Shown here one piece after another: positions 1 to 64,000 of a DNA stretch of 64,000 nt (the first letter of the stretch is position 1; every line of letters begins with the position of its first letter). Where the stretch lies: IMG/VR virus record IMGVR_UViG_3300011912_000001; one strand, given 5' to 3'. The stretch is from an uncultured virus (IMG/VR IMGVR_UViG_3300011912_000001) (Duplodnaviria > Heunggongvirae > Uroviricota > Caudoviricetes). A program made the translations under genes and the position numbers. A model generated the notes under the pieces. The model searched no databases and had not been told where the DNA came from. It saw only the letters and a list, made by a program, of their open reading frames with translations.

Positions 1-2
1 TG

Positions 3-1100
3 CGCCACCTTCGTTTCCCAGAAAACGGAGTCTTCCAAAGCACTCCACTGAAAGTAGAAGGTCCAGCCAACTATGCGATTAATAAAGTGGCACTCGATGT
101 CATTGAAGTGTTACCGACAGGAACGGATATCTTCTATGAAGTCGCACTCGCTTCAGAGAATCCAGACTGGCGGGGCATCAGTCCATTGAAACGAGAGAAC
201 CCCGCTTTCCCTCAAATTGTAGATTTCCAAAACATCAGTCGAAGCAAACCGACGACGATGCAAATCGGAACGGACTTGTCCGTCAATCAATACGAACTCC
301 CAGAACTGAAAACGAATGGGATTAGTTTTTATAAGATTGGTGACGTCACCGGGCGTCAAATCATTGAAGGCTCAGAACGCCTATTCGTCGGACGGAATGC
401 ATGGGAATGCAAGTACTTCGAAGGAGCAATCGAAGAGGGGCATATTCCTAGTTTAGAAGACTGGAAGAACCCACTCAATGAAGTCAAGTTTGAGTACGAG
501 CAAATCGACGAGAGCCGCCGTAGCATGCTCTTTAAGAACAAGAAAGGTGTAGGTCCTGCTAACTACTACTGTCGTGCAGGAGTGCTCTATAATGGCGCAC
601 AGAGCATCATCACGATGACGCCGTCGACGACAGAACCGATTGCTGTCTACATCAACGGTGAAAAGATTTATGAAGGGATTGGCGCCGGGAAAGCCAATGC
701 TCAGTTCTTGCAAGGATGGAACGAAATCGTCGTCCTCGTCTACGGAGAAAACAAAGGAACGGTCAATGGGATGACGGTAGACTTAGGACTCGACTTACTA
801 CGAGAGTTCGAGAACATGTATATTTCACCGACACCGATGACAAAAGTGGAATTGTTCGACCTCCGTTTCAATACGAAGATAAGCGACCGGAGCCGCTACA
901 GCGTTCGCAAGACTGATACGAGCTATGAAGTGCTAATGAACTTTGCAGAGACGGGCTTGTTGTTTGACTTCTATTATGACTATGCGATTGATGGTAGCGA
1001 AGGCAGTAAGACGATTTTGTTACGGGCACGTTTCGTCAGAGAAGGGGACCAGACGGTACCGTCACCGGTCCTTAAAAAATACAGATTGCAATTCTCATAA
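3..1100 (+). CDS. Probable virion structural protein, 5'-truncated by the window edge
   Basis: Frame is open from position 3 through the track ORF 87..1100; beta-rich; first of three co-oriented genes before the holin. Confidence 0.55.
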   Translation, partial: RHLRFPENGVFQSTPLKVEGPANYAINKVALDVIEVLPTGTDIFYEVALASENPDWRGISPLKRENPAFPQIVDFQNISRSKPTTMQIGTDLSVNQYELPELKTNGISFYKIGDVTGRQIIEGSERLFVGRNAWECKYFEGAIEEGHIPSLEDWKNPLNEVKFEYEQIDESRRSMLFKNKKGVGPANYYCRAGVLYNGAQSIITMTPSTTEPIAVYINGEKIYEGIGAGKANAQFLQGWNEIVVLVYGENKGTVNGMTVDLGLDLLREFENMYISPTPMTKVELFDLRFNTKISDRSRYSVRKTDTSYEVLMNFAETGLLFDFYYDYAIDGSEGSKTILLRARFVREGDQTVPSPVLKKYRLQFS

Positions 1101-1112
1101 GGAGGAAACCAG

Positions 1113-1859
1113 ATGCGTTTAGAAAAGAAGCACCGTCATTCGATTGAAAAAAAGAATGCTCCTTATCGAGGAGTCAGCGGAAAAGAAGATTTTGTTAACG
1201 GTACGATGGAGGTCATTCACGACCTCCTCGATATCGCTAACATCTCAGGAGAAAAAGGACACCGTAAAGCCATCACCGACCGGATGGACTTACTGGTAGC
1301 AGGAGAAGAAGGGGAACTCAGTTCTCGTTTCTATCAGACCGGTAAGATTTGCCGGGTTGAAGAATCGAGATTCAATACCGATTTAACGACGTGGACGAAA
1401 GTCAACAACACAACGGTGACTAAAAATGGAAAGTCGTTCCTTGTCAGCGAACAAGGGTTACTCGACCCAGCAGGGCTTCGTCTGAGCGTCGGTGTCCAGC
1501 CGGGAGACATCTATATGCTGTCGATGAAGATACGCCCTGTTAGTGGCAAAATCAATGAACTATCGTGGGGCGCGAGTCGTATCAACCTAGGAAATAAAGA
1601 TATGGAAAAGATTGATTTAACAGGTAAATCATCTGGAGTTTATCTAGACAAAAGGTTATATTGCCAACATAGAGAGCAAATGGAAATCGCCTTGTACTTG
1701 CATGACCTTCCGACGGCATTGGCGGCGACGGCAGTGGAGATTTCTGATTTTCATATCTATAAAGTCTATGAAGAAGAGATTAGTTTGAAGGGACTCGAAG
1801 TGGAGTCCAAGGTCGAATTAGAAGAAATGTCACAAATGATAAAATCATTGAAACAGTGA
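1113..1859 (+). CDS. Probable virion structural protein
   Basis: AAGGAGG RBS; N-terminal YRGVSGKEDF resembles YRGPSSSTEF of the next gene; position before lysis genes. Confidence 0.5.
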   Translation: MRLEKKHRHSIEKKNAPYRGVSGKEDFVNGTMEVIHDLLDIANISGEKGHRKAITDRMDLLVAGEEGELSSRFYQTGKICRVEESRFNTDLTTWTKVNNTTVTKNGKSFLVSEQGLLDPAGLRLSVGVQPGDIYMLSMKIRPVSGKINELSWGASRINLGNKDMEKIDLTGKSSGVYLDKRLYCQHREQMEIALYLHDLPTALAATAVEISDFHIYKVYEEEISLKGLEVESKVELEEMSQMIKSLKQ

Positions 1860-1871
1860 GGAGGGATTGTC

Positions 1872-3113
1872 ATGGAATTACAAAGTATGAAAAATCGAAA
1901 CTTGTATCGAGGCCCTAGTAGCTCGACCGAATTCAACCAACGCATGAACGACTTGCATGTGGACTTGGCACGTATCTATGACTATGTCAACGAGAACGAA
2001 GAACAACTCCAAAAAAGCACAGACGTCTTGCTCCGGGAATATCAGTTTAATCAAAACTTGGTGGAGGAATTACGCCGGGAACTCGAAGAAGTCAAAGCGA
2101 CACAAGTCAGCTTACTTGCAGGAGAACAAAAAGGAAAGATGGTGCGCACGTTTTACAATCCGAACGTCGTCAAGGACGGCAACGAAAAGAAGCAAGTCTT
2201 CTTGGATTTAGATTATGGCGTCATCACGCCGAACGTCTCTGATATCAGTTCGAAGGTTTCGTTCGTCACCGATAGTGGCAACGTCGTCGTCAGTTCGAAG
2301 ATGGATATGTTTGTTCGAGAATCGAATAACACACAACCGTATGACGAGGAAGCGCAAGACTACGTTTACTATGATGTCGACAGCAATGGCTTCGAAGAGA
2401 TGGTCGATAAACAAAAGAGCACATACTGGCTTCGTTCTGTTCGGTACCCAAATGGCAGTGGCGTACAAAAAGTATTCGGTGAAGTACATATCAAATTAGC
2501 AACAGACTTATTGACGAATCTCTATGCGAATGCATTGACGATTCGCCCCTTCCCTGAAAATTCAATGACTATCACGGATATTCATGTGAAGAGCCTTGGA
2601 AACCAATGGAGTCGTTTAGAAAACTTCCCTGTCTTGGAAGATGGTGAGACCCCGATTCCAATTGAACAAGCAAAGAAAATGATGTTCTCGTTCGGACGTC
2701 GGGAGATTGCTGAAGTCAAGATTCGGTTTGAACAACCGTATTGGTTTGAAGCCGATAACATGCGGGAGTTTACATATGGGTTCCAAGACATTGATTTGGA
2801 GTATCGTGGATACACAGAAAATGAGTGCGAGTTCGTCACAACCTATGAACTCACAGGCACGAAACGCTTTGCTCAAATTGAAAAACCAGTCGTGTATGCG
2901 GCAGATGGCACGTTGCTTGACGTCGATGGACTGGTCACCCACGAATTGTATTATGACAAAGGGATGGCTTCCCAGTTTGAATTCGGAAGCACCATCTTGG
3001 CGCCATTGCAAAAAGTCTATGTAAAGACGAAAGTCAAACGTGAGGGAGAACGTGTGCCGGTATTAAAACGCTTAGAGCTCAACTACCGGTTCAAAGATAC
3101 GAACGAAGTATAA
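1872..3113 (+). CDS. Probable virion structural (baseplate/tail-associated) protein
   Basis: 413 aa, GGAGG RBS, N-terminal coiled coil then beta-rich body; function inferred from context. Confidence 0.5.
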   Translation: MELQSMKNRNLYRGPSSSTEFNQRMNDLHVDLARIYDYVNENEEQLQKSTDVLLREYQFNQNLVEELRRELEEVKATQVSLLAGEQKGKMVRTFYNPNVVKDGNEKKQVFLDLDYGVITPNVSDISSKVSFVTDSGNVVVSSKMDMFVRESNNTQPYDEEAQDYVYYDVDSNGFEEMVDKQKSTYWLRSVRYPNGSGVQKVFGEVHIKLATDLLTNLYANALTIRPFPENSMTITDIHVKSLGNQWSRLENFPVLEDGETPIPIEQAKKMMFSFGRREIAEVKIRFEQPYWFEADNMREFTYGFQDIDLEYRGYTENECEFVTTYELTGTKRFAQIEKPVVYAADGTLLDVDGLVTHELYYDKGMASQFEFGSTILAPLQKVYVKTKVKREGERVPVLKRLELNYRFKDTNEV

Positions 3114-3133
3114 GGGGAGGACATTTAAAAAAG

Positions 3134-3673
3134 GTGGGTGTCCTCATGAAATGGTATGACAAATTGTTTGGATGGCTCTATGCAGGAGGCGAGACTTCTT
3201 TATTTATTAAAGGGGCCCTCGTCTTCTTGATTGGGCCCTTCGATGACAAGATGAAAGGACTCATTATTTTCATCTTCATCGACTTGGTACTTGGGATTAA
3301 CGCCGCCAAGAAGCTCATGATATTCACGTGGCGTGAACTAGCCGTCAAGATGCAAAAGAAACTCATCGTCTATGCGTGCTGGATAGTGATGTTTAACATC
3401 CTCGATAAGATTCTAGGATTACCCGGTGCCGCACGTAACGCCATCATTCTTGTTTTAATTGCAATGGAACTATTCTCTGCAAGTAAGAACACAGCGAAGA
3501 TGGGGTATGGTCGATTAGCAAAAATCATGGAAAATCTTTACCTGACTTTCATGCAAGGTACCGGTATCCCAATGGATGAAATCAATGCCGAACGTCAGAA
3601 AGAAGAAGAAAAGAAAGATAAGCCGGAAGAAACAAAAGAGGACGAGGGCGGCAAAAGAGGTGGATTGTCGTGA
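3134..3673 (+). CDS. Holin (phage holin family 4-like)
   Basis: About 3 TM segments, IFIDLVLG and ELFSASKN motifs, charged C-terminus, upstream of endolysin. Confidence 0.75.
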   Translation: MGVLMKWYDKLFGWLYAGGETSLFIKGALVFLIGPFDDKMKGLIIFIFIDLVLGINAAKKLMIFTWRELAVKMQKKLIVYACWIVMFNILDKILGLPGAARNAIILVLIAMELFSASKNTAKMGYGRLAKIMENLYLTFMQGTGIPMDEINAERQKEEEKKDKPEETKEDEGGKRGGLS

Positions 3674-4239
3674 AAAAGAAACTCAGTCAAAAACAATTAG
3701 AGATTGTCATTGCCTTAATCTTCAGTGTCGGCATACTTATCCTGTCCAACTTGGAACTGGTGTATGTCGAGATTGGACATAACCGATTCTTGGACTTAGT
3801 GGCGATTCCCGCTGTCTTCGCCTTTATGATTGGCGGACCATTCATTGCATTGCCAGTAGCAGTCGCATGGGGCATCATTGTCTATTTCCAAATTCCGATT
3901 GATACGAAATATAGTTTAGCATCGGTCATCATCATCAAAGTCATCTTTGCTTCCAGTTGTTGGTATATCTACCAATGGACAAAACGCATCTTCCCGGGCT
4001 CCCCGCACAATGTTTACTGGGCGATTATCGGAGGAGAGATTGTTCGCTGGACAGCATCAACGACTATCATTAGTACAAGTACACATATGAATCGATTCAT
4101 TGACCCGGTCACATACATCGGGTTTGCACTAGAAACCACGCTTTGCTTGATTGCCATGTTCATGATAGTCGAGAAACTACGGCAAGTGCATATTCTCAAT
4201 GGCATCCGTCGGAAACAAAAACAAAAACAATCGAAATAA
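3670..4239 (+). CDS. Multi-TM membrane protein resembling an ECF transporter S component
   Basis: About 5-6 TM segments; LDLVAIPAVFAFMIGGPFIALPVAVAWG resembles the S-component iP...GP...G pattern. Confidence 0.45.
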   Translation: MKKKLSQKQLEIVIALIFSVGILILSNLELVYVEIGHNRFLDLVAIPAVFAFMIGGPFIALPVAVAWGIIVYFQIPIDTKYSLASVIIIKVIFASSCWYIYQWTKRIFPGSPHNVYWAIIGGEIVRWTASTTIISTSTHMNRFIDPVTYIGFALETTLCLIAMFMIVEKLRQVHILNGIRRKQKQKQSK

Positions 4240-4418
4240 ATACATAACAGAGACTACGGAAGGTGAGAGGAGTCCGATAGCATCATCCCGTTGGTGGGCA
4301 TGGCTACATAAAAAATTAGATGCGTGCACAAGCACGTGACCATGGATGCTTTACCTTTGATGGGTTAGACCTACTAACTACCGCTACATCAAAGAGTTCA
4401 CATAAGGAGGTAGATTAA

Positions 4419-5246
4419 ATGTTTAAGATTACCAAAAAACATTTAAAAGGGAATCCGTATACACGTCCCGGCAAAAAACTCAACAAGGTTAAAGGCATCG
4501 TCATTCACTGGACAGCCAACGTGAGTGCCGGTGCGGACGATGAAGCCCACTTCCGCTACTTCAATGGGAATGCGATTACAGCGAAGTCTTATGCGTCTGC
4601 ACACTACTTCGTTGACCAAGATTCAATTCTTGAAGTCGTTCCCCCAACTGAGATGGCGTATCACGTCGGTGCCGTTCGCTATCGAACAAATCGTTTAGGA
4701 GCCTATCCGAACGATTGCACGATTGGTGTCGAGACATGCGTAAACGTCAAGGGCGCTGGCTTTAAAACCGCCATCGACCAAAGCGCACAATTGTGTGCGA
4801 AGTTGCTGAAAGACCACGGACTGGGCATCACAGATTTGTACCGTCACTATGATGTCACTGGGAAAGACTGTCCTCGTTACTTTGTCGATAATACGACAGC
4901 AAAACAATTTGGATATAAAGATGCGGCATCCGCTTGGGCAGAGTTCAAGGCGCTTGTCAGTTCTTATCTGAATAAGAAACCGACGACGGCAACGAAGGTC
5001 AAAGCCGCTGTCAAAAAAGTTGTACCGAAAAAGAAAAAGACTTATGTACAAGTCACATACCCGGGCGCACTTGCGATTCGGGAAAAGGCGGACTTCAACG
5101 CTCCGGCGAAGACACATGCAAAACGCAATGAAGTCTTTACCGTAGATAAAAAAGTGAAGTCCAAACAAGGGGTATACATGTACAAACTCGTTTCTGGGTT
5201 GTATATCACCGCAAGCAAAGATTACGTCAAAACATTCACGAAGTGA
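4419..5246 (+). CDS. Endolysin, N-acetylmuramoyl-L-alanine amidase (Amidase_2) with C-terminal SH3-like wall-binding domain
   Basis: IVIHWTAN, SAHYFVD, AYHVG, RHYDVTGKDCP zinc-amidase motifs. Confidence 0.93.
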   Translation: MFKITKKHLKGNPYTRPGKKLNKVKGIVIHWTANVSAGADDEAHFRYFNGNAITAKSYASAHYFVDQDSILEVVPPTEMAYHVGAVRYRTNRLGAYPNDCTIGVETCVNVKGAGFKTAIDQSAQLCAKLLKDHGLGITDLYRHYDVTGKDCPRYFVDNTTAKQFGYKDAASAWAEFKALVSSYLNKKPTTATKVKAAVKKVVPKKKKTYVQVTYPGALAIREKADFNAPAKTHAKRNEVFTVDKKVKSKQGVYMYKLVSGLYITASKDYVKTFTK

Positions 5247-5261
5247 GAGGAATTTGCATAC

Positions 5262-5894
5262 ATGGCAGAAAAAGCGATTTTACCATTAAACCAAGCACGG
5301 ATTACAGCAGGATATAAGAACCCCGCTTACAAAGCATCAATGGGGTTTGGGCACTTCGGTATTGATATGGCAGACGACAATCGGGTCGAACTCGATGTCT
5401 ATGCACCATTCAAGTTTAAGGTCACGCACGCGGGCTACGATAACTTGATGGGGAATACCATCATCGGAGTCAGTGTCAACAACGTCGATGTGCACTACGG
5501 TCCAAAGGTAGGGGAGCGGCGTCTCGTCATTCGCATGGCTCACTTGGCGAAAATCAATGTCAAGGTCGGCGACATCGTTGAGCCTGAAGGAGCGGCCATT
5601 GCCCTCTATGGTTCAACAGGGACGTACGGCGGAAGCCCACACCTTCACGTTGAAATCGATTCTGATATCAACTATCCAAACTATTCGCCTACACTTTCAG
5701 GTAGTTCGAACATTTGGAAAGCGGGAACTGACTCGACGATTCATCCAATGAACGTCTTCAAAGTCGATGCCGCTGGTGCCCGTGGTCTTGCTCAAAAGTT
5801 CTATTATGAACTTGATAGCGGGAACTGGGTCCTTGCAGATGACAAAGAAACATTGACGTATGCAGGAGCATTCATTGCCGCTAAAGGAATTTAA
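5262..5894 (+). CDS. M23-family peptidase
   Basis: HFGID (HxxxD) and PHLHVE (HxH) motifs. Confidence 0.88.
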   Translation: MAEKAILPLNQARITAGYKNPAYKASMGFGHFGIDMADDNRVELDVYAPFKFKVTHAGYDNLMGNTIIGVSVNNVDVHYGPKVGERRLVIRMAHLAKINVKVGDIVEPEGAAIALYGSTGTYGGSPHLHVEIDSDINYPNYSPTLSGSSNIWKAGTDSTIHPMNVFKVDAAGARGLAQKFYYELDSGNWVLADDKETLTYAGAFIAAKGI

Positions 5895-5900
5895 TGCACC

Positions 5901-5929
5901 GGGGGAAGCTTCGGCTTCCCTCTTTTTTT
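5901..5929 (+). terminator. Intrinsic terminator
   Basis: GGGAAGC-TTCG-GCTTCCC hairpin followed by a T tract. Confidence 0.8.
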
Positions 5930-5946
5930 ATGAAAGGGATGATGCA

Positions 5947-6384
5947 ATGTTCGGATTGGAAAAATTAGCACATGATTTAGGATGGAGTACGCAAATGGTA
6001 GCGGTTGTAGGATATGCGATGCTATTGGCTGTGACGATTGGCGCTAAAGTGTTATTAGAAATCAAGAACAAGGATTTAGCATGGAACGACATCCCCGGTT
6101 TCTTGGTCACGGTTGGGCGCTATGTTGTCTTTCTTCTGGGACTCGAAGCTGTCGGCATGATTTTTGGGTTGAATAAAGAGATGAAAGAAATGTTTAACAT
6201 CTTACAAGTCATCGGTTTCGCTGGATGTACGTACCATTGCTTCCGTCATCTGGTTGCAACTGTCGGATTGTTAGGTCTGGATATGAAAGCGTTCAACAAA
6301 AAACTAGATGAAATCGACCCCCCAACAGAAGATGCCCCATTTGATGAAAAACGAAAAGAAGAAGCAAAGGAGAACAACCAATGA
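5947..6384 (+). CDS. Holin-like membrane protein
   Basis: Start reassigned to MFGLEK after the terminator and an RBS; about 3 TM segments, charged tail. Confidence 0.55.
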   Translation: MFGLEKLAHDLGWSTQMVAVVGYAMLLAVTIGAKVLLEIKNKDLAWNDIPGFLVTVGRYVVFLLGLEAVGMIFGLNKEMKEMFNILQVIGFAGCTYHCFRHLVATVGLLGLDMKAFNKKLDEIDPPTEDAPFDEKRKEEAKENNQ

Positions 6385-6788
6385 AAGAAGTAGCAGAGTG
6401 GGCGTTAGAACCCTTGAATGTCACGGTCGCGGCGTTCATCGTCGCCATCGTCATCGGAACAGCGGCAAAGCTTATCTATGACATGATGAAGACGACACCT
6501 AGTATGGGTGGTCACCTGAATGGCATTTCAAAGATTAAGCTATGGAAGTTGATTAAACCTGTTATTGTCAAAGGCTATGTAGAGGTAGAAAACATTCTAA
6601 AAGATAACGACCTCACCTACGAAGAAGTAGAAGAGATTGTCATGACAAAACTAATGGTAATGATTCGTGCGGCAAAGTTTTTGAAAGCAGAACAAAAAGA
6701 AGTCCTGACAGAAGACATCGTCCGGGCGTGGATACGTCCTTCGCTGAAAGTCTTTTATAAGGAAGTCAAAGAACGAAAAGCAAAATAA
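6381..6788 (+). CDS. Single-TM protein, possible holin or lysis accessory
   Basis: N-terminal TM segment, AAAGGAG RBS, overlaps the previous stop. Confidence 0.45.
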   Translation: MKEVAEWALEPLNVTVAAFIVAIVIGTAAKLIYDMMKTTPSMGGHLNGISKIKLWKLIKPVIVKGYVEVENILKDNDLTYEEVEEIVMTKLMVMIRAAKFLKAEQKEVLTEDIVRAWIRPSLKVFYKEVKERKAK

Positions 6789-6800
6789 TAGAAATATAGG

Positions 6801-6831
6801 AAGGCATCTCTTTTGAAGAGGTGCTTTTTTC
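6801..6831 (+). terminator. Intrinsic terminator
   Basis: GGCATCTCTT/AAGAGGTGCT hairpin plus T tract. Confidence 0.7.
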
Positions 6832-6925
6832 AATGAATCGTCATTATTTAAAAGGTTTTGGGACTTGTTGTGAAAGAGTGAACATAGGAGAATAGAGATA
6901 CACATGACAGAAGGAGGAAGATGAA

Positions 6926-8734
6926 ATGGAGAAAATGGATTCAATCCGATTATTCGCCAGAAAATTAATGACCGAAGGAGATAGGGAGAATGCGAACAAG
7001 GATGCGAGGCTGAACTCGACGAAGCAAGCGTTGCTGTCAGAGCGGACGATGAAAGAACTTTATATCGAGGGTTTGAAAAAGGAATGGGTGGAAGCACATG
7101 ACCAAGGGTATATCCATATCCATGACCTAGGAAGCCGATTCCTGAACTCGCACAACTGCAACCTGTTCAGAATGGGAAAGGTTCTTGAAGGAGGGTTTGA
7201 ACTAAACGGTGTTCGCTATAAAGAGCCCTCGGGCGTTCAGACAGCCATGAATGTGGCTTCGGACATCATCCTCTCGGCGTCGGCACAACAGTATGGAGGA
7301 TTCAGCGTCAGCGAGGTGGACACCCTCTTCTCGAAATATGCGGAACGTACATATGAGAAAGCATACCGCTATTTCATGGAAGAGACAGGGGACATGGAGG
7401 TTGCAGAACGGTTGGCGGAGAAATCGACGCTTCGAGAAATCGAACAGGGGTACCAAGCATTGGAGACGAAATTAAACACGATATCGAATGCACTCGGACA
7501 AACACCTTTCGTGACCATTAGTTTCGGACTTGACACGACAAGATGGGGACGAGAGGTCACACGTGTGATATTGGAGACAAGGCTTCATGGGCTCGGGGAG
7601 ACGCGGACGACAGCGGTGTTTCCAAAACTGGTGTTTCTTCATCGAAAAGAGATTGCGGATGGCGTAAACAAAGACCTGAAACAGTTGGGTGTTCGTTGTT
7701 CGGCGAAAAGGCTTTATCCCGATTGGTTGTCGCTCGACGAGGGATATATGAAAGAAGTGTATGAGCGGAGCGGGGAGGCTATCACTCCAATGGGATGTCG
7801 GGCGTTCCTATCGCCATTCAAGGACGGGGAGCAGGAGATTTACCAAGGAAGGGCGAACGTCGGGGCGGTGACATTGAATCTTCCGTTGATAGCGTTAGAA
7901 ACGAAAGATGAGTCGACCTTTCTAGAGAAGATAGAGCATTATGCGGAGATGGTGTTCGCCATCCATCGGATGACCTATGAGCGGGTGTCGAAGACGAAAG
8001 GCATGACCAACCCTCTGTTCTATTGTGAAGGCGGAGCATGGAAGAGCGTGGGGTACGAAGAGGAAATCGGAGATATCGTTAAAGGATTTACGGCCTCTCT
8101 CGGATATATCGGGCTCGAAGAGACGGTGCAAGCACTATATGGCGGAAGCCTCGAAGAACATATCGAGAAGGGAACACGTATCGTGACCTTCTTGAAAGAG
8201 CTCGTGGAAGAGAAGAAACAAGAAGACGGGTATCTGTATGCCTTGTATGCGACACCCGGCGAGAGCCTTATCGAACGGTTCCAGCGCATCAACAGGTCGA
8301 GATATGGGATAGTGAAGGGGGTCACGGACAAAGAATATATGTCCAACAGCTTCCATCAGCATGTCACGAAGAGACATGTCGCCCCAAGGAAGATGTTATT
8401 AGAGAAACCGATGTTCGATTTGTCGACGGGAGGACGCATCCAGTACTGTGAGTTTCCTCATAACATCGATGCTAAGGCTTTGGGCCAGAACATTGACTTC
8501 GCGATGCGGCTCGGCTTCTACCATGGTGTCAACATCGAGGCCTCGACCTGTCAGGAATGTGGGCACCAAGGAGAGTTCGAGAGCTGTACGAGATGTGGGA
8601 GCCACGACGTGACGACCGTGAACCGGTGTTGTGGGTATCTGTCCTATGCGAAGGTCAAAGGGAATACTCGATACAATGAAGGGAAGAAAGCGGAAATCAG
8701 AGACCGTGTGGACCATGAATTGGAGGGTTTATGA
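6926..8734 (+). CDS. nrdD: Anaerobic (class III) ribonucleotide reductase, no ATP cone
   Basis: HIHDL, FPKLVF, PMGCR, YATPGESL, CxxC..CxxC and RCCGYL glycyl-radical motif. Confidence 0.95.
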   Translation: MEKMDSIRLFARKLMTEGDRENANKDARLNSTKQALLSERTMKELYIEGLKKEWVEAHDQGYIHIHDLGSRFLNSHNCNLFRMGKVLEGGFELNGVRYKEPSGVQTAMNVASDIILSASAQQYGGFSVSEVDTLFSKYAERTYEKAYRYFMEETGDMEVAERLAEKSTLREIEQGYQALETKLNTISNALGQTPFVTISFGLDTTRWGREVTRVILETRLHGLGETRTTAVFPKLVFLHRKEIADGVNKDLKQLGVRCSAKRLYPDWLSLDEGYMKEVYERSGEAITPMGCRAFLSPFKDGEQEIYQGRANVGAVTLNLPLIALETKDESTFLEKIEHYAEMVFAIHRMTYERVSKTKGMTNPLFYCEGGAWKSVGYEEEIGDIVKGFTASLGYIGLEETVQALYGGSLEEHIEKGTRIVTFLKELVEEKKQEDGYLYALYATPGESLIERFQRINRSRYGIVKGVTDKEYMSNSFHQHVTKRHVAPRKMLLEKPMFDLSTGGRIQYCEFPHNIDAKALGQNIDFAMRLGFYHGVNIEASTCQECGHQGEFESCTRCGSHDVTTVNRCCGYLSYAKVKGNTRYNEGKKAEIRDRVDHELEGL

Positions 8735-9240
8735 TGCGTTACAGCCATATAGACACTTATGATTTTGATAATGGGCCGGGTGTGCGGGTGGTCCTATGGA
8801 CACAGGGCTGTCCACACCGATGTTTCGGATGCCATAATCCCCATACGTGGAAAGAAGAGGCGGGGCGAGTCTTCTCGGAACAGGAAAGGATGTTCATCTG
8901 GGAGAAGTTGAACGAATATGTAGAGAAAGATTTCTCGGTGCTGGGAGGCGAACCGTTGGCTCCCTATAATCGGGAGGGTGTGTGCTCATTACTAAAATGG
9001 CTAAAAGAAAAAAGACCCGGTCTCGACGTCTGGGTCTGGACCGGGTATCGGTATGAGGAAATACAGGAGCTGGAAGCCATGCAGTATATCGACGTGCTCG
9101 TGGACGGGCCGTTTTCGATGGAGGAAATAGACCTGTCGTTCCGATGGAAGGGGTCGTCGAACCAACGAGTCATTGACATGAAAAGGACGCGTAGGAGCAA
9201 CGCGATAATGTTGCATGAAGAGAATGAGAGAAGGAAATAG
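8731..9240 (+). CDS. nrdG: Class III RNR activase (radical SAM)
   Basis: NGPGVR, CPHRCFGC (CxxxCxxC), GGEPL, GSSNQR. Confidence 0.95.
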   Translation: MMRYSHIDTYDFDNGPGVRVVLWTQGCPHRCFGCHNPHTWKEEAGRVFSEQERMFIWEKLNEYVEKDFSVLGGEPLAPYNREGVCSLLKWLKEKRPGLDVWVWTGYRYEEIQELEAMQYIDVLVDGPFSMEEIDLSFRWKGSSNQRVIDMKRTRRSNAIMLHEENERRK

Positions 9241-9286
9241 AGAACACAGATAAAAATGCTCCCGTCAATAATCTATCGATTCCATA

Positions 9287-9322
9287 ATCCCCTTCTGTCT
9301 ATGACAGAGGGGTTTATTTGTT
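9287..9322. terminator. Terminator between convergent blocks
   Basis: CCCTTCTGTC-TAT-GACAGAGGGG hairpin. Confidence 0.65.
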
Positions 9323-9585
9323 TACATGTAATCATCCAAGTCTTCGGCAGTTGTTTCACTCTCTGCTAAAATGATTTCACGAGAAGTGACGAACCCTGTT
9401 TCAATCAGACGTGCGACATCGAGTCGTCCGCGTTGATACATGTTCGTCAAGTGAAAGCAAAGCTCTGCCGCCGGCAATTCATCCACATAACTTTCTACTT
9501 TTTGCCCGAAGACATAAACTTCGAAGACATCCGTTTCAGGGTTATGCAAGACTTGGGATACATTGTTTACATCGATAGATTCCAT
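9322..9585 (-). CDS. Hypothetical protein
   Basis: GGAGG RBS, contiguous minus-strand operon. Confidence 0.6.
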   Translation of the reverse strand: MESIDVNNVSQVLHNPETDVFEVYVFGQKVESYVDELPAAELCFHLTNMYQRGRLDVARLIETGFVTSREIILAESETTAEDLDDYM

Positions 9586-9589
9586 CGTG

Positions 9590-9940
9590 TTATTCCTCCT
9601 GTAGCTCGTTCTTGATGCTCACAGAAAACATATTTCGTCCAATGAAATCATAGAACAGAACGAGACATTCATTATTGTCATAGTTGAATATTTTATATTT
9701 GGTTGGTGTACCGCTTTTGTTCATCATGAATACAAAATGTCGTGTCCACTCATAGAGCATGGAATAAAAACAAGAAAACGTCGGGATAGCTTTTTGGTTC
9801 ATCTCCATGTTCTTGCGAATATATTGAATATAATCTTCTTGTACATGGCGCTTGTTTTCAATCGCCATTTTTGTAGACAAGGGTATCTCTTCATCACGAA
9901 GGTAACGGATGTCGTGATGAGAGATAGATTTTGGGTCCAT
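9590..9940 (-). CDS. Hypothetical protein
   Basis: Start MDPKS after AAAGGAGG. Confidence 0.6.
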   Translation of the reverse strand: MDPKSISHHDIRYLRDEEIPLSTKMAIENKRHVQEDYIQYIRKNMEMNQKAIPTFSCFYSMLYEWTRHFVFMMNKSGTPTKYKIFNYDNNECLVLFYDFIGRNMFSVSIKNELQEE

Positions 9941-9956
9941 CAACGGAAGTCCTCCT

Positions 9957-10670
9957 TTAAGCGAGAATCGAGAACAAACGCTCTTCATATTCCTTCTCTG
10001 AAAACTCGTAACGTGTTGAGAACTCAGTACCCTGTTTCCGTAATGTTAAAACATTATTTTCAAGAGAGAAGTAAAAATCTTTCCCTAGGATAGGATATCC
10101 GACGACGTAACCGGCTTCGAGCAACGGAATGACGGCGACCGCATTGAAGTGGCGGGGTGGTGGAACGACAAAGCGGTTCCCTTCATCTGTGAGCATCTTC
10201 AAGGAGTGACCGGTGATAGGGTGTTCTTTTTTTTCTGTTTGTGGTCGCGGAACCGAAACTGGAGCTTCTGGCGTAACCGGTGTCAATTGAATCGGCGTCT
10301 GGGTTGAGAGTTCGACAGACCAACATGCATCAGGAATGAGATACTGAGAACCATGACCGAAGTCGATGATGCGCATTTCTTTTAACGCTTGCTTCAAGTT
10401 CTGTGGGGTATACGATAGAATTTCGTCGACGGTTTTTCCGTCAGCGGATGGGCGCATCGTCGAATGAATCATGAACGCATGAATGCGGTCGATGTTGATA
10501 TCGAGAGTTGCTTTATCAATCGCCCAACCCGGGAACTTATTGTAATGATGAAGCTTATAGTCCCGGTTCATATGAAGTACGCCATTAATGAGTTCTCCAA
10601 TTTTCTTTCCGCCTTGCGGAGAATTCACGAAAACACCACGTTGTGTGTTTGGAAAAAGTCCCATAAACAA
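9957..10670 (-). CDS. Hypothetical protein
   Basis: 237-aa ORF in operon; GGAGG upstream. Confidence 0.65.
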   Translation of the reverse strand: MFMGLFPNTQRGVFVNSPQGGKKIGELINGVLHMNRDYKLHHYNKFPGWAIDKATLDINIDRIHAFMIHSTMRPSADGKTVDEILSYTPQNLKQALKEMRIIDFGHGSQYLIPDACWSVELSTQTPIQLTPVTPEAPVSVPRPQTEKKEHPITGHSLKMLTDEGNRFVVPPPRHFNAVAVIPLLEAGYVVGYPILGKDFYFSLENNVLTLRKQGTEFSTRYEFSEKEYEERLFSILA

Positions 10671-10679
10671 AACCTCCGA

Positions 10680-10859
10680 TTAAGATAATGATTGTTGCTT
10701 GAGATATTCTTTAGTAATACGTGTTAAGTTGTCTCCATGCCGTACATACTGAGGATGTTGCGGTGGTGCAGGTCGTTTCTTTTTCAGTACGGTGTAGACG
10801 GTGATGGCGGCGACTTCATCAGCAATCGATAGAAGTCCTGCAACTAGCAATGGATTCAT
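10680..10859 (-). CDS. Small membrane-anchored hypothetical protein
   Basis: MNPLLVAG after GGAGG; hydrophobic segment then basic residues. Confidence 0.5.
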   Translation of the reverse strand: MNPLLVAGLLSIADEVAAITVYTVLKKKRPAPPQHPQYVRHGDNLTRITKEYLKQQSLS

Positions 10860-11512
10860 GTTAAGCCCTCCCAAAAATGAATGTGATTGACGTTGGTATC
10901 GTACGGATAGATATCTTTATAGGCTTGTTTCCAGTTATCTCGTACTGAGAGCGTCCAATGCATTTCCTGCATCAGCTTTTCAGGGTCAAGATGTTCCTTC
11001 AAACGTTGCCGTTGGTATCGTAAGCGCACCCGTGACATGCCTTTGTACAATCCATTCTTCTTTAGAAGCATGCGCATTTCATCCTGCCAAATTAACATGA
11101 GTAAAGCATCGGGTTCGTAATGAGGAGAAGTTCCGGCTTCTCGAACGATTTCCGCCCGAAGTCCATCTCCGCCATCGTAGACAACGATGATGCCCCAGTA
11201 ATAAGGAATGGTGTCTAACTTCGTCAAAAACTTTTCACCGATGACCAGATAGTTTTCCTTACAAAGCTTGGCATAACAGGGCTCTTGTCGAGCGAACCGA
11301 ACAAGTGAATCTTTGTCTGACTTGATTTCAATCCCAATCGGAAACGATGGTTGGATACCAAGGACATCAAGAACGATGTCACGGTAGGTAGGGCGTTGTC
11401 TTGGAAAATAAAGACTCGCCCCCACCTCTTGGAAGAACATCGCATCAGGATACAAACTATGCAAGAGACCGCTGATGACAGGGCGTATCATTTTATCAGT
11501 TGTATTCCGCAT
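10856..11512 (-). CDS. PD-(D/E)XK endonuclease-like protein (sce7726/MmcB-like)
   Basis: QEV...LDVLG...GIEIKSDKDSLVRFARQ...YWGII. Confidence 0.7.
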   Translation of the reverse strand: MRNTTDKMIRPVISGLLHSLYPDAMFFQEVGASLYFPRQRPTYRDIVLDVLGIQPSFPIGIEIKSDKDSLVRFARQEPCYAKLCKENYLVIGEKFLTKLDTIPYYWGIIVVYDGGDGLRAEIVREAGTSPHYEPDALLMLIWQDEMRMLLKKNGLYKGMSRVRLRYQRQRLKEHLDPEKLMQEMHWTLSVRDNWKQAYKDIYPYDTNVNHIHFWEGLT

Positions 11513-11515
11513 AGC

Positions 11516-13003
11516 TTATCCTGAAATCATCTGATTGTAGCGTTGAATTTGAGCTTCCGGGACTTCGCGGAAGTAAGACATTTGTGGAATGAAGTCAAAG
11601 AACAAACGTCCTTTGAAGGAACCGAACTTACTCTTTGCGACTTGCATCTCGTAGACTGGCATCTTCTGTTGGGTGTTCTCGTCCATCCAGAAAAGGTTAG
11701 CTTGTTGGTTTCGATAAGACACTTCATTGTAGGAAAGCAGAACGGCTTTCGCTTCATAGACAATCTTCCCAGACTCTTTGATGTCATCAAGAACCGGACG
11801 ACGGTTTCCGTTGAGCTTGCGGAATTCTGCTGTACAGAGCATCGGGCAATCGTACTTTGCACAAATACGAGACAGCTTGTCGGCAATGTGGTCGTACTTG
11901 ACGTTCCCTTCCGTGTAACCTTTCGCATCGACGGTGACGTCATGGAAGTTGTCGATGACGACGACGATTTGGTAAGCCGGGTCAATCATGTTCAACATGT
12001 TGACGTAATCATCAATCGTCTTCTCAATGAACTCGACGGAAGAACCCGCATTGACATCCATCATCGCAATGTTCAAAACGTTTTCTTCGATGTTCTTCCA
12101 GCCCGCTTCTGCTCGTTCCATTAAGCGAACGTCGTCTTTATGTTTAGCAGGGAAACGAACCGCATTAATCGGAATCTTTTGGTCGATGGCGACAAAGCGC
12201 GGAAGCAATTCCGTGATAGCATCATCGAGTGAGAAGTAAAGCACGAATGCTTTTTGAGGACGCATCGGTGTCGGTACACGGTTCGCTTGAGCGATTTGCC
12301 ATGCAAGTTGCATACAGATGGCAGACTTCGGATTGTTATTAACCTATGGCTTTTTATCCACAGCTCTGGAGGTTGCCCTCATTTTCATCGACCAGTCGGT
12401 TCTGGTCCAGCCTAGCATATATTTTCACCCTCGTTTAACGTTAGGTTCGATGGACATCACTCCATCTCATACCAACCTGTAGTTGGTAGTGGCGCGGCCT
12501 CGTGGGTCTATTATTTCAAGACCTATGCGTTGCCCCTGTGCTCCTTTTCAGGAATCGAATCAATTTTCAATCATCGACCACTTACGTGACACTTCGGTTC
12601 GGATTGTCCCAGTGGGAGTTCCCCGCTTCATTCCGCGCTAATCATCTCAGCGAGTTTCCCCGCTGGACGGCATAGATAACACTGCTTTTAGCAATGCTCA
12701 AATACCGATATTACTTTGTCCTCCAATTAAATGGACACCGGCATTGAGTCCCTCAAAAGCCTTGTTCATGCTTTCAAAGCCCCAATCCATACCACCCATT
12801 TCACCACGTTCGGCACAATACTTTTTGACATCTAGAATCGATTGACGCATCTGTTGAATCAAAGAGTTGTTCAAAGGATTAATCGTTTCTTTTAGCATTT
12901 CTGGTAAAGTGTTTTGAAAGGCAGAAGGAGCCGGTCGGACTTCGACCTCCTCCATGCCTGAATTCAATAAGTCTTCGATGTTTGGTATTTGGTTGTCGTT
13001 CAT
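11516..13003 (-). CDS. dnaB: DnaB-family replicative helicase; exons 13003-12704 and 12328-11516, 370 aa when spliced
   Basis: Joining exons restores Walker A GGQSNIG|KS in frame; LYFSLDD, VVIDNFH, DDIKESGKIVYEA, KSKFG SF4 motifs. Confidence 0.9.
12329..12703 (-). mobile_element. Group I intron, 375 nt, no internal ORF
   Basis: Exon 1 ends in U, intron ends in G; exon CGGU can pair with intron GCCG giving a U-G at the splice site; Q/R/S-like AAUCCGAACCGAAG, GCAACGCAUAG, AAUAUAUGCU with P7 GCAUA/UAUGC. Confidence 0.88.
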
Positions 13004-13017
13004 GAAAAGCGCCCCTT

Positions 13018-14058
13018 TTATGTTAAGTTACTGGCTTTGAAGAGGGGGCAATCTGAACCAATGCACGTGGAAATTTGAGACAGTGTAGAGCATCCATAAT
13101 TGACCTCCCTCTTAATGATGGATTGCATGGTGGTCTTGATTTCGGATTCTTTAAATCCTTCTTGGTTACCGCGTGCGTACCAAAGCATCAAGTTGTCCCA
13201 TATTTCCTGTTCAGTCATCCCTCGCTTAACGAAGAATGAAGTAAGGACGGCGACTGTATGATTGCGGTTACCTTTCGTTGGTCCTTGGTCAAGAAGCTCT
13301 TGCACACAGTGTGGTGTGAACTCTAATGTTTTCCCTTGGTTCCGACGATGACTATCAAACTTTGCTTGATACTTTTCTTTAAACTTTTCTTGATAGTCCT
13401 TATAAGCTTGATGGGCTTTTGGAATAAACATCGGCGGTGGATACGCAAGCTTATACGGTTGAACCGCTAATGCTTTGATTTCATCTGTAGTCAGCGTACA
13501 GAGCTGTTCATAGGTCAGTGGAATCTTGTAGAGCCCGGTCTTCTGATGAATCGAGTTCACCATCCGAAGTAAGCGACGGCGGTCATAAATCTGTAAATCT
13601 AAGGTGTCATTTGGAATCTGTTCGTAGACGTCTTTTGCAATCATCTTAAAGTACTCATTTAAGTTCTTGTGTGGTGTGATGCCAAAGACGCCAGCAGGAA
13701 TAAAAATATGGAAACCTTTGGAACCAGAAAAGTAGATGCGGAACATATCATCTGGGATGTTAAATTTAAACTTTTGCTTCATGTACCATATTGCCATGAT
13801 AGCATCTTTTTGAGAGTTGGATAAGTCTTCTTCATCATCGAAATCGAGATACATATCACCGTACAAATAAGCATTGTTGATGTCTTCAATATCATTGTAA
13901 AAGTAAGCAGAAAGATAAACGCCTGTGTTTTCAAAGTGTTGTCGGTATGCACCAATTTGGTCAGGGGTTAAAAAGTCATTACGACCAAAACGAGGAAGCG
14001 CGTGCGCCCCTTCAATGAATTGCATCTGTCCGATATTAATACTGTCGTGGGACTCCAT
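13018..14058 (-). CDS. Archaeo-eukaryotic primase with PriCT-like C-terminal domain
   Basis: YLDFD, FSGSKGFH, DLQIYDRRRLLRMVNS, GNRNHT, terminal Cys cluster. Confidence 0.85.
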   Translation of the reverse strand: MESHDSINIGQMQFIEGAHALPRFGRNDFLTPDQIGAYRQHFENTGVYLSAYFYNDIEDINNAYLYGDMYLDFDDEEDLSNSQKDAIMAIWYMKQKFKFNIPDDMFRIYFSGSKGFHIFIPAGVFGITPHKNLNEYFKMIAKDVYEQIPNDTLDLQIYDRRRLLRMVNSIHQKTGLYKIPLTYEQLCTLTTDEIKALAVQPYKLAYPPPMFIPKAHQAYKDYQEKFKEKYQAKFDSHRRNQGKTLEFTPHCVQELLDQGPTKGNRNHTVAVLTSFFVKRGMTEQEIWDNLMLWYARGNQEGFKESEIKTTMQSIIKREVNYGCSTLSQISTCIGSDCPLFKASNLT

Positions 14059-14749
14059 TTAGAAAACCTCCTTCTTCGCACACGTCACGACGAAGGAAAT
14101 ACAGCTCCGACGCCTCTTCTTCGAAATCAGAAAGACGAAGGGGGTTCTTCGGGTACGGTGCGTTCATTGCGTTATGGTGTGCCCATGATTCGTCTATCAT
14201 GAACAGAATCAATTCCACATCATGGTGTTTGAGTAAATATTCGTACGCTCCTTTAAGCTTAGGAGTCAATGTGTCTGGTTGTTCCATCTTTTGAGCGTAG
14301 TATGCATGCAAGTCCGCGATGGTAAACGACGTCTTGAACTCTAAGAAGAATGGGACTTCTGTTAAAATGATTTCTCCGTTCTCGATACGCATCGAAGGCG
14401 GTGGACTTGTAATTTGAAGATGAGGATGTACATAAGATTTGCCGACAACGAGCAAGTTGTTCGGGTCTCGTTTTAACGCGGTAGCTTTGTAAGGTGCGTC
14501 AAAGTATTCGAACATCTCATAGACTGAAGCTGTCATCTCCGGTGCTGTATGACTCGTGCGGTAATTTTCCATCAGAGCAAGTAATTCTTGTTCAGTGTGA
14601 CCACCATTCAGCAATGAAACAAATTCTTCAACTCGTCTCAACTTGAATGCTTTTGGGATAGAAAATTGACCGTTCTCAGGTTCTAATCCTTTGATGTCCG
14701 TTAAAAAGACTATCGTTAATTTAAAAGCGGGATTTGTATAATCTTTCAT
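14036..14749 (-). CDS. Hypothetical protein of the replication operon
   Basis: Start MKDY after AAGGAGG; overlaps primase start. Confidence 0.7.
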   Translation of the reverse strand: MKDYTNPAFKLTIVFLTDIKGLEPENGQFSIPKAFKLRRVEEFVSLLNGGHTEQELLALMENYRTSHTAPEMTASVYEMFEYFDAPYKATALKRDPNNLLVVGKSYVHPHLQITSPPPSMRIENGEIILTEVPFFLEFKTSFTIADLHAYYAQKMEQPDTLTPKLKGAYEYLLKHHDVELILFMIDESWAHHNAMNAPYPKNPLRLSDFEEEASELYFLRRDVCEEGGFLNGVPRQY

Positions 14750-14796
14750 AAGAACCTCCTTTGAAAAAGCAGAGGGCACGAATGCCCTCCGACTAA

Positions 14797-15702
14797 TTAC
14801 GAACGTACTACTTTTGTTTCAAGGAATGCATTTACTTCTTTGACGTTATCCGGTTTGACATCCAGATACGTCTTCTCTGGGTCTTGGAAGAACTCTGCCA
14901 TGAATGGATTAAGTTCAGCATTCGTTGTGATGCCTAATTCCTGTTTCAGGCGTTTCAAGTTTTGAACGTCTTCAGGTGCCCAACTGACAGATTTCTCTGT
15001 TGGTTCTGCAACCGAACGAGGTTGTTCGATAGAAGAAGTAACAGGAGCTTCTACAGAGTCTTGGACGAATTTTGGAGGTGTTTCCGCTTTGGTTCCTTTT
15101 GATGCAGGTGTTGGAGCCGGAGCTTCTTCTTTTTCATAAGAAGGTTGTTCTACTTGCATGTAGTCTTCAATGTTATGGTAGCCTTCGACAAGCCCATCAG
15201 CGTCTCCATACAATTCAAGACCGACACCATAGAGGCTGGCACACTTCTTGAGGGCGTCGGTAGCCGCCGCTTTCGAAGCATGTTCTTGTTCCGTGGCGCC
15301 ACCAATCAAGACTTTGGTACCGTATTGTTCTTTGACACCCATACCGGGGACGGTCATGCGTCCCTTGACCCGGACATAAGGGGGCTGTGCGTCATACAAT
15401 AGATTCCCTTGGGCATCCGTTTCATGGACTTTGACATTGCGTCCATTCTGCTTCTCCCATTTGATACGAGCTTTTGGAAGCGAATCGATGAGTTCCTCTT
15501 CTAAAATCTCAAATGACCATGCGCCATTGAAAGCTTTATTCAATAGACGAATGACGATGTGACCGCCGATATACTTGAGGGTCGCGGTCCCTTGTTTGCG
15601 TTCTTCAATCCACTTTGGATTAAGCTCCGTGTCGAACAGTTTCAATGCGTGGTCCTTGTCATACGGTAGGTTCGTTTCATCGAAATTAGACATGTAATAC
15701 AT
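14797..15702 (-). CDS. Rad52/Sak-like single-strand annealing protein
   Basis: YIGGHIVIRLLNKAF..WSFEI and KAAATDALKKCASLYGVGLELY. Confidence 0.82.
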   Translation of the reverse strand: MYYMSNFDETNLPYDKDHALKLFDTELNPKWIEERKQGTATLKYIGGHIVIRLLNKAFNGAWSFEILEEELIDSLPKARIKWEKQNGRNVKVHETDAQGNLLYDAQPPYVRVKGRMTVPGMGVKEQYGTKVLIGGATEQEHASKAAATDALKKCASLYGVGLELYGDADGLVEGYHNIEDYMQVEQPSYEKEEAPAPTPASKGTKAETPPKFVQDSVEAPVTSSIEQPRSVAEPTEKSVSWAPEDVQNLKRLKQELGITTNAELNPFMAEFFQDPEKTYLDVKPDNVKEVNAFLETKVVRS

Positions 15703-15752
15703 CCTCCTTAAAATTTAAAACCTTTAGATATGAAATTAGACAAACGTAAAAA

Positions 15753-15772
15753 GAAGCCGCGTAGCGGCGGCT
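15753..15772 (-). promoter_or_regulatory. AGCCG-hairpin motif, copy 1
   Basis: Plus strand GAAG-CCGC-GTA-GCGG-CGGCT; on the minus strand it follows a TAAAAT box. Confidence 0.65.
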
Positions 15773-15914
15773 ATATCTTTATTTTAGACCTTCTAAAAGG
15801 GAAAAGATAGTGTCAAAAGTTTTCTGAATTTAGAAATTAAAGGTTGACTATTGAGAACCAAGAGTTTGTACTCAAGGTGGCAAGAGACATATTAGGTTTT
15901 GGGAGGGAATAGCA

Positions 15915-17261
15915 GTGGCAGAAGAATTTGACAAGGTAGTTCTTGACACCAATGTATTACTAGACCGTAACATCGAAAACATTATGGACGGTTTCACGGA
16001 ACCAACGATGGTCATCCTACCTCATGTAGTATTAAAAGAACTCGATACGTTTAAAAAAGGATTCGAGACGAAAAACGAGCTTGCTCGTACAGCCACACGT
16101 TTCCTAGACAAGTTACGCAAGCAAGGAAAGAACGAACAAGGTTCGTATGCTTACAAGGAGCATGTCGTCTTCATTGATATTGATACGAATGAACTGGATT
16201 TAGGAAAACCCGATTATCTTATCATTGAGACAGCTCGCAAGCATGGGGCACGCCTTATCAGCCAAGACATCAACGCACGAGTTGTTGCCGACGCCGTCAG
16301 CGTCGATAGCGATAACTTTGCTCCAGAAGATGTCGACGTCAACATGTTGTATACAGGATACGCACGATTCACGGCACCAACGGATGCAGAGTATATGCGT
16401 CTATGGGCAGATGGCATTCCAGTGGAACAAGGCAGTTACTTCCACAATGAATTCGTCGTCGTCGAAGCCGGTGGAGGCACGGTCCCGAACGGACTAGGTA
16501 TCTACGATGCAAAACGTGAAAGAATTGTTGCCGTCAACACGGAGCAAAAAGCATGGAAGATTAAGTCTCGTACGAATCTTCAAGAAGTCGATGAACAAAA
16601 CATGTTACTTTATCTTCTATTGAATCAAGACATTCAATTTGTTTCAGCGATTGGGCCAAGTGGTTGCGGGAAAACATTGTTAACATTAGCAACAGCACTT
16701 GAACAAGTCATGAAAAAAGATGTCTATAAAAAGATTGTCGTCATGCGTCCGTTAACAGCGGTCGGAGACGATATCGGATTCTTACCGGGAGATAAAAAAG
16801 AAAAGTTACGTTCATGGATGGCTTCGACATATGATGCAATGGATGTTCTGCTTGATAACGAAAGTGATTACTTATATATGAAAGACGGCGACTTACAGCC
16901 GAATGGATTCTCGACAGAAGATAAAGTTGATTTCTTGATTGATAGCGGTGTACTCGAACTCGAAGCGATGACATACATCCGGGGTCGGTCACTGTCAAAC
17001 CAAATTCTTATCGTCGATGACGCCCAAAACCTAACACGTCAACAAGCCGCAACTATTATCACGCGGGCAGGAAAGGGAACAAAAGTCGTATTCCTTGGAG
17101 ACTTATCGGAGAAACAAATCGATAACTGGCGCCTGACGCCAAACTCCAATGGACTTGCTTACGTCATCGATAAGTTCAAAGGACAAGATATCGTAGGGCA
17201 TGTCACACTCTCGACGGTTGTTCGCTCTGAGCTCGCACAACTAGGAGTGGAATTATTGTGA
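15915..17261 (+). CDS. phoH: PIN-PhoH (PhoH2-like) protein
   Basis: VLDTNVLL PIN motif; GPSGCGKT; GFLPG; YIRGRSL; DDAQNLT. Confidence 0.9.
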   Translation: MAEEFDKVVLDTNVLLDRNIENIMDGFTEPTMVILPHVVLKELDTFKKGFETKNELARTATRFLDKLRKQGKNEQGSYAYKEHVVFIDIDTNELDLGKPDYLIIETARKHGARLISQDINARVVADAVSVDSDNFAPEDVDVNMLYTGYARFTAPTDAEYMRLWADGIPVEQGSYFHNEFVVVEAGGGTVPNGLGIYDAKRERIVAVNTEQKAWKIKSRTNLQEVDEQNMLLYLLLNQDIQFVSAIGPSGCGKTLLTLATALEQVMKKDVYKKIVVMRPLTAVGDDIGFLPGDKKEKLRSWMASTYDAMDVLLDNESDYLYMKDGDLQPNGFSTEDKVDFLIDSGVLELEAMTYIRGRSLSNQILIVDDAQNLTRQQAATIITRAGKGTKVVFLGDLSEKQIDNWRLTPNSNGLAYVIDKFKGQDIVGHVTLSTVVRSELAQLGVELL

Positions 17262-17440
17262 CAAAGAAGAAAAAACGAGTGGAGCGCCTGACGACGGAAT
17301 TCGTCCGTTGGGTTCTCTGTCTCGAATGTGACCACAAGTACTTTATTGAAGATGAAGTCCCGCGCAAGAATCGTTGCCCGGTATGTGGTTCGTATGAATA
17401 CGAAGAAGAGAATGAGAGTGGATTCGAAGAATTTTATTAA
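17258..17440 (+). CDS. Small zinc-ribbon protein
   Basis: CLEC...CPVCGS. Confidence 0.6.
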   Translation: MTKKKKRVERLTTEFVRWVLCLECDHKYFIEDEVPRKNRCPVCGSYEYEEENESGFEEFY

Positions 17441-17468
17441 AAGATAAGATAACATATTGGGAGGTTTA

Positions 17469-18047
17469 ATGATGGAAGAATTATCAGTTTCAATTAAAGA
17501 AGATGTCAAACCTAGTAGACGAATTTACTTAACAGGTGTGTTTGATGAAAGTTCAATTCAAAACATCATTAAAACTATCTTTGATATGAATGAGCAAGAT
17601 GATAAAGGCGAACGAGAAGTCGTCGGATTCGTCCGTCAACCGATTGAGATGTATATCAATAGTCCGGGTGGGTCCGTCTATGAATGCATTGGTTTAATCA
17701 ATGTGATGGAAAACTCCAAGACGCCGATTCATACATACGTCTGGACGAAAGCGATGTCTGCTGGGTTCTGGACATTCATCTCAGGACATAAACGATTCGT
17801 TCACCCACGAGCTTCTTTGATGGTCCATGATATGGCATATGGTGTTGGCGGAAAGAATGCTGAAATCAAAGAAGAAATTGAACAATCGGATGTCCTATGG
17901 AAAATTCTTGAGAACATCATCTTAGAAAAAACAAAGATTACAAAAAAGAAAATTGATAAGATGCTAGAGAAAAAACTCGATTGGCATATGCTAGGACAAG
18001 AAGCTATCAAGTATGGCGTCGCCGACGAATTGATTAAGAAGGACTGA
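17469..18047 (+). CDS. clpP: ClpP-like protease
   Basis: MYINSPGGSV, AMSAG (catalytic Ser), MVH, AIKYGVADE. Confidence 0.88.
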   Translation: MMEELSVSIKEDVKPSRRIYLTGVFDESSIQNIIKTIFDMNEQDDKGEREVVGFVRQPIEMYINSPGGSVYECIGLINVMENSKTPIHTYVWTKAMSAGFWTFISGHKRFVHPRASLMVHDMAYGVGGKNAEIKEEIEQSDVLWKILENIILEKTKITKKKIDKMLEKKLDWHMLGQEAIKYGVADELIKKD

Positions 18048-18052
18048 ACGCT

Positions 18053-18235
18053 ATGATATTAAAAGTCACAGTCCTTCCTGAGGAATGGATGCGGGCGACA
18101 CCCAACCAACGGAAGGTCATCAAAGAAGCATTAGAAGCTCGTACCGGAAAAATGTTAACAGACCATCTCGATTCCATTGAAGCGACGTGTAACGATTTGT
18201 ACCATGTGTTTTATGGAGAAGAGGAGAAAGCATGA
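18053..18235 (+). CDS. Hypothetical protein
   Basis: Fills the operon gap in the same orientation. Confidence 0.5.
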   Translation: MILKVTVLPEEWMRATPNQRKVIKEALEARTGKMLTDHLDSIEATCNDLYHVFYGEEEKA

Positions 18236-18549
18236 AGAAAGACCAAGACTTATTTCAGTTTTTGGCTCAGCATGGATTAGCAAAAGAGGTGGAAGGAGAG
18301 GATGTCGAAAAGCGGCATACCTCTTTCCTTCGTGTCAATGCACCCAATGAGCGACGGTTGATTCATTGTAAAGGATGTGGGGGGCCCATCATCCATTTAG
18401 CTGGAGACTTGAACAATGAAAATCAGTCAACGTATGAACGGACGATTGAATTCCATATGACTTGCTATCAAAAAGCAATTGAAGCAATGAATCGTTTAGA
18501 GAAGGATGTGAACTATAAAGATGAACGACGTCAAGACTTTAACGATTGA
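18232..18549 (+). CDS. Hypothetical protein (CxxC, HxxC)
   Basis: RBS and overlap with neighbours. Confidence 0.55.
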   Translation: MKKDQDLFQFLAQHGLAKEVEGEDVEKRHTSFLRVNAPNERRLIHCKGCGGPIIHLAGDLNNENQSTYERTIEFHMTCYQKAIEAMNRLEKDVNYKDERRQDFND

Positions 18550-19324
18550 ACAAGTCTTTGATTACTTACGGTGTCCACTTCAGTATCACATCAAACATGA
18601 ACGCCAACTGGAAGTGTTAAAAGAAGACCGGAAGCAAGACATCGCATTCAAAGAAGCCTTCCATCAAACCATCTACTATTATTTCAACAGTTTACAAGCG
18701 AAGCATGTGCCTTCGTTGAAACAAATGTATGAGAAGTTTGCGAAACTCTGGCATGAGAAAAGCGATATCGAGATTGAAGGTGTGTTCGTCAATGATTTGG
18801 CGCAATCGACACGAGATGCTCGCATTCGCAAAGAAAAGTATTTGCATAAAGGATATAAGTTGATTAAACAGTTTTATGAGAAGTCAGCAAAAGAAGAGTA
18901 CATCCCGATTGCCGTCAATCATGAGTACCGGATTTCGTTCGGGAACTTGAACATTGTCGGGAAGTTCGAATTAATTCGAGAACGGGTTGACAAAGAAACG
19001 CAAAGTCGTTTTATTGAGGTAGTAGATTTCCGCACCGGGCTGACGAAACCTGAAGGATTCTTCTTACGACATGACTTGAATGCGACGTTCATGCATTATG
19101 CGTTCACTGCTAGTTTCAAGAAGATGCCAGATGCGTTCATCATGGATTACATCGGCGCCGGTAAAGAAATCGTATTTGAAAGAAATGAAAATGATTACAA
19201 GCGACTCGTATCGGTATTGAAAGGGGTAGCGAACGGTATCGACGGCGATGACATCTTCCCACGTCATGGCTATCACTGTAAGCAATGTCCATTCCAATCG
19301 GTATGTGACCGCTGGACATTCTAA
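18521..19324 (+). CDS. RecB/AddB-like PD-(D/E)XK nuclease-fold protein with degenerate catalytic motifs
   Basis: YLRCPLQY, GKFELIR, VVDFRTG, C-terminal CxxCxxxxxC. Confidence 0.75.
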   Translation: MNDVKTLTIEQVFDYLRCPLQYHIKHERQLEVLKEDRKQDIAFKEAFHQTIYYYFNSLQAKHVPSLKQMYEKFAKLWHEKSDIEIEGVFVNDLAQSTRDARIRKEKYLHKGYKLIKQFYEKSAKEEYIPIAVNHEYRISFGNLNIVGKFELIRERVDKETQSRFIEVVDFRTGLTKPEGFFLRHDLNATFMHYAFTASFKKMPDAFIMDYIGAGKEIVFERNENDYKRLVSVLKGVANGIDGDDIFPRHGYHCKQCPFQSVCDRWTF

Positions 19325-19337
19325 GGAGGAACCAATC

Positions 19338-19607
19338 ATGGCACCACGTAAAAAGAAAGTTGAAGTTCAAGAAGGCGAATTCAAAGAAGCAGAAGTAGCA
19401 CAAGAAGCTCCAGTAGAAGCTCCTGCTGAAGAACAAGAAATCGGTATTGAAAAAGGTATTCTTATAGGGGTAACTGAAGATGGGCGACTCTTCCATAAAT
19501 ATGTAGGAGCGAAGGATATGCAAATCCATGAAGCAGAAGGCTTACGGGAATACTTAGGGCGTGTACTGGATAGCCGCTGGAAAGAAATCTTAGGAGACCG
19601 TACATGA
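19338..19607 (+). CDS. Hypothetical protein
   Basis: Start MAPRKK after AAGGAGG. Confidence 0.6.
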   Translation: MAPRKKKVEVQEGEFKEAEVAQEAPVEAPAEEQEIGIEKGILIGVTEDGRLFHKYVGAKDMQIHEAEGLREYLGRVLDSRWKEILGDRT

Positions 19608-20056
19608 CATCGATTACATCCCAGTACAAAGAAGCATTCGGATTGAATGCACGAGATAGTATTTACTTGGATAGTGCGTATACGACACTCAAGAACAAAG
19701 CGGATTCGGCTGACCGGTTTATCGTCGTCAATGAGATGTCCCGTCAACGCTTTAAAAGCACAGCCATTTTGTTACTAGCGATTGAAGAAGGATATGATAT
19801 CTTCGTACCGGTAGCGACAATGAAACAAATCACGGAACAGAATATCCGTCGTATTACAAACAAGCTGGGTCTTGAAGCAGATGTTCAAGTACATACATTA
19901 AACGGTACGACACATCGGGAACGCAATCGAAAGTTCTTGATTGATGAACTCGCAACGATTTCACATCGCCTGTTTAAAGAATTGAATGAAGCAGTAGTCG
20001 GCGGATTCATCAGCCAGCAATGCTATAAAGAATTGGTATTCGAGGGGCTCTTGTAA
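19604..20056 (+). CDS. Hypothetical protein, possibly degenerate P-loop fold
   Basis: SRQRFKST and FLIDE motifs. Confidence 0.5.
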   Translation: MTSITSQYKEAFGLNARDSIYLDSAYTTLKNKADSADRFIVVNEMSRQRFKSTAILLLAIEEGYDIFVPVATMKQITEQNIRRITNKLGLEADVQVHTLNGTTHRERNRKFLIDELATISHRLFKELNEAVVGGFISQQCYKELVFEGLL

Positions 20057-20071
20057 GCCCCTTTCTTTCTA

Positions 20072-20100
20072 GTGAAAGTTTAACAAATATGGAATATAAT
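20072..20100 (+). promoter_or_regulatory. sigmaA-type promoter candidate
   Basis: GTGAAA-17nt-TATAAT just after a terminator-like hairpin and before an RBS. Confidence 0.55.
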
Positions 20101-20117
20101 AAAAGGAGGACGTAGAA

Positions 20118-20303
20118 ATGCTACGTATCAAAAACAGTAAGGGTAAAAAAGTGATGGAGATTTTAGATGACGGCAATGTCAATGTTTTCTCTGAGAAGTT
20201 GAAAAAAGAATTGGTTGAGTTCGAAGAAGTGATTGAAGATAAGACCGATGAAGAAGAAGTAACAGAAGAAGAAACAGAGGAAGAGGAATCAGAAGATGAA
20301 TGA
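20118..20303 (+). CDS. Small acidic protein
   Basis: AAAGGAGG RBS; Glu-rich tail. Confidence 0.6.
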   Translation: MLRIKNSKGKKVMEILDDGNVNVFSEKLKKELVEFEEVIEDKTDEEEVTEEETEEEESEDE

Positions 20304-20844
20304 ACAAGAAGTCTATGCAGGAATTATTCAACATAAACGAACAGTGTATGGAATGGATGTCCATGAAATCATCGTCAGTGAAGCCGCTGTCGAATCCATT
20401 CTAAAGCTTCCTCATGGTCGTTTGACGAAAGAGGAACAACAAGATGCGGTGCGTCGTCTCGTCGCGCGTACGCCAAACTATGATGAACTGGAAGCCAATG
20501 ATGCGGGAGAGAAAATCATCGTGGCGTTGACACAAGAAACTGTCGTCAAATACTTAGCGGTGACAGATGTCATTGATACAGATAAGCATGACATTACCTA
20601 TGAATGTGGGATTGATGAAGAAGGTTCGATTCATGTCACAGTTATGTACCCGAACACACCACGAGAGGTACGTCGTGCAGTGAAGAAACAACTAGGCGAA
20701 AAAGAAATGAAACGCCAAGAAGAAATCATGAGTGAAGTGATGGCGCAACCGGAATTATTGGAACGGGCAAAAGCTAAGCTGGAAGAAAAGATTAAGAACA
20801 CCAAACAAAAACAAAAATCAAACTTTTTAAAACGTATCAAGTAA
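20296..20844 (+). CDS. Hypothetical protein
   Basis: Operon context. Confidence 0.65.
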   Translation: MNEQEVYAGIIQHKRTVYGMDVHEIIVSEAAVESILKLPHGRLTKEEQQDAVRRLVARTPNYDELEANDAGEKIIVALTQETVVKYLAVTDVIDTDKHDITYECGIDEEGSIHVTVMYPNTPREVRRAVKKQLGEKEMKRQEEIMSEVMAQPELLERAKAKLEEKIKNTKQKQKSNFLKRIK

Positions 20845-20865
20845 GATATTCTGGGGAGGATATAC

Positions 20866-21504
20866 ATGAAACGATTTAGCGAAATGACAGAAGAAGAATT
20901 GATTGAAGCGCGGGAAACAATGACCCCGGAACAAATCAAAGAATTCCTTCAAGAAGAAGAAGAGGAATTGGCACGTCTTGTGAAAGCGGCACCGATTCAA
21001 GAAGCTTCTATCGGGGAAGAAGAACAGGAAGACGACTCCGTTGTCCAGTTCAATCCTGAGACAGGAGAAGCAGTAGAAGTCGAAAGCACAATCGTGACAC
21101 GAGAAGTAGAAGAAGGATTCAAGCGAAAAACCATGGTAACCATCACCGATGAAAACGGAGAAGACTTCGGATATTTTGATACGATTCTTATCATCAAAGC
21201 GATTAAGAAAATGTTACAAGTTCGTTTAGAAGAAGAAAGAAAGACACACGATTTCAAACATGCATATGGGACACATTGGATGGAAAAACGAAGATTTAAA
21301 CTTAATGAGATAGAAAAAGATTTACGAGAAGAGATTACAGCATTACGTCGAATTCGAAATATTGCTCAAGTCAAGCAAGCAGTTGAAGTAGATGCAAAAC
21401 AACGGAACCTGAAAAAAGAAGTACAAGAGTTACCAAAAGAAATAATCGGGGAACTGAACGAAATCGTATCAAATCTAGCAGAAGAATTACTAGATATCCT
21501 GTAA
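20866..21504 (+). CDS. Hypothetical coiled-coil protein
   Basis: GGAGG RBS. Confidence 0.65.
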   Translation: MKRFSEMTEEELIEARETMTPEQIKEFLQEEEEELARLVKAAPIQEASIGEEEQEDDSVVQFNPETGEAVEVESTIVTREVEEGFKRKTMVTITDENGEDFGYFDTILIIKAIKKMLQVRLEEERKTHDFKHAYGTHWMEKRRFKLNEIEKDLREEITALRRIRNIAQVKQAVEVDAKQRNLKKEVQELPKEIIGELNEIVSNLAEELLDIL

Positions 21505-21578
21505 TATTTTTGTCATACTTTATTTACAAGGTTATTACTAAGGGTTAGCTTTAAGTTAGCCACAGGAGGAGTTTCAGA

Positions 21579-21878
21579 ATGAACGAAAAGTTTTTCGAGA
21601 AGCAAGGCTTCGTGGATGTAGTGGATGCACAACCAGTCGTTCTCAAAGAGGACGTACGCGAAAGCGAAGGCTATTATGAATACAAACACTATGCGGTTTC
21701 CGTGAAAGGGGAAGTCTACACAACGAAGAAAGAGGCGACATTGCCGCAAATTCTTTCGTGGGTAGAAGGAAAAGCAGACGTGATTCTATATGCCAGTGAT
21801 AAGGAAATCAAAGTACGCAAAGAAGTAAAATCGAACCGTCAACGACGCGGTAAAACAAAACAAGAAGAGGACAAGTGA
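21579..21878 (+). CDS. Hypothetical protein
   Basis: GGAG RBS. Confidence 0.6.
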   Translation: MNEKFFEKQGFVDVVDAQPVVLKEDVRESEGYYEYKHYAVSVKGEVYTTKKEATLPQILSWVEGKADVILYASDKEIKVRKEVKSNRQRRGKTKQEEDK

Positions 21879-22366
21879 TGGTTACATTAGGAATCGACCC
21901 GGGCAGTATTCGAGCAGGGCTTGCCGTCGTCAAAGACGGAGAGCTGGTGCATACGAGTACGGTTGCAGGGGAAGCCAATGACCCCGCCTCATTCTATAAT
22001 TTCTTTGAACAAATCGAACTCCTTATCCAAACGCATGCCGTTGACTACTTGATGTATGAAGGTCAATTTGCGAAAAACAATATTGACACACTCGTCAAGA
22101 TTGCACGGTCAACGGGTGTCATCGTTGCGGTGGCAGGGAAACATCAAATCCCAACTGAATGCAAAATGCCAAACAGTTGGCGTAAAATCTTCCATGATGT
22201 GTATGGCAAAGTGGAAAAAGGGAATCCTAGTAAGCGCGATACGTTTCGTGTCGTAAAAGAACGCTTCGGTGTTGTCACAAGCTTTAACAAAGACAACGAT
22301 ATTGCCGATGCGATTGGAATCGCCTATGCGATGTACTTATTAAAAAAGGGAGATGGAGACGCATGA
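21875..22366 (+). CDS. ruvC: RuvC-like Holliday junction resolvase
   Basis: LGIDPG, MYEG, PNSWRK, DIADAIGIA. Confidence 0.85.
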   Translation: MMVTLGIDPGSIRAGLAVVKDGELVHTSTVAGEANDPASFYNFFEQIELLIQTHAVDYLMYEGQFAKNNIDTLVKIARSTGVIVAVAGKHQIPTECKMPNSWRKIFHDVYGKVEKGNPSKRDTFRVVKERFGVVTSFNKDNDIADAIGIAYAMYLLKKGDGDA

Positions 22367-22752
22367 TTTTCTCATTTAAAAATTCCGGTGTAGAAGTAAC
22401 GGTTGAAGAACTCTATGCCATCATTGAGCAAGAGCAGTTTGATGAATTCTTCGATTTCTTGGCAGATTTAGAAGAAGAAGCAACGTTCATGAGCAATGAT
22501 GTATTCTCCCCGAATGACACAATAGAGCTAACTCCAGAACAACAAGACTTGCTACTGAGTCAACTCACGATGAATGGGTCCTATGAGAAAGATGAAGACG
22601 GACCACAAATCATTGAGATGAGTGACGATGATTTATTTAAGTATTTGTTTGGAGATGATTCTTCTGACGACGCCGGACTCAAATCAAACGAGTCAAACGA
22701 ATGGACAGCGGAAGACGAAAAACTAAAGAGGTTCATTCGACGACTCAAATAA
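22363..22752 (+). CDS. Acidic hypothetical protein
   Basis: Operon context. Confidence 0.6.
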   Translation: MIFSFKNSGVEVTVEELYAIIEQEQFDEFFDFLADLEEEATFMSNDVFSPNDTIELTPEQQDLLLSQLTMNGSYEKDEDGPQIIEMSDDDLFKYLFGDDSSDDAGLKSNESNEWTAEDEKLKRFIRRLK

Positions 22753-22765
22753 GGAGTCCTAGACA

Positions 22766-23563
22766 ATGAATGAACAAGTAGACCAATTAGTTGCCCAGTA
22801 TCAGCGGGGCGACGAGGAAGCGGCATATACGCTTCTTGTAATGTATGGTGGCGAAGATGGAACGTCTCAATTCTTAGGGAAATACCTGAAGCTATTGAAA
22901 CGGGAAGTCTTCGACCTCACAGATAAAGACACACGACGGTTCCTGCAACTGTATATGGTTGAGGGACGTGAAGCGCTCGTGAATCGGCATCAATCAAAAG
23001 AAGGTAAAGCGGCGGCGGCAAAGACTGCTAGCATGCTTGCCAAAGGATTAGCGCAATACGACGAGATGGATTTAATCCAAGACTTGCAGATGTTGTTCTT
23101 ACAACAAGCGATGCGCTACCGGAAACAAAAGAAACATGTCAACTTCTCAGGATATCTATACAACTCGTTTCGGTTTGCTGTCTTCAACTACTTGAAGAAG
23201 ACAGTCTTTAAATACGATGTATTGAACCATCCTTACATAGAGCAATTGGATGAAGAGTTAGTCGGAGAAGAAGGCATTAACATCAAAGATGAATGGTTCT
23301 ACGAGGACCGCTTCTTTGACCAAGAAGGAGAAGAGCTAGGACTTGACTGGGTCAACGGAGGACGCTGTAATGAAGCGTTCGAGAACCTGACGCAACTAGA
23401 GCGTCTGATTCTTAAATTAGCATATGAAGACAACAAAACGGATACTGAGATTGCGGAACATCTTGGTTTTCATCGAAACACGATTCTCAAATACCGCCAT
23501 GAGGCAAAACAACGACTCCAAGAAACATTGGAAGCGTTGAAAAAGGACGATGTATTCTTTTGA
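22766..23563 (+). CDS. Phage sigma70-family sigma factor
   Basis: QRGDEEA, DLIQD, FSGYL (region 2) and LTQLER..EIAEHLG (region 4 HTH). Confidence 0.8.
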   Translation: MNEQVDQLVAQYQRGDEEAAYTLLVMYGGEDGTSQFLGKYLKLLKREVFDLTDKDTRRFLQLYMVEGREALVNRHQSKEGKAAAAKTASMLAKGLAQYDEMDLIQDLQMLFLQQAMRYRKQKKHVNFSGYLYNSFRFAVFNYLKKTVFKYDVLNHPYIEQLDEELVGEEGINIKDEWFYEDRFFDQEGEELGLDWVNGGRCNEAFENLTQLERLILKLAYEDNKTDTEIAEHLGFHRNTILKYRHEAKQRLQETLEALKKDDVFF

Positions 23564-23985
23564 CAAAACCGAAGAAGAAGAACACGAATGGTGAATTGAT
23601 TCTGTTCCGCATCCTCGATAACATCATTCCGTTCGAACACATCAACCACGGGTATTATTCTTTCTTGCTTACGCCAAGAGGAGGAAAGATGCAACTCGAC
23701 AGATACTATCCGGGACTGAACTTGGCCTTTGAATTCCAAGGGACGCCCCACGATACTTATTTCCCTGAGATACACGGGTCCTATGAGGAGTTCGAGTATT
23801 ATCAGGAGTGTGATAAAATCAAGAAACGAATTTGCCGCGAACGTGGCATCACGTTGATTGAGGTCAAATACAATCACATCCTCTCAGACCAATCCATTCT
23901 GAGAGACATTCAAAAAAAGAATGGTCGTCTCTACCGATACATTGTAGCGGAGACGAAGAAATTGAATGAGGAAGGCACCCTTTGA
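23560..23985 (+). CDS. PD-(D/E)XK (Vsr/DUF559-like) endonuclease
   Basis: QLDRYYP..LAFEFQGTPH..DKIKKRIC..GITLIEV. Confidence 0.7.
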   Translation: MTKPKKKNTNGELILFRILDNIIPFEHINHGYYSFLLTPRGGKMQLDRYYPGLNLAFEFQGTPHDTYFPEIHGSYEEFEYYQECDKIKKRICRERGITLIEVKYNHILSDQSILRDIQKKNGRLYRYIVAETKKLNEEGTL

Positions 23986-24054
23986 GGGTGTCTTTTTTTT
24001 TTGTTTACTTTCAGAGAAAGAAATGGTTACAGTTTCCATGAAAGGACGTGACGT

Positions 24055-24435
24055 ATGGAACGGTTACATATTTTATTTAAGAACGGCAAAGAATTGGTCT
24101 CAGATGAAGTCCCTTATTTACAAGCGCTTCATTGGCGCAAATCCTTGATGCAAAATGAGATGATATGGCTGGTCACAAAAGAACGAGGGACACAAGTGGT
24201 TAGAGGAGAATGGGTGCAAGCGACACACTTGCATCGGGATGTATGGACGACGGAAGAAGTTGCCGCCGTCATGATGATGTTTCCTTGTATGGTCTATGAA
24301 TGTGAAAAAGGCTTGTACCAGTTCAGTAACGTCAGTAACAGTTACGAACACGGACACAAGCGTAAAGGGTATTGGGTGTGGGCACCAGCGGCCTTACCGG
24401 AGTCGGTGCATTGGCGCCCGGGCCACCTTCTGTAA
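24055..24435 (+). CDS. Hypothetical protein
   Basis: AAAGGA RBS; last + gene before the strand switch. Confidence 0.45.
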   Translation: MERLHILFKNGKELVSDEVPYLQALHWRKSLMQNEMIWLVTKERGTQVVRGEWVQATHLHRDVWTTEEVAAVMMMFPCMVYECEKGLYQFSNVSNSYEHGHKRKGYWVWAPAALPESVHWRPGHLL

Positions 24436-24870
24436 TTGAGGTTTCTTTTTAGGGTTCTCTTCTGTAGGAGGACCTTTTGGTATGACTTTTTGATAAGCAA
24501 TGATTTCATCACAAGACAAGATTTCAGGCACATCTCCAAAATAGCTAATGCGTACTTTGAACACATAAGAAACATCTGAGACGTCGATGCCTTCTGTCCT
24601 CAAATTACTTCTTAAAGCAGAACGCATCCTAGCAACCACTAGTTTGTTCCCATGGACATAGTGAAAATTCTTATGGGTAATGACGTCAATGGAATCTCCT
24701 ATCGGATTGACGACTGCCGCAAGTCCTACTCCATACAAGGCTCTAGTCGTACCGTCTTGATTAAAGACAGGGATGATGTAGATGCGAGTCCGTTGAAAGT
24801 AATGTTCAATCAAAGAACCTATGAGAAGAAAAGCGATGACGGCACCGCCAATATACAACAACCATATCAT
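24394..24870 (-). CDS. Membrane-anchored hypothetical protein
   Basis: N-terminal TM segment; RBS. Confidence 0.6.
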   Translation of the reverse strand: MIWLLYIGGAVIAFLLIGSLIEHYFQRTRIYIIPVFNQDGTTRALYGVGLAAVVNPIGDSIDVITHKNFHYVHGNKLVVARMRSALRSNLRTEGIDVSDVSYVFKVRISYFGDVPEILSCDEIIAYQKVIPKGPPTEENPKKKPQLQKVARAPMHRLR

Positions 24871-24884
24871 AGAATATCCCCTTT

Positions 24885-25838
24885 CTAGAGACGTATTGTA
24901 GGTCCTTTTGGAATCGCTCCTTTAGCACGGAAGGCTTTCATCTGGTTCTTTTGACGATACGCCCGGTAATAATTACTAGGAATGAAACTGTAATCATTGA
25001 TGCTATGAAACTTCTGTACCCCTAGATGGTATTGAGCATAAGGGATGATGCGAGAAGGAACTTCGCTGAAGGAAACATCATGCATATGATACTGCTTCGC
25101 ATACAATTGATAGAAACGAAGTAAGCGTCGAAAGAATGTTTCATGGTGAATCCCTAAGACCAAGGATAAGTGAGCGTCTTTTGCAGTCGCTCTTTTGGCA
25201 AGGAATTCAATCTTTTTCGCTTGAGGCTGAGAGAGTTTGATATTTAAGAACGTATCGTCTAAATGGTGGGCGCGAGCGAGACCATAAAAATCTTTCTTCA
25301 CACGTAATGTTAAAAAATAAAAAGGAACATCATCGTCCTCAGAAGACACTTCGGCGATGCGGATGTTCTCGAATATCCCTTCAAACTCTGTGGCAGGAGA
25401 AAATAAAGACGGCATGTACCACCGAAGATTGACATAGCTTTTTTGAGAAAGGTTTCGAGGGTCGAAGTAGACACTTTTAGTATGATGGAAAGTAAAGCTA
25501 TGGTCTTGAGTAACCCGGTAATAATGAATGAGGAAAAGAGTATCGGCTAAAAAGCGAAAAGACTTGGAGAAAGGAAGCCAAGGAAACAAGGCATAATCTT
25601 CGCTGATTGTAGCATAGCGTTCAAATTTATAATGGAAGTAGCCGTCGTTGCGGTCTTCAATGGAAGCATACAATAATTTGATTAAAGGAGTTAAGAGAAA
25701 GTGTATGCAAAGAATAATGAATACGGCACAAGAAATGACGCTTAAGGCGACTTGAAGCCACCAGACCCCAGCAAAAAGACCGGTGATGTAAATCAAAAAT
25801 AAACAGATACGCCAAAGCCATTTTTCATCGGTTTTCAT
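24885..25838 (-). CDS. Membrane hypothetical protein, aromatic-rich
   Basis: Two N-terminal TM segments; AAAGGAGG RBS. Confidence 0.65.
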   Translation of the reverse strand: MKTDEKWLWRICLFLIYITGLFAGVWWLQVALSVISCAVFIILCIHFLLTPLIKLLYASIEDRNDGYFHYKFERYATISEDYALFPWLPFSKSFRFLADTLFLIHYYRVTQDHSFTFHHTKSVYFDPRNLSQKSYVNLRWYMPSLFSPATEFEGIFENIRIAEVSSEDDDVPFYFLTLRVKKDFYGLARAHHLDDTFLNIKLSQPQAKKIEFLAKRATAKDAHLSLVLGIHHETFFRRLLRFYQLYAKQYHMHDVSFSEVPSRIIPYAQYHLGVQKFHSINDYSFIPSNYYRAYRQKNQMKAFRAKGAIPKGPTIRL

Positions 25839-26012
25839 GAAGAACCTCCTTTCAAAGAAAAAGAGCCAGTTAAGGCTCTTGAGTGAGTTGACGAATGATG
25901 TCTTGTTCTAAGACCGCTAGATGCGTCTGTAAGGCGTTGACGATGTCTAAGGCATGTTGGTATTCCTTTGCCTCTTGCATGTGCACAAGCTCGTCTGCTA
26001 GGAAGACAAGGG

Positions 26013-26243
26013 TTAAGTCTGGGAGTTTCGGGCGAGGCCTTCTTGCCATTCCTGAACCACTTCTTCCGACTCTTCCAGTTCTTGCGCATCTTCCATGCGA
26101 ATCGCCATCAGAGATTCTTGGGTAGGGTCGCTGACGATATACTGCAAACCATTGAACGTGATGGCATGAAAGACATCACCTTGTCGTTCTTTATACCAGA
26201 GACGGTCGTCCATCTCTGGGTTTTCTATCACACGAATAAACAT
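26013..26243 (-). CDS. Hypothetical protein
   Basis: AAGGAAG RBS after the nuclease stop. Confidence 0.55.
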   Translation of the reverse strand: MFIRVIENPEMDDRLWYKERQGDVFHAITFNGLQYIVSDPTQESLMAIRMEDAQELEESEEVVQEWQEGLARNSQT

Positions 26244-26261
26244 GGATACACTTCCTTTATT

Positions 26262-27080
26262 TTAGAATGGGACATCGTCTTCCATGAAGAGGTCTTCATA
26301 ACGGAAGGGATTCGAGTTCGGGTAACAGGTTTCCCGGTACTCACAGAAACGACACGGGACATCCGTGGGCGCAAACGGACGCTCTGGGAGTTCGTTATTG
26401 CGTGCCATTTGGACATATCGTTTGATGTCTGCTAAGACTTCATCAATAATGGTCTGGTCGTAAGCGACCTCGAACATCTTCTGGGCTTGGTTATTCTTGT
26501 CTTCATAATACAATGCCCCTTTTTTGATACCCGTTAAATAGAAATAAAGTTGGAGCTGACGGACGTGAGCGGGTTTACCGACACGTTTTAGCTTATTGAA
26601 ATTGGTCGTATTAATCGATTTGAACTCAATGATTTTAACAGCGTCCGGGTGTCCTTTGTAGACGACCTTATTCTTCGTGTCTTTTAACGTGATATGCGGG
26701 CTATCATCGAACTCATAGTTCTCTGGGATATCAAGGTCCCAGATGATGGCGTCGCTTCGTCCGCTGATGGCAAGCTCTTTGTCTTTTAAAGAGAGCTCTT
26801 CGGCAATCAGGATGCCCATGTCTTTGAAGATGTGTTCCATTCGATTATGGAAATAGGTCCCGTTCTCTAAGACGAGGAGGTCGTTGCCATCCTTCGGGGA
26901 GCCGGGATACTTAAGCATCTGATACAAAATCTTGCGTTCACATTGTCCGATGGAAGAAGGGTAGAACTTAATTTCGGTTTGCCCTTTATTTCGTTCAATG
27001 GAGCGGTTATAGTTCTGTTGTGAGAGATGCTCATGTACTGATTCGATTAAGTTTTTATTACGAAATTGTTCAGGGAACAT
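26262..27080 (-). CDS. Cas4/RecB-like exonuclease
   Basis: YPSSIGQCERK, GTYFH, GRSD, IEFKS, QLQLY, CRFCEYRETC; start reassigned after GGAGG. Confidence 0.85.
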   Translation of the reverse strand: MFPEQFRNKNLIESVHEHLSQQNYNRSIERNKGQTEIKFYPSSIGQCERKILYQMLKYPGSPKDGNDLLVLENGTYFHNRMEHIFKDMGILIAEELSLKDKELAISGRSDAIIWDLDIPENYEFDDSPHITLKDTKNKVVYKGHPDAVKIIEFKSINTTNFNKLKRVGKPAHVRQLQLYFYLTGIKKGALYYEDKNNQAQKMFEVAYDQTIIDEVLADIKRYVQMARNNELPERPFAPTDVPCRFCEYRETCYPNSNPFRYEDLFMEDDVPF

Positions 27081-27121
27081 GATGATACCTCCAAGATAAT
27101 ACATAGAAAAGTGGTGAGACC

Positions 27122-27502
27122 ATGCCAAAGAAAAAAATGTGGCATGAAGAAGACGACACAATCATGTCGGAACTAAAAATTGACCAGCAAGAATATGAAG
27201 AAACCATTCTTAAGAAGTATAAGAAACCTAGTACAAAAGGGAATGGGATTCCAGCGAAGTCGGCGATGGCGGCAGGTGGACGTAAATGCATCCAATGCTC
27301 TGACCAACTGTACATCAAAGAAGAAACAGAGAATGAAATCATCATTGTCTATTGCAAAAATTGTGGACTGGAAATGCATCATACGGACTTAGAGATGAGT
27401 GACTCAACAGACCATATGTATCGGTCGATACCGGATGCGTTAATGAACCGGTGCATGGAAGCACGAGCAGAACAAAAAGCGCGTGACCAGCGGAATCAAT
27501 GA
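27122..27502 (+). CDS. Zinc-ribbon hypothetical protein, divergent from the nuclease
   Basis: CIQC...CKNC. Confidence 0.55.
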   Translation: MPKKKMWHEEDDTIMSELKIDQQEYEETILKKYKKPSTKGNGIPAKSAMAAGGRKCIQCSDQLYIKEETENEIIIVYCKNCGLEMHHTDLEMSDSTDHMYRSIPDALMNRCMEARAEQKARDQRNQ

Positions 27503-27834
27503 ATCCGATTACGTAAAAATGGGACAAGTAAAATAGGTCCTAATAACAAGAAAGAGGGGACAGTCGAAAGCCAGAAATGGCGGGGCTGTTCTTTTTTCTC
27601 GTTCAGTAATTGCAATAATTCTTCGTTTAAATTATACAACTCCATGCGCTTCGTGAAATAACGCGCGGCGTTGCTAACGAGTGGTTGTTCGGATTCCATA
27701 CGTAGGTAAAAATCCATTTGGTCTTGGACTTCGATGGCATTATTTAACCAGCGATTTAATGTGAAAGCTCCTGCTCCTGTCCAGAGTAAAATGATAACAA
27801 GTAAACTAAGGAAAAACATCATGTCACATGACAC
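27496..27834 (-). CDS. Membrane hypothetical protein
   Basis: N- and C-terminal TM segments. Confidence 0.55.
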   Translation of the reverse strand: MSCDMMFFLSLLVIILLWTGAGAFTLNRWLNNAIEVQDQMDFYLRMESEQPLVSNAARYFTKRMELYNLNEELLQLLNEKKEQPRHFWLSTVPSFLLLGPILLVPFLRNRIH

Positions 27835-27897
27835 CTCCTTTCCTTATAAGTGTCACCTGTTCATAAAAAAAAAGCAAGAACGATTAAGTTCCTGCTT

Positions 27898-28107
27898 TCA
27901 TTCATCATATTCAAAGACAGGGGCTTCGACTTCCGGGAACGAGAACGTGACTTCAAAAAGTGAGACCGGGGAATCCGTTGTACCCAAGACTTTCGTAAAC
28001 GTATACTCTGCATCCAACATTTCCAGTGCTTCTAGTTTTGTCGTGAGTTCGTCGAATCCCCACACTTTTTTAGTGATTTTCGTTTCCATTTTTTTCTTTG
28101 CCTCCAT
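27898..28107 (-). CDS. Small hypothetical protein
   Basis: GGAGG upstream of the internal METK start; terminator-like hairpin downstream. Confidence 0.5.
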   Translation of the reverse strand: MEAKKKMETKITKKVWGFDELTTKLEALEMLDAEYTFTKVLGTTDSPVSLFEVTFSFPEVEAPVFEYDE

Positions 28108-28222
28108 TAGATAAGTAAGATGGTTAAGTTGTCGTTATATGATATATACCCATTATACTATTTCCTAACCATCGTTACATATCAGAATGTTCTCGAATGT
28201 ATTACAATTTTAGTATTTTGTT

Positions 28223-28447
28223 TCAGTCGCCTTCTTCGATAAAAGGAACAATTTGACAAATCACAGTAGGTTCTTTACTGCTGTCAATTCCTTGGACATA
28301 CATCATGACCCGTACAATTTCATAGAAGTCGTCATCGTCGGGGTCATCGGCGGCAGGATGAAGAAGAATTTTATCCCCTTCATGGAATCGGTAATCGATG
28401 TCCTTTTCTAATAAAACACGTTCGGTGCTTACGAATAAAGTACGCAT
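28223..28447 (-). CDS. Small hypothetical protein
   Basis: MRTLFV after AAAGGAGG. Confidence 0.55.
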   Translation of the reverse strand: MRTLFVSTERVLLEKDIDYRFHEGDKILLHPAADDPDDDDFYEIVRVMMYVQGIDSSKEPTVICQIVPFIEEGD

Positions 28448-28704
28448 GTTAATTTTCCTCCTTTGTTTTATCAATCCGTTCTGGTTTATTAATCTGTTCT
28501 AGATAAACGCGTTCAGAAGGAGCATCTTCTGTTTTCGCATTAAAGAATGGAATGGTATCTTCCACAATAAAGTACTTATCAAGGTCAGGTTCTTCTCTCG
28601 TGCGAAGCATAATCACCTGTCCTATAGAAAGGATTACCGTATGACGTTTAATCAAAACGCATTTGTTTTTGTGCATGAAATAGGTAGCCACTTTATATCT
28701 CCTT

Positions 28705-28992
28705 TCAATCCATGGGTTCGAGTAGTTCTTGTTCCATCCATTGTAGTTCTTCTTGCGTGACGAATTCAATACGGACGCTGGTGACGCGAGGGCCGATACC
28801 GGGTAAGTGCTGGACGGTCGCAAAGACTTCATAGTTCCCGTTACCAGTCGCGCCTAATACTTTTAGAGCGTCCGCATAATCTTCGGCGCCACCCATTAAC
28901 GTCAAATGAGTGTCGACGACACGCACAAAGCCAATGGATTTCTCAAAACCTTTAATGCGTAATGTTTTATTACGGGTTGTCATTGTACTCAT
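28705..28992 (-). CDS. Hypothetical protein
   Basis: Start near MSTMTTR after GAAAGG. Confidence 0.5.
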   Translation of the reverse strand: MSTMTTRNKTLRIKGFEKSIGFVRVVDTHLTLMGGAEDYADALKVLGATGNGNYEVFATVQHLPGIGPRVTSVRIEFVTQEELQWMEQELLEPMD

Positions 28993-29017
28993 TCCTTTCC
29001 ATAAAAAAAGGAAGAGC

Positions 29018-29383
29018 TCATAAGAGCTCCTCCAAATAGTGAGGTGTGGTCTGCTGGATATACCGTAGCTTGATTTTCTCCTCTGCATCCGTCAGAGGTA
29101 AGACCTGTTCTTTCATGAGATAGAACGCGGCGGCGACCGCATATTGTTTTGCCGCACGGTCTTGGAAAGAGTCTTCCCAGTATCCGTGCATGTCAAACGC
29201 AAAAACAATGTCTGCCATGAGGAACGTCTTTAAAATGAATTGAAGTTTGACGCGGGTACGTTCAGTCGAATCTTCATGACGAATCAGCATGTTATGCTCA
29301 TTGAACTGGATGGGGGTGTTGTGTGAAAAGTGAATCGTAAATTGATTAGGTGTAGGCATGAAAACGGTCCTTTCTTGGTTCAA
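29018..29383 (-). CDS. Hypothetical protein
   Basis: Operon context. Confidence 0.55.
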   Translation of the reverse strand: MNQERTVFMPTPNQFTIHFSHNTPIQFNEHNMLIRHEDSTERTRVKLQFILKTFLMADIVFAFDMHGYWEDSFQDRAAKQYAVAAAFYLMKEQVLPLTDAEEKIKLRYIQQTTPHYLEELL

Positions 29384-29601
29384 AGATAAAAGATATGACC
29401 AATTGCTGGCGGTGCTTCATCTTCATCTGTAAAGATGAGACTCTCGCCTACCTTACCATTTTCATCAGCGTAAGTGACAACATAGGAGCAATGGACAGTG
29501 TGTGTGTCTGGGTTCTCAAACAAGTGAGTGTTGACGATGTTTAAAACTTGTGCGCGGAGTAGCTTCTCTTGTGGCAATGACAGCCCTCCTTTCTTCCCCA
29601 A
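29380..29601 (-). CDS. Small hypothetical protein (true start probably a TTG near 29577)
   Basis: GAAAGGAGG lies inside the track ORF. Confidence 0.5.
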   Translation of the reverse strand: MGKKGGLSLPQEKLLRAQVLNIVNTHLFENPDTHTVHCSYVVTYADENGKVGESLIFTDEDEAPPAIGHIFYL

Positions 29602-29612
29602 CCGTGGAAGAA

Positions 29613-29632
29613 GAAGGGGCGTAGCCCCGGCT
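29613..29632 (-). promoter_or_regulatory. AGCCG-hairpin motif, copy 2
   Basis: GAAG-GGGC-GTA-GCCC-CGGCT; TATAAT about 10 nt upstream on the minus strand. Confidence 0.65.
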
Positions 29633-29684
29633 ATTGCTTTTATTATAAAGATAGGTTTCTATAAAAGAAAAGGAGGCGTTTTAA

Positions 29685-30236
29685 ATGTACCAACATTTAT
29701 ATGAAAATGAAGAAAACTATTCTAGTGTGTTTGGTGTGACAGAAACAAAAAGAGAAAATGGAAATACTTCTTTTGAATTCTCAGGAACAGGATTCTGGGA
29801 TAATTTTTCAGCAGGTAATGAATTAAAAGTAACATTGAAAGATAAATACCCTGAAAAGTTAGCAAAAGAAATGACAAAGAGTGACTATATCATTGTTAAC
29901 ACAAGTTGCCAAAAAGAATGGATTGAAGTTGAAAAAGGGGAAAAAACCGTCGTCGTTCGAAAAAATGTGATTCCACATCTTCAAATGTCTTTAAAAGAAA
30001 AATTTGAGAATGTCATTCAAACAGAATTAGGGGTTGGTTTTGAATCATGTCAAATTGTTTCATTCTACTGTTTCACAAGAGAAGCTTTTGTTGGAAAAGC
30101 AAAGTTGAATGAAGGACGGACATTGTTGTTTGATGAGTATGAAGACATTCAAGACCTATATATTTCTCATATTGTTGTTAAAATAAATGGAGAAAAAATA
30201 GAACTAGAAAGTACCATTCGAATGGATTCATTCTAA
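29685..30236 (+). CDS. AT-rich orphan gene (moron-like)
   Basis: AAGGAGG RBS; isolated + gene in a minus block; hairpin terminator at about 30246-30270. Confidence 0.7.
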   Translation: MYQHLYENEENYSSVFGVTETKRENGNTSFEFSGTGFWDNFSAGNELKVTLKDKYPEKLAKEMTKSDYIIVNTSCQKEWIEVEKGEKTVVVRKNVIPHLQMSLKEKFENVIQTELGVGFESCQIVSFYCFTREAFVGKAKLNEGRTLLFDEYEDIQDLYISHIVVKINGEKIELESTIRMDSF

Positions 30237-30269
30237 ACATAAGTAAAACCCCTCCGTGGAGGGGCTTTT

Positions 30270-32024
30270 TTATTTGAGTAAACGCATCAGTTGACGCATG
30301 GACTCTTGTTCTTGTTTATTCTTCCCGACAATCTTCTCGCCTAGCTTCTCTTTCTTCTGGATGACCGACCAGATGATTTCATCAATGGAATCGTTACTAA
30401 TCAAGTCGATGATGTTGTAGCGTTCGAGTTGCCCATCAATCCGGTGAATCCGTCCGTTACGCTGGGCACGGATACTAGGGTTCCATGGTAAGTCGTAGTT
30501 GAACAAGGCACCCGCATAACTGATGTTGATGCCGTAGTTGGCGGCGTCGGTACAGACAAAGAAGATACGGTCTGCGTTGAACTGGAAATCAACGAGGGAC
30601 TTCTGACGGTCGAGGGCTTTCATGCTCCCATCAATTCCTTGAGCAATCGCTTGTTCGCCGAACTCCAACGTCAAACGTTCTTCAATCAGTTTCTTCATTC
30701 GTGCGAATTGCGTGAAGACGACGATTTTCTTATTGCCGTTATCAATCTGCTCTCTACTGAGCTCTATGAGGGCTTCAAGTTTCGGAGAGGTCATAGCCTT
30801 CTTCCCGGGACGACCGACCTTCTGAGCCATCTGAGAGTCACTGAGCGTCAATAATTTCGGATGGTCGGAGGCGGATATCATCATCCCTAGGAAACCCATC
30901 ACCTGATTTTCTTTCGGGTGCGTGGTCGCTTCCGGGTTCTCTTTAAAATAAGCTTCGACTTCTTGAGAAAACGATTGGACGAGTTCATGGATGTTGCTCA
31001 TGATTTCCCGTTGTTCTTTGTTTAAATCCACATAGTACTGACTCTCGATGAGTGGAGGTAAGTCGGGTGCGACCTCTTCTTTCGTTCGACGAACCATGAA
31101 CGGAGCAATGTTCCGTCGAATTTCTCCTAGGCGTTTGGCACCAAGTGGAACGAACCGTCGACCGAACTTGGTCCCGGTGACGATATGCCGTTCACGGAAC
31201 TTTGTAATCGGACCTAGTGCCGTCTTATCAATCCAGCTCATGAGCGCATGGATTTCTTCAGGACGGTTCTGCATCGGTGTCCCGGTCAGTGCAAACTTAT
31301 AGGGAGCATCGAGTTGAATCAGTGCCTTATACGTTTGAGAAGACCGGTTCTTAATACGATGGGCTTCATCGACGACGATGACATCGAAGTCCATCCGTTT
31401 AAGAATATCAAGGTCATTGCGGACAAGTTCATAGTTGACGAGGCAATACATGATGCCTTCGTCTTCATACTGTTTGTAAAGCTTTTCTCGTTTCTTTGTT
31501 GTCCCGTCGATGACAAGGCTTGAATAGTCGGTGAACTTCTCGACTTCATTGCCCCATTGGTACTTCAAGGAAGCAGGACAAATGACCAACACTTTTTGGA
31601 TATGTCCTTGTCGATGGAGGATGTGGGCGGCGCCAATCGCTTGAATGGTTTTCCCTAAGCCCATGACATCACCAACGATGGCTTTCTTTTGATGGACTAA
31701 GAAGCTGATGCCAATCTTCTGATAAGGGAACGGTTCTAACTTCAGTTCATCTAAAAACAAATCAATGATAGGGAACTCCGGTGTCAGGTTTTCAATGATA
31801 CCTTTGACATTCTCAATCGGTTCATCGAAGACGGTTATGTCTTCTAAACGTTCAAGGACCGCGTCCAAGTGTTGATGGCGAACACGCCATGTGTAGAGTT
31901 CAGGATTGTATTCGGCGCCAAAGCCTTCAAGGAATTGACGGACGAAATTGTACTGGGCAGTAGACATCTGGGCGATAGTTTTTAAATAGAAATACGCTTC
32001 ATCATAATTAAATTTTAGGGCCAT
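30270..32024 (-). CDS. SNF2-family helicase/ATPase
   Basis: DVMGLGKT, VVDEAH, LTGTPMQN, RRTK, DLPWNP..QRNGRIHR. Confidence 0.92.
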   Translation of the reverse strand: MALKFNYDEAYFYLKTIAQMSTAQYNFVRQFLEGFGAEYNPELYTWRVRHQHLDAVLERLEDITVFDEPIENVKGIIENLTPEFPIIDLFLDELKLEPFPYQKIGISFLVHQKKAIVGDVMGLGKTIQAIGAAHILHRQGHIQKVLVICPASLKYQWGNEVEKFTDYSSLVIDGTTKKREKLYKQYEDEGIMYCLVNYELVRNDLDILKRMDFDVIVVDEAHRIKNRSSQTYKALIQLDAPYKFALTGTPMQNRPEEIHALMSWIDKTALGPITKFRERHIVTGTKFGRRFVPLGAKRLGEIRRNIAPFMVRRTKEEVAPDLPPLIESQYYVDLNKEQREIMSNIHELVQSFSQEVEAYFKENPEATTHPKENQVMGFLGMMISASDHPKLLTLSDSQMAQKVGRPGKKAMTSPKLEALIELSREQIDNGNKKIVVFTQFARMKKLIEERLTLEFGEQAIAQGIDGSMKALDRQKSLVDFQFNADRIFFVCTDAANYGINISYAGALFNYDLPWNPSIRAQRNGRIHRIDGQLERYNIIDLISNDSIDEIIWSVIQKKEKLGEKIVGKNKQEQESMRQLMRLLK

Positions 32025-32030
32025 ACAGAC

Positions 32031-32831
32031 TCACCTTTCTTGAGAGGTTTGTAACTGCTTGTCTCTTTTAAGTTGTCGAATCCGTCCATCTCGTTGAGCT
32101 CGAATGTTTTTTTTACGAACAAATTCTTTGAACACCCAAGGAGTAAATCCTTCAGATAAGATTAACTCTAGCATTAAAGCATTTTTAGTGGGATGCTTTA
32201 AAGCAAGAAGAGGTCGAACAGTATGGTTCGTCAACATCGCTTCTTTCATTGCTTTTTCTCGACTGGCGCCAGACATGTATAAATAAAAGAAACGACGAAT
32301 GTTATCGTCTGTAATTTGCGGAGAGCCATTTCTTCCTCTTCCCATAGGACCTCGCTCTAAATATTGTTCAGGGTTTTTAATTCGGTGAGAACGAATGTAT
32401 TCTTCGGTAATGTCTTGGTAGGACTGGCGATACCGAATGCGATGAATCTTAGGTTTACTGACACCAGTCAACTCAGAAACTTCCCCGGTGGTAATCGGTT
32501 TCTCAAAAAGAATCCGCAACACCTGATAAACTTGTTCACGGGATAAAGAACGTAATTTATTTGGAACCCCTTTTCTTGCTTTACTTCTTTGTATCAGAAC
32601 ATGCTTATGCAATTCTTCTAGATATTTATTATATGTGACATCAAGTTCTGTTAAAGCATCATGGAAAGCATCCCAATAAATAGTTCCTCTATAATAGTCA
32701 GGATTATGGGTGAGCTTTTTTATAAATGCTCTGGACATATCGTAATTCTCAAGAATTTCTTCATAAGAAACACCATAAAATCTATCAATCATTGCTTCTT
32801 TAACATTTTCGAGAGTAAATTTAAGTGCCAT
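32031..32831 (-). CDS. Protein with repeated HTH-like DNA-binding modules of the kind found in homing endonucleases
   Basis: LSREQV..EVSELTGVSKPKIHRIR..SY and ITDDNI repeats; AT-rich; no HNH or GIY-YIG motif seen. Confidence 0.55.
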   Translation of the reverse strand: MALKFTLENVKEAMIDRFYGVSYEEILENYDMSRAFIKKLTHNPDYYRGTIYWDAFHDALTELDVTYNKYLEELHKHVLIQRSKARKGVPNKLRSLSREQVYQVLRILFEKPITTGEVSELTGVSKPKIHRIRYRQSYQDITEEYIRSHRIKNPEQYLERGPMGRGRNGSPQITDDNIRRFFYLYMSGASREKAMKEAMLTNHTVRPLLALKHPTKNALMLELILSEGFTPWVFKEFVRKKNIRAQRDGRIRQLKRDKQLQTSQER

Positions 32832-32874
32832 AGTTATCTCCTTCCTATCTTCTAATTATACCAAAAAAGACCTG

Positions 32875-33486
32875 TCAAAGGACAGGTCCGACAAAGCATT
32901 CTGCACAACGTGGTGCATACGTAAATTCATTTTCTCCGCCGTGAGCGGCATCGATGACGACAAGCTCGCCTTCCAGTGAAGGTTCCCCGTGGAGCAAGCG
33001 TTGGTTTTCGGAAGCAGGTGCTTCACAGATGTCGCATTCTGCATGACAAGCCTCTTGGTGCTCGAACAACTCCTGAAGCATCTCGAACAACGGGAAAGGA
33101 TTCCCTTGGTAGTCATGGTATAGACATGCGATGTAAACTTCAACTCCCCATTGCATGAGCAAATCAACAAAAACTGGGAGTAAAGTAGGAGCGAATTGCG
33201 CTTCGTCAATGAAGACGGCAACTGGTCCATGGTAATCCTTTAAGGATAAGAAATGATAATCTGTTAGGAGGTGAATCAAATCTTCGGATGATTGACCCTG
33301 AAGGTGTCGTGCTTGCAACGTGGTATCGAGCGCGCGACTGTTGATGGTATTACGTAAAAAAGAATAGTGTAAGACATGATAGCCTTGTGCTTCTTTTTCG
33401 ATAGAAAGTTCAATCAGTTTCTTACTTTTTTCTGAAAACATTGGACCGTAAATTAATGTGGATGTTGCAATATATGTGGTTTTCAT
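32875..33486 (-). CDS. tdk: Thymidine kinase
   Basis: GPMFSEKS, FIDEAQF, CDIC and RCAEC zinc site. Confidence 0.88.
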   Translation of the reverse strand: MKTTYIATSTLIYGPMFSEKSKKLIELSIEKEAQGYHVLHYSFLRNTINSRALDTTLQARHLQGQSSEDLIHLLTDYHFLSLKDYHGPVAVFIDEAQFAPTLLPVFVDLLMQWGVEVYIACLYHDYQGNPFPLFEMLQELFEHQEACHAECDICEAPASENQRLLHGEPSLEGELVVIDAAHGGENEFTYAPRCAECFVGPVL

Positions 33487-33502
33487 GAGAGGCTCCTATG
33501 CG

Positions 33503-33886
33503 TTAGTTCGTGTCTTCGTGACCGGGTTTTTTTGGAATCGGGCGGGCAACGCGGTTGCCAATAGGTTCGACCCACTTATGACGGCAATTCCGTTTCATAC
33601 AACTGTACTGGACACGTGTTTTCATAACATCTTCATAGGCTTTATTATGTGAACATTCTGGACAAATCTTTTCGACGTAACGATGTTTGTAACTGTTGCC
33701 CTTGGTCTTACTTCCTCGTGACACCATACGATATTGTGCCGGTTGTTTCCCCTGCTCTGGCTGGTTATTCTCCAATGTCGTTCCCCCTAGTTTGTTGGAC
33801 TGATTCGATAATCGCTTGAAGTTGGTGATACGATAACACCTTACGACCAATCCGGTTGATGGATTCAGGAGAGCTTGCTTTGGCAA
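33503..33886 (-). CDS. Small zinc-ribbon protein (start probably near 33775)
   Basis: CPEC...CMKRNC. Confidence 0.5.
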   Translation of the reverse strand: MPKQALLNPSTGLVVRCYRITNFKRLSNQSNKLGGTTLENNQPEQGKQPAQYRMVSRGSKTKGNSYKHRYVEKICPECSHNKAYEDVMKTRVQYSCMKRNCRHKWVEPIGNRVARPIPKKPGHEDTN

Positions 33887-34043
33887 TCAATTCTTGAACC
33901 AACCAGTCGGGGATGTCGACTTCATCAAATATCTTCCAGTAACACAAAACCAGTAGGAGTTTGTCATTACGAGACTCTGGTATCGCATCAAATAAATACG
34001 AGACCCGTTGGACCAGCGTATCCAGTTTTAACTCTTCTGACAT
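33765..34043 (-). CDS. Hypothetical protein
   Basis: GAGGGAG RBS after a promoter. Confidence 0.6.
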   Translation of the reverse strand: MSEELKLDTLVQRVSYLFDAIPESRNDKLLLVLCYWKIFDEVDIPDWLVQELIAKASSPESINRIGRKVLSYHQLQAIIESVQQTRGNDIGE

Positions 34044-34081
34044 ATCAAAAACTCCCTCTTAGTTGTGTTTTACTAATGTAA

Positions 34082-34108
34082 ATTATAGCACAAATAATAG
34101 GGAGTCAA
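34082..34108 (-). promoter_or_regulatory. Extended -10 sigmaA promoter candidate
   Basis: TGCTATAAT with TTGACT upstream (15-nt spacer). Confidence 0.6.
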
Positions 34109-34184
34109 TAGGAAATTTTTCAAAAAACACGAACATTCGTCATAATATAGACACTATTTAGAGTTTAAAAGAGAAAATACCGAA

Positions 34185-34679
34185 TCATTTCTTAAATTTG
34201 CGTAGTAATTGTTCGCGTTTCTTTAAAAAAGGTTCGTACTCGTGGATGCCTTGTTCCGACATTTTGGAAGCATCTACTTCCAATTTTAGGATAGAATTAA
34301 TATCATTGATAGCTTCGGTGAGTGCTTGGAATTCCGACTCTAAGTATTCATAGAATGGACTTTCAACAAGAAGACTTGTCTGGAGTTCAATGACTTGGTC
34401 GTGGATTCCAGCCAGTGCTATCTTAGCACGCATTTCCATTGCGTTCCAATCTTCAGGTTTGAGTTGTTCTTGGGTCTCCGGGTTCATCGCTTTCGGTAAT
34501 TCGATAGGCGATTTTGGGAGCGGTGGCGAGACTTTGCGTTCTTTGTCTTTGTTCGCCCATGCATCCAAGTTCTTTAGGTTTGGAATCAATTGAGAACCTG
34601 ATTGTTTCATTTTTTGTTGACGGGCTTCGGTGTCGGCTTTGATACGTTGAATCAAGTCGTTCATTTTATCATTTGACAT
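34185..34679 (-). CDS. Hypothetical protein
   Basis: Start MSNDK after AAGGAGAAGG. Confidence 0.6.
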   Translation of the reverse strand: MSNDKMNDLIQRIKADTEARQQKMKQSGSQLIPNLKNLDAWANKDKERKVSPPLPKSPIELPKAMNPETQEQLKPEDWNAMEMRAKIALAGIHDQVIELQTSLLVESPFYEYLESEFQALTEAINDINSILKLEVDASKMSEQGIHEYEPFLKKREQLLRKFKK

Positions 34680-34695
34680 GTAGACCTTCTCCTTT

Positions 34696-34923
34696 TTATT
34701 GTTCTTTGATAGTAAAGCGTTCTTTTTTGCAATCAATGCATTTGAGAACCGACCGTTGGCGTAATACCGATACGCCATTGACGTCGAAATCAAGAGGCAA
34801 AGCGCCCCCATCTTCATAGTGTTTGTGAACCAAGTATTGTTTTTCTTCATATACAAATGCCTCCCCGCATGTACATCGTGAAAAATCTTCAGCTATTCTC
34901 ATTGAGTTCATCTCCATCTTCAT
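34696..34923 (-). CDS. Small zinc-binding protein
   Basis: CTCG...CIDC. Confidence 0.55.
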   Translation of the reverse strand: MKMEMNSMRIAEDFSRCTCGEAFVYEEKQYLVHKHYEDGGALPLDFDVNGVSVLRQRSVLKCIDCKKERFTIKEQ

Positions 34924-35464
34924 CAGCAGGTTTTAATCGTTTGGCACGTGGGATATATTTTTCATGTTCTTCCAAGACTTCATCGTTAGTAGGAATTTCA
35001 AAAGTGTGGAGCTCTGGATTCTCAATCACTTCAATCAATCTGTCTCGTTGTTCTTGGACCTCTTGTTCGGTCATACCGTAAAATGTAATCTCATAGATGA
35101 TATGAGCAAGGACTTCTTCGACTAACATCTGATGGGTGTTGACCCATTCTTGAATGAGCACGTCGACGTTATAGGCCAACAGTTCATTCCATGGAAGCAT
35201 ATCGCATGCATACGACTTCCCACCTTCCCCTTCACGGAAGAGAGTCACTTCATAGGCTGGATAATCTTCGGGTTCGTCAGGGGCGTGTGAGACGAACCAG
35301 TAAGATAAGCTGGTGTCCGCCTCAGGAGAAAGTTCAAGCATGAACATTTCTTGTAAGACTTCTTTGTAATGCGAAGCATCTTTGTATCCATATTGTTCTT
35401 CTAAGACTTCTTCGAAGATAGCAAAGTCTAAATCGGGGATACTGAGCAGTTGTTGTAAATTCAT
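34889..35464 (-). CDS. Acidic hypothetical protein (DUF6557-like)
   Basis: PWNELL...LAHIIYEITFYG. Confidence 0.6.
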   Translation of the reverse strand: MNLQQLLSIPDLDFAIFEEVLEEQYGYKDASHYKEVLQEMFMLELSPEADTSLSYWFVSHAPDEPEDYPAYEVTLFREGEGGKSYACDMLPWNELLAYNVDVLIQEWVNTHQMLVEEVLAHIIYEITFYGMTEQEVQEQRDRLIEVIENPELHTFEIPTNDEVLEEHEKYIPRAKRLKPADEDGDELNENS

Positions 35465-35476
35465 CAGAAGACTCCT

Positions 35477-35929
35477 TTATAGTTGAGTAGTACGACAATC
35501 AGATGGATGTTTATCATCCCGTCGTCGGAGGAACACCATGTTTGCAGAATACCCTTCCTCTGGTAGACGTGCTGGTAATTTTACATCAATGACAGCTCCT
35601 AACCAAAGTTGAGGATTGTCACGTATCTCTGTTCCGAATTCTTCAGAAAGTTCGCCCGCTCCTATGGAAACAAGTTTCCCTTCAGGATTGTACTGAGAGA
35701 CATAAAAGATACCGGGAATATCATAATAAAAGCGGCGGCTGATATTGAACCATTCAGGTCCCGGACAATTCCCTTCTCTTTTTTCAAAGGTAAAGGGATT
35801 GTGCCAATATTTTGATTGATTACCAAGATAAGGACTAGGGCCAATATCGGTGATGATAACAGTCTCATAGCGGGTATCTGTAAGCTTATGAGAATGATGG
35901 TCGGAAGAGGGAAAGTTCATCTTAGTCAC
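35477..35929 (-). CDS. Stand-alone domain resembling the C-terminal OB fold of ATP-dependent DNA ligase
   Basis: GKLVSIG.GELSEE..NPQLWLGAVIDVK..VFLRRRDDK..DC. Confidence 0.5.
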   Translation of the reverse strand: MTKMNFPSSDHHSHKLTDTRYETVIITDIGPSPYLGNQSKYWHNPFTFEKREGNCPGPEWFNISRRFYYDIPGIFYVSQYNPEGKLVSIGAGELSEEFGTEIRDNPQLWLGAVIDVKLPARLPEEGYSANMVFLRRRDDKHPSDCRTTQL

Positions 35930-36701
35930 CTTTTTCTTCTAATAATTTGCGGAGCCGGGCGTTCTCTTCTTCGAGGTTTCGAATCTCATGAATCATTTCC
36001 ACTTCATGATTGAAGTCTTTAATCAAGTAGATGTCTTCACTATTCTTGTAACCGAAAGGCAGATACCAGAACGGTTTCCCTTCTTGGAAGGCTTCCTTCT
36101 CTTGCTTATCCAGCCATTCTTTTGGAATTGAAATCGTCTTCTCCCCACGTCCATTGACGGTCCCGCGTTCCTTACATTCCATCAAGGCATGTTCGACGCG
36201 GATGTCACCTTTCGAATGCCACATGGCACCGCTATTGACCTGACGACGGGCTTCGTCCTTGCGCCCGCTACTACCAGTTCTTGAATAGGCGGATAACTTG
36301 TTTGGTGACGAAGTAGATGATGGGTTCGAGGAAGACTTCGACGACAGATTCAACCCGGTCACGGACGGCGTAGGTTTTGGTCTTGGTGCGTCGTTCGATG
36401 CGGTCGTAGAATCGGGGGCGAAGATTTCTTCCCCTAGTCTTGGTTTTGTGATTTTGTTTTTCTTTTTCGTGCTTCCATTCCATGCCTTAGCCACCCTTTT
36501 CTCAAACCCCATACCTTCTTTTTTCTCTTTGTTATAGGTACGAAGCAATTCATGTTTCTTTTCTTCTTTGTTGCGTTCACGTTGGGCGCGCTTCTCTGCT
36601 TTTTGTTCGCGCGTATTCTTATACAAGCTTTCACCATCACAGAGATGACAGAGTGCGGAGTTCTCACACTTGTTATGCATCTCCGGTGTACATTTATACA
36701 C
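35922..36701 (-). CDS. Hjc-like PD-(D/E)XK resolvase with low-complexity insert
   Basis: FEKRVA, RRQVNSGA..KGDI..LMECK. Confidence 0.7.
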   Translation of the reverse strand: MYKCTPEMHNKCENSALCHLCDGESLYKNTREQKAEKRAQRERNKEEKKHELLRTYNKEKKEGMGFEKRVAKAWNGSTKKKNKITKPRLGEEIFAPDSTTASNDAPRPKPTPSVTGLNLSSKSSSNPSSTSSPNKLSAYSRTGSSGRKDEARRQVNSGAMWHSKGDIRVEHALMECKERGTVNGRGEKTISIPKEWLDKQEKEAFQEGKPFWYLPFGYKNSEDIYLIKDFNHEVEMIHEIRNLEEENARLRKLLEEKGD

Positions 36702-36942
36702 GGTCGGCGACTTTCTTCAACGCATTCTCAAACATCTGGTTATTCATGCGGATATAAAAAGCAGAGAGATATTGTTGCATGACTTCATCAATAGGTAAAT
36801 CTTTTAACTCTTGTTCGAGTTCTTGTTCCGAAAGTTCAATGCCAAACTCTTTATATTGAGCGGCTATCATTTCTTTTAAGTGTTGCTGGTCAATCGCATA
36901 TAATCTAGATTCCAATGTTCTCTTCCTCTCTCTGTTGAACAA
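36694..36942 (-). CDS. Hypothetical protein
   Basis: Operon overlap. Confidence 0.5.
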   Translation of the reverse strand: MFNRERKRTLESRLYAIDQQHLKEMIAAQYKEFGIELSEQELEQELKDLPIDEVMQQYLSAFYIRMNNQMFENALKKVADRV

Positions 36943-37267
36943 ACGTTTGAGTGATAAATTCTTGATAGACGTCGGCGCGGGTCATGTTCGCATTCTTTTC
37001 ATATACAGTAATGATAGCATTCTTACTGACGATAGCAATGAAATTAGAACAGCGGACGAGTGCAAATTTGGAACGTCCATTCGTATACTTTTCTTCAGAG
37101 TAGGTAAAGTGGCCTTTGCGCCACGCTTCTTTGACCTCCCGACGAATCAAGTTGATGACATTGTCGCGGGATGCATGTTTTTTGCCAATCCGTTGTTTGT
37201 AACGACGAATCGCATGCGCTTTCACTCGCATCATTTTCGGTTGCATGGGATACACCTTCTTTATCAA
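36905..37267 (-). CDS. Hypothetical protein
   Basis: HAIRRYKQR and IITV motifs. Confidence 0.55.
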   Translation of the reverse strand: MIKKVYPMQPKMMRVKAHAIRRYKQRIGKKHASRDNVINLIRREVKEAWRKGHFTYSEEKYTNGRSKFALVRCSNFIAIVSKNAIITVYEKNANMTRADVYQEFITQTFVQQREEENIGI

Positions 37268-37334
37268 TAAAGTAAGAGGTCCCCTTAACCAAAACCAATT
37301 GCATGGGATGGTGTCAAGGGACCTCTTCTAGAAA

Positions 37335-37802
37335 TTAACTGTGACCCGATAATTCTTTATCGAGTTTGAGTAGACCGGTAATCGTCACCAGACGACTTTG
37401 TTTCTTATCTAAGATGTCAACGAGACTATCAATGAGTTCGTTACGATGATTGACTTGCTGATAGATTTGATACAAATTGAACACTTCTGTTCCCTCTTTA
37501 TCATCAGCCCGGTACTCCCGGACGGCGTCGGTCGCATTCTTACGACGGTCGGTTTCGTTCTTGCCTGTAGCGTTTGCCCGTTCGATTTCCTTAATCAAGG
37601 ATTCAACACGGCTCCGTTCACTGGATAAGATGGCATAGTCAAGGCGAAGTTCAGAGTACAAGTCATCGATTTGAGCAATGATGACACGGGCGACCGTCGG
37701 CGTGATGTCTTGGGTAATTTGAATACCAAAGACTTGAGAACGGACTTGATTGAAGCGGAACATAAAATCAGCGTTGGATACATAAGCGATGTGGTTAGAC
37801 AT
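37335..37802 (-). CDS. Hypothetical coiled-coil protein
   Basis: AAAGGAG RBS. Confidence 0.65.
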   Translation of the reverse strand: MSNHIAYVSNADFMFRFNQVRSQVFGIQITQDITPTVARVIIAQIDDLYSELRLDYAILSSERSRVESLIKEIERANATGKNETDRRKNATDAVREYRADDKEGTEVFNLYQIYQQVNHRNELIDSLVDILDKKQSRLVTITGLLKLDKELSGHS

Positions 37803-37831
37803 GGGGAGATGTCTCCTTTCGAGTTAAGAAC

Positions 37832-38425
37832 TTACAATTCAAGTTTGTGTGCCATCTCAATCAGCAAGTGGGCTTTGACTTGTTCGATGTCGTCTTCTCC
37901 ATCAAGGGCAATCGGATTTTCTTCGGCGACATATTCTAGATAATGAGCACGGACTTTTGAAAGCAAAGTGTGGTCGCTTTCATAACGGTCATTGACGCCG
38001 TGTTTTCCTTGACGCTTCATGCTTGTCTCCGGGGAAACATCAACGTAAATAGTATAATCGGGGTCTGGTATCGTGTTCCAGAGCGCAATCGCCAAGTCTT
38101 GGTCAACGCCATTGGCTTGGGAGTAGACATATTGACTGAGTTTGTAGCGGTCAAGAATCAAATAGTCATACCCTTCTTGTGCAAGCATCTGGAAATCAGG
38201 GACAGCGGCAATCTTGTCGGCGGCCATGATGAGCTCCATCGCTTGTTGGGGAGCATGGTATTCTCCGTACAAGAATTTCTTAATGAGTTGACCGGTTGGG
38301 GTCGAATACCGATGGAAATCCATGTGACCGACTTTGAATCCTTTTGAATCGAGATAGTCTGCTAGGTGATGACTGAGCGTGGCTTTCCCCGCCTTATCCA
38401 GTCCTTCGAATGCAATGATTTTCAT
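37832..38425 (-). CDS. tmk: Thymidylate kinase
   Basis: IAFEGLDKAGKAT, ILDRY, PDYTIYVDV. Confidence 0.92.
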   Translation of the reverse strand: MKIIAFEGLDKAGKATLSHHLADYLDSKGFKVGHMDFHRYSTPTGQLIKKFLYGEYHAPQQAMELIMAADKIAAVPDFQMLAQEGYDYLILDRYKLSQYVYSQANGVDQDLAIALWNTIPDPDYTIYVDVSPETSMKRQGKHGVNDRYESDHTLLSKVRAHYLEYVAEENPIALDGEDDIEQVKAHLLIEMAHKLEL

Positions 38426-38436
38426 ATGATAGCTCC

Positions 38437-39465
38437 TTAACGAGATAACCGAATGAATCGGTCATGTTGTTTAATCAATGAAGGGAGATTTTTTAAATCA
38501 TCAGGGATGTGAATAATCGGATAATTAAAACGAACAAAGTAATCGGTTAATGTCATACCAATGGTGGTCTGAGCAGATTCTTTATCAATCAATAAGACTT
38601 CGGCATCCCGCATGATTTGTTTCACTGTCGACTCCATTTCTGTTCCATAGATATTGGTGACGCGGAAACCCATGTTTCGCAATACTTCATCGCGTTGACG
38701 AACAGTGTTCATGTTGTCTTTCGAAAGAGACGGGTAATGAATGATAGTGAAATTACTGTAGTCTTTTAGTGACTGAGCAGAATGTTTAAAGATAAGGCTG
38801 ATGCCTTCAGGATTATTCTTATAGTAAGCGGCGTCGACGATATCTCCCGGTTTCACTTTGTAATCCGCGATATCGGAATGGGACAGACATGCAACGTAAG
38901 GCTCTCCGCTTTCAAGCAGGTGGTTGTTGCCGTAAATGTCTTTTGTCAAACAAAGTCCCCGTGAGGTTTTTTCAACAACAAATTCAGACAGTTGGACGCG
39001 CTCTGGGTTCTCGCCACCAGTCTTTTTAAAGATGGTGAAGTTGCGGCGAATCCGATTCTCATGCGTGTAAGGAGGACCACTTTTGACAAGGTCTCCATCG
39101 GATAGCCCCATGTCTCGTACCATTTGTTCGGGTAAGAAGTAATCACCTTTTGGAAGCAGGACGATGCCCCCACGAAGTTTTCGTTTGAATACATAGACAG
39201 GTTCTTCTTCTTCCTCTTCTGGCTCTGGAAGCGGAGGAACTAATTCCTTTTCAACGATAGGAGAGAAATAGGAAGATGATTCAATCTTTAAATCTTCTCG
39301 AATATCAATGAGCTTATCAATGGAAAGAATCAAAGATTGAATGTCTGCCCATTGATTGGAATAATCTTCAGGGTCGTCGAAAATAGAAACCGCATCAATC
39401 TTTTCAAGTAGTTCTTTTTTGTATAAATCAAATAGGTCTTGCATCATCGTCGATTTAGATTGCAT
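38437..39465 (-). CDS. Hypothetical protein (DUF2325-like family)
   Basis: YVFKRKLRGG..FLPEQMVR..GD and GDIVDAAY. Confidence 0.6.
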   Translation of the reverse strand: MQSKSTMMQDLFDLYKKELLEKIDAVSIFDDPEDYSNQWADIQSLILSIDKLIDIREDLKIESSSYFSPIVEKELVPPLPEPEEEEEEPVYVFKRKLRGGIVLLPKGDYFLPEQMVRDMGLSDGDLVKSGPPYTHENRIRRNFTIFKKTGGENPERVQLSEFVVEKTSRGLCLTKDIYGNNHLLESGEPYVACLSHSDIADYKVKPGDIVDAAYYKNNPEGISLIFKHSAQSLKDYSNFTIIHYPSLSKDNMNTVRQRDEVLRNMGFRVTNIYGTEMESTVKQIMRDAEVLLIDKESAQTTIGMTLTDYFVRFNYPIIHIPDDLKNLPSLIKQHDRFIRLSR

Positions 39466-39514
39466 GGTCGAACTCCTTTTCTAAAAAAGGAGCGGTTGCC
39501 CGCCCCCATAGATA

Positions 39515-40138
39515 TCATTTTGTCGAACCGTGGCCGCCTGTACGTTTGCCACCTGCTACATCATCATCTGTCTTTAAGAAAGGTTGGAAGACACCCTGAC
39601 CAATTCTCGTTCCTTTTTTAATTGTGACGGGGAATAAACCAAAGTTGATGAACTGGAACATGATGTGTCCATCGTTGTCTTCATTCTCAAAATAATCTTT
39701 GTCGATGACGCCGACACCATTGCCAAGGAGCAAGAAGTTCTTCATCGGATTACTAGAACGGTTGTAGAGCATCAGGGCTTCATCGTCTCCCATGTTGGCT
39801 TTGACGCCTGTAGGGACGAGCGTCGGCTTCAATGCTTTACGCCATGAGTTCTCGCCGTTTGCTTTCTCTGCTTCTTCGACAACGTTCTCATCGACTTGAG
39901 CACTTGTCGCAATACCTTCTAATGAATTAATCGTATACGTTTCTTTTTCTTCTCCGAACTCATAGGTACGGACATGAGGAACGATGTTTAAGCCTTTGAC
40001 CCATTGCCAAATAGCAGGGTAAATCGTGACATCTTCAGCGGCTTCGAAATCATAACCAGCCGCATGTGTTGTCTGACGTTGAGGTAAATTAATGTTCTCT
40101 TCTTCAAAACCTTTTGCAACCTTAAAATAACGTGACAT
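39515..40138 (-). CDS. dut: Trimeric dUTPase with an insertion
   Basis: AAGYDF, RSS, GVIDKDY, RIGQGVF, RTGGHGST; start reassigned after GGAGG. Confidence 0.93.
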   Translation of the reverse strand: MSRYFKVAKGFEEENINLPQRQTTHAAGYDFEAAEDVTIYPAIWQWVKGLNIVPHVRTYEFGEEKETYTINSLEGIATSAQVDENVVEEAEKANGENSWRKALKPTLVPTGVKANMGDDEALMLYNRSSNPMKNFLLLGNGVGVIDKDYFENEDNDGHIMFQFINFGLFPVTIKKGTRIGQGVFQPFLKTDDDVAGGKRTGGHGSTK

Positions 40139-40177
40139 GTAAAGAACTCCTCCTAATATCAAATAGAAATCTATAGA

Positions 40178-40235
40178 GAAGGGGCGTAGCCCCCGGCTAT
40201 ATAAAAAGTATAGCGTGTTTCCTAGAAACTGACAA
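40178..40235 (-). promoter_or_regulatory. sigmaA promoter followed by AGCCG-hairpin motif, copy 3
   Basis: TTGTCA-17nt-TATACT, then after 8 nt AGCCG-GGGGC-TAC-GCCCC. Confidence 0.7.
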
Positions 40236-40391
40236 ACCTTTTCCATAAGAAAGCCCCTCACTGTGTTTGAGGGTTAGACAAGCCCTAGTGAGGGGTGGAA
40301 CTGCTAGCTTTCTACAAGTATAAACTTGAAGAAAAGGGGTTATGACTCCTTAAGTATATCATGGTTTTCCGCGAAGCGGCTATATAAAATT

Positions 40392-40659
40392 AAAACCCCT
40401 GCCCATGGAAGCCATGAAAGCAGGGGAAACGAGGATTTGATTAATTCTTAATGTTCATCAAAGGGTGGGGCCACGGTGCTGTGTACGAATGTGCTATGTG
40501 CCCTGTGCGCGGGTGGTTCCCATACTCCTGAAGGAGATATTTTATATCTCTAGTTTCCATCGCATTGCGTAGTAATGGCGCACGCCTCGTTTTTTATGAA
40601 GGGCAAGCCCTTCTTGAAAAGCCTATACAACCACGAATAGACCCTTCAAGAAGAGCCCC
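40392..40659 (-). ncRNA. Putative structured RNA with a (N)nnnGCAC repeat tract, downstream of DIP1984-like gene A
   Basis: Hairpins, 6-7 units of 7-8 nt at 40465-40519, terminal CCCCUGC/GCAGGGG hairpin plus U tract. Confidence 0.55.
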
Positions 40660-41205
40660 TTACAGGTACTCTTCGATGCCTTCGAGCTCAGCCAAGTCGT
40701 TGGTATCGATAATCGTCGTGACCGAAGCCGCTTCGATTTCTCGACTCAACCGGTCGGCTTGAAGGAAAAGACTCTTGCTATCTTTAAGCATGCCTTTGAT
40801 ATCATGGTTGCGTTCAACCACGACCTTCTCCCCTTGGCGAAGTCCGCCACCAGTAGAACCGATGGAAATCTTCTTTTGCGAACCAAGGCTTTTAAAGACT
40901 GCCGCATAGTCCCGAAGGAATTTCGCATGAGAAATTGCCTGTTGAATCGGCATCTCCCGGTCTCCGTCTTTGACTTTTACTTGTGCGTTCAACTGAGTAA
41001 TCAGTAGACCAACTTGCAAGTGTAAGTCATGAAGCTTGAGGAGCTTATTGTGGGACTCGACAAACTCTTCTTTTGAGACACTGTCGGTGACGACGTCTGC
41101 TGTCGTCTCCGTGTATTCTCCACGCAAGAACTCATTGCGGGCCATGTACACTTCGTCTTGCAATCGTTTTTTCAATTGAATCAATTGGGATAATGAAATC
41201 TCCAT
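40660..41205 (-). CDS. DIP1984-like helical protein A
   Basis: ISLSQLIQLKKRL, LNAQVKV..EMPIQQAI, IEAASVTTII; paralog of 43981-44607. Confidence 0.65.
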   Translation of the reverse strand: MEISLSQLIQLKKRLQDEVYMARNEFLRGEYTETTADVVTDSVSKEEFVESHNKLLKLHDLHLQVGLLITQLNAQVKVKDGDREMPIQQAISHAKFLRDYAAVFKSLGSQKKISIGSTGGGLRQGEKVVVERNHDIKGMLKDSKSLFLQADRLSREIEAASVTTIIDTNDLAELEGIEEYL

Positions 41206-41235
41206 GGTATCACCTCATTGGTTTATTTGAGAAAC

Positions 41236-41910
41236 TTAAAGATAGTCTCGTAGGTCACGGAAGGAACGGTCATAATGGATTTTTTCCGACTCTACGGAAT
41301 AGACTTTTGATAACTCTCCTACCCGATTGTAAAAAGGATAAGGTAAGAACGATTCCGATTGACGCGCCAATTGCAACCCTCGTTTATTAAACACAACATA
41401 ATAAACAGAATCATCAGGAAGACGATACTCAAAGACTGCCATGAAATGAGCGGCTTTTTCTTGAGGTTTCACATGTCGAAGCCGTTCCAACGCATTCTTT
41501 TCTCGTTGTTCTTGTTGAGCATCGAGAGCGTGAGACTCATAGGGTTCAGCGGTGATGTCAAAAGACTCCGCCGTCAGCAGGATGTCTGAGAAAGATTTAT
41601 ATGCAGAAGTAGAAGGAGAATTAGGACGGGCTTTAGGAATAAACATTTCTCCGTCGAGGAAATAAAGACCCTCTTCTTCTTTATTGAGTTCAAGTTCTGT
41701 TAATCCATCGTCAAATTCACGAAGAATTTGAGCGCTTGCATTTCGAACGAAAGACTGAGAAGGAATAACAACAGAATACTCATGACCATCATTCAAAACA
41801 CGATAGCGGTACTCACTGTAATCTTCTTTTAGAGAGGCTTCGGCATCTAAATCTTGAATACTCTCATGGACAGTATCATAGAAACTAAGAATTTGTTCGT
41901 GGGTTAACAT
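41236..41910 (-). CDS. Hypothetical protein
   Basis: AAGGAGG RBS. Confidence 0.65.
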   Translation of the reverse strand: MLTHEQILSFYDTVHESIQDLDAEASLKEDYSEYRYRVLNDGHEYSVVIPSQSFVRNASAQILREFDDGLTELELNKEEEGLYFLDGEMFIPKARPNSPSTSAYKSFSDILLTAESFDITAEPYESHALDAQQEQREKNALERLRHVKPQEKAAHFMAVFEYRLPDDSVYYVVFNKRGLQLARQSESFLPYPFYNRVGELSKVYSVESEKIHYDRSFRDLRDYL

Positions 41911-42283
41911 TGTTTTCCTCCTTATTGAGACGTTGCATCATATCATTTAGAAAATCATGTGTGCGTTGCTCACTTTTTGATAGAGGCTTGTCTTCTTTTG
42001 TATTACGTAAAGAAGGATTACCTTCTTTATCTTTTGAAAGATAGACACGTCCATTCTGTTCTTCTTCCCAGTAACGACGGTCGCTGTCGAACGGTTCGTA
42101 ATCGGACTTTGCGAGACGGCGGAGTCCTTCTCCGTTTTGTTCGATGATACGATGGAAGATGCGCGCGCGGCGTTCTTCTTGTTCTTGTTCCTCAATAGTA
42201 GGATGAACGAGCTCTTTGACATTCTTCAGATGTCGTTTCCCGTTTACATCTGTAATCCAGTAGACTTTATCGACGAATGGCAT
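41885..42283 (-). CDS. Hypothetical protein
   Basis: AAAGGAGG RBS. Confidence 0.6.
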   Translation of the reverse strand: MPFVDKVYWITDVNGKRHLKNVKELVHPTIEEQEQEERRARIFHRIIEQNGEGLRRLAKSDYEPFDSDRRYWEEEQNGRVYLSKDKEGNPSLRNTKEDKPLSKSEQRTHDFLNDMMQRLNKEENNVNPRTNS

Positions 42284-42302
42284 CGAGCCCGCCTCCTTTC
42301 AA

Positions 42303-42707
42303 TTATTTACTGTCACGTGGTTTGAAGATGTCTTTAATTTTTTCAAGGTCAATGTCTTTCTTTTCTTTCGTCATTGAGTCAATGACTTCATTGACAGAAG
42401 TAAAGACTTCCCCTAAGACGCTAGAGAATTCGCTACTTGTTGGAATGCCTTTATTCCAGTCATTGACACCATTTACGAAGATGCGCTGACCGTCAACACC
42501 ATTCCCATTAATTCGTTTGTCGTTGAGGGGACGAGAAGGATTCGTGTACGCACGACCACCGGGAGTCGCAATCGATACATTATCGGCGATGATAAGCATC
42601 TCGCTATCCTGAGTTTCAACATCCAAGTTTGGGGCATCAATGTTCTTTGCTTTTAAATGTTGACGAATAATATCAATGATTTCAGATTCTGTTAAACGAA
42701 TTTGCAT
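42303..42707 (-). CDS. Hypothetical protein
   Basis: Start MQIRL after AAAAGGAG; the longer track start runs through a tRNA-like element. Confidence 0.6.
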   Translation of the reverse strand: MQIRLTESEIIDIIRQHLKAKNIDAPNLDVETQDSEMLIIADNVSIATPGGRAYTNPSRPLNDKRINGNGVDGQRIFVNGVNDWNKGIPTSSEFSSVLGEVFTSVNEVIDSMTKEKKDIDLEKIKDIFKPRDSK

Positions 42708-42739
42708 GAGGAGTCTCCTTTTAATATAAGTATAGGTAT

Positions 42740-42797
42740 TGTTTTCTACTGGAATTGAACCAGTCGGCGGTGCCGGAACCTTCAAAAAACAGAAAAC
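42740..42797 (-). ncRNA. Shrunken tRNA-like element (58 nt)
   Basis: Acceptor GUUUUCU/AGAAAAC, T arm ACUGG-UUCAAUU-CCAGU, mini hairpin CGGC-ACC-GCCG, no D stem. Confidence 0.6.
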
Positions 42798-42799
42798 AT

Positions 42800-43105
42800 C
42801 CCCATCTATTCAGCCTTGAAGCTGTCTATAGAGTCAATAAATGAACACTCTCTTGGGCTTAGAACCAAGGATTTTATCGAACTTTCACCTGTGACCGTTT
42901 AACTTTCAAGAGTCTGAGGTTTGAGTCGTGAGCGTTGAGCGTTTACCTTTTAACGTTAAGCTTTGAGTATATGCTCTAGAGTCTCCAGCTAGAGCTTTTA
43001 TTCTGTCGCACTCTCTGCATCTGAGGCAGTGAGCTTTACGCCAGAACCCATTGTCATATGAGTGTATTTGATATACTCTTTTTCTTCAGCGTATCCGCTA
43101 AGGTA
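42800..43105 (-). ncRNA. Putative structured RNA with about 12 heptamer-like repeats
   Basis: ORF-free; AAAGCUU/AACGCUC-type units at 42879-42970 flanked by hairpins. Confidence 0.6.
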
Positions 43106-43404
43106 GGTTATCTATATCGTTAGATAGGACGCATTTAGTTCATAGACATTCGAATAGATAGGGATGATACTTTCATTCTCTTTAGATAATATAAAGGAAC
43201 GAAATGGAATATGCAAGTGGGAGCCTTCCCATCTCCCGTTGTGAAAATGGAACAACAAAGCAATAGTCAAAGAGCTTGTTGTGGGAAGGTTGTGCATTAC
43301 AAGTGGTGAACGTGTAATGTCAACAATGTGGCGGGGGAAACCCCATGATAAAAAGAGTATTCACCGCCGGTCACCCGACGGCATAGTGCTCGTGTTGTAT
43401 ATAT

Positions 43405-43476
43405 AGGGCAGGGTCGGACTCGAACCGACGACCTCTCGCCTTCGTGACGCCGCTCTACCATCTGAGCTACCCGCCC
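43405..43476 (-). ncRNA. tRNA-like RNA with 5-nt loop (ACGAA) in the anticodon arm
   Basis: Normal acceptor, D and T arms; CGUC/GGCG stem; no CCA. Confidence 0.75.
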
Positions 43477-43582
43477 AATACAACCACTATACGAAGAAAG
43501 AAACCTAGGTTACTTCGTCATCTCCAAGGAGACTTTTTCATGCGCCCACACGATAAGCATGAGCTAACAAAGGAAAGAACGA

Positions 43583-43951
43583 TTATTTATCTTTCAATAA
43601 ATAAACGTCATGGTATTCTTCAACGATTTTCATATCATCAATAAAGAAATCATCTGCAACTTCTTTTGCTAACGTGAATTGAATCAAATAGTCTTCATCA
43701 GGTGTACCTGTTGATTCGACTACATAGTAAAAACTAAACGTAGGATGTTCGAACGGCTGAAGTTCCGCAATCAATTCTTTGATGCGAGCATGTCCTTCCT
43801 CATAGGTAGCATATGATTCGGTCACATGTTCTTCTTTTGCCAATTCGTTTTCAAGCTCAGGAAAATCATCAGGGGACATCCCCATGGTCGCACCATATGG
43901 AATGTAAGGAACCTGATAATAGAATTCTTTTTTTCGATGCAATGTGTACAT
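43583..43951 (-). CDS. Hypothetical acidic protein
   Basis: GGAGG RBS. Confidence 0.6.
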   Translation of the reverse strand: MYTLHRKKEFYYQVPYIPYGATMGMSPDDFPELENELAKEEHVTESYATYEEGHARIKELIAELQPFEHPTFSFYYVVESTGTPDEDYLIQFTLAKEVADDFFIDDMKIVEEYHDVYLLKDK

Positions 43952-43980
43952 AAGTACCTCCTAGAAGGAGAGGTCTAGAA

Positions 43981-44607
43981 TCAGACCTCAATCAGCGTTT
44001 GCGTGTTGCTTTCAGACAAGGAGTAATCGACTTCGGCTTTAAACTGTTCGATGTCATCTTGCAGTTTTTTAATCATAGCACGAATGTTAGCTGGGTCAAG
44101 GAGCTTCACTTCATGGCGCTTCATGAACGCCTCTTCCGCTTCCGCCACTTCTTCCGGCTTATGTGTGCCTTCTTTTGGGAATGACACTTCGATATGCTTT
44201 TGCGTACGGTCACGGAGGTCAGCTTCTAAGCGAAGTTTTTCCCGGTCCGCATTCATCAACTGATTACGCAAGTTGACGAGCAACTGTTCATCGTACTCAA
44301 TGCCAGTGTCACGGCGGTCGATGGCTTCTGCCACTGTCATTTCAACGCCAGCAATCCGAACAAGAGTCACAGCATTACTTGCAATGATAGCAGATTTAAT
44401 GACCTTACGGCGTTCAATTAAATCATTGACTTTGTCGACGCTTGCTTTCGCTTCGTTTTCGAACACTTCAATCGATGGATAGTGGGCAGGTGCCTTCTCT
44501 CCTGAAGTAACGGCAACAAAGCGTTCAGCGACCGCAACCGTAATGCGTTTATCAAGAAGCTTGAGTTCAGCAAGTGCGCGGTGAATCGACATAGAAGTTT
44601 TAGTCAT
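43981..44607 (-). CDS. DIP1984-like helical protein B
   Basis: MSIHRALAELKLLDKRI, SNAVTLV..EMTVAEAI, VDYSLSESNTQTLIEV. Confidence 0.7.
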   Translation of the reverse strand: MTKTSMSIHRALAELKLLDKRITVAVAERFVAVTSGEKAPAHYPSIEVFENEAKASVDKVNDLIERRKVIKSAIIASNAVTLVRIAGVEMTVAEAIDRRDTGIEYDEQLLVNLRNQLMNADREKLRLEADLRDRTQKHIEVSFPKEGTHKPEEVAEAEEAFMKRHEVKLLDPANIRAMIKKLQDDIEQFKAEVDYSLSESNTQTLIEV

Positions 44608-44649
44608 GAGTAATATCTCCTTTTGTAAGTAGAGTAATATAAAAGTAAA

Positions 44650-45140
44650 TGGAAGATGGCCCTCGCTACGCCTTAGGGCGATGGCATTCCTTGTATTGTT
44701 TTCCCTCCTGCTAGAACCGTAGCGCTAGACAGAAGCCGCAAGACCGGCACGGCTCTCTTCCCTAAGTCGTGAGTACCACATACATGTTTGCTATGTAGTG
44801 ACCGGAGTTTATGTCGTCCGGTGACGGAAGGCTCTCGTAGTCCAACTGGTGATACATACCGTCACAACACGATATGCAAACTTTGCCCTGACACGCCCGT
44901 CCCATAACACGACGCATCACATTATGGAAGTAGAACCCTCAGGTGTCTACCACGATTAGGTAGGATAGCCAGAGCAAAGAAGCAGTTTTCAGACATGCTC
45001 AGGTCTAAGCAATTCGATTTTAGAAGATGCATCTTCCTCCACCGTGGTACGCAAGCGCCCACTACAATCCATGTGAAGCAAAAGAAAAAGAACCATCTGA
45101 TGCATGCAAAGAAAGTTTCTAAACACTACAGATGATTCCA
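44650..45140 (-). ncRNA. Hairpin-rich noncoding segment
   Basis: ORF-free, GC-rich, at least 8 consecutive hairpins and a small pseudoknot. Confidence 0.5.
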
Positions 45141-45144
45141 TAAA

Positions 45145-45216
45145 CGTACTCGGTAGGATTCGAACCTACGACCTAACGGTTAACAGCCGTTTGTTCTGCC
45201 ACTGAACTACGAGCAC
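45145..45216 (-). tRNA. tRNA-Asn(GTT), CCA not encoded
   Basis: Cloverleaf, anticodon loop CTGTTAA. Confidence 0.92.
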
Positions 45217-45226
45217 AAAATAAAAA

Positions 45227-45300
45227 TGGCATGTCGACTAGGATTTGAACCCAGAATAATGGAGTTGGAGTCCATCGTGTTACCGTTACACCATCGACAT
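45227..45300 (-). tRNA. tRNA-Trp(CCA)
   Basis: Cloverleaf, loop CTCCAAC, G73, CCA end. Confidence 0.9.
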
Positions 45301-45375
45301 ATAAAACATATGAATGAATTCCAACAGGAGAGCGACAACGCTCCCACTGCTGGACTTACAACATCCATATGCTAA

Positions 45376-45448
45376 TACCCCGTACGAGAATCGAACTCGT
45401 GACTCCGCCGTGAAAGGGCGACGTCTTAGACCACTTGACCAACGGGGC
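45376..45448 (-). tRNA. tRNA-Glu(TTC), CCA not encoded
   Basis: Cloverleaf, loop CTTTCAC. Confidence 0.92.
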
Positions 45449-45449
45449 A

Positions 45450-45526
45450 TGGTCGGAAGAACAGGATTTGAACCTGTGACCATCTGAGCTTCAATCAGAC
45501 ACTCTACCAGACTGAGTTACCTTCCG
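45450..45526 (-). tRNA. tRNA-Phe(GAA)
   Basis: Cloverleaf, loop TTGAAGC, CCA end; C1-G72 acceptor. Confidence 0.85.
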
Positions 45527-45598
45527 ATTACGAAACAACCTACGAAAGAGGCCGTTTCTGCCTAACAAGTAGGCGCATGGTACGCGTACCAATAATGT

Positions 45599-45693
45599 GA
45601 GTGCGACATGGACAATCTCCAGCCGGGATAGTCCACAGTATATTTTATCAACGGGTTTTAACCGTTGCCGCTGGGCCGGTCCACCTAGCACTC
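45599..45693 (-). ncRNA. Unrecognised structured RNA, copy A (UGGACCGGCCC motif)
   Basis: Closing stem GAGUGC/GCACUC; homologous to 46072-46159. Confidence 0.6.
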
Positions 45694-45705
45694 GTAGGCT
45701 TCATG

Positions 45706-45778
45706 TGGACCCTGTAGGACTCGAACCTACGACTACTCCGTTATGAGCAGAGCTTTCTACCAACTGAATTAAGGGTCC
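45706..45778 (-). tRNA. tRNA(CAT), probably Ile2; CCA not encoded
   Basis: Loop CTCATAA; GGACCCT acceptor typical of Bacillales Ile2. Confidence 0.85.
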
Positions 45779-45834
45779 ATAATCTTGCGTAAGCCGACCA
45801 AAGCACACCGCAAGAGACGTAAGAACAAATAAGA

Positions 45835-45906
45835 TGCCTGTGGATAGGATTCGAACCTACATGTTGTCGCCTTTGCAACCGCTCTACCATTTGAGGTACC
45901 ACAGGC
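45835..45906 (-). ncRNA. tRNA-like RNA with tetraloop (AAAG) in place of the anticodon loop
   Basis: 8-bp acceptor, D loop with GG, canonical T arm, GUUGC/GCGAC stem. Confidence 0.75.
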
Positions 45907-45915
45907 ATAATAAGG

Positions 45916-45989
45916 TATCTGGAAGCAGGACTCGAACCTGCACGCACAGCCGTCGCCGTAGCTCTACCAGCTTAAGACTTATTCCAGAT
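45916..45989 (-). ncRNA. tRNA-like RNA with tetraloop (GACG) in place of the anticodon loop
   Basis: AUCUGGAA/UUCCAGAU acceptor, canonical T arm, ACGGC/GCUGU stem. Confidence 0.75.
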
Positions 45990-45990
45990 A

Positions 45991-46065
45991 TGGTTGCTCT
46001 TGGAAGAGTTGAACTTCCGACCTCCCACTTATCAGGTGGGTGCTCTGCCACTGAGCTAAAGAGCA
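45991..46065 (-). tRNA. tRNA-Ile(GAT)
   Basis: Cloverleaf, loop CTGATAA, CCA end. Confidence 0.92.
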
Positions 46066-46071
46066 ATGTTT

Positions 46072-46159
46072 GAGTACGTCATGACATTCTCATGAGGGAT
46101 GCTCCCGTGTATTATTTCTCACTGAAATCAGTGCCGCCGGGCCGGTCCAAGTAGTACTC
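46072..46159 (-). ncRNA. Unrecognised structured RNA, copy B (UGGACCGGCCC motif)
   Basis: Closing stem GAGUAC/GUACUC; homologous to 45599-45693. Confidence 0.6.
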
Positions 46160-46470
46160 CTTACTCTTCGATACCTCGAATGCCTTCGGGGTTCTTTAAG
46201 AGTAAAGTATACAAAAATAAAAAGCAAGTATAAAATACAAAAAGTTTTAAAAAAATATAATGGAGCGTTTTTTTACATGAAAGGCTCCCAAAACATGACT
46301 AGATGGTACGTGCGTAGCAACACGTCCGTTTGTAAAGGACAAGCGAAAAACCTTTTTGGTAAAGACCAAGGGAAACGAACCCCTGTGGTTCGGCAAGAGT
46401 CAGGCTTCATCCTAAAAAGGAATCAATTCCCTATCACGCCTACTAAGTCGCCAGACATATTTACCTCATG

Positions 46471-46555
46471 CGCCAAGGAAAGGACTTGAACCTTTGTTTC
46501 CGGTAGCTCATTGCAAAGAACGAGCGGCACCGTACTCATCACCTGATTCCAAAGC
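46471..46555 (-). ncRNA. tRNA-like element with extended central arm and imperfect acceptor
   Basis: T arm AAAGG-UUCAAGU-CCUUU; UCAGGUGA shared with 46599-46766. Confidence 0.5.
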
Positions 46556-46598
46556 ATTATAACGGGGCGTTTTATAAAGTAAAAAGGCCCCCAAACAC

Positions 46599-46766
46599 TG
46601 TTCTTCAGAGGAATCGAACCTCTGCATGCTCACAATGATACTACTTGCTTCTACAGCTTACTAAGAGAAAGTATTGGCTGTTAAGTAACGCATTGCCCAA
46701 CATACCTCACTCGTTTTCAGACTACAAAGTTTTCGTCAAAATTGTTCCAAGTCACCTGAGAAGAAC
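46599..46766 (-). ncRNA. Expanded tRNA-like element (168 nt)
   Basis: Acceptor GUUCUUC/GAAGAAC, T arm AGAGG-UUCGAUU-CCUCU, large insert. Confidence 0.7.
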
Positions 46767-46813
46767 ATGATAAAAGAGAGGCGTTTCTGTAAAGTGGAAA
46801 GGCCTCCAAACAC

Positions 46814-46969
46814 TGTCCTGATAAGGAATTGCACCTGTAAACAATCTCTTCGACTGCCCGTTTCAACATACTAAGGTTCCAAGCGTTCGGGCGTAAAGCC
46901 GGTACTAACGTTCCCCCGTTCGATATACTTTGGTGCTTGTGTACTAGGAATGTCTCACTAGAGCAGAAC
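46814..46969 (-). ncRNA. Expanded tRNA-like element (156 nt)
   Basis: GUUCUG/CAGGAC, T-like arm AGG-UGCAAUU-CCU, repeated YUAGUA. Confidence 0.6.
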
Positions 46970-47023
46970 ATGATAAGAAAGAAGAGACATTTGGTTTTAA
47001 GTCAAAAGGTCTCCACAAAAGAC

Positions 47024-47111
47024 TGCTCTTTAAAGGAGTTGCACCTTTAGAAATGCTTATTGATATCCCTATTAGGCCCACAAACTCACATTTCCTACTA
47101 AGAAGAAGAAC
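47024..47111 (-). ncRNA. tRNA-like element without D stem (88 nt)
   Basis: GUUCUU/AAGAGC, GAAAUG/CAUUUC arm, T arm AAAGG-UGCAACU-CCUUU. Confidence 0.65.
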
Positions 47112-47187
47112 ATGATAAAAATGGGACGTTGGATTAACGTGTAAGGTCCCCAAGCACGTGTACATGTTTAAAACCAGTACAATCGGT

Positions 47188-47259
47188 TGCCTTCTGTAGG
47201 ATTCGAACCTACACGGCCGGGGTAGTGCCCCGGAATTCTACCACTTAAATTAAGAAGAC
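47188..47259 (-). ncRNA. tRNA-like cloverleaf with non-canonical loop GCACUAC
   Basis: No U33, G32-C38 can pair; no CCA; runs into a pseudoknot. Confidence 0.75.
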
Positions 47260-47336
47260 AGAATAAGAATAAAACATGACGTTTCTTTTACGTGGAAAGG
47301 TCACCAAAGCACGATGCATTTTAAGTCGGCATAGAC

Positions 47337-47408
47337 TGGTTCCCTCAGGATTCGAACCTGCAATCTTCTCGTATCCACGAGACACTTTGCCAATTAAGCT
47401 AAAGAACC
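47337..47408 (-). ncRNA. tRNA-like cloverleaf with 4-6-nt loop (U)GGAU(A)
   Basis: UCUCG/CGAGA stem; no CCA; runs into a pseudoknot. Confidence 0.75.
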
Positions 47409-47488
47409 ATGATAAAATTGAAGCGTTTTTTTAGACATGGGAAGGCTTCCAAACCCATGATGCTATGTTTTAAGTCGAGCATGCGGAC

Positions 47489-47561
47489 TGTCCTTGGTAG
47501 GATTCGAACCTACGTCTCCGCCCGGGCATGGGCAGTGTCCTAACCGCTTGACCACAAGAAC
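47489..47561 (-). ncRNA. tRNA-like cloverleaf with 6-8-nt loop (C)AUGCCC(G)
   Basis: CUGCC/GGCGG stem; no CCA; runs into a pseudoknot. Confidence 0.75.
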
Positions 47562-47586
47562 ATGATTTTTAATTTAATCATTTAAA

Positions 47587-47670
47587 GAAGGGACGTAGTC
47601 CCGGCTTTCTTTCAGTTTTTAAAAGGTTTATTGGAACAACCATTAAAAAAGAGGGGGCGTAGCCCCGGCT
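47587..47670 (-). promoter_or_regulatory. Two AGCCG-hairpin motifs (47587-47606, 47651-47670) upstream of the RNA array
   Basis: GGAC-GTA-GTCC-CGGCT and GGGC-GTA-GCCC-CGGCT. Confidence 0.65.
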
Positions 47671-47681
47671 CTCTTTATTTT

Positions 47682-48272
47682 TTAATCACTTGCCATACCA
47701 AAGAAGACGTAGTCCGAACGTCCAGCTTTCACCAGTACCTCTTTGTAACTCATATTAGCTGTGAAAACGACAGGGTCTTGATTGATTAAGCGTTTTTCCA
47801 AGACAACGCTTGTGGAATAGCCATACTCTTTTGTATAGGCAATCGCTTTCTTGACGGCATCATCTTTAAACTTTGAAAACTCTACTTGAATAGTACCTTC
47901 ATCAGTGCTGGCATATACCAAGTATAAAGATTCCCATTTACGAGCACCATTGGTTTTCATGTGGTGGCGTTTCACTTTGTCTGGCACATATTCTTTCTTA
48001 TCGTAAGAACGAAGTTTGATATACCCAGTAGGTCCAAATTTATCTGCGATTCTTGGATTACGGTCCCACTTCATCATCTCGACATAGTCTTGTTCTTTGC
48101 CTTTGTATTCAGCGGGGACGGTGATTTCGAGTAACCCCATGCCTTCTTTCTCGGCGATGGTGCCGGTATAACCACCATGACCACTATCATATTTGGCATC
48201 TCGAACAGCATGCTTAAAAGCTTCTTCTGGTGTAGCACCTGAAGCATAGGCTGTAAAGCTTGAAGAACCCAT
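47682..48272 (-). CDS. Hypothetical phage protein
   Basis: AAGGAGG RBS; GHGGYTGTIAEK. Confidence 0.7.
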   Translation of the reverse strand: MGSSSFTAYASGATPEEAFKHAVRDAKYDSGHGGYTGTIAEKEGMGLLEITVPAEYKGKEQDYVEMMKWDRNPRIADKFGPTGYIKLRSYDKKEYVPDKVKRHHMKTNGARKWESLYLVYASTDEGTIQVEFSKFKDDAVKKAIAYTKEYGYSTSVVLEKRLINQDPVVFTANMSYKEVLVKAGRSDYVFFGMASD

Positions 48273-48308
48273 AATATAGCCTCCTTAAAGTAAAATAACC
48301 AAAAAAAA

Positions 48309-48328
48309 GAAGCCGCGTAGCGGCGGCT
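48309..48328 (-). promoter_or_regulatory. AGCCG-hairpin motif (terminator-like context)
   Basis: Identical to copy 1, followed by a U tract on the minus strand. Confidence 0.6.
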
Positions 48329-48334
48329 TTCTTT

Positions 48335-48682
48335 TCATTTCGCATAATGATATTTCCAGTACTTGAAGTAATCTTCTTCGTAGGTTTCATCTACGTACAT
48401 ATGAGACACTGACCAATTGGAATAATAACCAATAGCAATTCTAGCTTGTCTTTCTTCATACTCTAATCGATTCTGAATAGCAGAGTAGTAACACGAATAC
48501 AGCATAGGCATGCGACTTTGCTTATCGTATGCATGGTAACTCGCATTGGTTTTGCGATAGTGGGCGCCGTCGACGAAATCAGGTTTCGTATGTCGAATGT
48601 AACGGTTGTAGTCTCTACAAAAACGTTTCATTCTTCCTTTGCGATGACGACCTTTTGGATACTTTTTATAACTACGGCTCAT
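48335..48682 (-). CDS. Basic hypothetical protein
   Basis: MSRSYKK start after AAGGAGG. Confidence 0.6.
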   Translation of the reverse strand: MSRSYKKYPKGRHRKGRMKRFCRDYNRYIRHTKPDFVDGAHYRKTNASYHAYDKQSRMPMLYSCYYSAIQNRLEYEERQARIAIGYYSNWSVSHMYVDETYEEDYFKYWKYHYAK

Positions 48683-48758
48683 GAGTGAGTCCTCCTTCTG
48701 TTGCCTTGAAGACAACCTAATGAGGACTAATAGTATGAAGCATGGGGTAGCCTCCTTT

Positions 48759-48971
48759 TTAATCGAGGTCGATGCGGGTCATCATGCATTTACATTTTGG
48801 ACAAATCCGTCTGCTCTCAGATTCGATTTGCATCTTGCAACGTTTACATTCATAAGAAAAAAGTCCTGTCATATAACCAGTGTCGATGTAATGTAGAATC
48901 ATGAACATCATAATGAAGAAAGTCGCCATCGCCATGATTAAAAGTAAATCCATCAAAGTAGATGTATCCAT
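48759..48971 (-). CDS. Small TM plus zinc-ribbon protein
   Basis: TM segment, CKRC...CPKC. Confidence 0.55.
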   Translation of the reverse strand: MDTSTLMDLLLIMAMATFFIMMFMILHYIDTGYMTGLFSYECKRCKMQIESESRRICPKCKCMMTRIDLD

Positions 48972-49226
48972 AAGAAACTCCTTTAAAACAAAAAAATAAA
49001 GGTTCCGTGTTTTAAGTGGGGGAACCAGTAATCGCCACTCCGATGCCTAAGAGCTTTAACGACGCCGTTCCACGGGCGCTTCGGGTCTAGGAGTCTTCCA
49101 TCACAACGACTACCATAAATGTTTTCCTTTGCTGTTTACTTGTAAATGTAATGCAAGGAAAATGGGAAGGGGCTCCGCAAGGTCACTCGTTTGCACCGGC
49201 CTACTGGAGACCTTTGTTCGGAGGAA

Positions 49227-49631
49227 TCATTGACTAAAAAATTTGCGTGCCAAGTCTTTATAAAGGAAGCGGTCTTCAATTTGTACAAAGTATTTTCCTT
49301 CGTCTTCTTCTGTTAAAAAAGGGACAAGAGTAATAAGTTTCATTGTGTAAGCTTCATTTAAAAAGGCATTCATCTTTTTTAATTCGATGACGTTTTGATA
49401 ATGGAATGAAGATAGGACCGTTGAACCGGGACCGAATTCTTCATCTTCGAAGTTGATGAATAGAGGATGCCACCAAAAAAGTGTTTCTTTTCCTTCATAA
49501 TAATGCTGATAGTCTGAAGAATCAATACTTAATGCCGTACCATCCCCGTGTTCAAAAGCATAACGGATGGAGGGTTTAACAAAACGAACGACATGACTAG
49601 TGGACACAACCGTCTTCGATGGATAAGGCAT
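49227..49631 (-). CDS. Hypothetical protein
   Basis: MPYPSK after GAGAGG. Confidence 0.55.
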   Translation of the reverse strand: MPYPSKTVVSTSHVVRFVKPSIRYAFEHGDGTALSIDSSDYQHYYEGKETLFWWHPLFINFEDEEFGPGSTVLSSFHYQNVIELKKMNAFLNEAYTMKLITLVPFLTEEDEGKYFVQIEDRFLYKDLARKFFSQ

Positions 49632-49895
49632 GCTAAATTCCTCTCTTTCCTGACTAGTACCTATTTTAGCATAATGAAAAACGTCTGACTCTAAAATTAG
49701 AACCAAACGCTCAACTTACAAAAGAAATCTAATAAGATTAATCAGTATGTTATGTCTCTGAGTATGTGTAATGCTTATGTGAGAAATTAAAATAACGCGG
49801 GCTCCTACATGAGAATAATCAATAATTTGAATAGGAGGATGATAAAATATGAAATAGTATAATTGGAGGAAATACTTTTCGTAGGGCCCGCTGAG

Positions 49896-49945
49896 TCCTC
49901 TTAGCAGGAATTGCACCTGCTCGAACCATCTTGGAAGAAGAAGGA
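49896..49945 (-). ncRNA. Minihelix-like tRNA fragment (acceptor plus T arm)
   Basis: UCCUUCUU/AAGAGGA and AGCAGG-UGCAAUU-CCUGCU. Confidence 0.5.
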
Positions 49946-50084
49946 GCCTGATAGCGTTGGCGACTATCAGGACTGAACGTGAAGCAATGCCCTTTGCTTC
50001 GTAGTAAACGTAAGCAGTTGGGAAGTAAAAGTCAATAGAAAATCTTTCATTTGAAAGAATATTTTTACAAAAAAAGCACCGGAC

Positions 50085-52043
50085 TCAATCGAGCCCGATG
50101 ACATGCATATATTGACGTGGAATTTCATTTAAGAAACGAGATGGGACAGTCTTGGCGACGCCACCTGCACCATAGTCCCGACGTGTTTTCGAGTAGGTCA
50201 AGAACAACCGTTGTTTCGCACGAGTCATGGCAACATAAGCAAGGCGACGTTCTTCTTCAATTTCTGCTTCCGTGCGGGCGTATGTGCTTGGGAAGGATTC
50301 TTCCTGCATGCCGACGACGAAGACGACATCATACTCTAATCCTTTTGAAGAGTGAACACTCATCATCGTCACCATGTTTTCCATGTCTGCCTCATCTACT
50401 TGAGAAAGTAGAGAAGTCTCTGTCAAGAAACGAGTGAGTAGCGGCATCGTCGATTCCTCACCGGAAACATCTTGTTCCCATTCCCGGGCAAGGGTCAATA
50501 ATTCTTTGATGTTATTCACACGTTTTTCATCTTCCTCTTCGTTTTTTCCGACTTCGAACTGAGATAAGAAGTTGGTTTCGTCAATGACCATGTTGATACA
50601 TTTACTGACAAGAGCTCCTTCTTCTTTTGAATACGCTTGAAGACGAGTGATGATATCATTGAACTCTTTGATGGCGGCGATGGCATTTTTCGTAAGCTTC
50701 GGAACCTCATGGACGTAATGCAAAGCTTTCGCAAAAGGAATGTTTGAGTCTTCCGCGTAATCATTGATACGTTCGATGGCTTTGGCGCCGATGCCGCGTT
50801 TCGGTACATTGATGATACGCTCAAACGCTAAGTTGTCAATTGGATTATCGACGGCACGCAAGTACCCAATCAAATCTCGTACTTCTTTTCTATCAAAGAA
50901 GCTGGTTCCATTGATGACTTGGTAGGGAATCTTTTCTTGGCGGAATGCCATCTCCAGTTGCTGACTTTGACGGTTGTTACGGAAAAGAACGGCGATGTCC
51001 CGGTAGTCCCGGTTCTCACGGGCAACCATCTTAGATGTCATCTCTGCTACAAAATCTGCTTCTAAGCTAACATCATCAGCAGGGTAAACAAAGACATAAT
51101 CGCCTTGAACGTTCTGAGTGAACGATTCTTTTTGCAATTGGACTTTATTTTTCTCAATCAATCCATTAGAGGCTTGGATGATGGTGTTGGTCGAACGATA
51201 GTTTTGTTCCAGTTTTAAGAGTTTGATGTTGTCGATGCGGGAGTAGTCCATCATATTGCGAACGTTTGAACCCCGGAAACTATAGATGGCTTGGAAGTCA
51301 TCGCCAATCAAGGCAAGGTTATGATAGTATCCGCTGAATAAAGAAAGCAGTTCGAACTGACAGTCGTTCGTATCCTGTGCTTCATCACACATGACATACT
51401 GGAACTGTTTTTGGTAGCGTTCGCGGACGTTATCGAACCGATGGAATAAATCGACCGTCAACAATAAGATATCATTGTAGTCGATGTACCCCATTTCTTT
51501 TTTGTGGTCTTGGTAGGCACGGTAGATGTTGACCTTTGCCATGTCCGTATCAGGACCGGGCACGAAATCCGTTGGCAACTTCATTTTGTTTTGAGCATCT
51601 TCAATGAAGGCTTCGACATGTTCTTGGACTTGGGAGTAATCAATCATCTCAATCAATGATTTGATGATTTTCTTTTGCTCATCATCCTTGATGATGGTCA
51701 GGTTTTCATAACCTAATAAGTCTTTGTGCCATTGCAAGATACGAAGGCATACACTATGGAAAGTACCCATCCAAATTTTCTTCGCTTGTTCTCCGACCAT
51801 TGCTGAAATCCGTTCTTTCATTTCATTGGCGGCTTTCTTTGTGAACGTGATGCAAAGGATTTGATGCGCTGGAATGCCTTGGGCAATCAAGTACGCAACT
51901 CGACGTGTTAACGATGCAGTCTTGCCAGAACCTGCTCCTGCTAAGACGACGATTTCACCTTGAGTTGTGGCAATGACTTCTTGTTGACTAGGGTTCATAC
52001 CTTCAAAAATATGTTGATAGCGTGTATCGACTAATGGGTTCAT
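50085..52043 (-). CDS. pcrA: UvrD/PcrA-family SF1 helicase
   Basis: AGAGSGKT, DEAQD, GDDFQAIYSFRG, NYRST, HSSKGLE, YVAMTRA. Confidence 0.95.
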   Translation of the reverse strand: MNPLVDTRYQHIFEGMNPSQQEVIATTQGEIVVLAGAGSGKTASLTRRVAYLIAQGIPAHQILCITFTKKAANEMKERISAMVGEQAKKIWMGTFHSVCLRILQWHKDLLGYENLTIIKDDEQKKIIKSLIEMIDYSQVQEHVEAFIEDAQNKMKLPTDFVPGPDTDMAKVNIYRAYQDHKKEMGYIDYNDILLLTVDLFHRFDNVRERYQKQFQYVMCDEAQDTNDCQFELLSLFSGYYHNLALIGDDFQAIYSFRGSNVRNMMDYSRIDNIKLLKLEQNYRSTNTIIQASNGLIEKNKVQLQKESFTQNVQGDYVFVYPADDVSLEADFVAEMTSKMVARENRDYRDIAVLFRNNRQSQQLEMAFRQEKIPYQVINGTSFFDRKEVRDLIGYLRAVDNPIDNLAFERIINVPKRGIGAKAIERINDYAEDSNIPFAKALHYVHEVPKLTKNAIAAIKEFNDIITRLQAYSKEEGALVSKCINMVIDETNFLSQFEVGKNEEEDEKRVNNIKELLTLAREWEQDVSGEESTMPLLTRFLTETSLLSQVDEADMENMVTMMSVHSSKGLEYDVVFVVGMQEESFPSTYARTEAEIEEERRLAYVAMTRAKQRLFLTYSKTRRDYGAGGVAKTVPSRFLNEIPRQYMHVIGLD

Positions 52044-52064
52044 GGGATTTCTCTCCTTTCGTTA

Positions 52065-52577
52065 TCAAATGGTGTGGCGAACGAAGTCAACAAAATCATA
52101 GCTGACAGGTTCTTCGCCCAATTCGGTGGTTGTATAACTGATACAAGAAGTCCGCTCAAAGTCCTTCAAGACCGCTTTCGCAAGTAGAGTCGTCGTGACA
52201 TCTGCTTCTGGGAATTCTTTATGGACATAAGTAATATGATAGACATTAATATCAGATTGGAACATTTCAAATAAAGCGGGTCCGCCGATAACAAAAGCTT
52301 CGACGTCGTAATCTTGTAAGACCAGTAAGACTTCTTCCCGGTTGTGAACGACGATAACATTGTGATTCGGATGACTGTATTCCGTATCCGATGTCAAAAC
52401 CAAATGCAGACGTCCCGGCAAAACATCCGGTAATGATTCGAAGGTCTTACGTCCCATGATAAGGGGCGCGCCCATCGTTAATTCCTTAAAGCGTTGTAAG
52501 TCTTTCTTGATATGGAACAAAAGTTTATTGTCTTTGCCCATCTCTCCATTCTTTCCGATAGCCATGATTGCTTTCAT
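52065..52577 (-). CDS. dfrA: Dihydrofolate reductase
   Basis: DLQRFKELT, IMGRKTFESL, LPGR, VIGG. Confidence 0.93.
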   Translation of the reverse strand: MKAIMAIGKNGEMGKDNKLLFHIKKDLQRFKELTMGAPLIMGRKTFESLPDVLPGRLHLVLTSDTEYSHPNHNVIVVHNREEVLLVLQDYDVEAFVIGGPALFEMFQSDINVYHITYVHKEFPEADVTTTLLAKAVLKDFERTSCISYTTTELGEEPVSYDFVDFVRHTI

Positions 52578-52640
52578 TGTGTACCTCTCCTTTAAATCCA
52601 TTGCGTATAGTATAACGTAAAAAAGAGAGAGCCGAAGCCC

Positions 52641-52907
52641 TCACTTAATAAAATCATCAATCGTCATTTGGCCATCAACGAGAGCGACTGCTTCTTCGTC
52701 AAGAGCTTTGTTTTGTTCTTCTGCATAATTGCGAACGGCTTGTAGGTGCGTTAAGACATCGAACTTCAAGTCTGCAAGCAGTTGTAGTTCTTCTTGTTGG
52801 ACAAGGTTGGCACCGCCCGCATCCAGCTGAGTCATCACCTTATCAAACTCTTGTCCAACAGCTTGGGCGCATATATCGACTGTGTTCACATCAAGAGGTT
52901 TTGTCAT
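52641..52907 (-). CDS. Hypothetical protein
   Basis: MTKPLD after GAGGAGG; ends GQMTIDDFIK. Confidence 0.55.
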   Translation of the reverse strand: MTKPLDVNTVDICAQAVGQEFDKVMTQLDAGGANLVQQEELQLLADLKFDVLTHLQAVRNYAEEQNKALDEEAVALVDGQMTIDDFIK

Positions 52908-53100
52908 GAGTATCCTCCTCATTTGTAAAAATGTGGCGTAAGACATTGTCAGTTTCAATTTTTAATCCAAGTAAATAAAGTTTAGCTAAAGCTACATGAA
53001 CATCATTCGGTTCCGTTGTAAGGGAATCCAACTGTTCATCAAAAACTTCTGCTATCTTTTTACGACAGATATCTACTGTTCGTTTATCAAAGTGTCTCAT
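52891..53100 (-). CDS. Small hypothetical protein
   Basis: AAGGAG RBS after thyA. Confidence 0.5.
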   Translation of the reverse strand: MRHFDKRTVDICRKKIAEVFDEQLDSLTTEPNDVHVALAKLYLLGLKIETDNVLRHIFTNEEDTHDKTS

Positions 53101-53109
53101 GTGAGCTCC

Positions 53110-53970
53110 TTAGACTTTAGCAATTTCAATCGCAATTTTTTCAAATGGTTTGTAATTGACGACACGGACATCGTCAACCGTGTACTCGTAAAAATCTTTT
53201 TCAGGAAGGGATAGTAATTTTGATTCTTCGATGCTATCACCTTCTTGATAGAAGCGACGGACGAGTTCCTGAGCGGCTTCGATATGCCGGTCGTAGATAT
53301 GGAAGTCTGTGACTTCATGGACGAACTCGACGAAATCAAGTCCTGCTTCCTTCGCCAGCATATGTCCTAAGACCATGTACTGGAAGGCGTTGATGTTTGA
53401 GGCCGCCATGACATCCTGAGAGCGTTGTTGTAGTTTCATGTACAGTTCATTGCCCCATACACGGAACTCCATCGTATGGGCACATGGAGGCAACTGCATT
53501 TCATGTTGTTCTTCCGGGTTCCACATGGTCACCCGAAGCCGACGGTTGTCTTTATCGTTCTTGAGTGCCCAGCGCACATAATCAATCTGAGTCATGCGGA
53601 CATCTTCATCGTTAATGCGATAAACAAACTTTTTATTGGCTTGATAGCCATAGGCTTTATCCAATGTATTGAAAGCATCTGCCCATGCGCGCCACCATTT
53701 CACATTGTATTTGTGTTCCAGTAAACCTAAGTCATTGCTTTTATCTTGATGAATCCAAAGAACTTCTCCGACACTGCCTTTGACTGGTGTCGGTTTCAAA
53801 TGTAAGAGACCTGATTCTTTATTCGGGTAGTATCGCATCTGAACACCGAATAGACTCTTGGCACGGGCGGTTTCGCCGTCGCCCCATTCACCACGTCCTT
53901 CATCATTCCAGCGTCCTTCGTTCAAAACTTTCTCAATGAGTTCAATCATCATCGTATCGACTCGTGCCAT
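53110..53970 (-). CDS. thyA: Thymidylate synthase
   Basis: YGYQ, LPPCAH, QRSQD, HIYDRH. Confidence 0.93.
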   Translation of the reverse strand: MARVDTMMIELIEKVLNEGRWNDEGRGEWGDGETARAKSLFGVQMRYYPNKESGLLHLKPTPVKGSVGEVLWIHQDKSNDLGLLEHKYNVKWWRAWADAFNTLDKAYGYQANKKFVYRINDEDVRMTQIDYVRWALKNDKDNRRLRVTMWNPEEQHEMQLPPCAHTMEFRVWGNELYMKLQQRSQDVMAASNINAFQYMVLGHMLAKEAGLDFVEFVHEVTDFHIYDRHIEAAQELVRRFYQEGDSIEESKLLSLPEKDFYEYTVDDVRVVNYKPFEKIAIEIAKV

Positions 53971-54034
53971 CGACTCACTCCTTCTTCATGATACGCCTAT
54001 TATAAACAAGAATGGAAAACGAAGGAAGAGGAAA

Positions 54035-54685
54035 TTAATCCTCGTCTTCTTCAAGTTCAATATCAAAATAGTCGCGGGCGAAATCAATCAACGAGTCTCC
54101 AGAAAACTCTTCGTATTCGTGTTCGCCGTTTCCTCCCTGCCAAAGTCCCCCATATTCTGTTCCTAGCTCCAGAGAAGCGCATTCGATGTGAACAGGATAG
54201 TCCTCTAACAAAGAATAGAGTTCCCGGAAGATAGGTTCCGGCGGGGACCACGCTGTATCAAAGACATATAAGATTTCATATGGATACTCCTCTATTTGTT
54301 GAAATGTCATATCGACACGGGAAGGTGTCCATTTCGTATTCCAATGAAGAGAACGAAGCTCATTGGGTTTACGAGCATCAACGGAAAACAAGTCATTGAG
54401 ATTGTCAGCGACTCTTTGGGGAATCTGGTCTTTTGACGTGTAACAATTCTCCACTTCAGAACGAGGGATAGGAAGAATGGCAGGGAAGCTAAAGTCAGTT
54501 TCTTTAACAGGAAGATAGGTGAGCAATTGGTACTCCTGAGGAATCCTATCGACAGGATGTCCTAAGAAAACGGATGCGACTTTAAAAGAAGCATCTTCTG
54601 GTCCTTTGAGTAAGTCCATGACTTCCTCCATTTTGTCTGGGTTCGTGAACGTAAGACGTACATGATTTTCACACCAGTTAGGCAT
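54035..54685 (-). CDS. DUF1281/YubB-like ferredoxin-fold protein
   Basis: MPNWCEN, WNTKW, FDTAWSPP. Confidence 0.75.
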   Translation of the reverse strand: MPNWCENHVRLTFTNPDKMEEVMDLLKGPEDASFKVASVFLGHPVDRIPQEYQLLTYLPVKETDFSFPAILPIPRSEVENCYTSKDQIPQRVADNLNDLFSVDARKPNELRSLHWNTKWTPSRVDMTFQQIEEYPYEILYVFDTAWSPPEPIFRELYSLLEDYPVHIECASLELGTEYGGLWQGGNGEHEYEEFSGDSLIDFARDYFDIELEEDED

Positions 54686-54698
54686 GGTATCTTCTCCT

Positions 54699-55091
54699 TT
54701 ACCACATTGCTAAAGTTAAATTGATATCAAGAGCAGAACATTCCACGGTTGCACAGGCGCCGTAACGCCACCCACTTCCACTTCCTGCTTCTGCTTCGAT
54801 GTGTGCCAGTTGTTCTTGTTCCCCATAGAAGGTAATAGTAAGTCTATTTTCTCCATTGGAGTAGGCTTCATCGTCACTATTCTCATAGTGTTCAATGTTT
54901 GTGATGATAGGATTGCGGGAACTGTTTGGCTCGACATACATGTCCGTGCTGATGTGTGCGTACCCACAACAATCTCCATCATCTATTTCTAAATCAATCG
55001 TAACGACTTGTTCGCCTTTTTGAAGAACCATCTTCTCTGGGTCGAGAGAAACAATTTGGAAACCGATTAACTTATCTAAGGAATTATTCAT
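54699..55091 (-). CDS. Hypothetical phage protein
   Basis: GDCCG and GSGWRYG motifs; RBS. Confidence 0.65.
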   Translation of the reverse strand: MNNSLDKLIGFQIVSLDPEKMVLQKGEQVVTIDLEIDDGDCCGYAHISTDMYVEPNSSRNPIITNIEHYENSDDEAYSNGENRLTITFYGEQEQLAHIEAEAGSGSGWRYGACATVECSALDINLTLAMW

Positions 55092-55136
55092 GGAAACTCT
55101 CCTTTAAAAAGAAGGGAGCCCGAAGACTCCCCTAGA

Positions 55137-56246
55137 TTATTCTGCAAACGATTCGTTTTCTTTGATAGTATATTCCGGTTCGATTTCACCATCTGGGGCT
55201 TCGATGTCGACGCCACGTAAACGGTTCTCTAACTCTGCAAGGATTTCAGGATTTTCCCGAAGGAATTCAACGAACTTGTTATGCCCATTGAACTTCATCT
55301 CTGCTCCGTTGCGGATATAGAGGTCGCCGTTCTCGTCTTCATAGCGCAACCATGCACCTGTCTGACGGACGATGCCCGCGAATTTCGAGAGCTGAGCAAC
55401 TTCATCGACTTTGTCGACGCCGACTCCGTAAATGAGTGGGAATGTTGCTTCCTTGAACGGGACTGCAAATTTGTTCTTTGCAATCTTAATCTTCATCCAG
55501 TGACCGATGACTTCATCTTTTACTTTGATTTGTTCTCCTGCACGAACATGCAAGCGGACAGCAGAGTAGAAAGGAAGCGCCTTCCCGCCCGGAGTCGTCA
55601 TCGGGTTACCGTACATAACACCGATTTTCTCACGGACTTGGTTGATGAAGATAATCGAACAGTTGTGCAAGTGAGCCGGTCCCGTAATCTTCTGCATCGT
55701 CGTACCCATCATACGAGCGAGAAGACCCATTGTCTGTTGCTCAATGGAACTTTCTGCAATCTTTGAAGGAACGAGAGCTGGAACGGAGTCAACGACTGCT
55801 AGACCGACGGAGTCTGTACGGATATACGCATCCAGTACATCGATGGCATTCTCCGCACTCTTCGGATTGACATAAATCAAACGACTGAGGTCGACGCCGT
55901 ATTCGCGTGCAAGTTTCGCATCAAATGTATGCTCTGCATCCACGAACATCGCATAACGTTCGGCATGGTCTTCTTCTTCAAGAGAGCGACGTAGCTCATC
56001 TCGTTGGAAAGAAGCAATGGCAAGCATCGAGATGGTTGTTTTCCCACCCATGGATTCTCCGAAGAACTCCATGATATAGCCTTTAGGGAAACCACCGCGT
56101 CCTAATGCTAAGTCGAGTGTCAGTGAACCAGATGAAAAAGTATCGATTTGAATTTCAAACTCTTCGTTCATGAAGTGTGTCGTATTCTCGCCGAACTTTT
56201 TATTAATCGAATCCATTAATTTTTTTAAGTCTGTTGGTACTGTCAA
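55137..56246 (-). CDS. recA: RecA recombinase
   Basis: SGSLTLDLALG, GESMGGKTT, DSVPAL, FINQVREKIG, TPGGKALPFY; TTG start after GGAGG. Confidence 0.96.
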   Translation of the reverse strand: MTVPTDLKKLMDSINKKFGENTTHFMNEEFEIQIDTFSSGSLTLDLALGRGGFPKGYIMEFFGESMGGKTTISMLAIASFQRDELRRSLEEEDHAERYAMFVDAEHTFDAKLAREYGVDLSRLIYVNPKSAENAIDVLDAYIRTDSVGLAVVDSVPALVPSKIAESSIEQQTMGLLARMMGTTMQKITGPAHLHNCSIIFINQVREKIGVMYGNPMTTPGGKALPFYSAVRLHVRAGEQIKVKDEVIGHWMKIKIAKNKFAVPFKEATFPLIYGVGVDKVDEVAQLSKFAGIVRQTGAWLRYEDENGDLYIRNGAEMKFNGHNKFVEFLRENPEILAELENRLRGVDIEAPDGEIEPEYTIKENESFAE

Positions 56247-56296
56247 AGAGATTCCCTCCATTATATAAAGCAATATGTGAACAGTTTAATATTAGA

Positions 56297-56611
56297 TTAG
56301 GTTGTGAGGTCTGACATGTGAATGAATGCATTCTTAATCGTTTGAATGGCTGTTAGATAATACGTTGCATCAGCTTGTAACTCCGGGTCTCGTTCTTTTG
56401 TCAGCCAGAACGCTTCCAGTGTTTCAAGGTCCACGAGGTCGTCCCCGCCGGCTTGCTCTTGAAAGTACGCTTTGATGGCGTCCATTTCCTGTGCAATCGT
56501 TGCACGAGCTTGGTCAGCGGGAAGAACTTCCGTGTAACTTTGGTAGAGTTGCATCAGTAACTGATGAAGATACCGATGCGTCTCCTGCCGAAGTTGTTCT
56601 TGTGGTGTCAT
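56297..56611 (-). CDS. Hypothetical protein
   Basis: Coupled to the ssb stop codon. Confidence 0.6.
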   Translation of the reverse strand: MTPQEQLRQETHRYLHQLLMQLYQSYTEVLPADQARATIAQEMDAIKAYFQEQAGGDDLVDLETLEAFWLTKERDPELQADATYYLTAIQTIKNAFIHMSDLTT

Positions 56612-57069
56612 TAGAATGGTACGTCGTCAATCGATAGTTCTTCTTGAGCTTGAGCTTGAGGTTTTGGCTGACGTTGAACGCCCCATTGCCCATTACCACC
56701 GCCCCATGACGATTGAGAAGAAGAAGATTCGGCTGGTTTGCTTTCACCAGACTCTTTCTTATCAAGGAATGTGACTTCGTTGACGACAATTTCTTGAGAG
56801 TATTGACGGTACTCGACACCATCCTTTTGTTGCATATACGAACGGTTCTTCGGACGTCCTTCGACATGAATCAAACGTCCTTTGACAAGGTGTTTTTCTG
56901 CCAAGTCTGCTGTCTTGTTCCATGCGACACAACGATAGAAATCCGCGTCCCCATTCTTTGAAAACGGGTCATCGCATGCGACCGTAAACGTAGCAACCTT
57001 TCGTCCGTTGACTTCCTTTACCTCCGGGTCTGCTGTTAAACGACCGATGAACATGTGCTTTGATAACAT
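56611..57069 (-). CDS. ssb: Single-stranded DNA-binding protein
   Basis: IGRLTADPE, CVAW, KGRLIHVEGR, DDVPF tail. Confidence 0.95.
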   Translation of the reverse strand: MLSKHMFIGRLTADPEVKEVNGRKVATFTVACDDPFSKNGDADFYRCVAWNKTADLAEKHLVKGRLIHVEGRPKNRSYMQQKDGVEYRQYSQEIVVNEVTFLDKKESGESKPAESSSSQSSWGGGNGQWGVQRQPKPQAQAQEELSIDDVPF

Positions 57070-57203
57070 AAACTATCATTCTCCTTTCAAAATGTAACAC
57101 TTATACATGAGAAGAGATACTTCTCTTTCAATCCATGCAAAACATGTACTCAAAGAGAAGTACCTCTTCATCTATTTTACCATTTTTTGAAGGAAGAAAG
57201 TAG

Positions 57204-58310
57204 TTATTTTGAGGATTGTAATAAGGGAAGTGGTGCTTTTTCAACGGACGTAAAGAAGGCAAGGTTCGGTCGTTTGAACCAATAAAAAATGTTAGTCGGT
57301 TGACGTTTAGCGTACGTCGCATTGCTCAATAATTCATTGTATGCTGTACCAGCAGAAAGCATATAATATTCTCGCATCATTCGTAAGAAGCGTGTGTAGA
57401 AAACTTCTTCAGCTCCAGCGCTCGTCGGTGTCAGCTCATTTGGCAGTCGAATATGAGAATCTACAAGTCGAAGAATGCAAGATTGATTCATAGATTCAAA
57501 AGACAAAGGACTTGTCCAGAACTCATTCATCTGAGCTTTCAATTCGTCTGCAATAGTTGCATCAACGTGAGAGCTGACAACATCAGGAACATCCATCATA
57601 TCATACAGATGTGGGCTGATTAATACACAACGTGCACCCACCACTTTGATTTGTGGCATGTCGTACGCAATCATAGGGTTACGCAAATAGTTTTCCATAT
57701 GTCGTTTCGGATGAATTTGTCCTTCATAGACCATATGAAGTGCAGAATCTTCGGTCCATCGGTTTTCAAAGACAGGAGAGCCTAGTGGAAAAAGTTTTGA
57801 GTAGAGATTGTGGATGTTTGTATAGTTGAAATCAGGATTTGAAAAGACTTCAGGATGTTCTTCAAGAATGGGTTTGAAACTATCCATGAAAGAAAAATCA
57901 TAAGCATACGGCATGCTTAGTTGAAGGCTGACATTTTTGTGATAGCTTGAATAATAATGCGTAAAACTTTCAGCTCGCTGGGTTGCGGTATGCATGACAT
58001 GCATTTTTGCGTCGTCAATCGTTTCAACATGGAAGCCAAGAGATTCAAAGAATGGACGCATGAAAGCAGGGAAGCTATCTCCTTTTGTTCGCGCGGCACG
58101 ACTCTCTAGAATGATGGCAAAATGCAATTGGTTCGTAAAGGTTGGTGCTTGTTTTGGAAAGTAATGAAACCGGTAGCGACTAGGATGATTGGGATTTCTT
58201 TTGATGCCATAGTAATAATCATATTGAAAAGGATGCTCATTTGGAAAATCAGCAATCGGTGTCGCAAATTTATAGACGGGACGTCCGGGTTTAAGTCCTT
58301 TAATAATCAT
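57204..58310 (-). CDS. Hypothetical aromatic-rich protein
   Basis: 368 aa, AAGGGAG RBS. Confidence 0.65.
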   Translation of the reverse strand: MIIKGLKPGRPVYKFATPIADFPNEHPFQYDYYYGIKRNPNHPSRYRFHYFPKQAPTFTNQLHFAIILESRAARTKGDSFPAFMRPFFESLGFHVETIDDAKMHVMHTATQRAESFTHYYSSYHKNVSLQLSMPYAYDFSFMDSFKPILEEHPEVFSNPDFNYTNIHNLYSKLFPLGSPVFENRWTEDSALHMVYEGQIHPKRHMENYLRNPMIAYDMPQIKVVGARCVLISPHLYDMMDVPDVVSSHVDATIADELKAQMNEFWTSPLSFESMNQSCILRLVDSHIRLPNELTPTSAGAEEVFYTRFLRMMREYYMLSAGTAYNELLSNATYAKRQPTNIFYWFKRPNLAFFTSVEKAPLPLLQSSK

Positions 58311-58347
58311 GGTATATCTCCCTTCTAAAGCAAACTAAACATAAACA

Positions 58348-58367
58348 GAAGGGGCGTAGCCCCGGCT
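58348..58367 (-). promoter_or_regulatory. AGCCG-hairpin motif
   Basis: Identical to copy 2. Confidence 0.65.
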
Positions 58368-58383
58368 ATTCCCCTTCCTGTCC

Positions 58384-58635
58384 TTAAATTTCAATACTGA
58401 GTTCTTCGTCGTTCTCGATGATTTCTGAGATATTGTTATAGTCCGTGAGAACAACACCCCGGTATTTTAATTCGTCGCGGACGGTTCTATCCGGGATATA
58501 CGTTTCGCCACTTGGTGTCATTTTCCCTGTTTTGACACCATCTTTTAAAGCTTGTTCAGGGTCTTGTACAAATTTCACAGCATCAACTTCAACGTAAGCA
58601 CCAACACGTGCCCACACTTTAACAGTTTTACTCAC
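58384..58635 (-). CDS. Hypothetical protein
   Basis: GTG start after AAGGAGG. Confidence 0.6.
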   Translation of the reverse strand: MSKTVKVWARVGAYVEVDAVKFVQDPEQALKDGVKTGKMTPSGETYIPDRTVRDELKYRGVVLTDYNNISEIIENDEELSIEI

Positions 58636-58688
58636 AGTATTTCCTCCTTTAATAAAAAAAGCCGAAGCACAATGGCTCCGGCAATGAA

Positions 58689-59690
58689 TTATGAGATGAA
58701 GTTTAGGATATCCTCAATCTCTTGTTTGAAATCAAAATCAGCGTCCGTAATCGGTTGAATGTTTTGCGTGACCACATAGTTTTTACCCTTCGTTGAGAAG
58801 AAGTCACTTGTACCGCCTGTTGTTTTCAGTCCAGCTTCAACAACAGGATTGATTTGACGTTCTTCGAACATCGGGTTGACGCCTAAGTTCGAACACGCTT
58901 TGTTGATGTTGTATTCAACGAATGTGATGACTTGGTCTGTGAGCCCGATGCGGTCGTAGATGTCACGCGTGTAGGCACATTCCACCTCATAGACTTCTTT
59001 GAATAAGTCTTCCCGGAATTGGTTTGCTTGGGCCCGGTCTTCAAAGCTCATGCGCGCATAGATTTCTTGGGCTAACATCCCGATGAAGACACCGTGAATC
59101 GATTCATCTTTGAGAATCATCGTAATGATTTCAGAAGATGCCCGCATCTTTCCTTGTCCACCCAAATAGAGAGCGTAGAAGAATCCAGAGTAGAACTGGA
59201 TGTTTTCTAGGGAAACGGATGCGACTAATGCCTTGTACAAATCCAAGTCTGAGACACGAGGCTTGAAGATGTTCATATAGTGTTGGTTGACGAGTGCACC
59301 CTTACGTTGCAAGAGTTCATTCTCTTCAGACCATTTGAAGATTTTATCAATCTCCCCTTTAGAGAGGAGAGATGTGAAGATATACGAATAGGATTTGGCA
59401 TGGATATGTTCCATCATGCCCATCCATGAAAGGACAGCTTTCTTCTGACCGTCTTTGATATGCATGCTGATAAGGGGCATGCCCTCTGCTCCTTGGTTCG
59501 AGTCAAGGAACGTCAGCCCAGCAAAGACTTGCGAAAAGACTTGCTTCTCGTCAGCAGAGAGTTCTTTGTAAGAAAGAACATCCCGGCTCATCGAGAAGGC
59601 GGTTTCCCGCCAGTATTGTTGTTGGTTCTGTTCGAAGAAGACCTTCGTATATTCATCATTGTTCTGGTTCCAGTTAATCGCTTGAATCAT
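58689..59690 (-). CDS. nrdF: Class Ib RNR beta subunit
   Basis: AINWN, GLTFLD, MEHIHAKSY, FYSGF, DESIHG. Confidence 0.95.
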   Translation of the reverse strand: MIQAINWNQNNDEYTKVFFEQNQQQYWRETAFSMSRDVLSYKELSADEKQVFSQVFAGLTFLDSNQGAEGMPLISMHIKDGQKKAVLSWMGMMEHIHAKSYSYIFTSLLSKGEIDKIFKWSEENELLQRKGALVNQHYMNIFKPRVSDLDLYKALVASVSLENIQFYSGFFYALYLGGQGKMRASSEIITMILKDESIHGVFIGMLAQEIYARMSFEDRAQANQFREDLFKEVYEVECAYTRDIYDRIGLTDQVITFVEYNINKACSNLGVNPMFEERQINPVVEAGLKTTGGTSDFFSTKGKNYVVTQNIQPITDADFDFKQEIEDILNFIS

Positions 59691-59711
59691 TTCATTATCC
59701 CCCTTATATCC

Positions 59712-61832
59712 TCAGACAGCGCAACTCACGCACTCAGCGAGCTCGGTTGCTTTATCTTTATGAAGTGCACGTGTGTAGTATAGTGTTTTCATGCCAAGTT
59801 TCCAAGCATAAATGTAATTGCTTGCCAAGTCATTGGTAGCGATGTCGCCTTGTACGAAGAGTGTACAGCTAATCGCTTGGTCAATATGTTCTTGGGCGGC
59901 ACGGACGACGTTGAGCATGGCTTTCATATCCATGTCATACGCTGTCTTATACATCCACATTGTCTGAGGAGATAAGTATGGTGCAGGGTAATGGGTTTTT
60001 GAGTTACCGTATTCCCGTGTCTCGATGATTTCCGTAATCGGCATGACGCCGGGCGTACTGTTCGTGAGGTACGAAATCGAACCTGTCGGAGGTACAGTTA
60101 GACGGTAGCTGTTGTAGAGACCGTAGAGACGGACATCATCTTTGAGTTTCATCCAGTCTTCTTTCATCGGTTGATGCACACCACGCATCACCTGCTGGAT
60201 TTTCTGTGTTTGGGGTAACCAGTGTTTCTCCGTGTACTTATCGAAGTACGTTCCTTTATGGTACTCTGAGCCTTCGAAGTTATAGTAACGTTCGCCTGTT
60301 TCTTTTGCCATCAACATACTCTTCTCTAATGAGTAGTAGTTGAGGGTCATGAAGAAGACACGTGTGAAGTCGATGGACTCACGGGAGCCGTAGACGATAC
60401 CTGATTTCGCAAAGAAACCATGCAGGTTCATGACACCAAGACCGACAGAACGCATCTCACGGTTGCCGTTCATGATGCTAGGAGCGTTTGGAATGTTCAA
60501 GGACTCTGAGACAGAGCTGAGCAGTTCCATCGCCGTGTGCACGACGTTACGCATGTCATTGTATTGCATGACGTTCGCAATGTTGAGTGAACCTAGGTTA
60601 CAGCTAATGTCCATACCGATTTGTGTGTTCGGTCCGTAGTTCCCGTTCTCGTCCATGTCATCGATATAACTGACCGTTTGCGCTTGAAGAATTTCTGAGC
60701 ACAAGTTCGACATTTTGATGCGACTGATTTGTGCGTTCGTATGATTCTTGTTCGCTGTATCAATGAAGAGAAGGTATGGGTAACCAGATTCAAGTTGAAT
60801 CTGAGCAATCTCGTTCAGAAGCTCACGACCAGAGACTGGCATCTTCGCTTTCCGAAGACGAGGGTTAGCGACCATGTCGTAGTAATGTTCCGTCAAATCG
60901 ATTTCTGACATCGTGATGCCATACTCTTTCTCGATATAGTACGGGTCAAACAACCAGATGTCTTCGTCACGCTCTGCTAATTGCATGAAGATATCAGGAA
61001 TGACAAGACCAATGTTTAAAGTAGCAAGACGAAGTTTCTCGTCGGCGTTCTCTTTCTTCGTTGCAAGGAAGTCGATGACATCCATGTGCAAGATAGAAAG
61101 GTAAGCGACGCCTGAACCGGGACGTGTGCCTAATTGATTAATATAAGAGAAGCTTTGCTCAAGTGACTTACAGAAAGGAATAACACCGCTAGCGACGCCT
61201 TCGTGCCCTTTAATAACAGAACCCGATGCACGTAAGTTCGTGACACTGACCCCGACTCCGCCACCTTCTTTAGAAAGTTGACGCGCCGTATTCTCTGTAA
61301 AGTTAATCGAGTTCAAGGAATCTTGGACTTCAATCAAGAAACAAGATGTCATTTGACCGCCACGGACTAGACCAGCATTCATATATGTCGGTGTCGCTGG
61401 TTGGTATTGTTGGGTCATCATGAGATAGACAGCTCGTTTAGCTAAGTCGAAGTTTCCTTTCGCAAGCGCCATCGCCACACGGACGACGTGCTCTTCGTAG
61501 TTCTCTAGATATTGTTTCTTGTCATTTGTTTTGAGTGCATAGTCTTTAAAGAATTTAGAAATCGCCATATACGATTGATACTGAAATTTGAAAGTCTCCG
61601 CATATTCATGTAAAGCTTTAATCTCACGGAAAGAATAATGATTGTAGAAGTTAATGTAGTAATTCTCCTCAATCAAGTAGACATAGCGTTCTGTCAAGGA
61701 AGCAAACACTTTTGTCTTGGGCACTACTTCTTCTTTCTGGAAAGCGTGGATAGCTTGGATATCCTTTTCTAATTGGAAGAATCCATGTTCTCCTCGTTTT
61801 CCTACTTCAGCGTTCAGTTCTAAATGTTTCAT
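59712..61832 (-). CDS. nrdE: Class Ib RNR alpha subunit
   Basis: QPATPT, SCF, SNLCSE, SCNLGS, KTLYY, terminal CVSC. Confidence 0.96.
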   Translation of the reverse strand: MKHLELNAEVGKRGEHGFFQLEKDIQAIHAFQKEEVVPKTKVFASLTERYVYLIEENYYINFYNHYSFREIKALHEYAETFKFQYQSYMAISKFFKDYALKTNDKKQYLENYEEHVVRVAMALAKGNFDLAKRAVYLMMTQQYQPATPTYMNAGLVRGGQMTSCFLIEVQDSLNSINFTENTARQLSKEGGGVGVSVTNLRASGSVIKGHEGVASGVIPFCKSLEQSFSYINQLGTRPGSGVAYLSILHMDVIDFLATKKENADEKLRLATLNIGLVIPDIFMQLAERDEDIWLFDPYYIEKEYGITMSEIDLTEHYYDMVANPRLRKAKMPVSGRELLNEIAQIQLESGYPYLLFIDTANKNHTNAQISRIKMSNLCSEILQAQTVSYIDDMDENGNYGPNTQIGMDISCNLGSLNIANVMQYNDMRNVVHTAMELLSSVSESLNIPNAPSIMNGNREMRSVGLGVMNLHGFFAKSGIVYGSRESIDFTRVFFMTLNYYSLEKSMLMAKETGERYYNFEGSEYHKGTYFDKYTEKHWLPQTQKIQQVMRGVHQPMKEDWMKLKDDVRLYGLYNSYRLTVPPTGSISYLTNSTPGVMPITEIIETREYGNSKTHYPAPYLSPQTMWMYKTAYDMDMKAMLNVVRAAQEHIDQAISCTLFVQGDIATNDLASNYIYAWKLGMKTLYYTRALHKDKATELAECVSCAV

Positions 61833-62190
61833 TCAGTTCTCCTAACCTTTCTGTTATTAAATTGATATCCGAAGGGTTTCCCTCTAATTCGAATTTCTGT
61901 AGAACGGGTACATGGTAACGGACAGAAATGATATCTGCCGCACGTCCGAAGTTATCGCCCCATACACGGTTCCCACCGGAGGCGACGCCAAGTAACTTCG
62001 ACGCATGTTGTTCTAAGAAATGAGAAGTCGCATTAGGCACTTCCCCGAAGTTGATGGTGTAGGTTATCAAAACAAAAGGTTCATGGTCACTGTAGGCTGA
62101 CAATGGTATTGCGGGTATTGCTAATGCCTCAGACAGCTTTTCTGCAAACTTTTTCGTTTTACCTAGCATGGTGTCGTAGACGATTACCAT
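61807..62190 (-). CDS. nrdI: NrdI flavodoxin
   Basis: LITYT.NFGEVP, GGNRVWG, FELEG. Confidence 0.92.
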   Translation of the reverse strand: MVIVYDTMLGKTKKFAEKLSEALAIPAIPLSAYSDHEPFVLITYTINFGEVPNATSHFLEQHASKLLGVASGGNRVWGDNFGRAADIISVRYHVPVLQKFELEGNPSDINLITERLGELNETFRTER

Positions 62191-62716
62191 GACAAACTCA
62201 CCTCACTCCCGAATCAAAATTCGTACCTCTATGTCGAATCTTAACAATCGAAACCTTTTGGAAAGTCAAAAGTCAAGAATGGGGAGGAGAACTTTTTTGT
62301 CAAGTATTTGAAACCGAATACTAGATATTGTACGAAAAAAAAGAACATGCCCCCATCCATAGTAGATGGTACATGCTCCCTGTTATCTCTTTCCAGACTC
62401 ATGTCCGAAGTAAGAGAAGGTTGCGGGTTCAATTTCTTCCTCCTCCCTTCTCTACCAAACTTCGGTCAGGGTTCGTCCACTTGTCATGGAAAAGAATCGT
62501 TAAAGTCGTACCTAAAACACTGGCACCGATAATTAATAAATAGAGGTTAGCGAACACGTTACACCTCCTTTCTTAGCGACCAAGTTGCTCTCTTTCTTTG
62601 CGAATCTCTTCTAAGCGTTCGAGCTCTTCTTTCGTGAACAAGGGCAATGACACTAGCCTCACCTCCTTTCAAAGATAGGATAAAACCCTTCCATTCCATT
62701 TACTCTTTCATGGTTG

Positions 62717-63460
62717 TTACAATGTCGTCTTCGGAGCTAAGGTCTGAATGAGATGACGACGGAACAGATAGACATCCCGTTGTTCTGAAATGCGTTGTGA
62801 GACTTTGTTACCAAAAGCATACGTGAATGCTACCGCTAACGCAATGCTCGTGTAGATATGTTGCTGTTGTTCGAACGTAAAGTCTTGGTATCCTGAGACC
62901 TTTCTTTTTGAAGGGAAAACGATGATATCCGAAGCACAGTTGTCACAAAAACAAGTATGAAGCAAATTGTTATTAACATGACCTTTATTTAATTTTAAAA
63001 GAAGTTCTTTTGAAAAGAATTCTGAATAAGAAAAGGATTCGAGTAGTTGATGGTAATGATTGAGACGGTCGAGAGAGAACGTCGTCGCCGCATGATTGTT
63101 CTTTACATAGGTTAAAGGATGTGTTTCAGAAAGAACAGGGTCGTCTAGAATCGCTTTGTAAAAGTTACGGGCATCCCATTCTATGAACGGGTTAGAAAAT
63201 AACCTTTTGGCTTCCGGCGGAATATAGGGAAAGTGCTTGAAGGTAAATGATTTGTACGTGATAGAAAAGACAGAGCGCGAACTCGTTTGATGATTACAAC
63301 ACGGACAAGAAAACAAGGTCGTGTTTCCGTAATGGTATAAGGGAATCGAGGCGTTCAGAGAATAATTTCCGCTCGAAGCTTCGACATGAAAACGGTGATA
63401 GGTCAGATTATAGAACTGATATAAAGCATTGACTTCTTTGACGAAGTTAGAGACTGACAT
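62717..63460 (-). CDS. Hypothetical zinc-binding protein
   Basis: CPCC and FCDNC; paralog of 63512-63967. Confidence 0.6.
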   Translation of the reverse strand: MSVSNFVKEVNALYQFYNLTYHRFHVEASSGNYSLNASIPLYHYGNTTLFSCPCCNHQTSSRSVFSITYKSFTFKHFPYIPPEAKRLFSNPFIEWDARNFYKAILDDPVLSETHPLTYVKNNHAATTFSLDRLNHYHQLLESFSYSEFFSKELLLKLNKGHVNNNLLHTCFCDNCASDIIVFPSKRKVSGYQDFTFEQQQHIYTSIALAVAFTYAFGNKVSQRISEQRDVYLFRRHLIQTLAPKTTL

Positions 63461-63511
63461 GAAAAAACTCCTTTCTATTTAATAACTACATGATATGGAC
63501 CGTAGGGACGG

Positions 63512-63967
63512 CTATAGTCTTAATTTTGGTCCAACTTCCTGTTGAAGGAAGAAAGAAAGGTTCGGCATCGCCCGTTGAGAGTGATTTCCGAAAGCGACAA
63601 CGAGTGCGACGGATATAGCGGTCATGGTATAGATGTGAGAAAGGTAAGCTCTTTCATGTTCAATGAATTGGTTTTGGTATTTTGGAATACCACCTTCACG
63701 ATTCAAAAGGAGAAGCAACGAATGCGGATTTTCTAAAACTAAAAAGATGTCAGAGAAACAAGATTTGCAGAAGTAAGTGCGAAGCTTTACTCCTTCAAGA
63801 AGTACAGAAGTAGAACTAGGAAAAGTAGCAGAGTGTTTATTGATGTCGCGCAAAGCCGTATCTGTAAAATAAGGAGACTGTTGGAACAGTTTCAAAAGAG
63901 ATTTATAACGCATGAAACGTTCTAAAGAAAACAAGGATTCATTGCGGTTATATTGGATACTGTTCAT
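63512..63967 (-). CDS. Hypothetical protein, possibly extending past the window end
   Basis: FCKSC and HIYT..AFGN shared with the neighbour. Confidence 0.55.
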   Translation of the reverse strand: MNSIQYNRNESLFSLERFMRYKSLLKLFQQSPYFTDTALRDINKHSATFPSSTSVLLEGVKLRTYFCKSCFSDIFLVLENPHSLLLLLNREGGIPKYQNQFIEHERAYLSHIYTMTAISVALVVAFGNHSQRAMPNLSFFLQQEVGPKLRL

Positions 63968-64000
63968 GTGATATTTTCCTGTAATTGAAGAAGGTAAACT

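Follow-up and report, generated by a model that had tools for sequence, protein, structure and literature searches.

In the 64,000-nt stretch of DNA from an uncultured virus analysed here (IMGVR_UViG_3300011912_000001; "the window"), a helical protein of the DIP1984 superfamily (gene A, 43981..44607) and a dedicated structured non-coding RNA (42797..43166) appear, on the balance of the comparative sequence evidence, to form one module. Together they resemble an as yet undescribed protein-RNA particle, and we infer that the protein binds the RNA. A genetic tie between a DIP1984-like protein and a downstream repeat RNA is strongly supported for gene A by comparative genomics. The sequence comparisons suggest that this tie holds across the superfamily as a whole, the repeat unit differing between the branches. 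All genes and RNA parts named below lie on the minus strand of the window.

The RNA has a length of about 375 nt in its putative precursor form and is bounded by a closing helix, P1, of 16 bp (RNAduplex), with the 5′ arm at 43151..43166 and the 3′ arm at 42797..42812, after which U-runs follow at 42780-42796. The minimum free energy of the fold, in which P1 is formed, is −109.5 kcal/mol (z −4.7 versus shuffles). Behind the 5′ arm lies a junction motif (43136..43150), the window version of the conserved (C/U)GA-AAAC...UAAAC, and a variable hairpin region (42968..43135, with an inverted repeat at 42965-42979/42989-43003) separates it from the heptamer array (42882..42967). The array consists of 12 units of the type N-U-Y-A-A-A-G, nine of which were called automatically and three read off the sequence, with one spacing of 9 nt. 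Its lag-7 match fraction of 0.64 in 60 nt is the strongest 7-nt periodicity of the window, for which the mean is 0.25 (sd 0.06) and the next-best place has 0.53. The 7-nt periodicity that a preliminary description had noticed downstream of gene A is thus confirmed, and its unit AAnGYUY is a rotation of the one given here. The 3′ domain comprises AAAU plus the 5′ strand of helix Pa (42865..42874), the inner hairpin Pc (42830..42851, 5-bp stem and 12-nt loop), and the Pa 3′ strand with a conserved CUG (42811..42819, RNAalifold). A model of this domain, R1, matches the window at 42807-42882 with 42.4 bits (E 7e-9). We propose an A-type RNA class that is characterized by a P1 helix flanked by the GA-AAAC junction and CUG, by ~8-14 N-U-Y-A-A-A-G units at a 7-nt register, and by AAAUC, helix Pa, a hairpin rod of ~55 nt and then G-CUG; RNA 42797-43166 contains all of these elements. 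That the array is only the middle part of a larger folded RNA had escaped the preliminary description.

The layout of the closing helix is repeated in 44 distinct relatives. In 38 distinct P1 duplexes, 574 Watson-Crick pairs and 114 G.U pairs were counted, and not a single A.C mismatch, which fits pairing in RNA of this strand and not a DNA inverted repeat. The motif of AAAUC, helix and G-CUG is present in 55 of 62 sequences at any spacing; when the spacing is fixed to 51-66 nt, 54 of 62 contain it, compared with 11 of 620 shuffled sequences. The heptamer AAAUCCU, reported earlier after both repeat tracts, is indeed found at both places, and the copy at 42868-42874 lies within this conserved motif. 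Helix Pa has 19 different sequences among the related loci, with changes on both sides in four of its five pairs (RNAalifold), and constrained folds yielded a single hairpin rod for 32 of 33 distinct 3′ domains. The relatives have a median of 12 array units; among 474 units, 98% have A at position 4 and 81% have U at position 2. In partition-function folds, the unpaired probability is 0.42 for the array and 0.39 for the rest (array higher in 26 of 39), so that the predictions do not clearly mark the array as unpaired. A search with the Rfam 15 covariance models (E <= 1) in window positions 38000-48000 and 30 related loci retrieved only tRNAs and unrelated families.

The survey of homologues that had been suggested as a check revealed downstream 7-nt periodicity in most loci. 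Of 59 viral loci with an A relative, 50 reach a lag-7 value of at least 0.55 in the 600 nt downstream of the gene, compared with 3 of 60 upstream, and the same holds for 69 of 80 bacterial loci; the RNA lies on the strand of the gene. The RNA follows an A relative in 440 records of T5-like phages including phage T5 itself, where it is unannotated and located after T5.085. In the relatives it starts 10-70 nt past the A stop codon. R1, which also finds additional loci that a simple pattern had missed, was run on 151 genomes of one bacterial family and matches 11 of them. In nine, the match is located 205-221 nt downstream of a same-strand A homologue, and the other two genomes have no A match. 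A further observation concerns the surroundings: in phages and bacteria, the RNA is mostly found within co-oriented tRNA gene arrays, and the module travels with them.

The preliminary description had each gene followed by its tract, which holds for gene B (40660..41205). In contrast, gene A lies ~0.8 kb from its RNA and ~1 kb from the array, showing that adjacency is not obligatory. In this window, the space between A and the RNA has received two insertions, a 122-aa ORF (43583..43951), without a match in family searches, and a tRNA-Ser(cga) gene (43405..43476; ARAGORN and Rfam tRNA, 45 bits). The ORF is a variable cassette that is outside the module in the relatives, and in the DNA run X3 its stretch is swapped for 297 other letters (joint 43606/43943). 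Three ORFs of 134, 132 and 224 aa (41236..42707), for which family searches also gave no match, lie between the RNA and gene B on the same strand.

Metatranscriptome contigs from two studies, one of 344 nt in X16 and two of 340 nt and 211 nt in X17, hint at expression as a discrete RNA of ~340 nt in close relatives (88-99% alike to the window; the strand is not readable from the contigs). They span just 42803..43143, starting inside the junction motif at 43143 and stopping at 42803-42811, so that the P1 5′ arm is absent and gene A is outside, whereas a DNA contig of X3 continues past both ends. Sequence differences among the relatives' contigs concentrate at 42975-43053 within the variable hairpin region, and the nearly invariant array is their most conserved part.

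Gene A encodes a protein of 208 aa, predicted to fold into a bundle of helices that carries a small beta "head" (AF2 model, pLDDT 91.8), which matches phrog_1491 of the PHROG collection (E 1.7e-59) and has relatives in 737 phage records (tblastn). Gene B encodes a rare DIP1984-like protein of 181 aa (AF2 model, pLDDT 79) from the phrog_25222 branch; its family has 12 representatives among 1.84 billion proteins, and its relatives match phrog_25222, DUF6847 and the DIP1984 family weakly. The two genes had been called paralogs on the basis of shared motifs. BLASTP found no match between A and B, but profile-profile comparison of the two families (hhalign) aligned the N-terminal 106 columns with a probability of 94.6% (E 7e-8), and a common N-A..V..E-M..(Q/E)-A-I block lies within them. 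PDB 3kdq, the DIP1984/DUF6847 protein of Corynebacterium diphtheriae with the same central motif, is matched by the family profiles of A (E 0.0019) and B (E 0.0035) and is the top Foldseek match of both AlphaFold models (E 0.0024 and 0.012, respectively). Judged by profiles and predicted structures, A and B are distantly homologous to the DIP1984/DUF6847 family and share the fold of 3kdq. They are longer than the family members and stay under the curated cut-offs, with no match to NF038048 (DIP1984) or PF20935 (DUF6847) at E <= 0.1 in NCBIfam and Pfam. Distant relatives of B come closer: P0014 and P0015 reach 28-30 bits (cut-off 70) and 21 bits (cut-off 27) with the curated HMMs; the match of such distant B-family members to the NCBIfam "DIP1984 family" has E 4e-7, under its cut-off. 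A Pfam search of A and B (E 0.01) retrieved no family, and thus no IVS-protein family; family-profile searches assigned neither protein to a nuclease family, nor A to a recognisable DNA-binding family. An assigned function of the DIP1984 family was not found in the literature searched.

The relatives of A keep an invariant E-M-T-V-A-E-A-I hairpin. For A, a symmetric self-contact is predicted with a score of 0.47 versus 0.02 for the best control. Of 30 solved homo-pairs, 20 attain this mark, as does 1 of 23 single chains; at least 69% of the contacts agree between runs, with a partner pLDDT of at least 82. Instead of the RNA-binding ring that had been envisaged, modelling points to a dimer, and the predictor may have learned this contact from the crystal structure of 3kdq.

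Gene B is followed by a conserved non-coding stretch (40388..40659, based on spacer conservation and RNAalifold), with a hairpin (40607-40656), a predicted closing helix (40585-40592 with 40427-40434), a GCAC tract (40476-40512), AAAUCCU (40432-40438), and a terminator (40396-40426 plus a U-run). RNAalifold predicts 41 pairs, three of them with changes on both sides (one in the terminator), from two sequences only. Gene B and this RNA would represent another module of the superfamily, diverged from the first and with a unit of the G-Y-A-C type. It is quite possible, if slightly on the improbable side, that B has no repeat-RNA partner and that the GCAC periodicity arose by chance in a conserved 3′ UTR and terminator region of the B operon. 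The periodicity of 7-8 nt described previously is weak, with lag-7 values of at best 0.54 over 35 nt and 0.42 over 60 nt (ranks of 0.3% and 1.2% of window positions), and taken alone it is not beyond chance for 64 kb. The exact 7-nt steps number only three, the units are partly lost in the close relative L063, where lag 8 beats lag 7, and searches with R1 and with an nhmmer profile of the DIP1984-type RNA gave no match to the stretch, for which the overall lag-7 value is 0.48 (background rank 1%). Arguing against chance, the stretch is more conserved in L063 than the end of the gene. In addition, B-like genes of Agatevirus are followed by ~450 nt of conserved non-coding DNA with a ..AC heptamer run and then AAAUAAUCC (lag-7 value 0.55), and G-Y-A-C runs of a similar kind occur at +120 to +165 after canonical DIP1984 genes. 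Of 20 canonical loci, 18 have a conserved downstream element that ends in AGGGYGGG, a motif with three occurrences elsewhere in 117,536 nt. When six lags were compared, lag 7 scored highest at 10 of 21 DIP1984 or B-type loci. This downstream RNA of canonical members is absent from Rfam and was not found in the literature searched. The suggestion of two specificities in one phage therefore draws on a short, weak tract without an R1 match, one close relative, and the analogy with Agatevirus and DIP1984.

For the RNA downstream of gene A, an unlikely alternative is that it is real, but that its partner is a host factor, e.g. a single-strand RNA-binding protein, a nuclease or the ribosome, which the array soaks up or guides, A being merely co-inherited or co-regulated in a tRNA-operon cassette. 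The stable-RNA-like contigs that leave out gene A, the distance between A and the RNA in the window, and the two R1 matches in genomes without A are compatible with this, as are the A/U-rich units, which are alike over proteobacterial, Bacillota and cyanobacterial hosts as would be expected for a universal target. On the other hand, the same-strand linkage of gene and RNA recurs in hundreds of otherwise unrelated genomes, and the units differ between branches of the superfamily, which fits a cognate pair better than a common host target. Co-variation of unit and protein clade, proposed as a further check, is seen in one clade (L034, L038, L043 and L045), in which the unit differs and the otherwise conserved A residues R66, R67, T81, K82, S198 and T204 are replaced; as a single evolutionary event, it does not prove recognition.

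Somewhat less likely still, the heptamers could act as DNA, i.e. as a 7-bp operator array under A dimers that controls the downstream tRNA operon or A itself. A precedent is the omega repressor of inc18 plasmids, a ribbon-helix-helix protein whose dimers cooperatively coat ~7-10 heptad 7-bp sites in double-stranded DNA with the same periodicity. The predicted symmetric dimer, the array's position between A and co-oriented tRNA genes, AT-rich -10-like boxes right upstream of several arrays, and an annotated T5 promoter that abuts the 3′ end of the region would all fit. However, the array of A is enclosed by covarying helices rich in G.U pairs, which places it within a transcribed and folded RNA; the RNA contigs span it, and A has no recognisable DNA-binding family.

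Heptamer simple repeats, such as the bacterial TAACTGA repeats (PMC4679880) and the heptamer repeats of cyanobacteria, are a known class. They are 7-nt tandem units that are near-perfect, dispersed and often near tRNA and rRNA genes. That the array is such a neutral repeat or a mobile-element remnant is very improbable, in spite of perfect heptamer repeats of other sequence adjoining some cyanobacterial copies (L121, L132-L134), because its units are degenerate and not slippage-perfect, their core positions and similar count are kept across phages of several phyla, and the one direct array, the most conserved part in close relatives, has a fixed place in a covarying scaffold downstream of a gene.

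In the preferred reading, a dedicated protein-RNA pair, the RNA would be transcribed on the strand of gene A, mostly inside a tRNA operon, and its flanks would pair to form the long stem P1, probably a processing or stability stalk. Between the conserved junction and the conserved 3′ hairpin domain, the ~12 degenerate units would be held in place, and copies of A, probably dimers, most likely bind them at a 7-nt register via the conserved beta-hairpin "head", yielding a particle of defined size. TRAP and HutP, which act on Bacillus mRNA leaders, are oligomers in which each subunit reads one short single-stranded RNA word of a regularly spaced series, and HutP sites recur every 7 nt. If A reads its array, it would work by analogy, with an unrelated fold; the leaders are cis-acting, contain 6-11 trinucleotide words and control termination, whereas here a stand-alone folded RNA with ~12 heptamers lies beside the gene of the protein in tRNA operons. 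In sponge RNAs of the CsrB/RsmZ type, a short word bound by a protein is present in many copies, which occupy irregularly spaced hairpin loops, and the gene of the bound protein is elsewhere, in contrast to the strict 7-nt register and linked gene of the A module. In type III toxin-antitoxin systems (ToxIN), common in phage-host conflict, a tandem-repeat RNA gene adjoins the gene of its binding protein, an endoribonuclease toxin; the repeats of ~34-36 nt lie upstream and are cut into units. A and B lack a nuclease family match in the family-profile searches, and the RNA is downstream with a 7-nt unit, so that the module does not belong to this type. Its role might lie in a phage-host conflict that involves tRNAs or translation.

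The minus strand carries every gene of the region. In reading order on this strand, a tRNA cluster (45144-47562) is followed by gene A (43981-44607), a 122-aa ORF (43583-43951), a tRNA-Ser(cga) gene, a stretch of about 620 nt devoid of credible ORFs, four ORFs of which gene B (40660-41205) is the last, a spacer of about 400 nt, and the dUTPase gene. The cluster contains at least 10 co-oriented tRNA genes; ARAGORN reported irregular anticodon loops in two of them (47336-47409 and 47488-47562) and missed an additional tRNA at 45836-45905 that was matched by Rfam. The 122-aa ORF is a swappable cassette, with 297 unrelated letters at this place in a related DNA contig. The longest-ORF call of the dUTPase gene (39515-40261) has a long N-terminal extension with a Pfam match from residue 145, and the actual start probably lies more internally, 3′ of a promoter-like site at 40207-40235. 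A pattern scan for sigma-70 promoters and terminators yielded no more sites than shuffled sequences, and a near-identity search of 50,697 phage records revealed no near relative of the window.

The 7-nt periodicity between A and B is the strongest of the 64 kb (42882-42967, self-match fraction of 0.64 vs. a mean of 0.25). This array is part of a larger RNA that spans 43166 to 42797 and has a fold z-score of −4.7. We fetched 60 viral loci with relatives of A, 59 of which included downstream DNA. An array was present in 50 of the 59, 140-370 nt past the A stop codon, and the same array type was found upstream of the A relative in only 3 of 60 loci. The elements in the viral loci have a fixed order, i.e. 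a 5′ arm, a junction with (C/U)GA-AAAC...UAAAC, variable hairpins, the array, AAAUC, a hairpin domain spanning roughly 55 nt, G-CUG, and a 3′ arm that is complementary to the 5′ arm.

Of 62 sequences, 55 carry the AAAUC-helix-GCUG signature (54 of them with a spacing of 51-66 nt), compared with 11 of 620 dinucleotide shuffles at the same spacing, and the helix of the signature, Pa, is formed by 19 different sequences. RNAalifold found changes on both sides in four of the five Pa pairs; because its input sequences were pre-selected for pairing, the shuffle control is the fair test of this helix. When Pa was imposed as a constraint, a single irregular hairpin resulted for 32 of 33 distinct 3′ domains. 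The closing helix of the RNA, P1, is present in all 44 distinct sequences and directly adjoins both junction motifs. Its 38 distinct duplexes contain 574 Watson-Crick pairs, 114 G·U pairs, nine single mismatches, and not a single A·C. This asymmetry is predicted by pairing at the RNA level on the strand of the module and is unlike what would be expected of a DNA inverted repeat or of the opposite strand. No Rfam 15 family matches the RNA, either in the window or at 30 related loci. A tRNA-like or tmRNA identity was rejected, ARAGORN and Rfam being silent at this site, as was a hammerhead or kink-turn reading of the GA.../CUG junction, at which conservation is limited to CUG and GA.

The arrays of 44 RNAs comprise 474 units (median 12 per array), and the most common spacing among the arrays listed is seven. 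A predominates at positions 4 (98% of the units) and 5 (87%), U at position 2 (81%), and G at position 7 (60%); these fractions are somewhat inflated because the unit model was trained on the same data. Mimicry of anticodon loops by the units was considered only as an idea and dropped. Mimicry of Shine-Dalgarno motifs was rejected, as the base following the G of the unit is least often G (7%). One clade (L034, L038, L043, and L045) has a different unit, and three further loci (L030-L032) have a third one. The A proteins of the former clade are 69-94% identical to one another and at most 43% identical to all others, and they replace the otherwise conserved residues E14, R66, R67, T81, K82, E97, S198, and T204. 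The different unit and the replaced residues trace to a single evolutionary event, so their coincidence is no more than suggestive.

Expression of the RNA is hinted at by public data. None of the sequencing runs covers the sequence of the window well, the fraction of the words of 42780-44620 present in a run being at most 0.29, and run X15 yielded a single piece of 189 nt inside gene A; parts of the region that are devoid of RNA cover are not to be taken as silent. Metatranscriptome contigs of close relatives from two studies (344, 340, and 211 nt) cover just 42803-43143, and a DNA contig of a relative extends beyond both ends of this segment. This fits an abundant discrete RNA, the strand of which is not given by the contigs. 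The ends of the RNA contigs fall 8 nt inside the junction of the P1 5′ arm and within the 3′ arm, respectively, and based on these positions P1 may be a processing stalk.

The module is not confined to this phage. Protein A belongs to phrog_1491 as a full-length member (E 1.7e-59), a family that carries the label “tail fiber protein” without evidence behind it, and it was detected by tblastn in 737 phage records, including T5-like phages of Salmonella and Escherichia as well as Bacillus, Pseudomonas, Vibrio, Erwinia, Klebsiella, and Lactococcus phages. With 90-100% identity, the T5-type RNA was detected in 440 phage records, and it lacks annotation in 36 of the 40 matches listed. In T5 itself, the RNA occupies the gap between T5.085 and the T5.084 promoter; no description of an RNA at the gap after T5.085 was found in the literature searched, the scope of which did not extend to subscription-only or old T5 papers.

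Nor is the module confined to phages; in bacterial genomes, the A profile matched 107 places, of which 80 were kept. The homologues belong to Exiguobacterium (50% identity), Lysinibacillus, Solibacillus, Paenibacillus, and many filamentous cyanobacteria; the array is present at 69 of the 80 loci and the strict 3′ signature at 51. The homologues closest to A (about 50% identity) are those of Exiguobacterium, with the RNA downstream (L068-L074, L139), which hints that this genus is perhaps the host clade of the phage. A model of the 3′ domain, R1, recovered Lysinibacillus and Solibacillus copies that have CAG in place of CUG. Among 151 genomes of one bacterial family, 29 encode an A homologue and 11 have R1 matches, nine of which are located 205-221 nt 3′ of an A homologue. 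Six cyanobacterial loci (L121, L124, L127, and L132-L134) additionally contain perfect tandem heptamer repeats of unrelated sequence 290-365 nt past the A homologue; these represent a known repeat class adjoining the degenerate, functional-looking array. The module differs from heptamer simple repeats, as far as these are covered in the part of PMC4679880 consulted, in being a degenerate direct array with a fixed place in a covarying scaffold.

The module is associated with tRNA genes, which lie within about 1.5 kb at 44 of 56 viral and 44 of 80 bacterial loci, and all 541 neighbouring tRNA genes are on its strand. For comparison, tRNA genes were found within the same distance at only 1 of 20 loci of canonical DIP1984 genes. 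The cyanobacterial copies are located within long tRNA arrays, which correspond to the “L-arrays” of PMC8421152; the part of that study consulted reports protein genes embedded in tRNA arrays, and the portion of its text searched contains no mention of this RNA. Two other orphan RNA motifs were observed nearby, RAGATH-33 in a viral tRNA cluster (L039, 8711-8837) and a skipping-rope RNA directly 3′ of the module in Paenibacillus (L076, 2516-2644).

A and B had been described as two DIP1984-like paralogs, which is right as remote homology. BLASTP gave no alignment between them, but the family profiles align in the N-terminal half (probability 94.6%, E 7e-8), both match the C. diphtheriae DIP1984 structure 3kdq (E 0.0019 and 0.0035), and distant B relatives match the NCBIfam “DIP1984 family” model with E 4e-7. 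Canonical Pfam DUF6847 proteins are that NCBIfam family (E 1e-52 to 1e-54); neither A nor B scores above the curated family cut-offs. The AlphaFold models of A and B (pLDDT 91.8 and 79.2) both have 3kdq as best Foldseek match. When A was modelled as four copies, the self-contact score was 0.47 (best control, 0.02); among solved homo-pairs, 20 of 30 attained this mark, as did 1 of 23 single chains. In these runs at least 69% of the contacts agree, the partner pLDDT is at least 82, and the contact is predicted to be a symmetric pairing along the helices; this result may stem from the solved 3kdq crystal. In the model, the invariant residues of A (K71, N78, E89-I96, F189, D194, and N201) map to the bundle end at which the β-hairpin meets the two terminal strands. 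No description of the function of either family was found in the literature searched, which mostly excluded subscription-only papers.

B is rare: it has five close relatives, and 1.84 billion proteins yielded 12 representatives; its protein cluster includes a 237 kb contig. It has no tblastn match in phage records and no match in viral contigs, and the metagenome scan yielded a single short contig (L063). On this contig, the 3′ domain of an A-type RNA (907-983) lies about 730 nt upstream of B (1717-2259), so that the RNA-to-B synteny of the window is conserved, with fewer genes between. The tract that had been proposed as the repeat RNA of B (40476-40512) contains few GCAC steps. In comparison with the one related contig, conservation is higher in the spacer after B than at the end of the gene, and the consensus fold combines a hairpin on the 5′ side with a closing helix of 8 bp, to which the AAAUCCU-adjacent CCUCGUUU contributes, and a terminator bearing a compensatory change.

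In Agatevirus phages, a B-like gene (phrog_25222) lies within a tRNA cluster. The roughly 450 nt 3′ of it are conserved and non-coding, and include a heptamer run of the ..AC type, with AAAUAAUCC coming next. Canonical DIP1984 genes, present in 20 of 401 Bacillota genomes, have a conserved element of about 200-320 nt at their 3′ side (L148-L165), consisting of GGTAGC, a helix with covariation, a T-loop-like hairpin, a short G-Y-A-C heptamer run at +120 to +165, CTACC, and AGGGYGGG. The terminal AAGGGYGGG-like motif occurs at 18 of 20 DIP1984 loci vs. three times in 117,536 nt elsewhere. At two tandem DIP1984 gene pairs (L150/L169 and L151/L168, in two Bacillota genomes), the AGGGYGGG element follows the downstream copy only. 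A lag of 7 was the best of six lags at 10 of 21 DIP1984- and B-type loci, with about 3.5 expected by chance. The element has no Rfam match, its nhmmer profile does not match the window or the B-type loci, and R1 found nothing credible at B-type and DIP1984 loci. The Agatevirus and DIP1984 downstream elements, together with the lag-7 counts, make a second, G-Y-A-C-reading branch of the superfamily plausible; for the B of the window, such a reading is not established.

Taken together, the observations of the preliminary description are confirmed in part, and its interpretation, partly supported, is much enlarged, i.e. to an apparently undescribed, widespread gene-RNA module. No description of this RNA was found in the literature searched, which included few subscription papers. 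By possible mode of action, the nearest systems are periodic RNA readers (TRAP, HutP), sponge RNAs, repeat-RNA antitoxins, and heptad-DNA repressors; to our knowledge, none of these shares the fold, unit, layout, or context of the module. A joint reading is conceivable, albeit rather unlikely in its entirety. The whole DIP1984/DUF6847 superfamily would be RNA-coating proteins, each branch with a cognate structured RNA that carries an array in 7-nt register (U-Y-A-A-A-G for phrog_1491, G-Y-A-C for DIP1984 and phrog_25222), and the word would be set by residues near the β-hairpin head. The phrog_1491 particle would then belong to the standard make-up of the mobile tRNA arrays in cyanobacteria and in large lytic phages, T5 among them, would so far have gone unnoticed there, and would act in the contest over tRNAs and translation.

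For a widespread protein family that has a solved structure but no known function, the module offers a first lead on function. The RNA represents a large conserved class that is absent from Rfam 15 and present in the model phage T5. Both partners are linked with tRNA arrays in phages and bacteria, the biology of which is under active study, as the part of PMC8421152 consulted indicates.

Follow-up and report, generated by a model that had tools for sequence, protein, structure and literature searches.

Twin RNAs in a phage tRNA cluster

Why would a phage keep two versions of one structured RNA between its tRNA genes, and what might that RNA do? The question arises in a 64,000-nucleotide (64-kb) stretch of viral DNA, which we refer to as the window. 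Its genes include those for a holin, an amidase, a primase, RecA, RNR, a sigma factor and RuvC (60 of the 85 ORFs of at least 120 aa were scanned). The gene order resembles that of Bacillus phage KLEB27-3, and the best matches to RecA and the sigma factor come from pBtic235-type plasmids and from phages WH1 and Edson. Judged by these sequence comparisons, the window belongs to a 237-kb phage of the pBtic235/KLEB27-3 kind. Because the closest named relatives of its endolysin are Exiguobacterium proteins, we take Exiguobacterium to be the probable host.

The first-pass annotation of the region had described twin copies of an unrecognised RNA among the tRNAs. Both are indeed present, and their surroundings are as follows:

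45599-45693, minus strand: copy A, 95 nt
46072-46159, minus strand: copy B, 88 nt
45705-45778, minus strand: tRNA with CAT anticodon, its 3' end about 12 nt before copy A
45450-45526, minus strand: tRNA-Phe (GAA), the next tRNA after copy A
45991-46065, minus strand: tRNA-Ile (GAT), directly after copy B
46206-46234, minus strand: weak promoter-like site (9/12) ahead of copy B

Copy B is the first element after the promoter-like site and ends 6 nt before tRNA-Ile; such sites are no more frequent in the copies' region than expected by chance (12 found, against 9.1 +/- 3.1 in shuffles). The RNA does go unrecognised, as neither copy matches an Rfam 15 family at the gathering score or at E<=10. 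A 16-nt core common to both occurs twice in the window when up to three mismatches are allowed, where 0.19 occurrences are expected, and 1 of 100 shuffles reached two. The folding z-scores are -3.05 for copy A and -1.52 for copy B.

Comparison of the two copies bears out part of the structure first proposed for them. The compensatory change claimed for the closing stem is there, as one double change in a 6-bp stem, but two rows do not make it significant: 71 of 500 shuffles gave as high a count of A-versus-B double changes. The inner hairpin does differ in sequence while remaining paired (two double changes), although that of copy B possibly has just 5 bp and a 4-nt loop. The core, said to be invariant, has 11 nt identical in A and B but varies elsewhere: its first U is a C in relatives from runs X7 and X18, and nt 17 is a C in all four of the host homologues described below, of which three or four also carry the compensating change at nt 24. 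Copy A had also been placed inside a larger 7-bp stem. Both arms exist (45698-45692 and 45545-45539), the 5' arm overlapping the closing stem by 2 nt, but this stem lies outside the conserved element, because the spacer holding its 3' arm is not kept in relatives; it is replaced in X7 and X18, and six of its letters are left in one low-depth contig of X20, which is probably a DNA run.

The relatives also bear on whether the copies have a function at all. In contigs from X7 and X18 copy A is retained, and other sequence takes the place of the two spacers that flank it; over 45598-45733 these contigs differ from the window at seven or eight positions, of which three or four are listed inside copy A and four are not placed. 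Copy B is covered in parts by contigs from X7, X18 and X20. The cluster holds many decayed tRNA-like units, as would be expected if the copies, too, were functionless leftovers from host mobile elements. We consider this highly improbable: the RNA unit is precisely retained twice without terminator or gene, its changes preserve pairs, and it is conserved in relatives whose neighbouring spacers and upstream tRNA region differ.

Several other elements lie in or near this cluster. An array of roughly seven tRNA-like units occupies 46300-47600 (minus strand); the units are alike in their acceptor ends and T-arms, differ greatly in the middle, and each adjoin a repeated hairpin of variable stem and conserved loop (repeat families D4, D6, D9 and D10); three of the units score as tRNAs, two of these without a clear anticodon, and the array has no other Rfam match. 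Between the copies are two degenerate tRNA-like genes (45836-45905 and 45917-45989, minus strand; 35 and 18 bits in Rfam, not called by ARAGORN), the former of which is replaced in run X18. A mini tRNA-like element at 42735-42796 (minus strand) has a 7-bp acceptor-like stem and a T-arm with just 26 nt between; it matches the A/B model weakly (E 1.9 and 0.24) and is probably unrelated. The stretches 44630-45140 and 42790-43400 (minus strand; 500-600 nt) are non-coding, with several hairpins and no Rfam match, and terminator-like hairpins with a common loop (family D5) recur at 40175-40203, 47584-47676 and 48306-48334. The protein encoded at 43981-44607 (minus strand) has no Pfam family; of 43 genomes from the family of the probable host, 11 encode homologues about 50% identical to it, and it has matches in 737 phage records. 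Elsewhere, the tRNA clusters of pAD3 and of a pBtic235-type plasmid contain elements of about 180 nt (L126:7533-7706 and L310:6535-6715) with tRNA-like ends and a large insert, which are similar to each other by eye and are not called by ARAGORN.

Homologues and a candidate pseudoknot

A covariance model of the two copies, the check suggested along with the original annotation, did find homologues. This model (R1) matches in 4 of 21 genomes of the Exiguobacterium genus, at E-values from 1e-13 to 2e-3 and with 27-65 bits on the host copies; the genus was chosen via one of its genomes, G509, in which a protein known under the name of Exiguobacterium is matched exactly. A second model, of six sequences (A, B and the four host copies), returned the same four genomes from 43 of the family. 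With these homologues and the covariation described below, the phage RNA is a real RNA family that has not been catalogued, as the first-pass annotation had supposed.

Other routes returned nothing. Exact-pattern scans gave four chance matches in viral contigs, with no true homologue among the matches listed, GC-rich chance matches among those listed for genome contigs, and a single match in metagenome contigs, which lies inside a gene and is no homologue; all 248 core matches that were scored are chance matches. These scans missed the homologues because their patterns were too strict, the host copies differing inside the core. There was no blastn match of the copies to phages and plasmids, and R1 matched neither five related phage or phage-plasmid records nor 42 fetched loci, and in 100 loci nothing beyond weak matches selected by pattern. 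Locus searches anchored on proteins were empty.

For the six aligned RNAs, the structure predicted by RNAalifold includes the closing stem, a short hairpin of 3 bp within the core, a variable hairpin, P2, and another hairpin, P4; of its 21 pairs, 8 have changes in both partners. When 17 named pairs were scored, 97% of cells were paired and 6 of the 17 pairs were changed on both sides; none of 500 shuffles scored as high and slid controls did not come close, these being controls that ignore kinship. The counts lean on few events, since there are five distinct RNA sequences outside P2. One of the changed pairs, 17-24, is G-C in A and B and C-G in three or four of the four host copies. The first two pairs of P2 are fixed, the rest of it differing between homologues both in length and in sequence.

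We noticed that the loop of the core hairpin (nt 19-23) is complementary to six nucleotides at the end of an A-rich linker, giving 5 of 5 pairs with one bulge in all six sequences. The partner in copy B pairs entirely by Watson-Crick pairs and is the sole such site among 58 downstream 6-mers. The pairing also distinguishes two subtypes of the RNA, one resembling A and one resembling B: A-type loops form five pairs with A-type segments and three or four with B-type segments, B-type loops form five Watson-Crick pairs with their own segment only, and no other subtype's segment gives any loop more Watson-Crick pairs than its own. The RNA is thus probably an H-type pseudoknot whose long loop contains P2 and the A-rich linker. 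The parts of this model are:

45668-45679, minus strand: copy A, candidate pseudoknot stem 1 (nt 15-17 paired to nt 24-26) plus the 6-nt loop it encloses; the 'core' of the first-pass annotation
45639-45667, minus strand: copy A, variable hairpin P2 and A-rich linker, the proposed long loop
45633-45638, minus strand: copy A, segment nt 56-61, proposed partner of loop nt 19-23 (5 of 5 pairs, nt 59 bulged)
45609-45621, minus strand: copy A, hairpin P4, with two of three counted pairs changed on both sides
46134-46145, minus strand: copy B, candidate pseudoknot stem 1 and loop
46104-46109, minus strand: copy B, segment nt 51-56, proposed partner of loop nt 19-23 (nt 52 bulged)

All four listed changes in the relatives' copy A fall at sites that are unpaired in this model, one of them at the bulged nt 59 (X7 and X18). 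In the second pseudoknot stem the bulge is placed differently in the two subtypes, with three pairs in a common register. A-type RNAs have a second possible loop partner, in P4, and copy A by itself reaches its lowest energy as a rod, with core and P4 paired to each other (-35.7 kcal/mol, against -23.7 for the nested part of the shared fold). Two further hairpins were set aside: RNAalifold's P3, which has no double changes and one break and overlaps the pseudoknot partner, and nt 11-13 with 20-22, which is weaker and is broken in X7 and X18.

The core had been pictured as a single-stranded site of recognition or catalysis. That picture finds no support in the comparative model, which has the core as a hairpin with covarying pairs and with a loop that is itself paired to sequence further downstream, and the suggested search for target complementarity was likewise negative, as no complement of at least 9 nt to the core was found elsewhere in the window.

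A role within the tRNA cluster itself is a separate matter. Small stable RNAs of this kind have a precedent in RNA C and RNA D of phage T4, which sit in the tRNA region. Since both of our copies adjoin tRNA genes and are kept while spacers change, the RNA might be such an RNA, or a catalytic or tRNA-processing one. T4 does have small RNAs of this sort (PMC9697503), to which we saw no sequence relation; here, unlike there, host homologues come with a telling gene context, and none of the four is near a tRNA. No Rfam ribozyme family matches, and the closing stem joins both ends of the RNA, unlike in the HDV-like theta ribozymes. Altogether, we regard this explanation as very improbable. HDV-like ribozymes have a nested-pseudoknot topology, and a theta/HDV-like ribozyme was among the candidates rejected. 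As described in PMC10879173, the first nucleotide of a theta ribozyme lies within 5 nt of the tRNA 3' end; copy A starts about 12 nt after a tRNA, and copy B and the host copies follow none. Likenesses to Twister, T-box, Y RNA and attC were dropped because the defining elements are absent.

PBECR4 genes and the RNAs ahead of them

What the host homologues do adjoin is a gene. Three of the four loci (L441, L442 and L443) have the same order: a promoter-like site, the RNA, a GC hairpin with a U-run, and a gene of about 190 codons that starts about 80 nt after the RNA (promoters were read by eye, terminators by script). The gene product belongs to the Pfam family PBECR4 (PF18813), scoring 51-56 bits against a gathering cut-off of 27. 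PBECR4 occurs in 3 of the 43 family genomes, in all three directly behind the RNA and terminator. Because L442 and L443 are near-identical, with RNAs identical outside P2, we count two independent RNA-PBECR4 pairings. The fourth locus (L444:1501-1650, plus strand) has an orphan RNA with a promoter-like site and a terminator-like hairpin, in a genome without PBECR4; it may be a decoy carried on a plasmid, or what is left of a unit whose toxin gene is gone. Each of the four loci has a single RNA unit with no tandem repeats (longest exact repeat 8-9 nt).

The PBECR4 protein matches 256 cluster representatives at E<=0.001, and His56, in an HLxGLH motif, is nearly invariant among 102 aligned sequences. 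Its predicted structure (pLDDT 88.7) gives BrnT, the colicin D tRNase and RelE-type RNases as best structural matches, all weak (Z 3.4, rmsd 3.3-4.3, 75-77 aligned). The host gene product is a predicted BECR-type ribonuclease. PBECR domains have been described as predicted RNases of phages and mobile elements that carry such a histidine, and the host gene is a solo PBECR4 with that near-invariant residue; the accessible text of that description names no RNA partner (PMC5512222). The toxins had no match in PADLOC or NCBIfam and none at E<=10 among PDB sequences. Pfam assigns PBECR4 alone, and the fold list, headed by BECR RNases and with Z<=3.4 throughout, is without ToxN, CptN or TenpN entries, which does not count against kinship with these families. 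We found no link between PBECR4 and an RNA antitoxin in the non-subscription literature searched, and the terms 'type III' and 'RNA antitoxin' do not occur in the available text of a 2026 BECR preprint. The unit may already have a name, for instance a lactococcal one, because a Lactococcus lactis genome used as a control has one PBECR4 match.

The arrangement resembles a type III toxin-antitoxin operon. ToxN, the toxin of ToxIN, is MazF/Kid-like. Such an operon, as outlined in PMC13682666 and PMC3401426, consists of a promoter, RNA repeats, an intrinsic terminator and a toxin gene, and the toxin families still number three in the 2026 paper among these (PMC13682666). The type III layout of promoter, RNA, terminator and predicted toxin gene is present at three of the four host loci. 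Like ToxIN, CptIN and TenpIN, the host unit joins a non-coding, probably pseudoknotted RNA to a predicted RNase gene; it differs in its protein, a PBECR4 of BECR type, and in its RNA, which in Exiguobacterium is one unit of about 90 nt with a terminal closing stem and two extra hairpins. We do not file it in any of the three families, because the toxin family differs and these loci have no tandem repeats. Taken together, the homologues favour binding of a protein, as an antitoxin encoded beside PBECR4, over catalysis or a part in tRNA processing, and we think it likely that the host RNA is an antitoxin. RNA-toxin pairing outside the three classical families has a parallel in AbiF/AbiFr, reportedly an RNA-regulated HEPN toxin; our Rfam scans gave no match to the AbiF RNA.

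A place between a promoter-like site and a terminator is also where a riboswitch would sit, and copy A has two possible folds. The host RNA could thus be a cis-acting attenuator, or an autoregulatory protein-binding site, that sets read-through into PBECR4, with the phage copies titrating the regulator or being passengers. Several features speak against this: the terminator starts downstream of the full closing stem, the orphan copy has its own terminator and no downstream gene on that strand, and the phage copies are kept with neither terminator nor gene. We judge a leader role to be rather unlikely.

The layout is a general one for PBECR4 genes. Among 331 sampled Bacilli genomes, 16 contain PBECR4, as do 11 plasmid records, 7 of which were fetched. 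A terminator-like site lies within 190 nt upstream of 22 of 25 PBECR4 matches; for control regions the figure is 5 of 19, with ten of the 19 being orthologues that do not count as independent. The three matches without one are two domains inside frames of 1,480-1,630 aa and a broken gene. Exact upstream repeats of 17-55 nt are present in 7 of the 25 PBECR4 regions and in none of the 19 controls, and tandem RNA repeats before these seven are a further likeness to ToxIN, CptIN and TenpIN. A generic scan for pseudoknots failed to tell PBECR4 regions (18 of 25) from controls (13 of 19), and its rules miss the candidate knot of the Exiguobacterium RNA itself.

The RNAs ahead of most of these genes are recognised by neither of our models. 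R1 missed all 22 other PBECR4 loci, and the six-sequence model, run over 108 kb, matched twice, each time a short way ahead of a Paenibacillus PBECR4 match (E 0.017 and 0.16); we treat these two as weak relatives supported by position. An Rfam scan of 16 PBECR4 loci returned one Bacilli-1 motif above cut-off and one drum motif below it. This suggests an antitoxin-like role for Bacilli-1 and drum. Together with the DUF3800 RNA motifs, they resemble our RNA in being structured, terminator-ended and beside one protein gene (PMC5737381; RF02958, RF02931); the Exiguobacterium/phage RNA matches neither the drum nor the Bacilli-1 model.

Individual loci add some detail. Directly upstream of PBECR4, the Bacilli-1 match lies at L472:1319-1377 and the sub-threshold drum match at L464:1348-1444. 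Seven loci (L460, L463, L465, L466, L467, L478 and L479) have tandem structured units spaced 53-135 nt upstream of PBECR4; several of these show loop-downstream complementarity by eye, and there was no Rfam match in the six scanned. A small plasmid deposited under Salmonella (L474, Inc13 replicon) carries a PBECR4 unit whose upstream RNA is closely like those of the Bacillaceae plasmids L475 and L476.

That different RNA folds, among them Bacilli-1 and possibly drum, precede different PBECR4 genes could be expected if the RNA were a cofactor or guide of a PBECR4 ribonucleoprotein, which the phage copies would redirect or jam. Terminator-ended motifs tied to nearby protein genes are known, and a cofactor or guide role was left open for the drum and DUF3800 RNAs (as discussed in PMC5737381). 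In our RNA, there is no variable segment besides the P2 hairpin that could act as a guide, and the core has no complement of at least 9 nt elsewhere in the window; we regard this role as quite improbable.

The broadest form of the antitoxin reading, for which we would put the chances a little below even, is that the solo PBECR4 genes of Bacilli are a widespread RNA-antitoxin family in which a RelE/colicin-D-type toxin is paired, clade by clade, with its own pseudoknotted RNA, the phage carrying two specificity-matched antidotes that would neutralise both clades of its host genus.

Phage copies as candidate decoys

The two phage copies correspond to the two host subtypes. Copy A resembles the RNA ahead of the L441-type PBECR4 gene and the orphan L444, whereas copy B resembles the RNA ahead of the L442/L443-type gene. 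In the 3' half, A is identical to L441 at 39 of 46 positions and to L444 at 37 of 46, compared with 29 of 46 for A and B, while B is closest to L442/L443 (36 of 44). A tree of the 3' half splits A-type from B-type at 97/96, and a longer alignment does so at 89/97, in each case from five distinct rows with the P2 interior left out. The matching toxins of the two subtypes are 28% identical. In the 5' core the relationship is the opposite: A and B share 19 of 22 positions, and either shares at most 17 of 22 with any host copy. Two separate, clean captures would not leave such closeness, which would be accounted for by conversion of one phage copy by the other or by a mosaic origin.

No PBECR4 gene lies beside either copy or among the 60 of 85 window ORFs scanned, so that 'toxin-free' here refers to the 64-kb window of a 237-kb phage. 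The remaining sequence might hold a PBECR4 gene of the phage's own, which the copies would serve as part of a phage-plasmid addiction module; or the copies, again through RNA inhibiting the protein, might just allow the prophage to coexist with resident plasmids. Neither would involve an anti-defence role. The closest relatives of the phage do include phage-plasmids, and PBECR4 units do occur on plasmids (the 11 records above). Against a toxin located elsewhere, RNA, terminator and gene are adjacent in every complete host unit, and two subtypes would require two toxins outside the window. We therefore hold this explanation to be unlikely.

Our preferred reading, to which we would give somewhat better than even chances, is that the host RNA is the antitoxin of a type III-like unit and that the phage copies are toxin-free decoy mimics of it, placed in a stable-RNA operon. 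The host promoter would drive an excess of the roughly 90-nt pseudoknotted RNA, ending at the intrinsic terminator, and read-through of the terminator would yield the PBECR4 ribonuclease, which the RNA would bind and silence. If infection or induction cut transcription of the host antitoxin, the nuclease would be freed, and the unit might in this way act against phages. The phage, with one toxin-free copy per host subtype in its tRNA operon, would make these RNAs in bulk; they would be trimmed out along with the tRNAs, be protected by the closing stem, and keep the resident toxin bound when the host's own antitoxin is lost. More speculatively, if PBECR4 cuts tRNA as colicin D does, antidotes beside spare tRNAs would be doubly useful.

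The element is thus best read as working like a type III antitoxin mimic, yet one outside ToxIN, CptIN and TenpIN. The examples we know of in which an RNA counters a type III system come mainly from escape mutants of phage phiTE obtained in the laboratory. In that case of phage mimicry, the pseudo-ToxI of phiTE, which comes without the toxin, is, like our copies, homologous to an antitoxin RNA; as reported in PMC3475682, it needed expansion or recombination in the escape mutants, whereas the putative mimics here are two full-length, subtype-matched copies in wild sequence, within a tRNA operon and with no toxin gene in the 64-kb window.

If this reading is correct, type III would gain a toxin of a different fold, a BECR-type nuclease inhibited by RNA, and a function would be offered for an uncharacterised Pfam family and for orphan RNA motifs such as Bacilli-1. 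The two RNA-toxin pairs give crossed predictions. The keeping of subtype-matched copies in a natural phage lineage would mean that RNA counter-defence is selected in the wild, and unexplained small RNAs of phage tRNA clusters could be anti-defence decoys.

Follow-up and report, generated by a model that had tools for sequence, protein, structure and literature searches.

The minus strand of a large, uncultured phage, represented by a 237-kb contig, carries a non-coding array of about 1.3 kb in which seven non-decoding tRNA-like domains alternate with a compact, covarying H-type pseudoknot (PK-B), and PK-B together with these tRNA mimics is best read as an RNA family that is new but belongs to a loosely known kind. 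The array runs from 47561 to 46262 of the window, that is, of the whole stretch of 64,000 nucleotides of phage DNA that was analysed, and all features described below lie on its minus strand. The nearest cultured kin of the phage (~45% helicase identity) infect Bacillus.

A seven-unit array on the minus strand

A preliminary description of this DNA had proposed an array at this place, and its seven units are indeed found there with all their borders present in the sequence. Each follows the same plan, in which a U-rich leader precedes a tRNA-like domain that is in turn followed by PK-B. The leader, which fills the 8-16 nt between one knot and the G+1 of the next tRNA-like domain, reads AUCAU immediately before that G in five of the seven units, and both the leaders and the acceptor 5' strands (GUUCUU..) are common to units. 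Knots are spaced 142-302 nt apart from start to start, with the tRNA-like bodies between them. A U-rich tract lies 3' of every knot, and PK-B of unit 7 is followed by an AU-rich tail with a run of seven U (46240-46261). The array is non-coding, as had been claimed: its two inner ORFs gave zero matches in a PHROG comparison, and a relative of ~93% identity shows single-base indels at 46723, 46940, 46976, 46980 and 46983.

Upstream, an intrinsic terminator made of a hairpin and a T-run (47654..47666) ends a gene for a 196-aa protein and is kept in L138, a related metagenome contig of 1579 nt. After a second terminator-like hairpin (47590..47602) comes AATGATTAAAT, a sequence kept in both the window and L138 and a possible extended -10 promoter for the array. 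Downstream of the array there is no coding gene to regulate.

The upstream gene is not tied to the array, since R1, a covariance model of PK-B built on the seven window copies, found nothing at E up to 1 in 80 loci of its relatives. These loci were kept from an IMG/VR search by alignment of the upstream protein, a relative of which was encoded in 164 of 191 stretches, and relatives of the gene are widespread without the array. By tblastn, the protein matched five actinophage records, over its N-terminal half only. Its structure model (pLDDT 84) had a pyruvoyl-dependent decarboxylase proenzyme as best PDB match at TM ~0.2, which was set aside as uninformative. In the ORFs flanking the array, Pfam and PADLOC detected no ToxN/AbiQ/CptN/TenpN-type endoribonuclease gene, and no protein partner of the array was found.

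PK-B is a covarying pseudoknot

Searched with R1, the 64 kb yielded exactly seven PK-B, at 48.1-59.2 bits, the next best candidate scoring 12.2 bits, and the signature TTGGRRRCCTT..AACGYYYC was observed five times where 0.01 was expected. All S1 and S2 pairings listed in the preliminary description are present on the minus strand. PK-B occupies 47420..47459 in unit 1 (S1 CAUGGG/CCCAUG, S2 GAAGC/GCUUC; 55.5 bits with R1), 47276..47313 in unit 2 (CGUG/CACG, GUGAC/GUCAU; 54 bits), 47123..47159 in unit 3 (ACGUG/CACGU, GGGAC/GUCCC; 52.6 bits), 46984..47024 in unit 4 (AGUC/GACU, GAGAC/GUCUC; 48.1 bits), 46778..46814 in unit 5 (AGUG/CACU, GAGGC/GCCUC; 59.2 bits), 46564..46599 in unit 6 (AGUG/UACU, GGGGC/GCCCC; 52.7 bits) and 46262..46297 in unit 7 (CAUG/CAUG, GGAGC/GCUCC; 53.7 bits).

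Covariation was assessed on nine copies, the seven of the window and the two of L138 (48.7 and 46.1 bits with R1), which come from two genomes only. Pairs were counted by script from coordinates, the MAFFT alignment having misregistered S2 in three of the nine rows. S2 is paired in 45 of 45 cells, with compensatory changes at three of its five positions, and none of 20000 strand shuffles reached the observed value. S1 is paired in 36 of 36 cells, with compensatory changes at three of its four positions, and a single shuffle in 20000 reached the observed value, the registers being hand-chosen. The pseudoknot therefore covaries in both helices, as had been proposed; the copies being paralogues or close relatives from two genomes, fewer independent events lie behind these counts than the covarying cells suggest. 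With a free register and Watson-Crick pairs only, S1 formed in 8 of 9 cognate strand pairs versus 6 of 62 non-cognate and 901 of 9000 shuffled ones. The same comparison had no power once G-U pairs were allowed (9/9 cognate, 35/62 non-cognate), nor had a free search for S1 in each unit against shuffles (p 0.27-0.98), and the thermodynamic stability of S1 by itself is marginal (-1.6 to +1.0 kcal/mol). Two covarying helices in the order S1a-S2a-S1b-S2b make PK-B an H-type pseudoknot, in which S2 is strongly supported and S1, by covariation only, less so.

The unpaired letters beside S2 are invariant (UG before S2a, CUU after S2a and AA-N before S2b), and mean column identity of the knot copies is 68%. 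The sole difference between the knot of unit 7 and its L138 counterpart is a double change from G-C to A-U. A helix between the U-run of L1 and the A-run of L3, possible in shifting registers, was rejected as sterically exclusive with the well-supported S2. The knots were also considered as intrinsic terminators, and a terminator scan called none; the S2 hairpins have loops of 17-20 nt, and their U-runs do not abut the stem.

In triple-helix pseudoknots (telomerase, SAM-II, preQ1-II) and in the ENE, a U-rich strand lies in the major groove of an A-U helix and forms stacked U.A-U triples. The preliminary description had read PK-B in these terms. The core of its S2 is G-C rich, and past a C.C (or C.U) mismatch two to four U-A pairs can extend it; this extension is present in the minimum-energy fold of seven of the nine copies, and U-run length follows A-run length in the five units with interrupted A-tracts. 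S2 thus probably carries a U-A extension that was overlooked earlier. L1, of 4-7 nt, would by simple geometry be too short both to run in register beside the U-A pairs and to span S2 to its far end. The U-A.U triple-helix reading is therefore weakened by the G-C-rich S2, by the mere two to four U-A pairs and by the short L1. Rfam gave no match to SAM-II, preQ1-II or any ENE.

tRNA-like domains without a decoding role

Three of the seven units pass the Rfam tRNA model (RF00005; 42-50 bits, threshold 29), namely unit 1 (47489..47561; 50.1 bits), unit 2 (47337..47408; 42 bits) and unit 3 (47188..47259; 45.9 bits). Their 'anticodon' loops are 6, 6 and 5 nt long on stems of 5-6 bp (6 bp in unit 3), and none offers a 7-nt loop with U33 and a usable anticodon. 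Aragorn reads two-letter 'anticodons' in these units or opens a G-C pair, as its call of 'Ser(act)' in unit 3 requires, and cmscan leaves the anticodon loop unaligned in two of the three. Clean, G-C-rich stems of 5-6 bp with short loops stand in place of the anticodon arms, a replacement that looks selected.

Units 4-7 retain an acceptor stem and T-arm alone, and they match neither the Rfam tRNA model at E up to 10 nor any Aragorn call. The degenerate body of unit 4 (47024..47111) has a 6-bp acceptor stem and a T-arm, with a single long hairpin replacing the D and anticodon arms. In unit 5 (46814..46969) acceptor stem and T-arm enclose an insert of ~130 nt, and unit 6 (46599..46766) combines a perfect 7-bp acceptor stem and a canonical T-arm with an insert. 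The 258-nt body of unit 7 (46298..46555) contains two T-arm-like hairpins and no clear acceptor stem adjoining its knot.

CCA follows the discriminator in none of six units, including unit 1, with its discriminator A at 47489, and unit 2. The bases 3' of the discriminator are, from unit 1 to unit 6, GUC, GUC, ACC, GUC, GUG and GUG, and are paired in S1. Three of the seven downstream tRNAs called by Aragorn (Ile, Phe and Trp) encode CCA. No unit of the array carries CCA, and the earlier view that these domains do not decode is borne out.

The same description took the domains to be scaffolds with variable cargo, a view that is weakened. The inserts of units 5, 6 and 7 fold no better than dinucleotide shuffles (z +1.32, -0.23 and +0.01), relatives carry single-base indels in them, and whole units are lost or replaced, all of which indicates that the conserved part is the knot and not the insert. 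Elsewhere in the tRNA cluster of this phage, another two-copy structured RNA is flanked by true tRNAs, and degenerate tRNA-likes occur within the normal tRNA array as well.

A second pseudoknot and the acceptor-knot junction

Units 1-3 contain a second compact pseudoknot, PK-A, that had been missed. In unit 1 (47460..47489) its S1 is AGUC/GACU, from the discriminator A, and its S2 is AUGC/GCAU; unit 2 (47314..47337) has the same two pairings, with loops of 1, 1 and 6 nt. Both helices covary between these units and unit 3 (47160..47188; S1 AACC/GGUU, S2 GUAC/GUAC). With one copy from L138 added to the three of the window, both helices pair in four of four copies, which comprise two types of S1 and three of S2.

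In all seven acceptor-knot junctions (three with PK-A and three with PK-B in the window, one with PK-A in L138), S1 begins at the discriminator A without a linker; PK-B of unit 4, for example, starts at that base. This start of the first knot helix at the discriminator was absent from the preliminary description.

Relatives and database searches

Relatives of the array are confined to a narrow lineage, in which whole units are gained, lost or replaced. One of them (run X1) lacks exactly one repeat period of 142 nt, corresponding to unit 4, and in two others unit 1 is replaced. L138 has tRNA-like bodies that differ from those of the window, and the same knot. Two 151-nt contigs of another run (X7), guessed to be an RNA run, match 46388-46683 at 100%, a match that says nothing on expression.

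Neither PK-A nor PK-B has a family in Rfam 15, in agreement with the earlier expectation that the unit would not be covered there. Short inputs run against Rfam riboswitch families at E up to 10 gave no match, the best rows (8-12 bits) being noise; the sole riboswitch row was SAM-SAH, which lies on the opposite strand and, with 8.5 bits, falls short of its gathering score of 40. By blastn against 50,697 phage records the array had no match, and the neighbouring 8 kb matched short gene fragments only. A pattern scan of IMG/VR returned 60 loci, with a complementary S2 in three and S1 or the A-rich loop in none, and these were discarded as chance. A scan of IMG/VR for a T-arm joined to PK-A returned 0, and searches of it via the upstream protein or the helicase revealed no close relative. 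Pattern scans of genome contigs (73 loci, none genuine) and of metagenome contigs (86 stretches, one genuine, L138) gave a complementary S2 in 18 rows among 159 loci, the rest of the motif being present only in the two rows of L138. R1 reached a best E of 0.4 on the four Bacillus jumbo phages with the nearest helicases, and in 153 Bacillales-side genomes (2 + 151) it found none among the 38-150 candidates scored of ~800-2800 first-look candidates per genome. Literature searches, including the available part of PMC10690425, turned up no description of a phage array alternating tRNA-like domains with pseudoknots.

Proposed processing and alternative explanations

We tentatively propose an RNA operon punctuated by tRNA-like modules, which host RNase P would cleave and in which a knot would lock the 3' end of each mimic, a reading that we consider plausible without calling it probable. 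The array would be transcribed from the minus strand as one precursor starting just past the two terminators, and host RNase P would cut at the G+1 of each tRNA-like module, after the ..AUCAU leader and with U at -1. In the released RNA, the 3' strand of the acceptor stem would continue through the discriminator A into S1 of the knot without a linker, leading to PK-A and then PK-B in units 1-3, and to PK-B alone in units 4-6. Held by the knot in a helix that stacks on the acceptor stem, the 3' end would be out of reach of RNase Z, the CCA-adding enzyme and 3' exonucleases, so that neither maturation nor decay could proceed. The products would be stable tRNA mimics, neither charged nor decoding, and the sequence-conserved knot common to all of them would be their constant, presumably recognised part. 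A helix stacked on the acceptor end might also hinder RNase P as well as RNase Z.

As to function, our preferred idea, no more than a guess, is that the RNAs act as a decoy or sponge and sequester a host factor with affinity for tRNA or for the knot. That the products act as 'capped tRNA decoys', with short anticodon loops and a 3' end locked in cis, and titrate a host tRNA-recognising factor, appears distinctly unlikely to us. Short loops would then leave anticodon nucleases and the ribosome nothing to read, the locked discriminator end would preclude trimming, CCA-tailing or charging, and the target might be a defence effector that cleaves or modifies tRNA, or else RNase P/Z.

It is also conceivable, if somewhat unlikely, that the knots themselves are what the array yields, its tRNA-like domains serving only as processing handles, with RNase P cutting before and RNase Z after each handle. 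This would release seven small RNAs of ~50-85 nt (PK-A where present, PK-B and the U-rich tail) whose knots sponge one protein, for instance as mimics of a pseudoknotted type III toxin-antitoxin antitoxin of a host abortive-infection nuclease, or for another knot-binding factor. No part other than PK-B is conserved in every unit and in the relative; the bodies differ, are subject to decay, loss or replacement and, where large, give no folding signal. Seven copies would moreover suit a dosage or sponge role. The true tRNAs that flank another structured RNA in the same cluster agree with such handles, and escape from ToxIN through a phage pseudo-antitoxin RNA is documented in the available part of PMC3475682. 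However, with the discriminator base in S1 at seven of seven junctions, an RNase Z cut would leave an S1 of 3 bp. The copies are also diverged and interleaved, unlike type III antitoxins, and the flanks hold no ToxN/AbiQ-type gene by Pfam or PADLOC. The 153 Bacillales-side genomes, of whose first-look candidates a small part was scored, contained no PK-B match.

The common acceptor 5' strands and leaders show tandem duplication, and unit number differs among relatives, as would be expected if the array were a set of decaying tRNA pseudogenes with no trans-acting product, an explanation that we find unlikely. The knots would then be inter-tRNA spacers with roles in cis only: they might insulate folding, signal processing or decay, or act as weak terminators that grade expression along the cluster. 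The gradient from near-canonical cloverleaves in units 1-3 to wrecks in units 4-7, the degenerate tRNA-likes of the normal tRNA array, and the U-rich tract after every knot, with seven U after the last, are in line with such decay. Pseudogene spacers, however, would not retain compensated helices and invariant loop letters in nine of nine copies from two phages, and the anticodon arms of units 1-3 are replaced by clean stems, not eroded. With their long loops and distant U-runs, the S2 hairpins would also make poor intrinsic terminators. Finally, a ligand-sensing, preQ1-I-like aptamer repeated to control read-through or processing of the array is very improbable: with a short S1, an A-rich third loop and a short S2, PK-B has the topology of the small pseudoknot riboswitches, and strong conservation marks its unpaired letters, but no riboswitch family matches at E up to 10, no coding gene follows, and we know of no precedent for seven riboswitches in series within an RNA operon.

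Comparison with known systems

The array places a structured element first, then a short leader and then a tRNA-like site of the RNase P type, which is the arrangement of MALAT1, as the preliminary description had pointed out. At the 3' end of MALAT1 and MEN-beta, an ENE triple helix precedes a tRNA-like element (PMC8457004). As in the array, only a few bases separate this compact structure from the tRNA-like element 3' of it. In both, an RNase P cut would put the structured element at the new 3' end, and the tRNA-like element (mascRNA or menRNA in the former) has no decoding role. However, MALAT1 is a eukaryotic nuclear lncRNA with one copy, whereas the array belongs to a phage and has seven. 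The ENE is a stem-loop whose U-rich internal loops clamp a terminal A-tract, whereas the element of the array is a pseudoknot of the H type in which S2 is rich in G-C and the A-tract is internal, and this knot, unlike the ENE, is continuous with the acceptor end of the preceding tRNA-like domain. There is no sequence or Rfam relation between the two.

That stable RNAs can lie concealed in phage tRNA clusters has been known since T4. Species 1 and 2 of the T4 cluster (rnaC/rnaD) and similar RNAs of T5 are stable non-tRNA RNAs, presumably released by tRNA-processing enzymes, and like the array they provide non-tRNA RNAs inside a phage tRNA gene cluster. Compared by description, not by sequence, they are single genes with no reported pseudoknot repeat, whereas the array alternates. 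The TMERs of murine gammaherpesvirus 68 are Pol III transcripts in which non-chargeable tRNA-likes carry 3' pre-miRNA hairpins cut off by tRNase Z. They too form a viral array of tRNA-likes, processed by host tRNA enzymes, with a small structured RNA joined 3'; these 3' elements are hairpins, whereas those of the phage array are pseudoknots engaging the discriminator base.

Type III antitoxins are tandem, near-identical repeats of 34-45 nt beside a toxin gene. The array shares with them (ToxI, CptI, TenpI) repeated small H-type pseudoknots and A-rich single-stranded parts. Their repeats are cut by their own adjacent toxin, whereas those of the array are diverged, covarying and split by tRNA-like bodies; at 142-302 nt apart and 68% column identity, they are not tandem near-identical repeats of ~34-45 nt. 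The T-box discriminator domain captures a tRNA 3' end by way of a 4-bp helix of which the discriminator base is part; stacked on the acceptor stem, this helix conceals the end, much as proposed for the array. The T-box partner acts in trans and pairs with NCCA, whereas in the array the partner is in cis, without CCA or a regulatory domain. A phage pseudo-ToxI decoy, described in the available part of PMC3475682, provides a precedent for decoys made of RNA repeats.

To what is known of phage tRNA clusters, the array adds a new RNA motif, strongly covarying and joined to tRNA mimics that do not decode, and a turnover of whole units among close relatives. Phage tRNAs are reportedly able to defeat tRNA-cleaving defence systems. 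If the array acts as a decoy, it points to a host factor yet to be found, and if its products are capped decoys, it would represent an RNA-only counter-defence of an undescribed kind. Should the tRNA 3' end be shielded or masked by the knot, the array would be a bacterial-virus counterpart of the use of host tRNA enzymes by MALAT1 and herpesviruses, and would offer a natural 'tRNA scaffold plus 3' cap' for RNA engineering.

Genomic setting and organization of the array

The window belongs to a phage contig of 237,343 nt and carries replication and nucleotide-metabolism genes. Its helicase is at most 46% identical to those of the Bacillus jumbo phages WH1, KLEB27-3, Edson and 0305phi8-36, so we can only infer a host among the Bacillales. 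The phage tRNA genes lie on the minus strand within about 3 kb (44.6-47.7 kb) that are almost devoid of ORFs. The array (47561-46262, minus strand) starts past a 196-aa gene (47682-48272) and two terminator hairpins and, as stated in the preliminary description, is composed of seven units, each with a U-rich leader, a G-starting tRNA-like domain and an H-type pseudoknot (PK-B). The leader reads AUCAU, followed by the initial G, in five of the seven units. AATGATTAAAT, located past the second terminator and ahead of the first tRNA-like element, is conserved in both this phage (47563-47589, minus strand) and L138, a related metagenome contig (400-425); it may be an extended -10 promoter of the array. 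The two ORFs within the array (83 and 72 aa) have no PHROG match, and single-base indels fall inside them in a relative of about 93% identity; the array reads as non-coding.

tRNA-like domains and neighbouring elements

The only family match of the array in Rfam 15 was tRNA for units 1, 2 and 3 (50.1, 42 and 45.9 bits; threshold 29). Their anticodon arms are clean, G-C-rich stems of 5-6 bp with loops of 6, 6 and 5 nt, for which Aragorn either gives two-letter anticodons or must break a base pair; cmscan left the anticodon loop unaligned in two of the three. Their description as non-decoding tRNA mimics is thus borne out, as is the lack of CCA: none of the units has it past the discriminator, whereas three of the seven downstream tRNAs called by Aragorn (Ile, Phe, Trp) encode it. 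In units 4-7 an acceptor stem and T-arm remain around inserts of about 50-200 nt; these units have no Rfam match (E up to 10). Compared with dinucleotide shuffles, the bodies of unit 5 (z +1.32), unit 6 (z -0.23) and unit 7 (z +0.01) show no gain in folding. Structured cargo is thus unsupported, and the cargo idea of the preliminary description is not borne out.

The tRNA cluster contains a further structured RNA of about 95-120 nt in two copies on the minus strand, one past the array (46072-46192) and the other past tRNA-Met (45598-45706), with a shared core UGGACCGGCCCRGCGGCA. Its consensus fold has 21 pairs, six of them preserved via changes on both sides, and neither copy has an Rfam match. 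Two degenerate tRNA-like elements with odd anticodon arms (45917-45989 and 45836-45905, minus strand) lie in the 'normal' tRNA array; one reaches just 18.5 bits (tRNA-Sec), the other 35.2 bits (tRNA) and is uncalled by Aragorn. The roughly 500 nt from tRNA-Asn to the next gene (44650-45140, minus strand) have no ORF longer than 52 aa and may hold further non-coding RNA.

The upstream 196-aa protein, also encoded on the minus strand, has no match in Pfam, PHROG or PADLOC, and its AlphaFold model (pLDDT 84) gave no informative PDB match. Its first 90 or so residues, with the motif GYTGTIAEK, are found again in many phage contigs of IMG/VR (164 of 191 candidate stretches) as well as in phages of Gordonia and Rhodococcus, in each case without the RNA array.

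A covarying pseudoknot in all units

PK-B is ordered S1a (4-6), L1 (YUUUG-like, 4-7), S2a (G-N-N-N-C), L2 (CUU..), S1b, an A-rich L3 terminating in AAC or AAU, and S2b. A signature pattern of the knot is present five times against 0.01 expected, and R1, a covariance model built on the seven copies, a check proposed in the preliminary description, finds all of them in the 64 kb at 48-59 bits, the next best match reaching 12 bits. Across these and two copies from the relative, with segments cut by coordinates in a script, S2 pairs in 45/45 cells (three covarying positions, seven distinct stem sequences) and S1, in hand-chosen registers, in 36/36 (compensatory changes at three of four positions), in line with the covarying knot first described, although the cells are not independent events, all copies being paralogous and drawn from two closely related genomes. 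Shuffling 3' strands among units matched the observed pairing in 0/20000 trials for S2 and, with the same hand-chosen registers, in 1/20000 for S1. With a free register and G-U excluded, S1 paired in 8/9 cognate, 6/62 non-cognate and 901/9000 shuffled combinations; allowing G-U, in 9/9 cognate versus 35/62 non-cognate, so that S1 stood out in the former setting alone. S1 by itself contributes only -1.6 to +1.0 kcal/mol. Given these caveats of register, G-U pairing, energy and kinship, S2 is secure and S1 probable. The preliminary description had named an existing Rfam family covering the unit as one case against it; Rfam 15 has none for the knots, inputs of 60-84 nt (E up to 10) giving noise alone (8-12 bits).

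Junctions, a second knot and the S2 extension

Three features had been missed, the last of them the S2 extension described below. A compact H-type knot, PK-A, separates the tRNA-like domain from PK-B in units 1-3 (4-1-4-1-4-6-4 nt in unit 2) and is also present in one unit of L138; both its helices pair in 4/4 copies, among which S1 has two sequence types and S2 three. Moreover, in all seven junctions between acceptor stem and knot, S1 begins at the discriminator A with zero linker. As PK-A abuts PK-B (0-2 nt), the two knots could stack with the acceptor stem into one rod. This use of the discriminator in S1 is the main counterpoint to the knots being the released products and the tRNA-like domains mere handles, which we consider unlikely, if the best of the alternatives.

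Past a C.C mismatch (C.U in one case), L2 and the end of L3 can add 2-4 U-A pairs to S2. Where the A-tract is interrupted, in five units, U-run and A-run are of matching length (3/3, 2/2, 4/3, 3/3, 4/4, so once only approximately), and the extension is present in the minimum-energy fold of seven of nine PK-B copies. It is the sole possible site for U.A-U triples; L1 (4-7 nt) cannot lie in register along these pairs because it must reach the far end of S2. By this simple geometry L1 is too short, and the triple-helix-type knot initially proposed is unproven and rather unlikely.

Relatives and turnover

In L138 (1579 nt) the upstream gene recurs at 69% identity and both terminators are present; beyond them lie differing tRNA-like bodies together with one PK-A and two PK-B. 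The sole difference between its second PK-B and that of unit 7 is a compensatory change in S2, from G-C to A-U. Most of the array is also covered, at 90-95% identity, by contigs from public runs. Among the 40 of 110 differences listed, one contig lacks exactly 142 nt, or one repeat period, which takes out unit 4, and two have unit 1 and the second terminator (47473-47645) swapped for 161 other letters. Both ends of the 142-nt gap (46977-47120) fall within repeated leaders. These comparisons suggest that the knot stays constant and the tRNA-like bodies turn over. Conservation also speaks against a set of decaying tRNA genes with purely cis-acting spacers, which we find improbable; still far less credible is a riboswitch-like aptamer in PK-B.

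A stretch of 36 nt (47317-47352; 3' acceptor strand and PK-A of unit 2) matches, with six differences, a separate 6.5-kb public-run contig of about sevenfold higher depth. PK-A-type junctions may therefore occur in a further genome, though the match may be due to chance. Searches of IMG/VR, phage records, species genomes, four related Bacillus jumbo phages and 153 bacterial genomes, several of them of limited reach, found no relatives of the array.

A putative operon of knot-locked tRNA mimics

Our preferred, though tentative, reading is a tRNA-punctuated RNA operon giving stable, knot-locked, non-decoding tRNA mimics. Transcription would start from the candidate extended -10 just past the second terminator, and host RNase P would cleave at the G+1 of every unit. 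Both the U at -1 and the conserved leader are consistent with a good RNase P site. By tying up the discriminator and the trailer in a helix, the knot would shield them from RNase Z, from the CCA-adding enzyme and from 3' exonucleases. The outcome would be stable tRNA mimics, uncharged and unable to decode, all bearing the same knot.

We found no description in the literature of an array alternating tRNA-like domains and pseudoknots; tRNA-like candidates in phages have been reported, in the portion of the source consulted without such an arrangement (PMC10690425). We regard the array as a new RNA family within the loosely known kind of stable RNAs in phage tRNA clusters, one that so far appears confined to a narrow uncultured lineage. 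In trans, our favoured guess is that these RNAs may serve as decoys for a host factor that binds tRNA or the knot.
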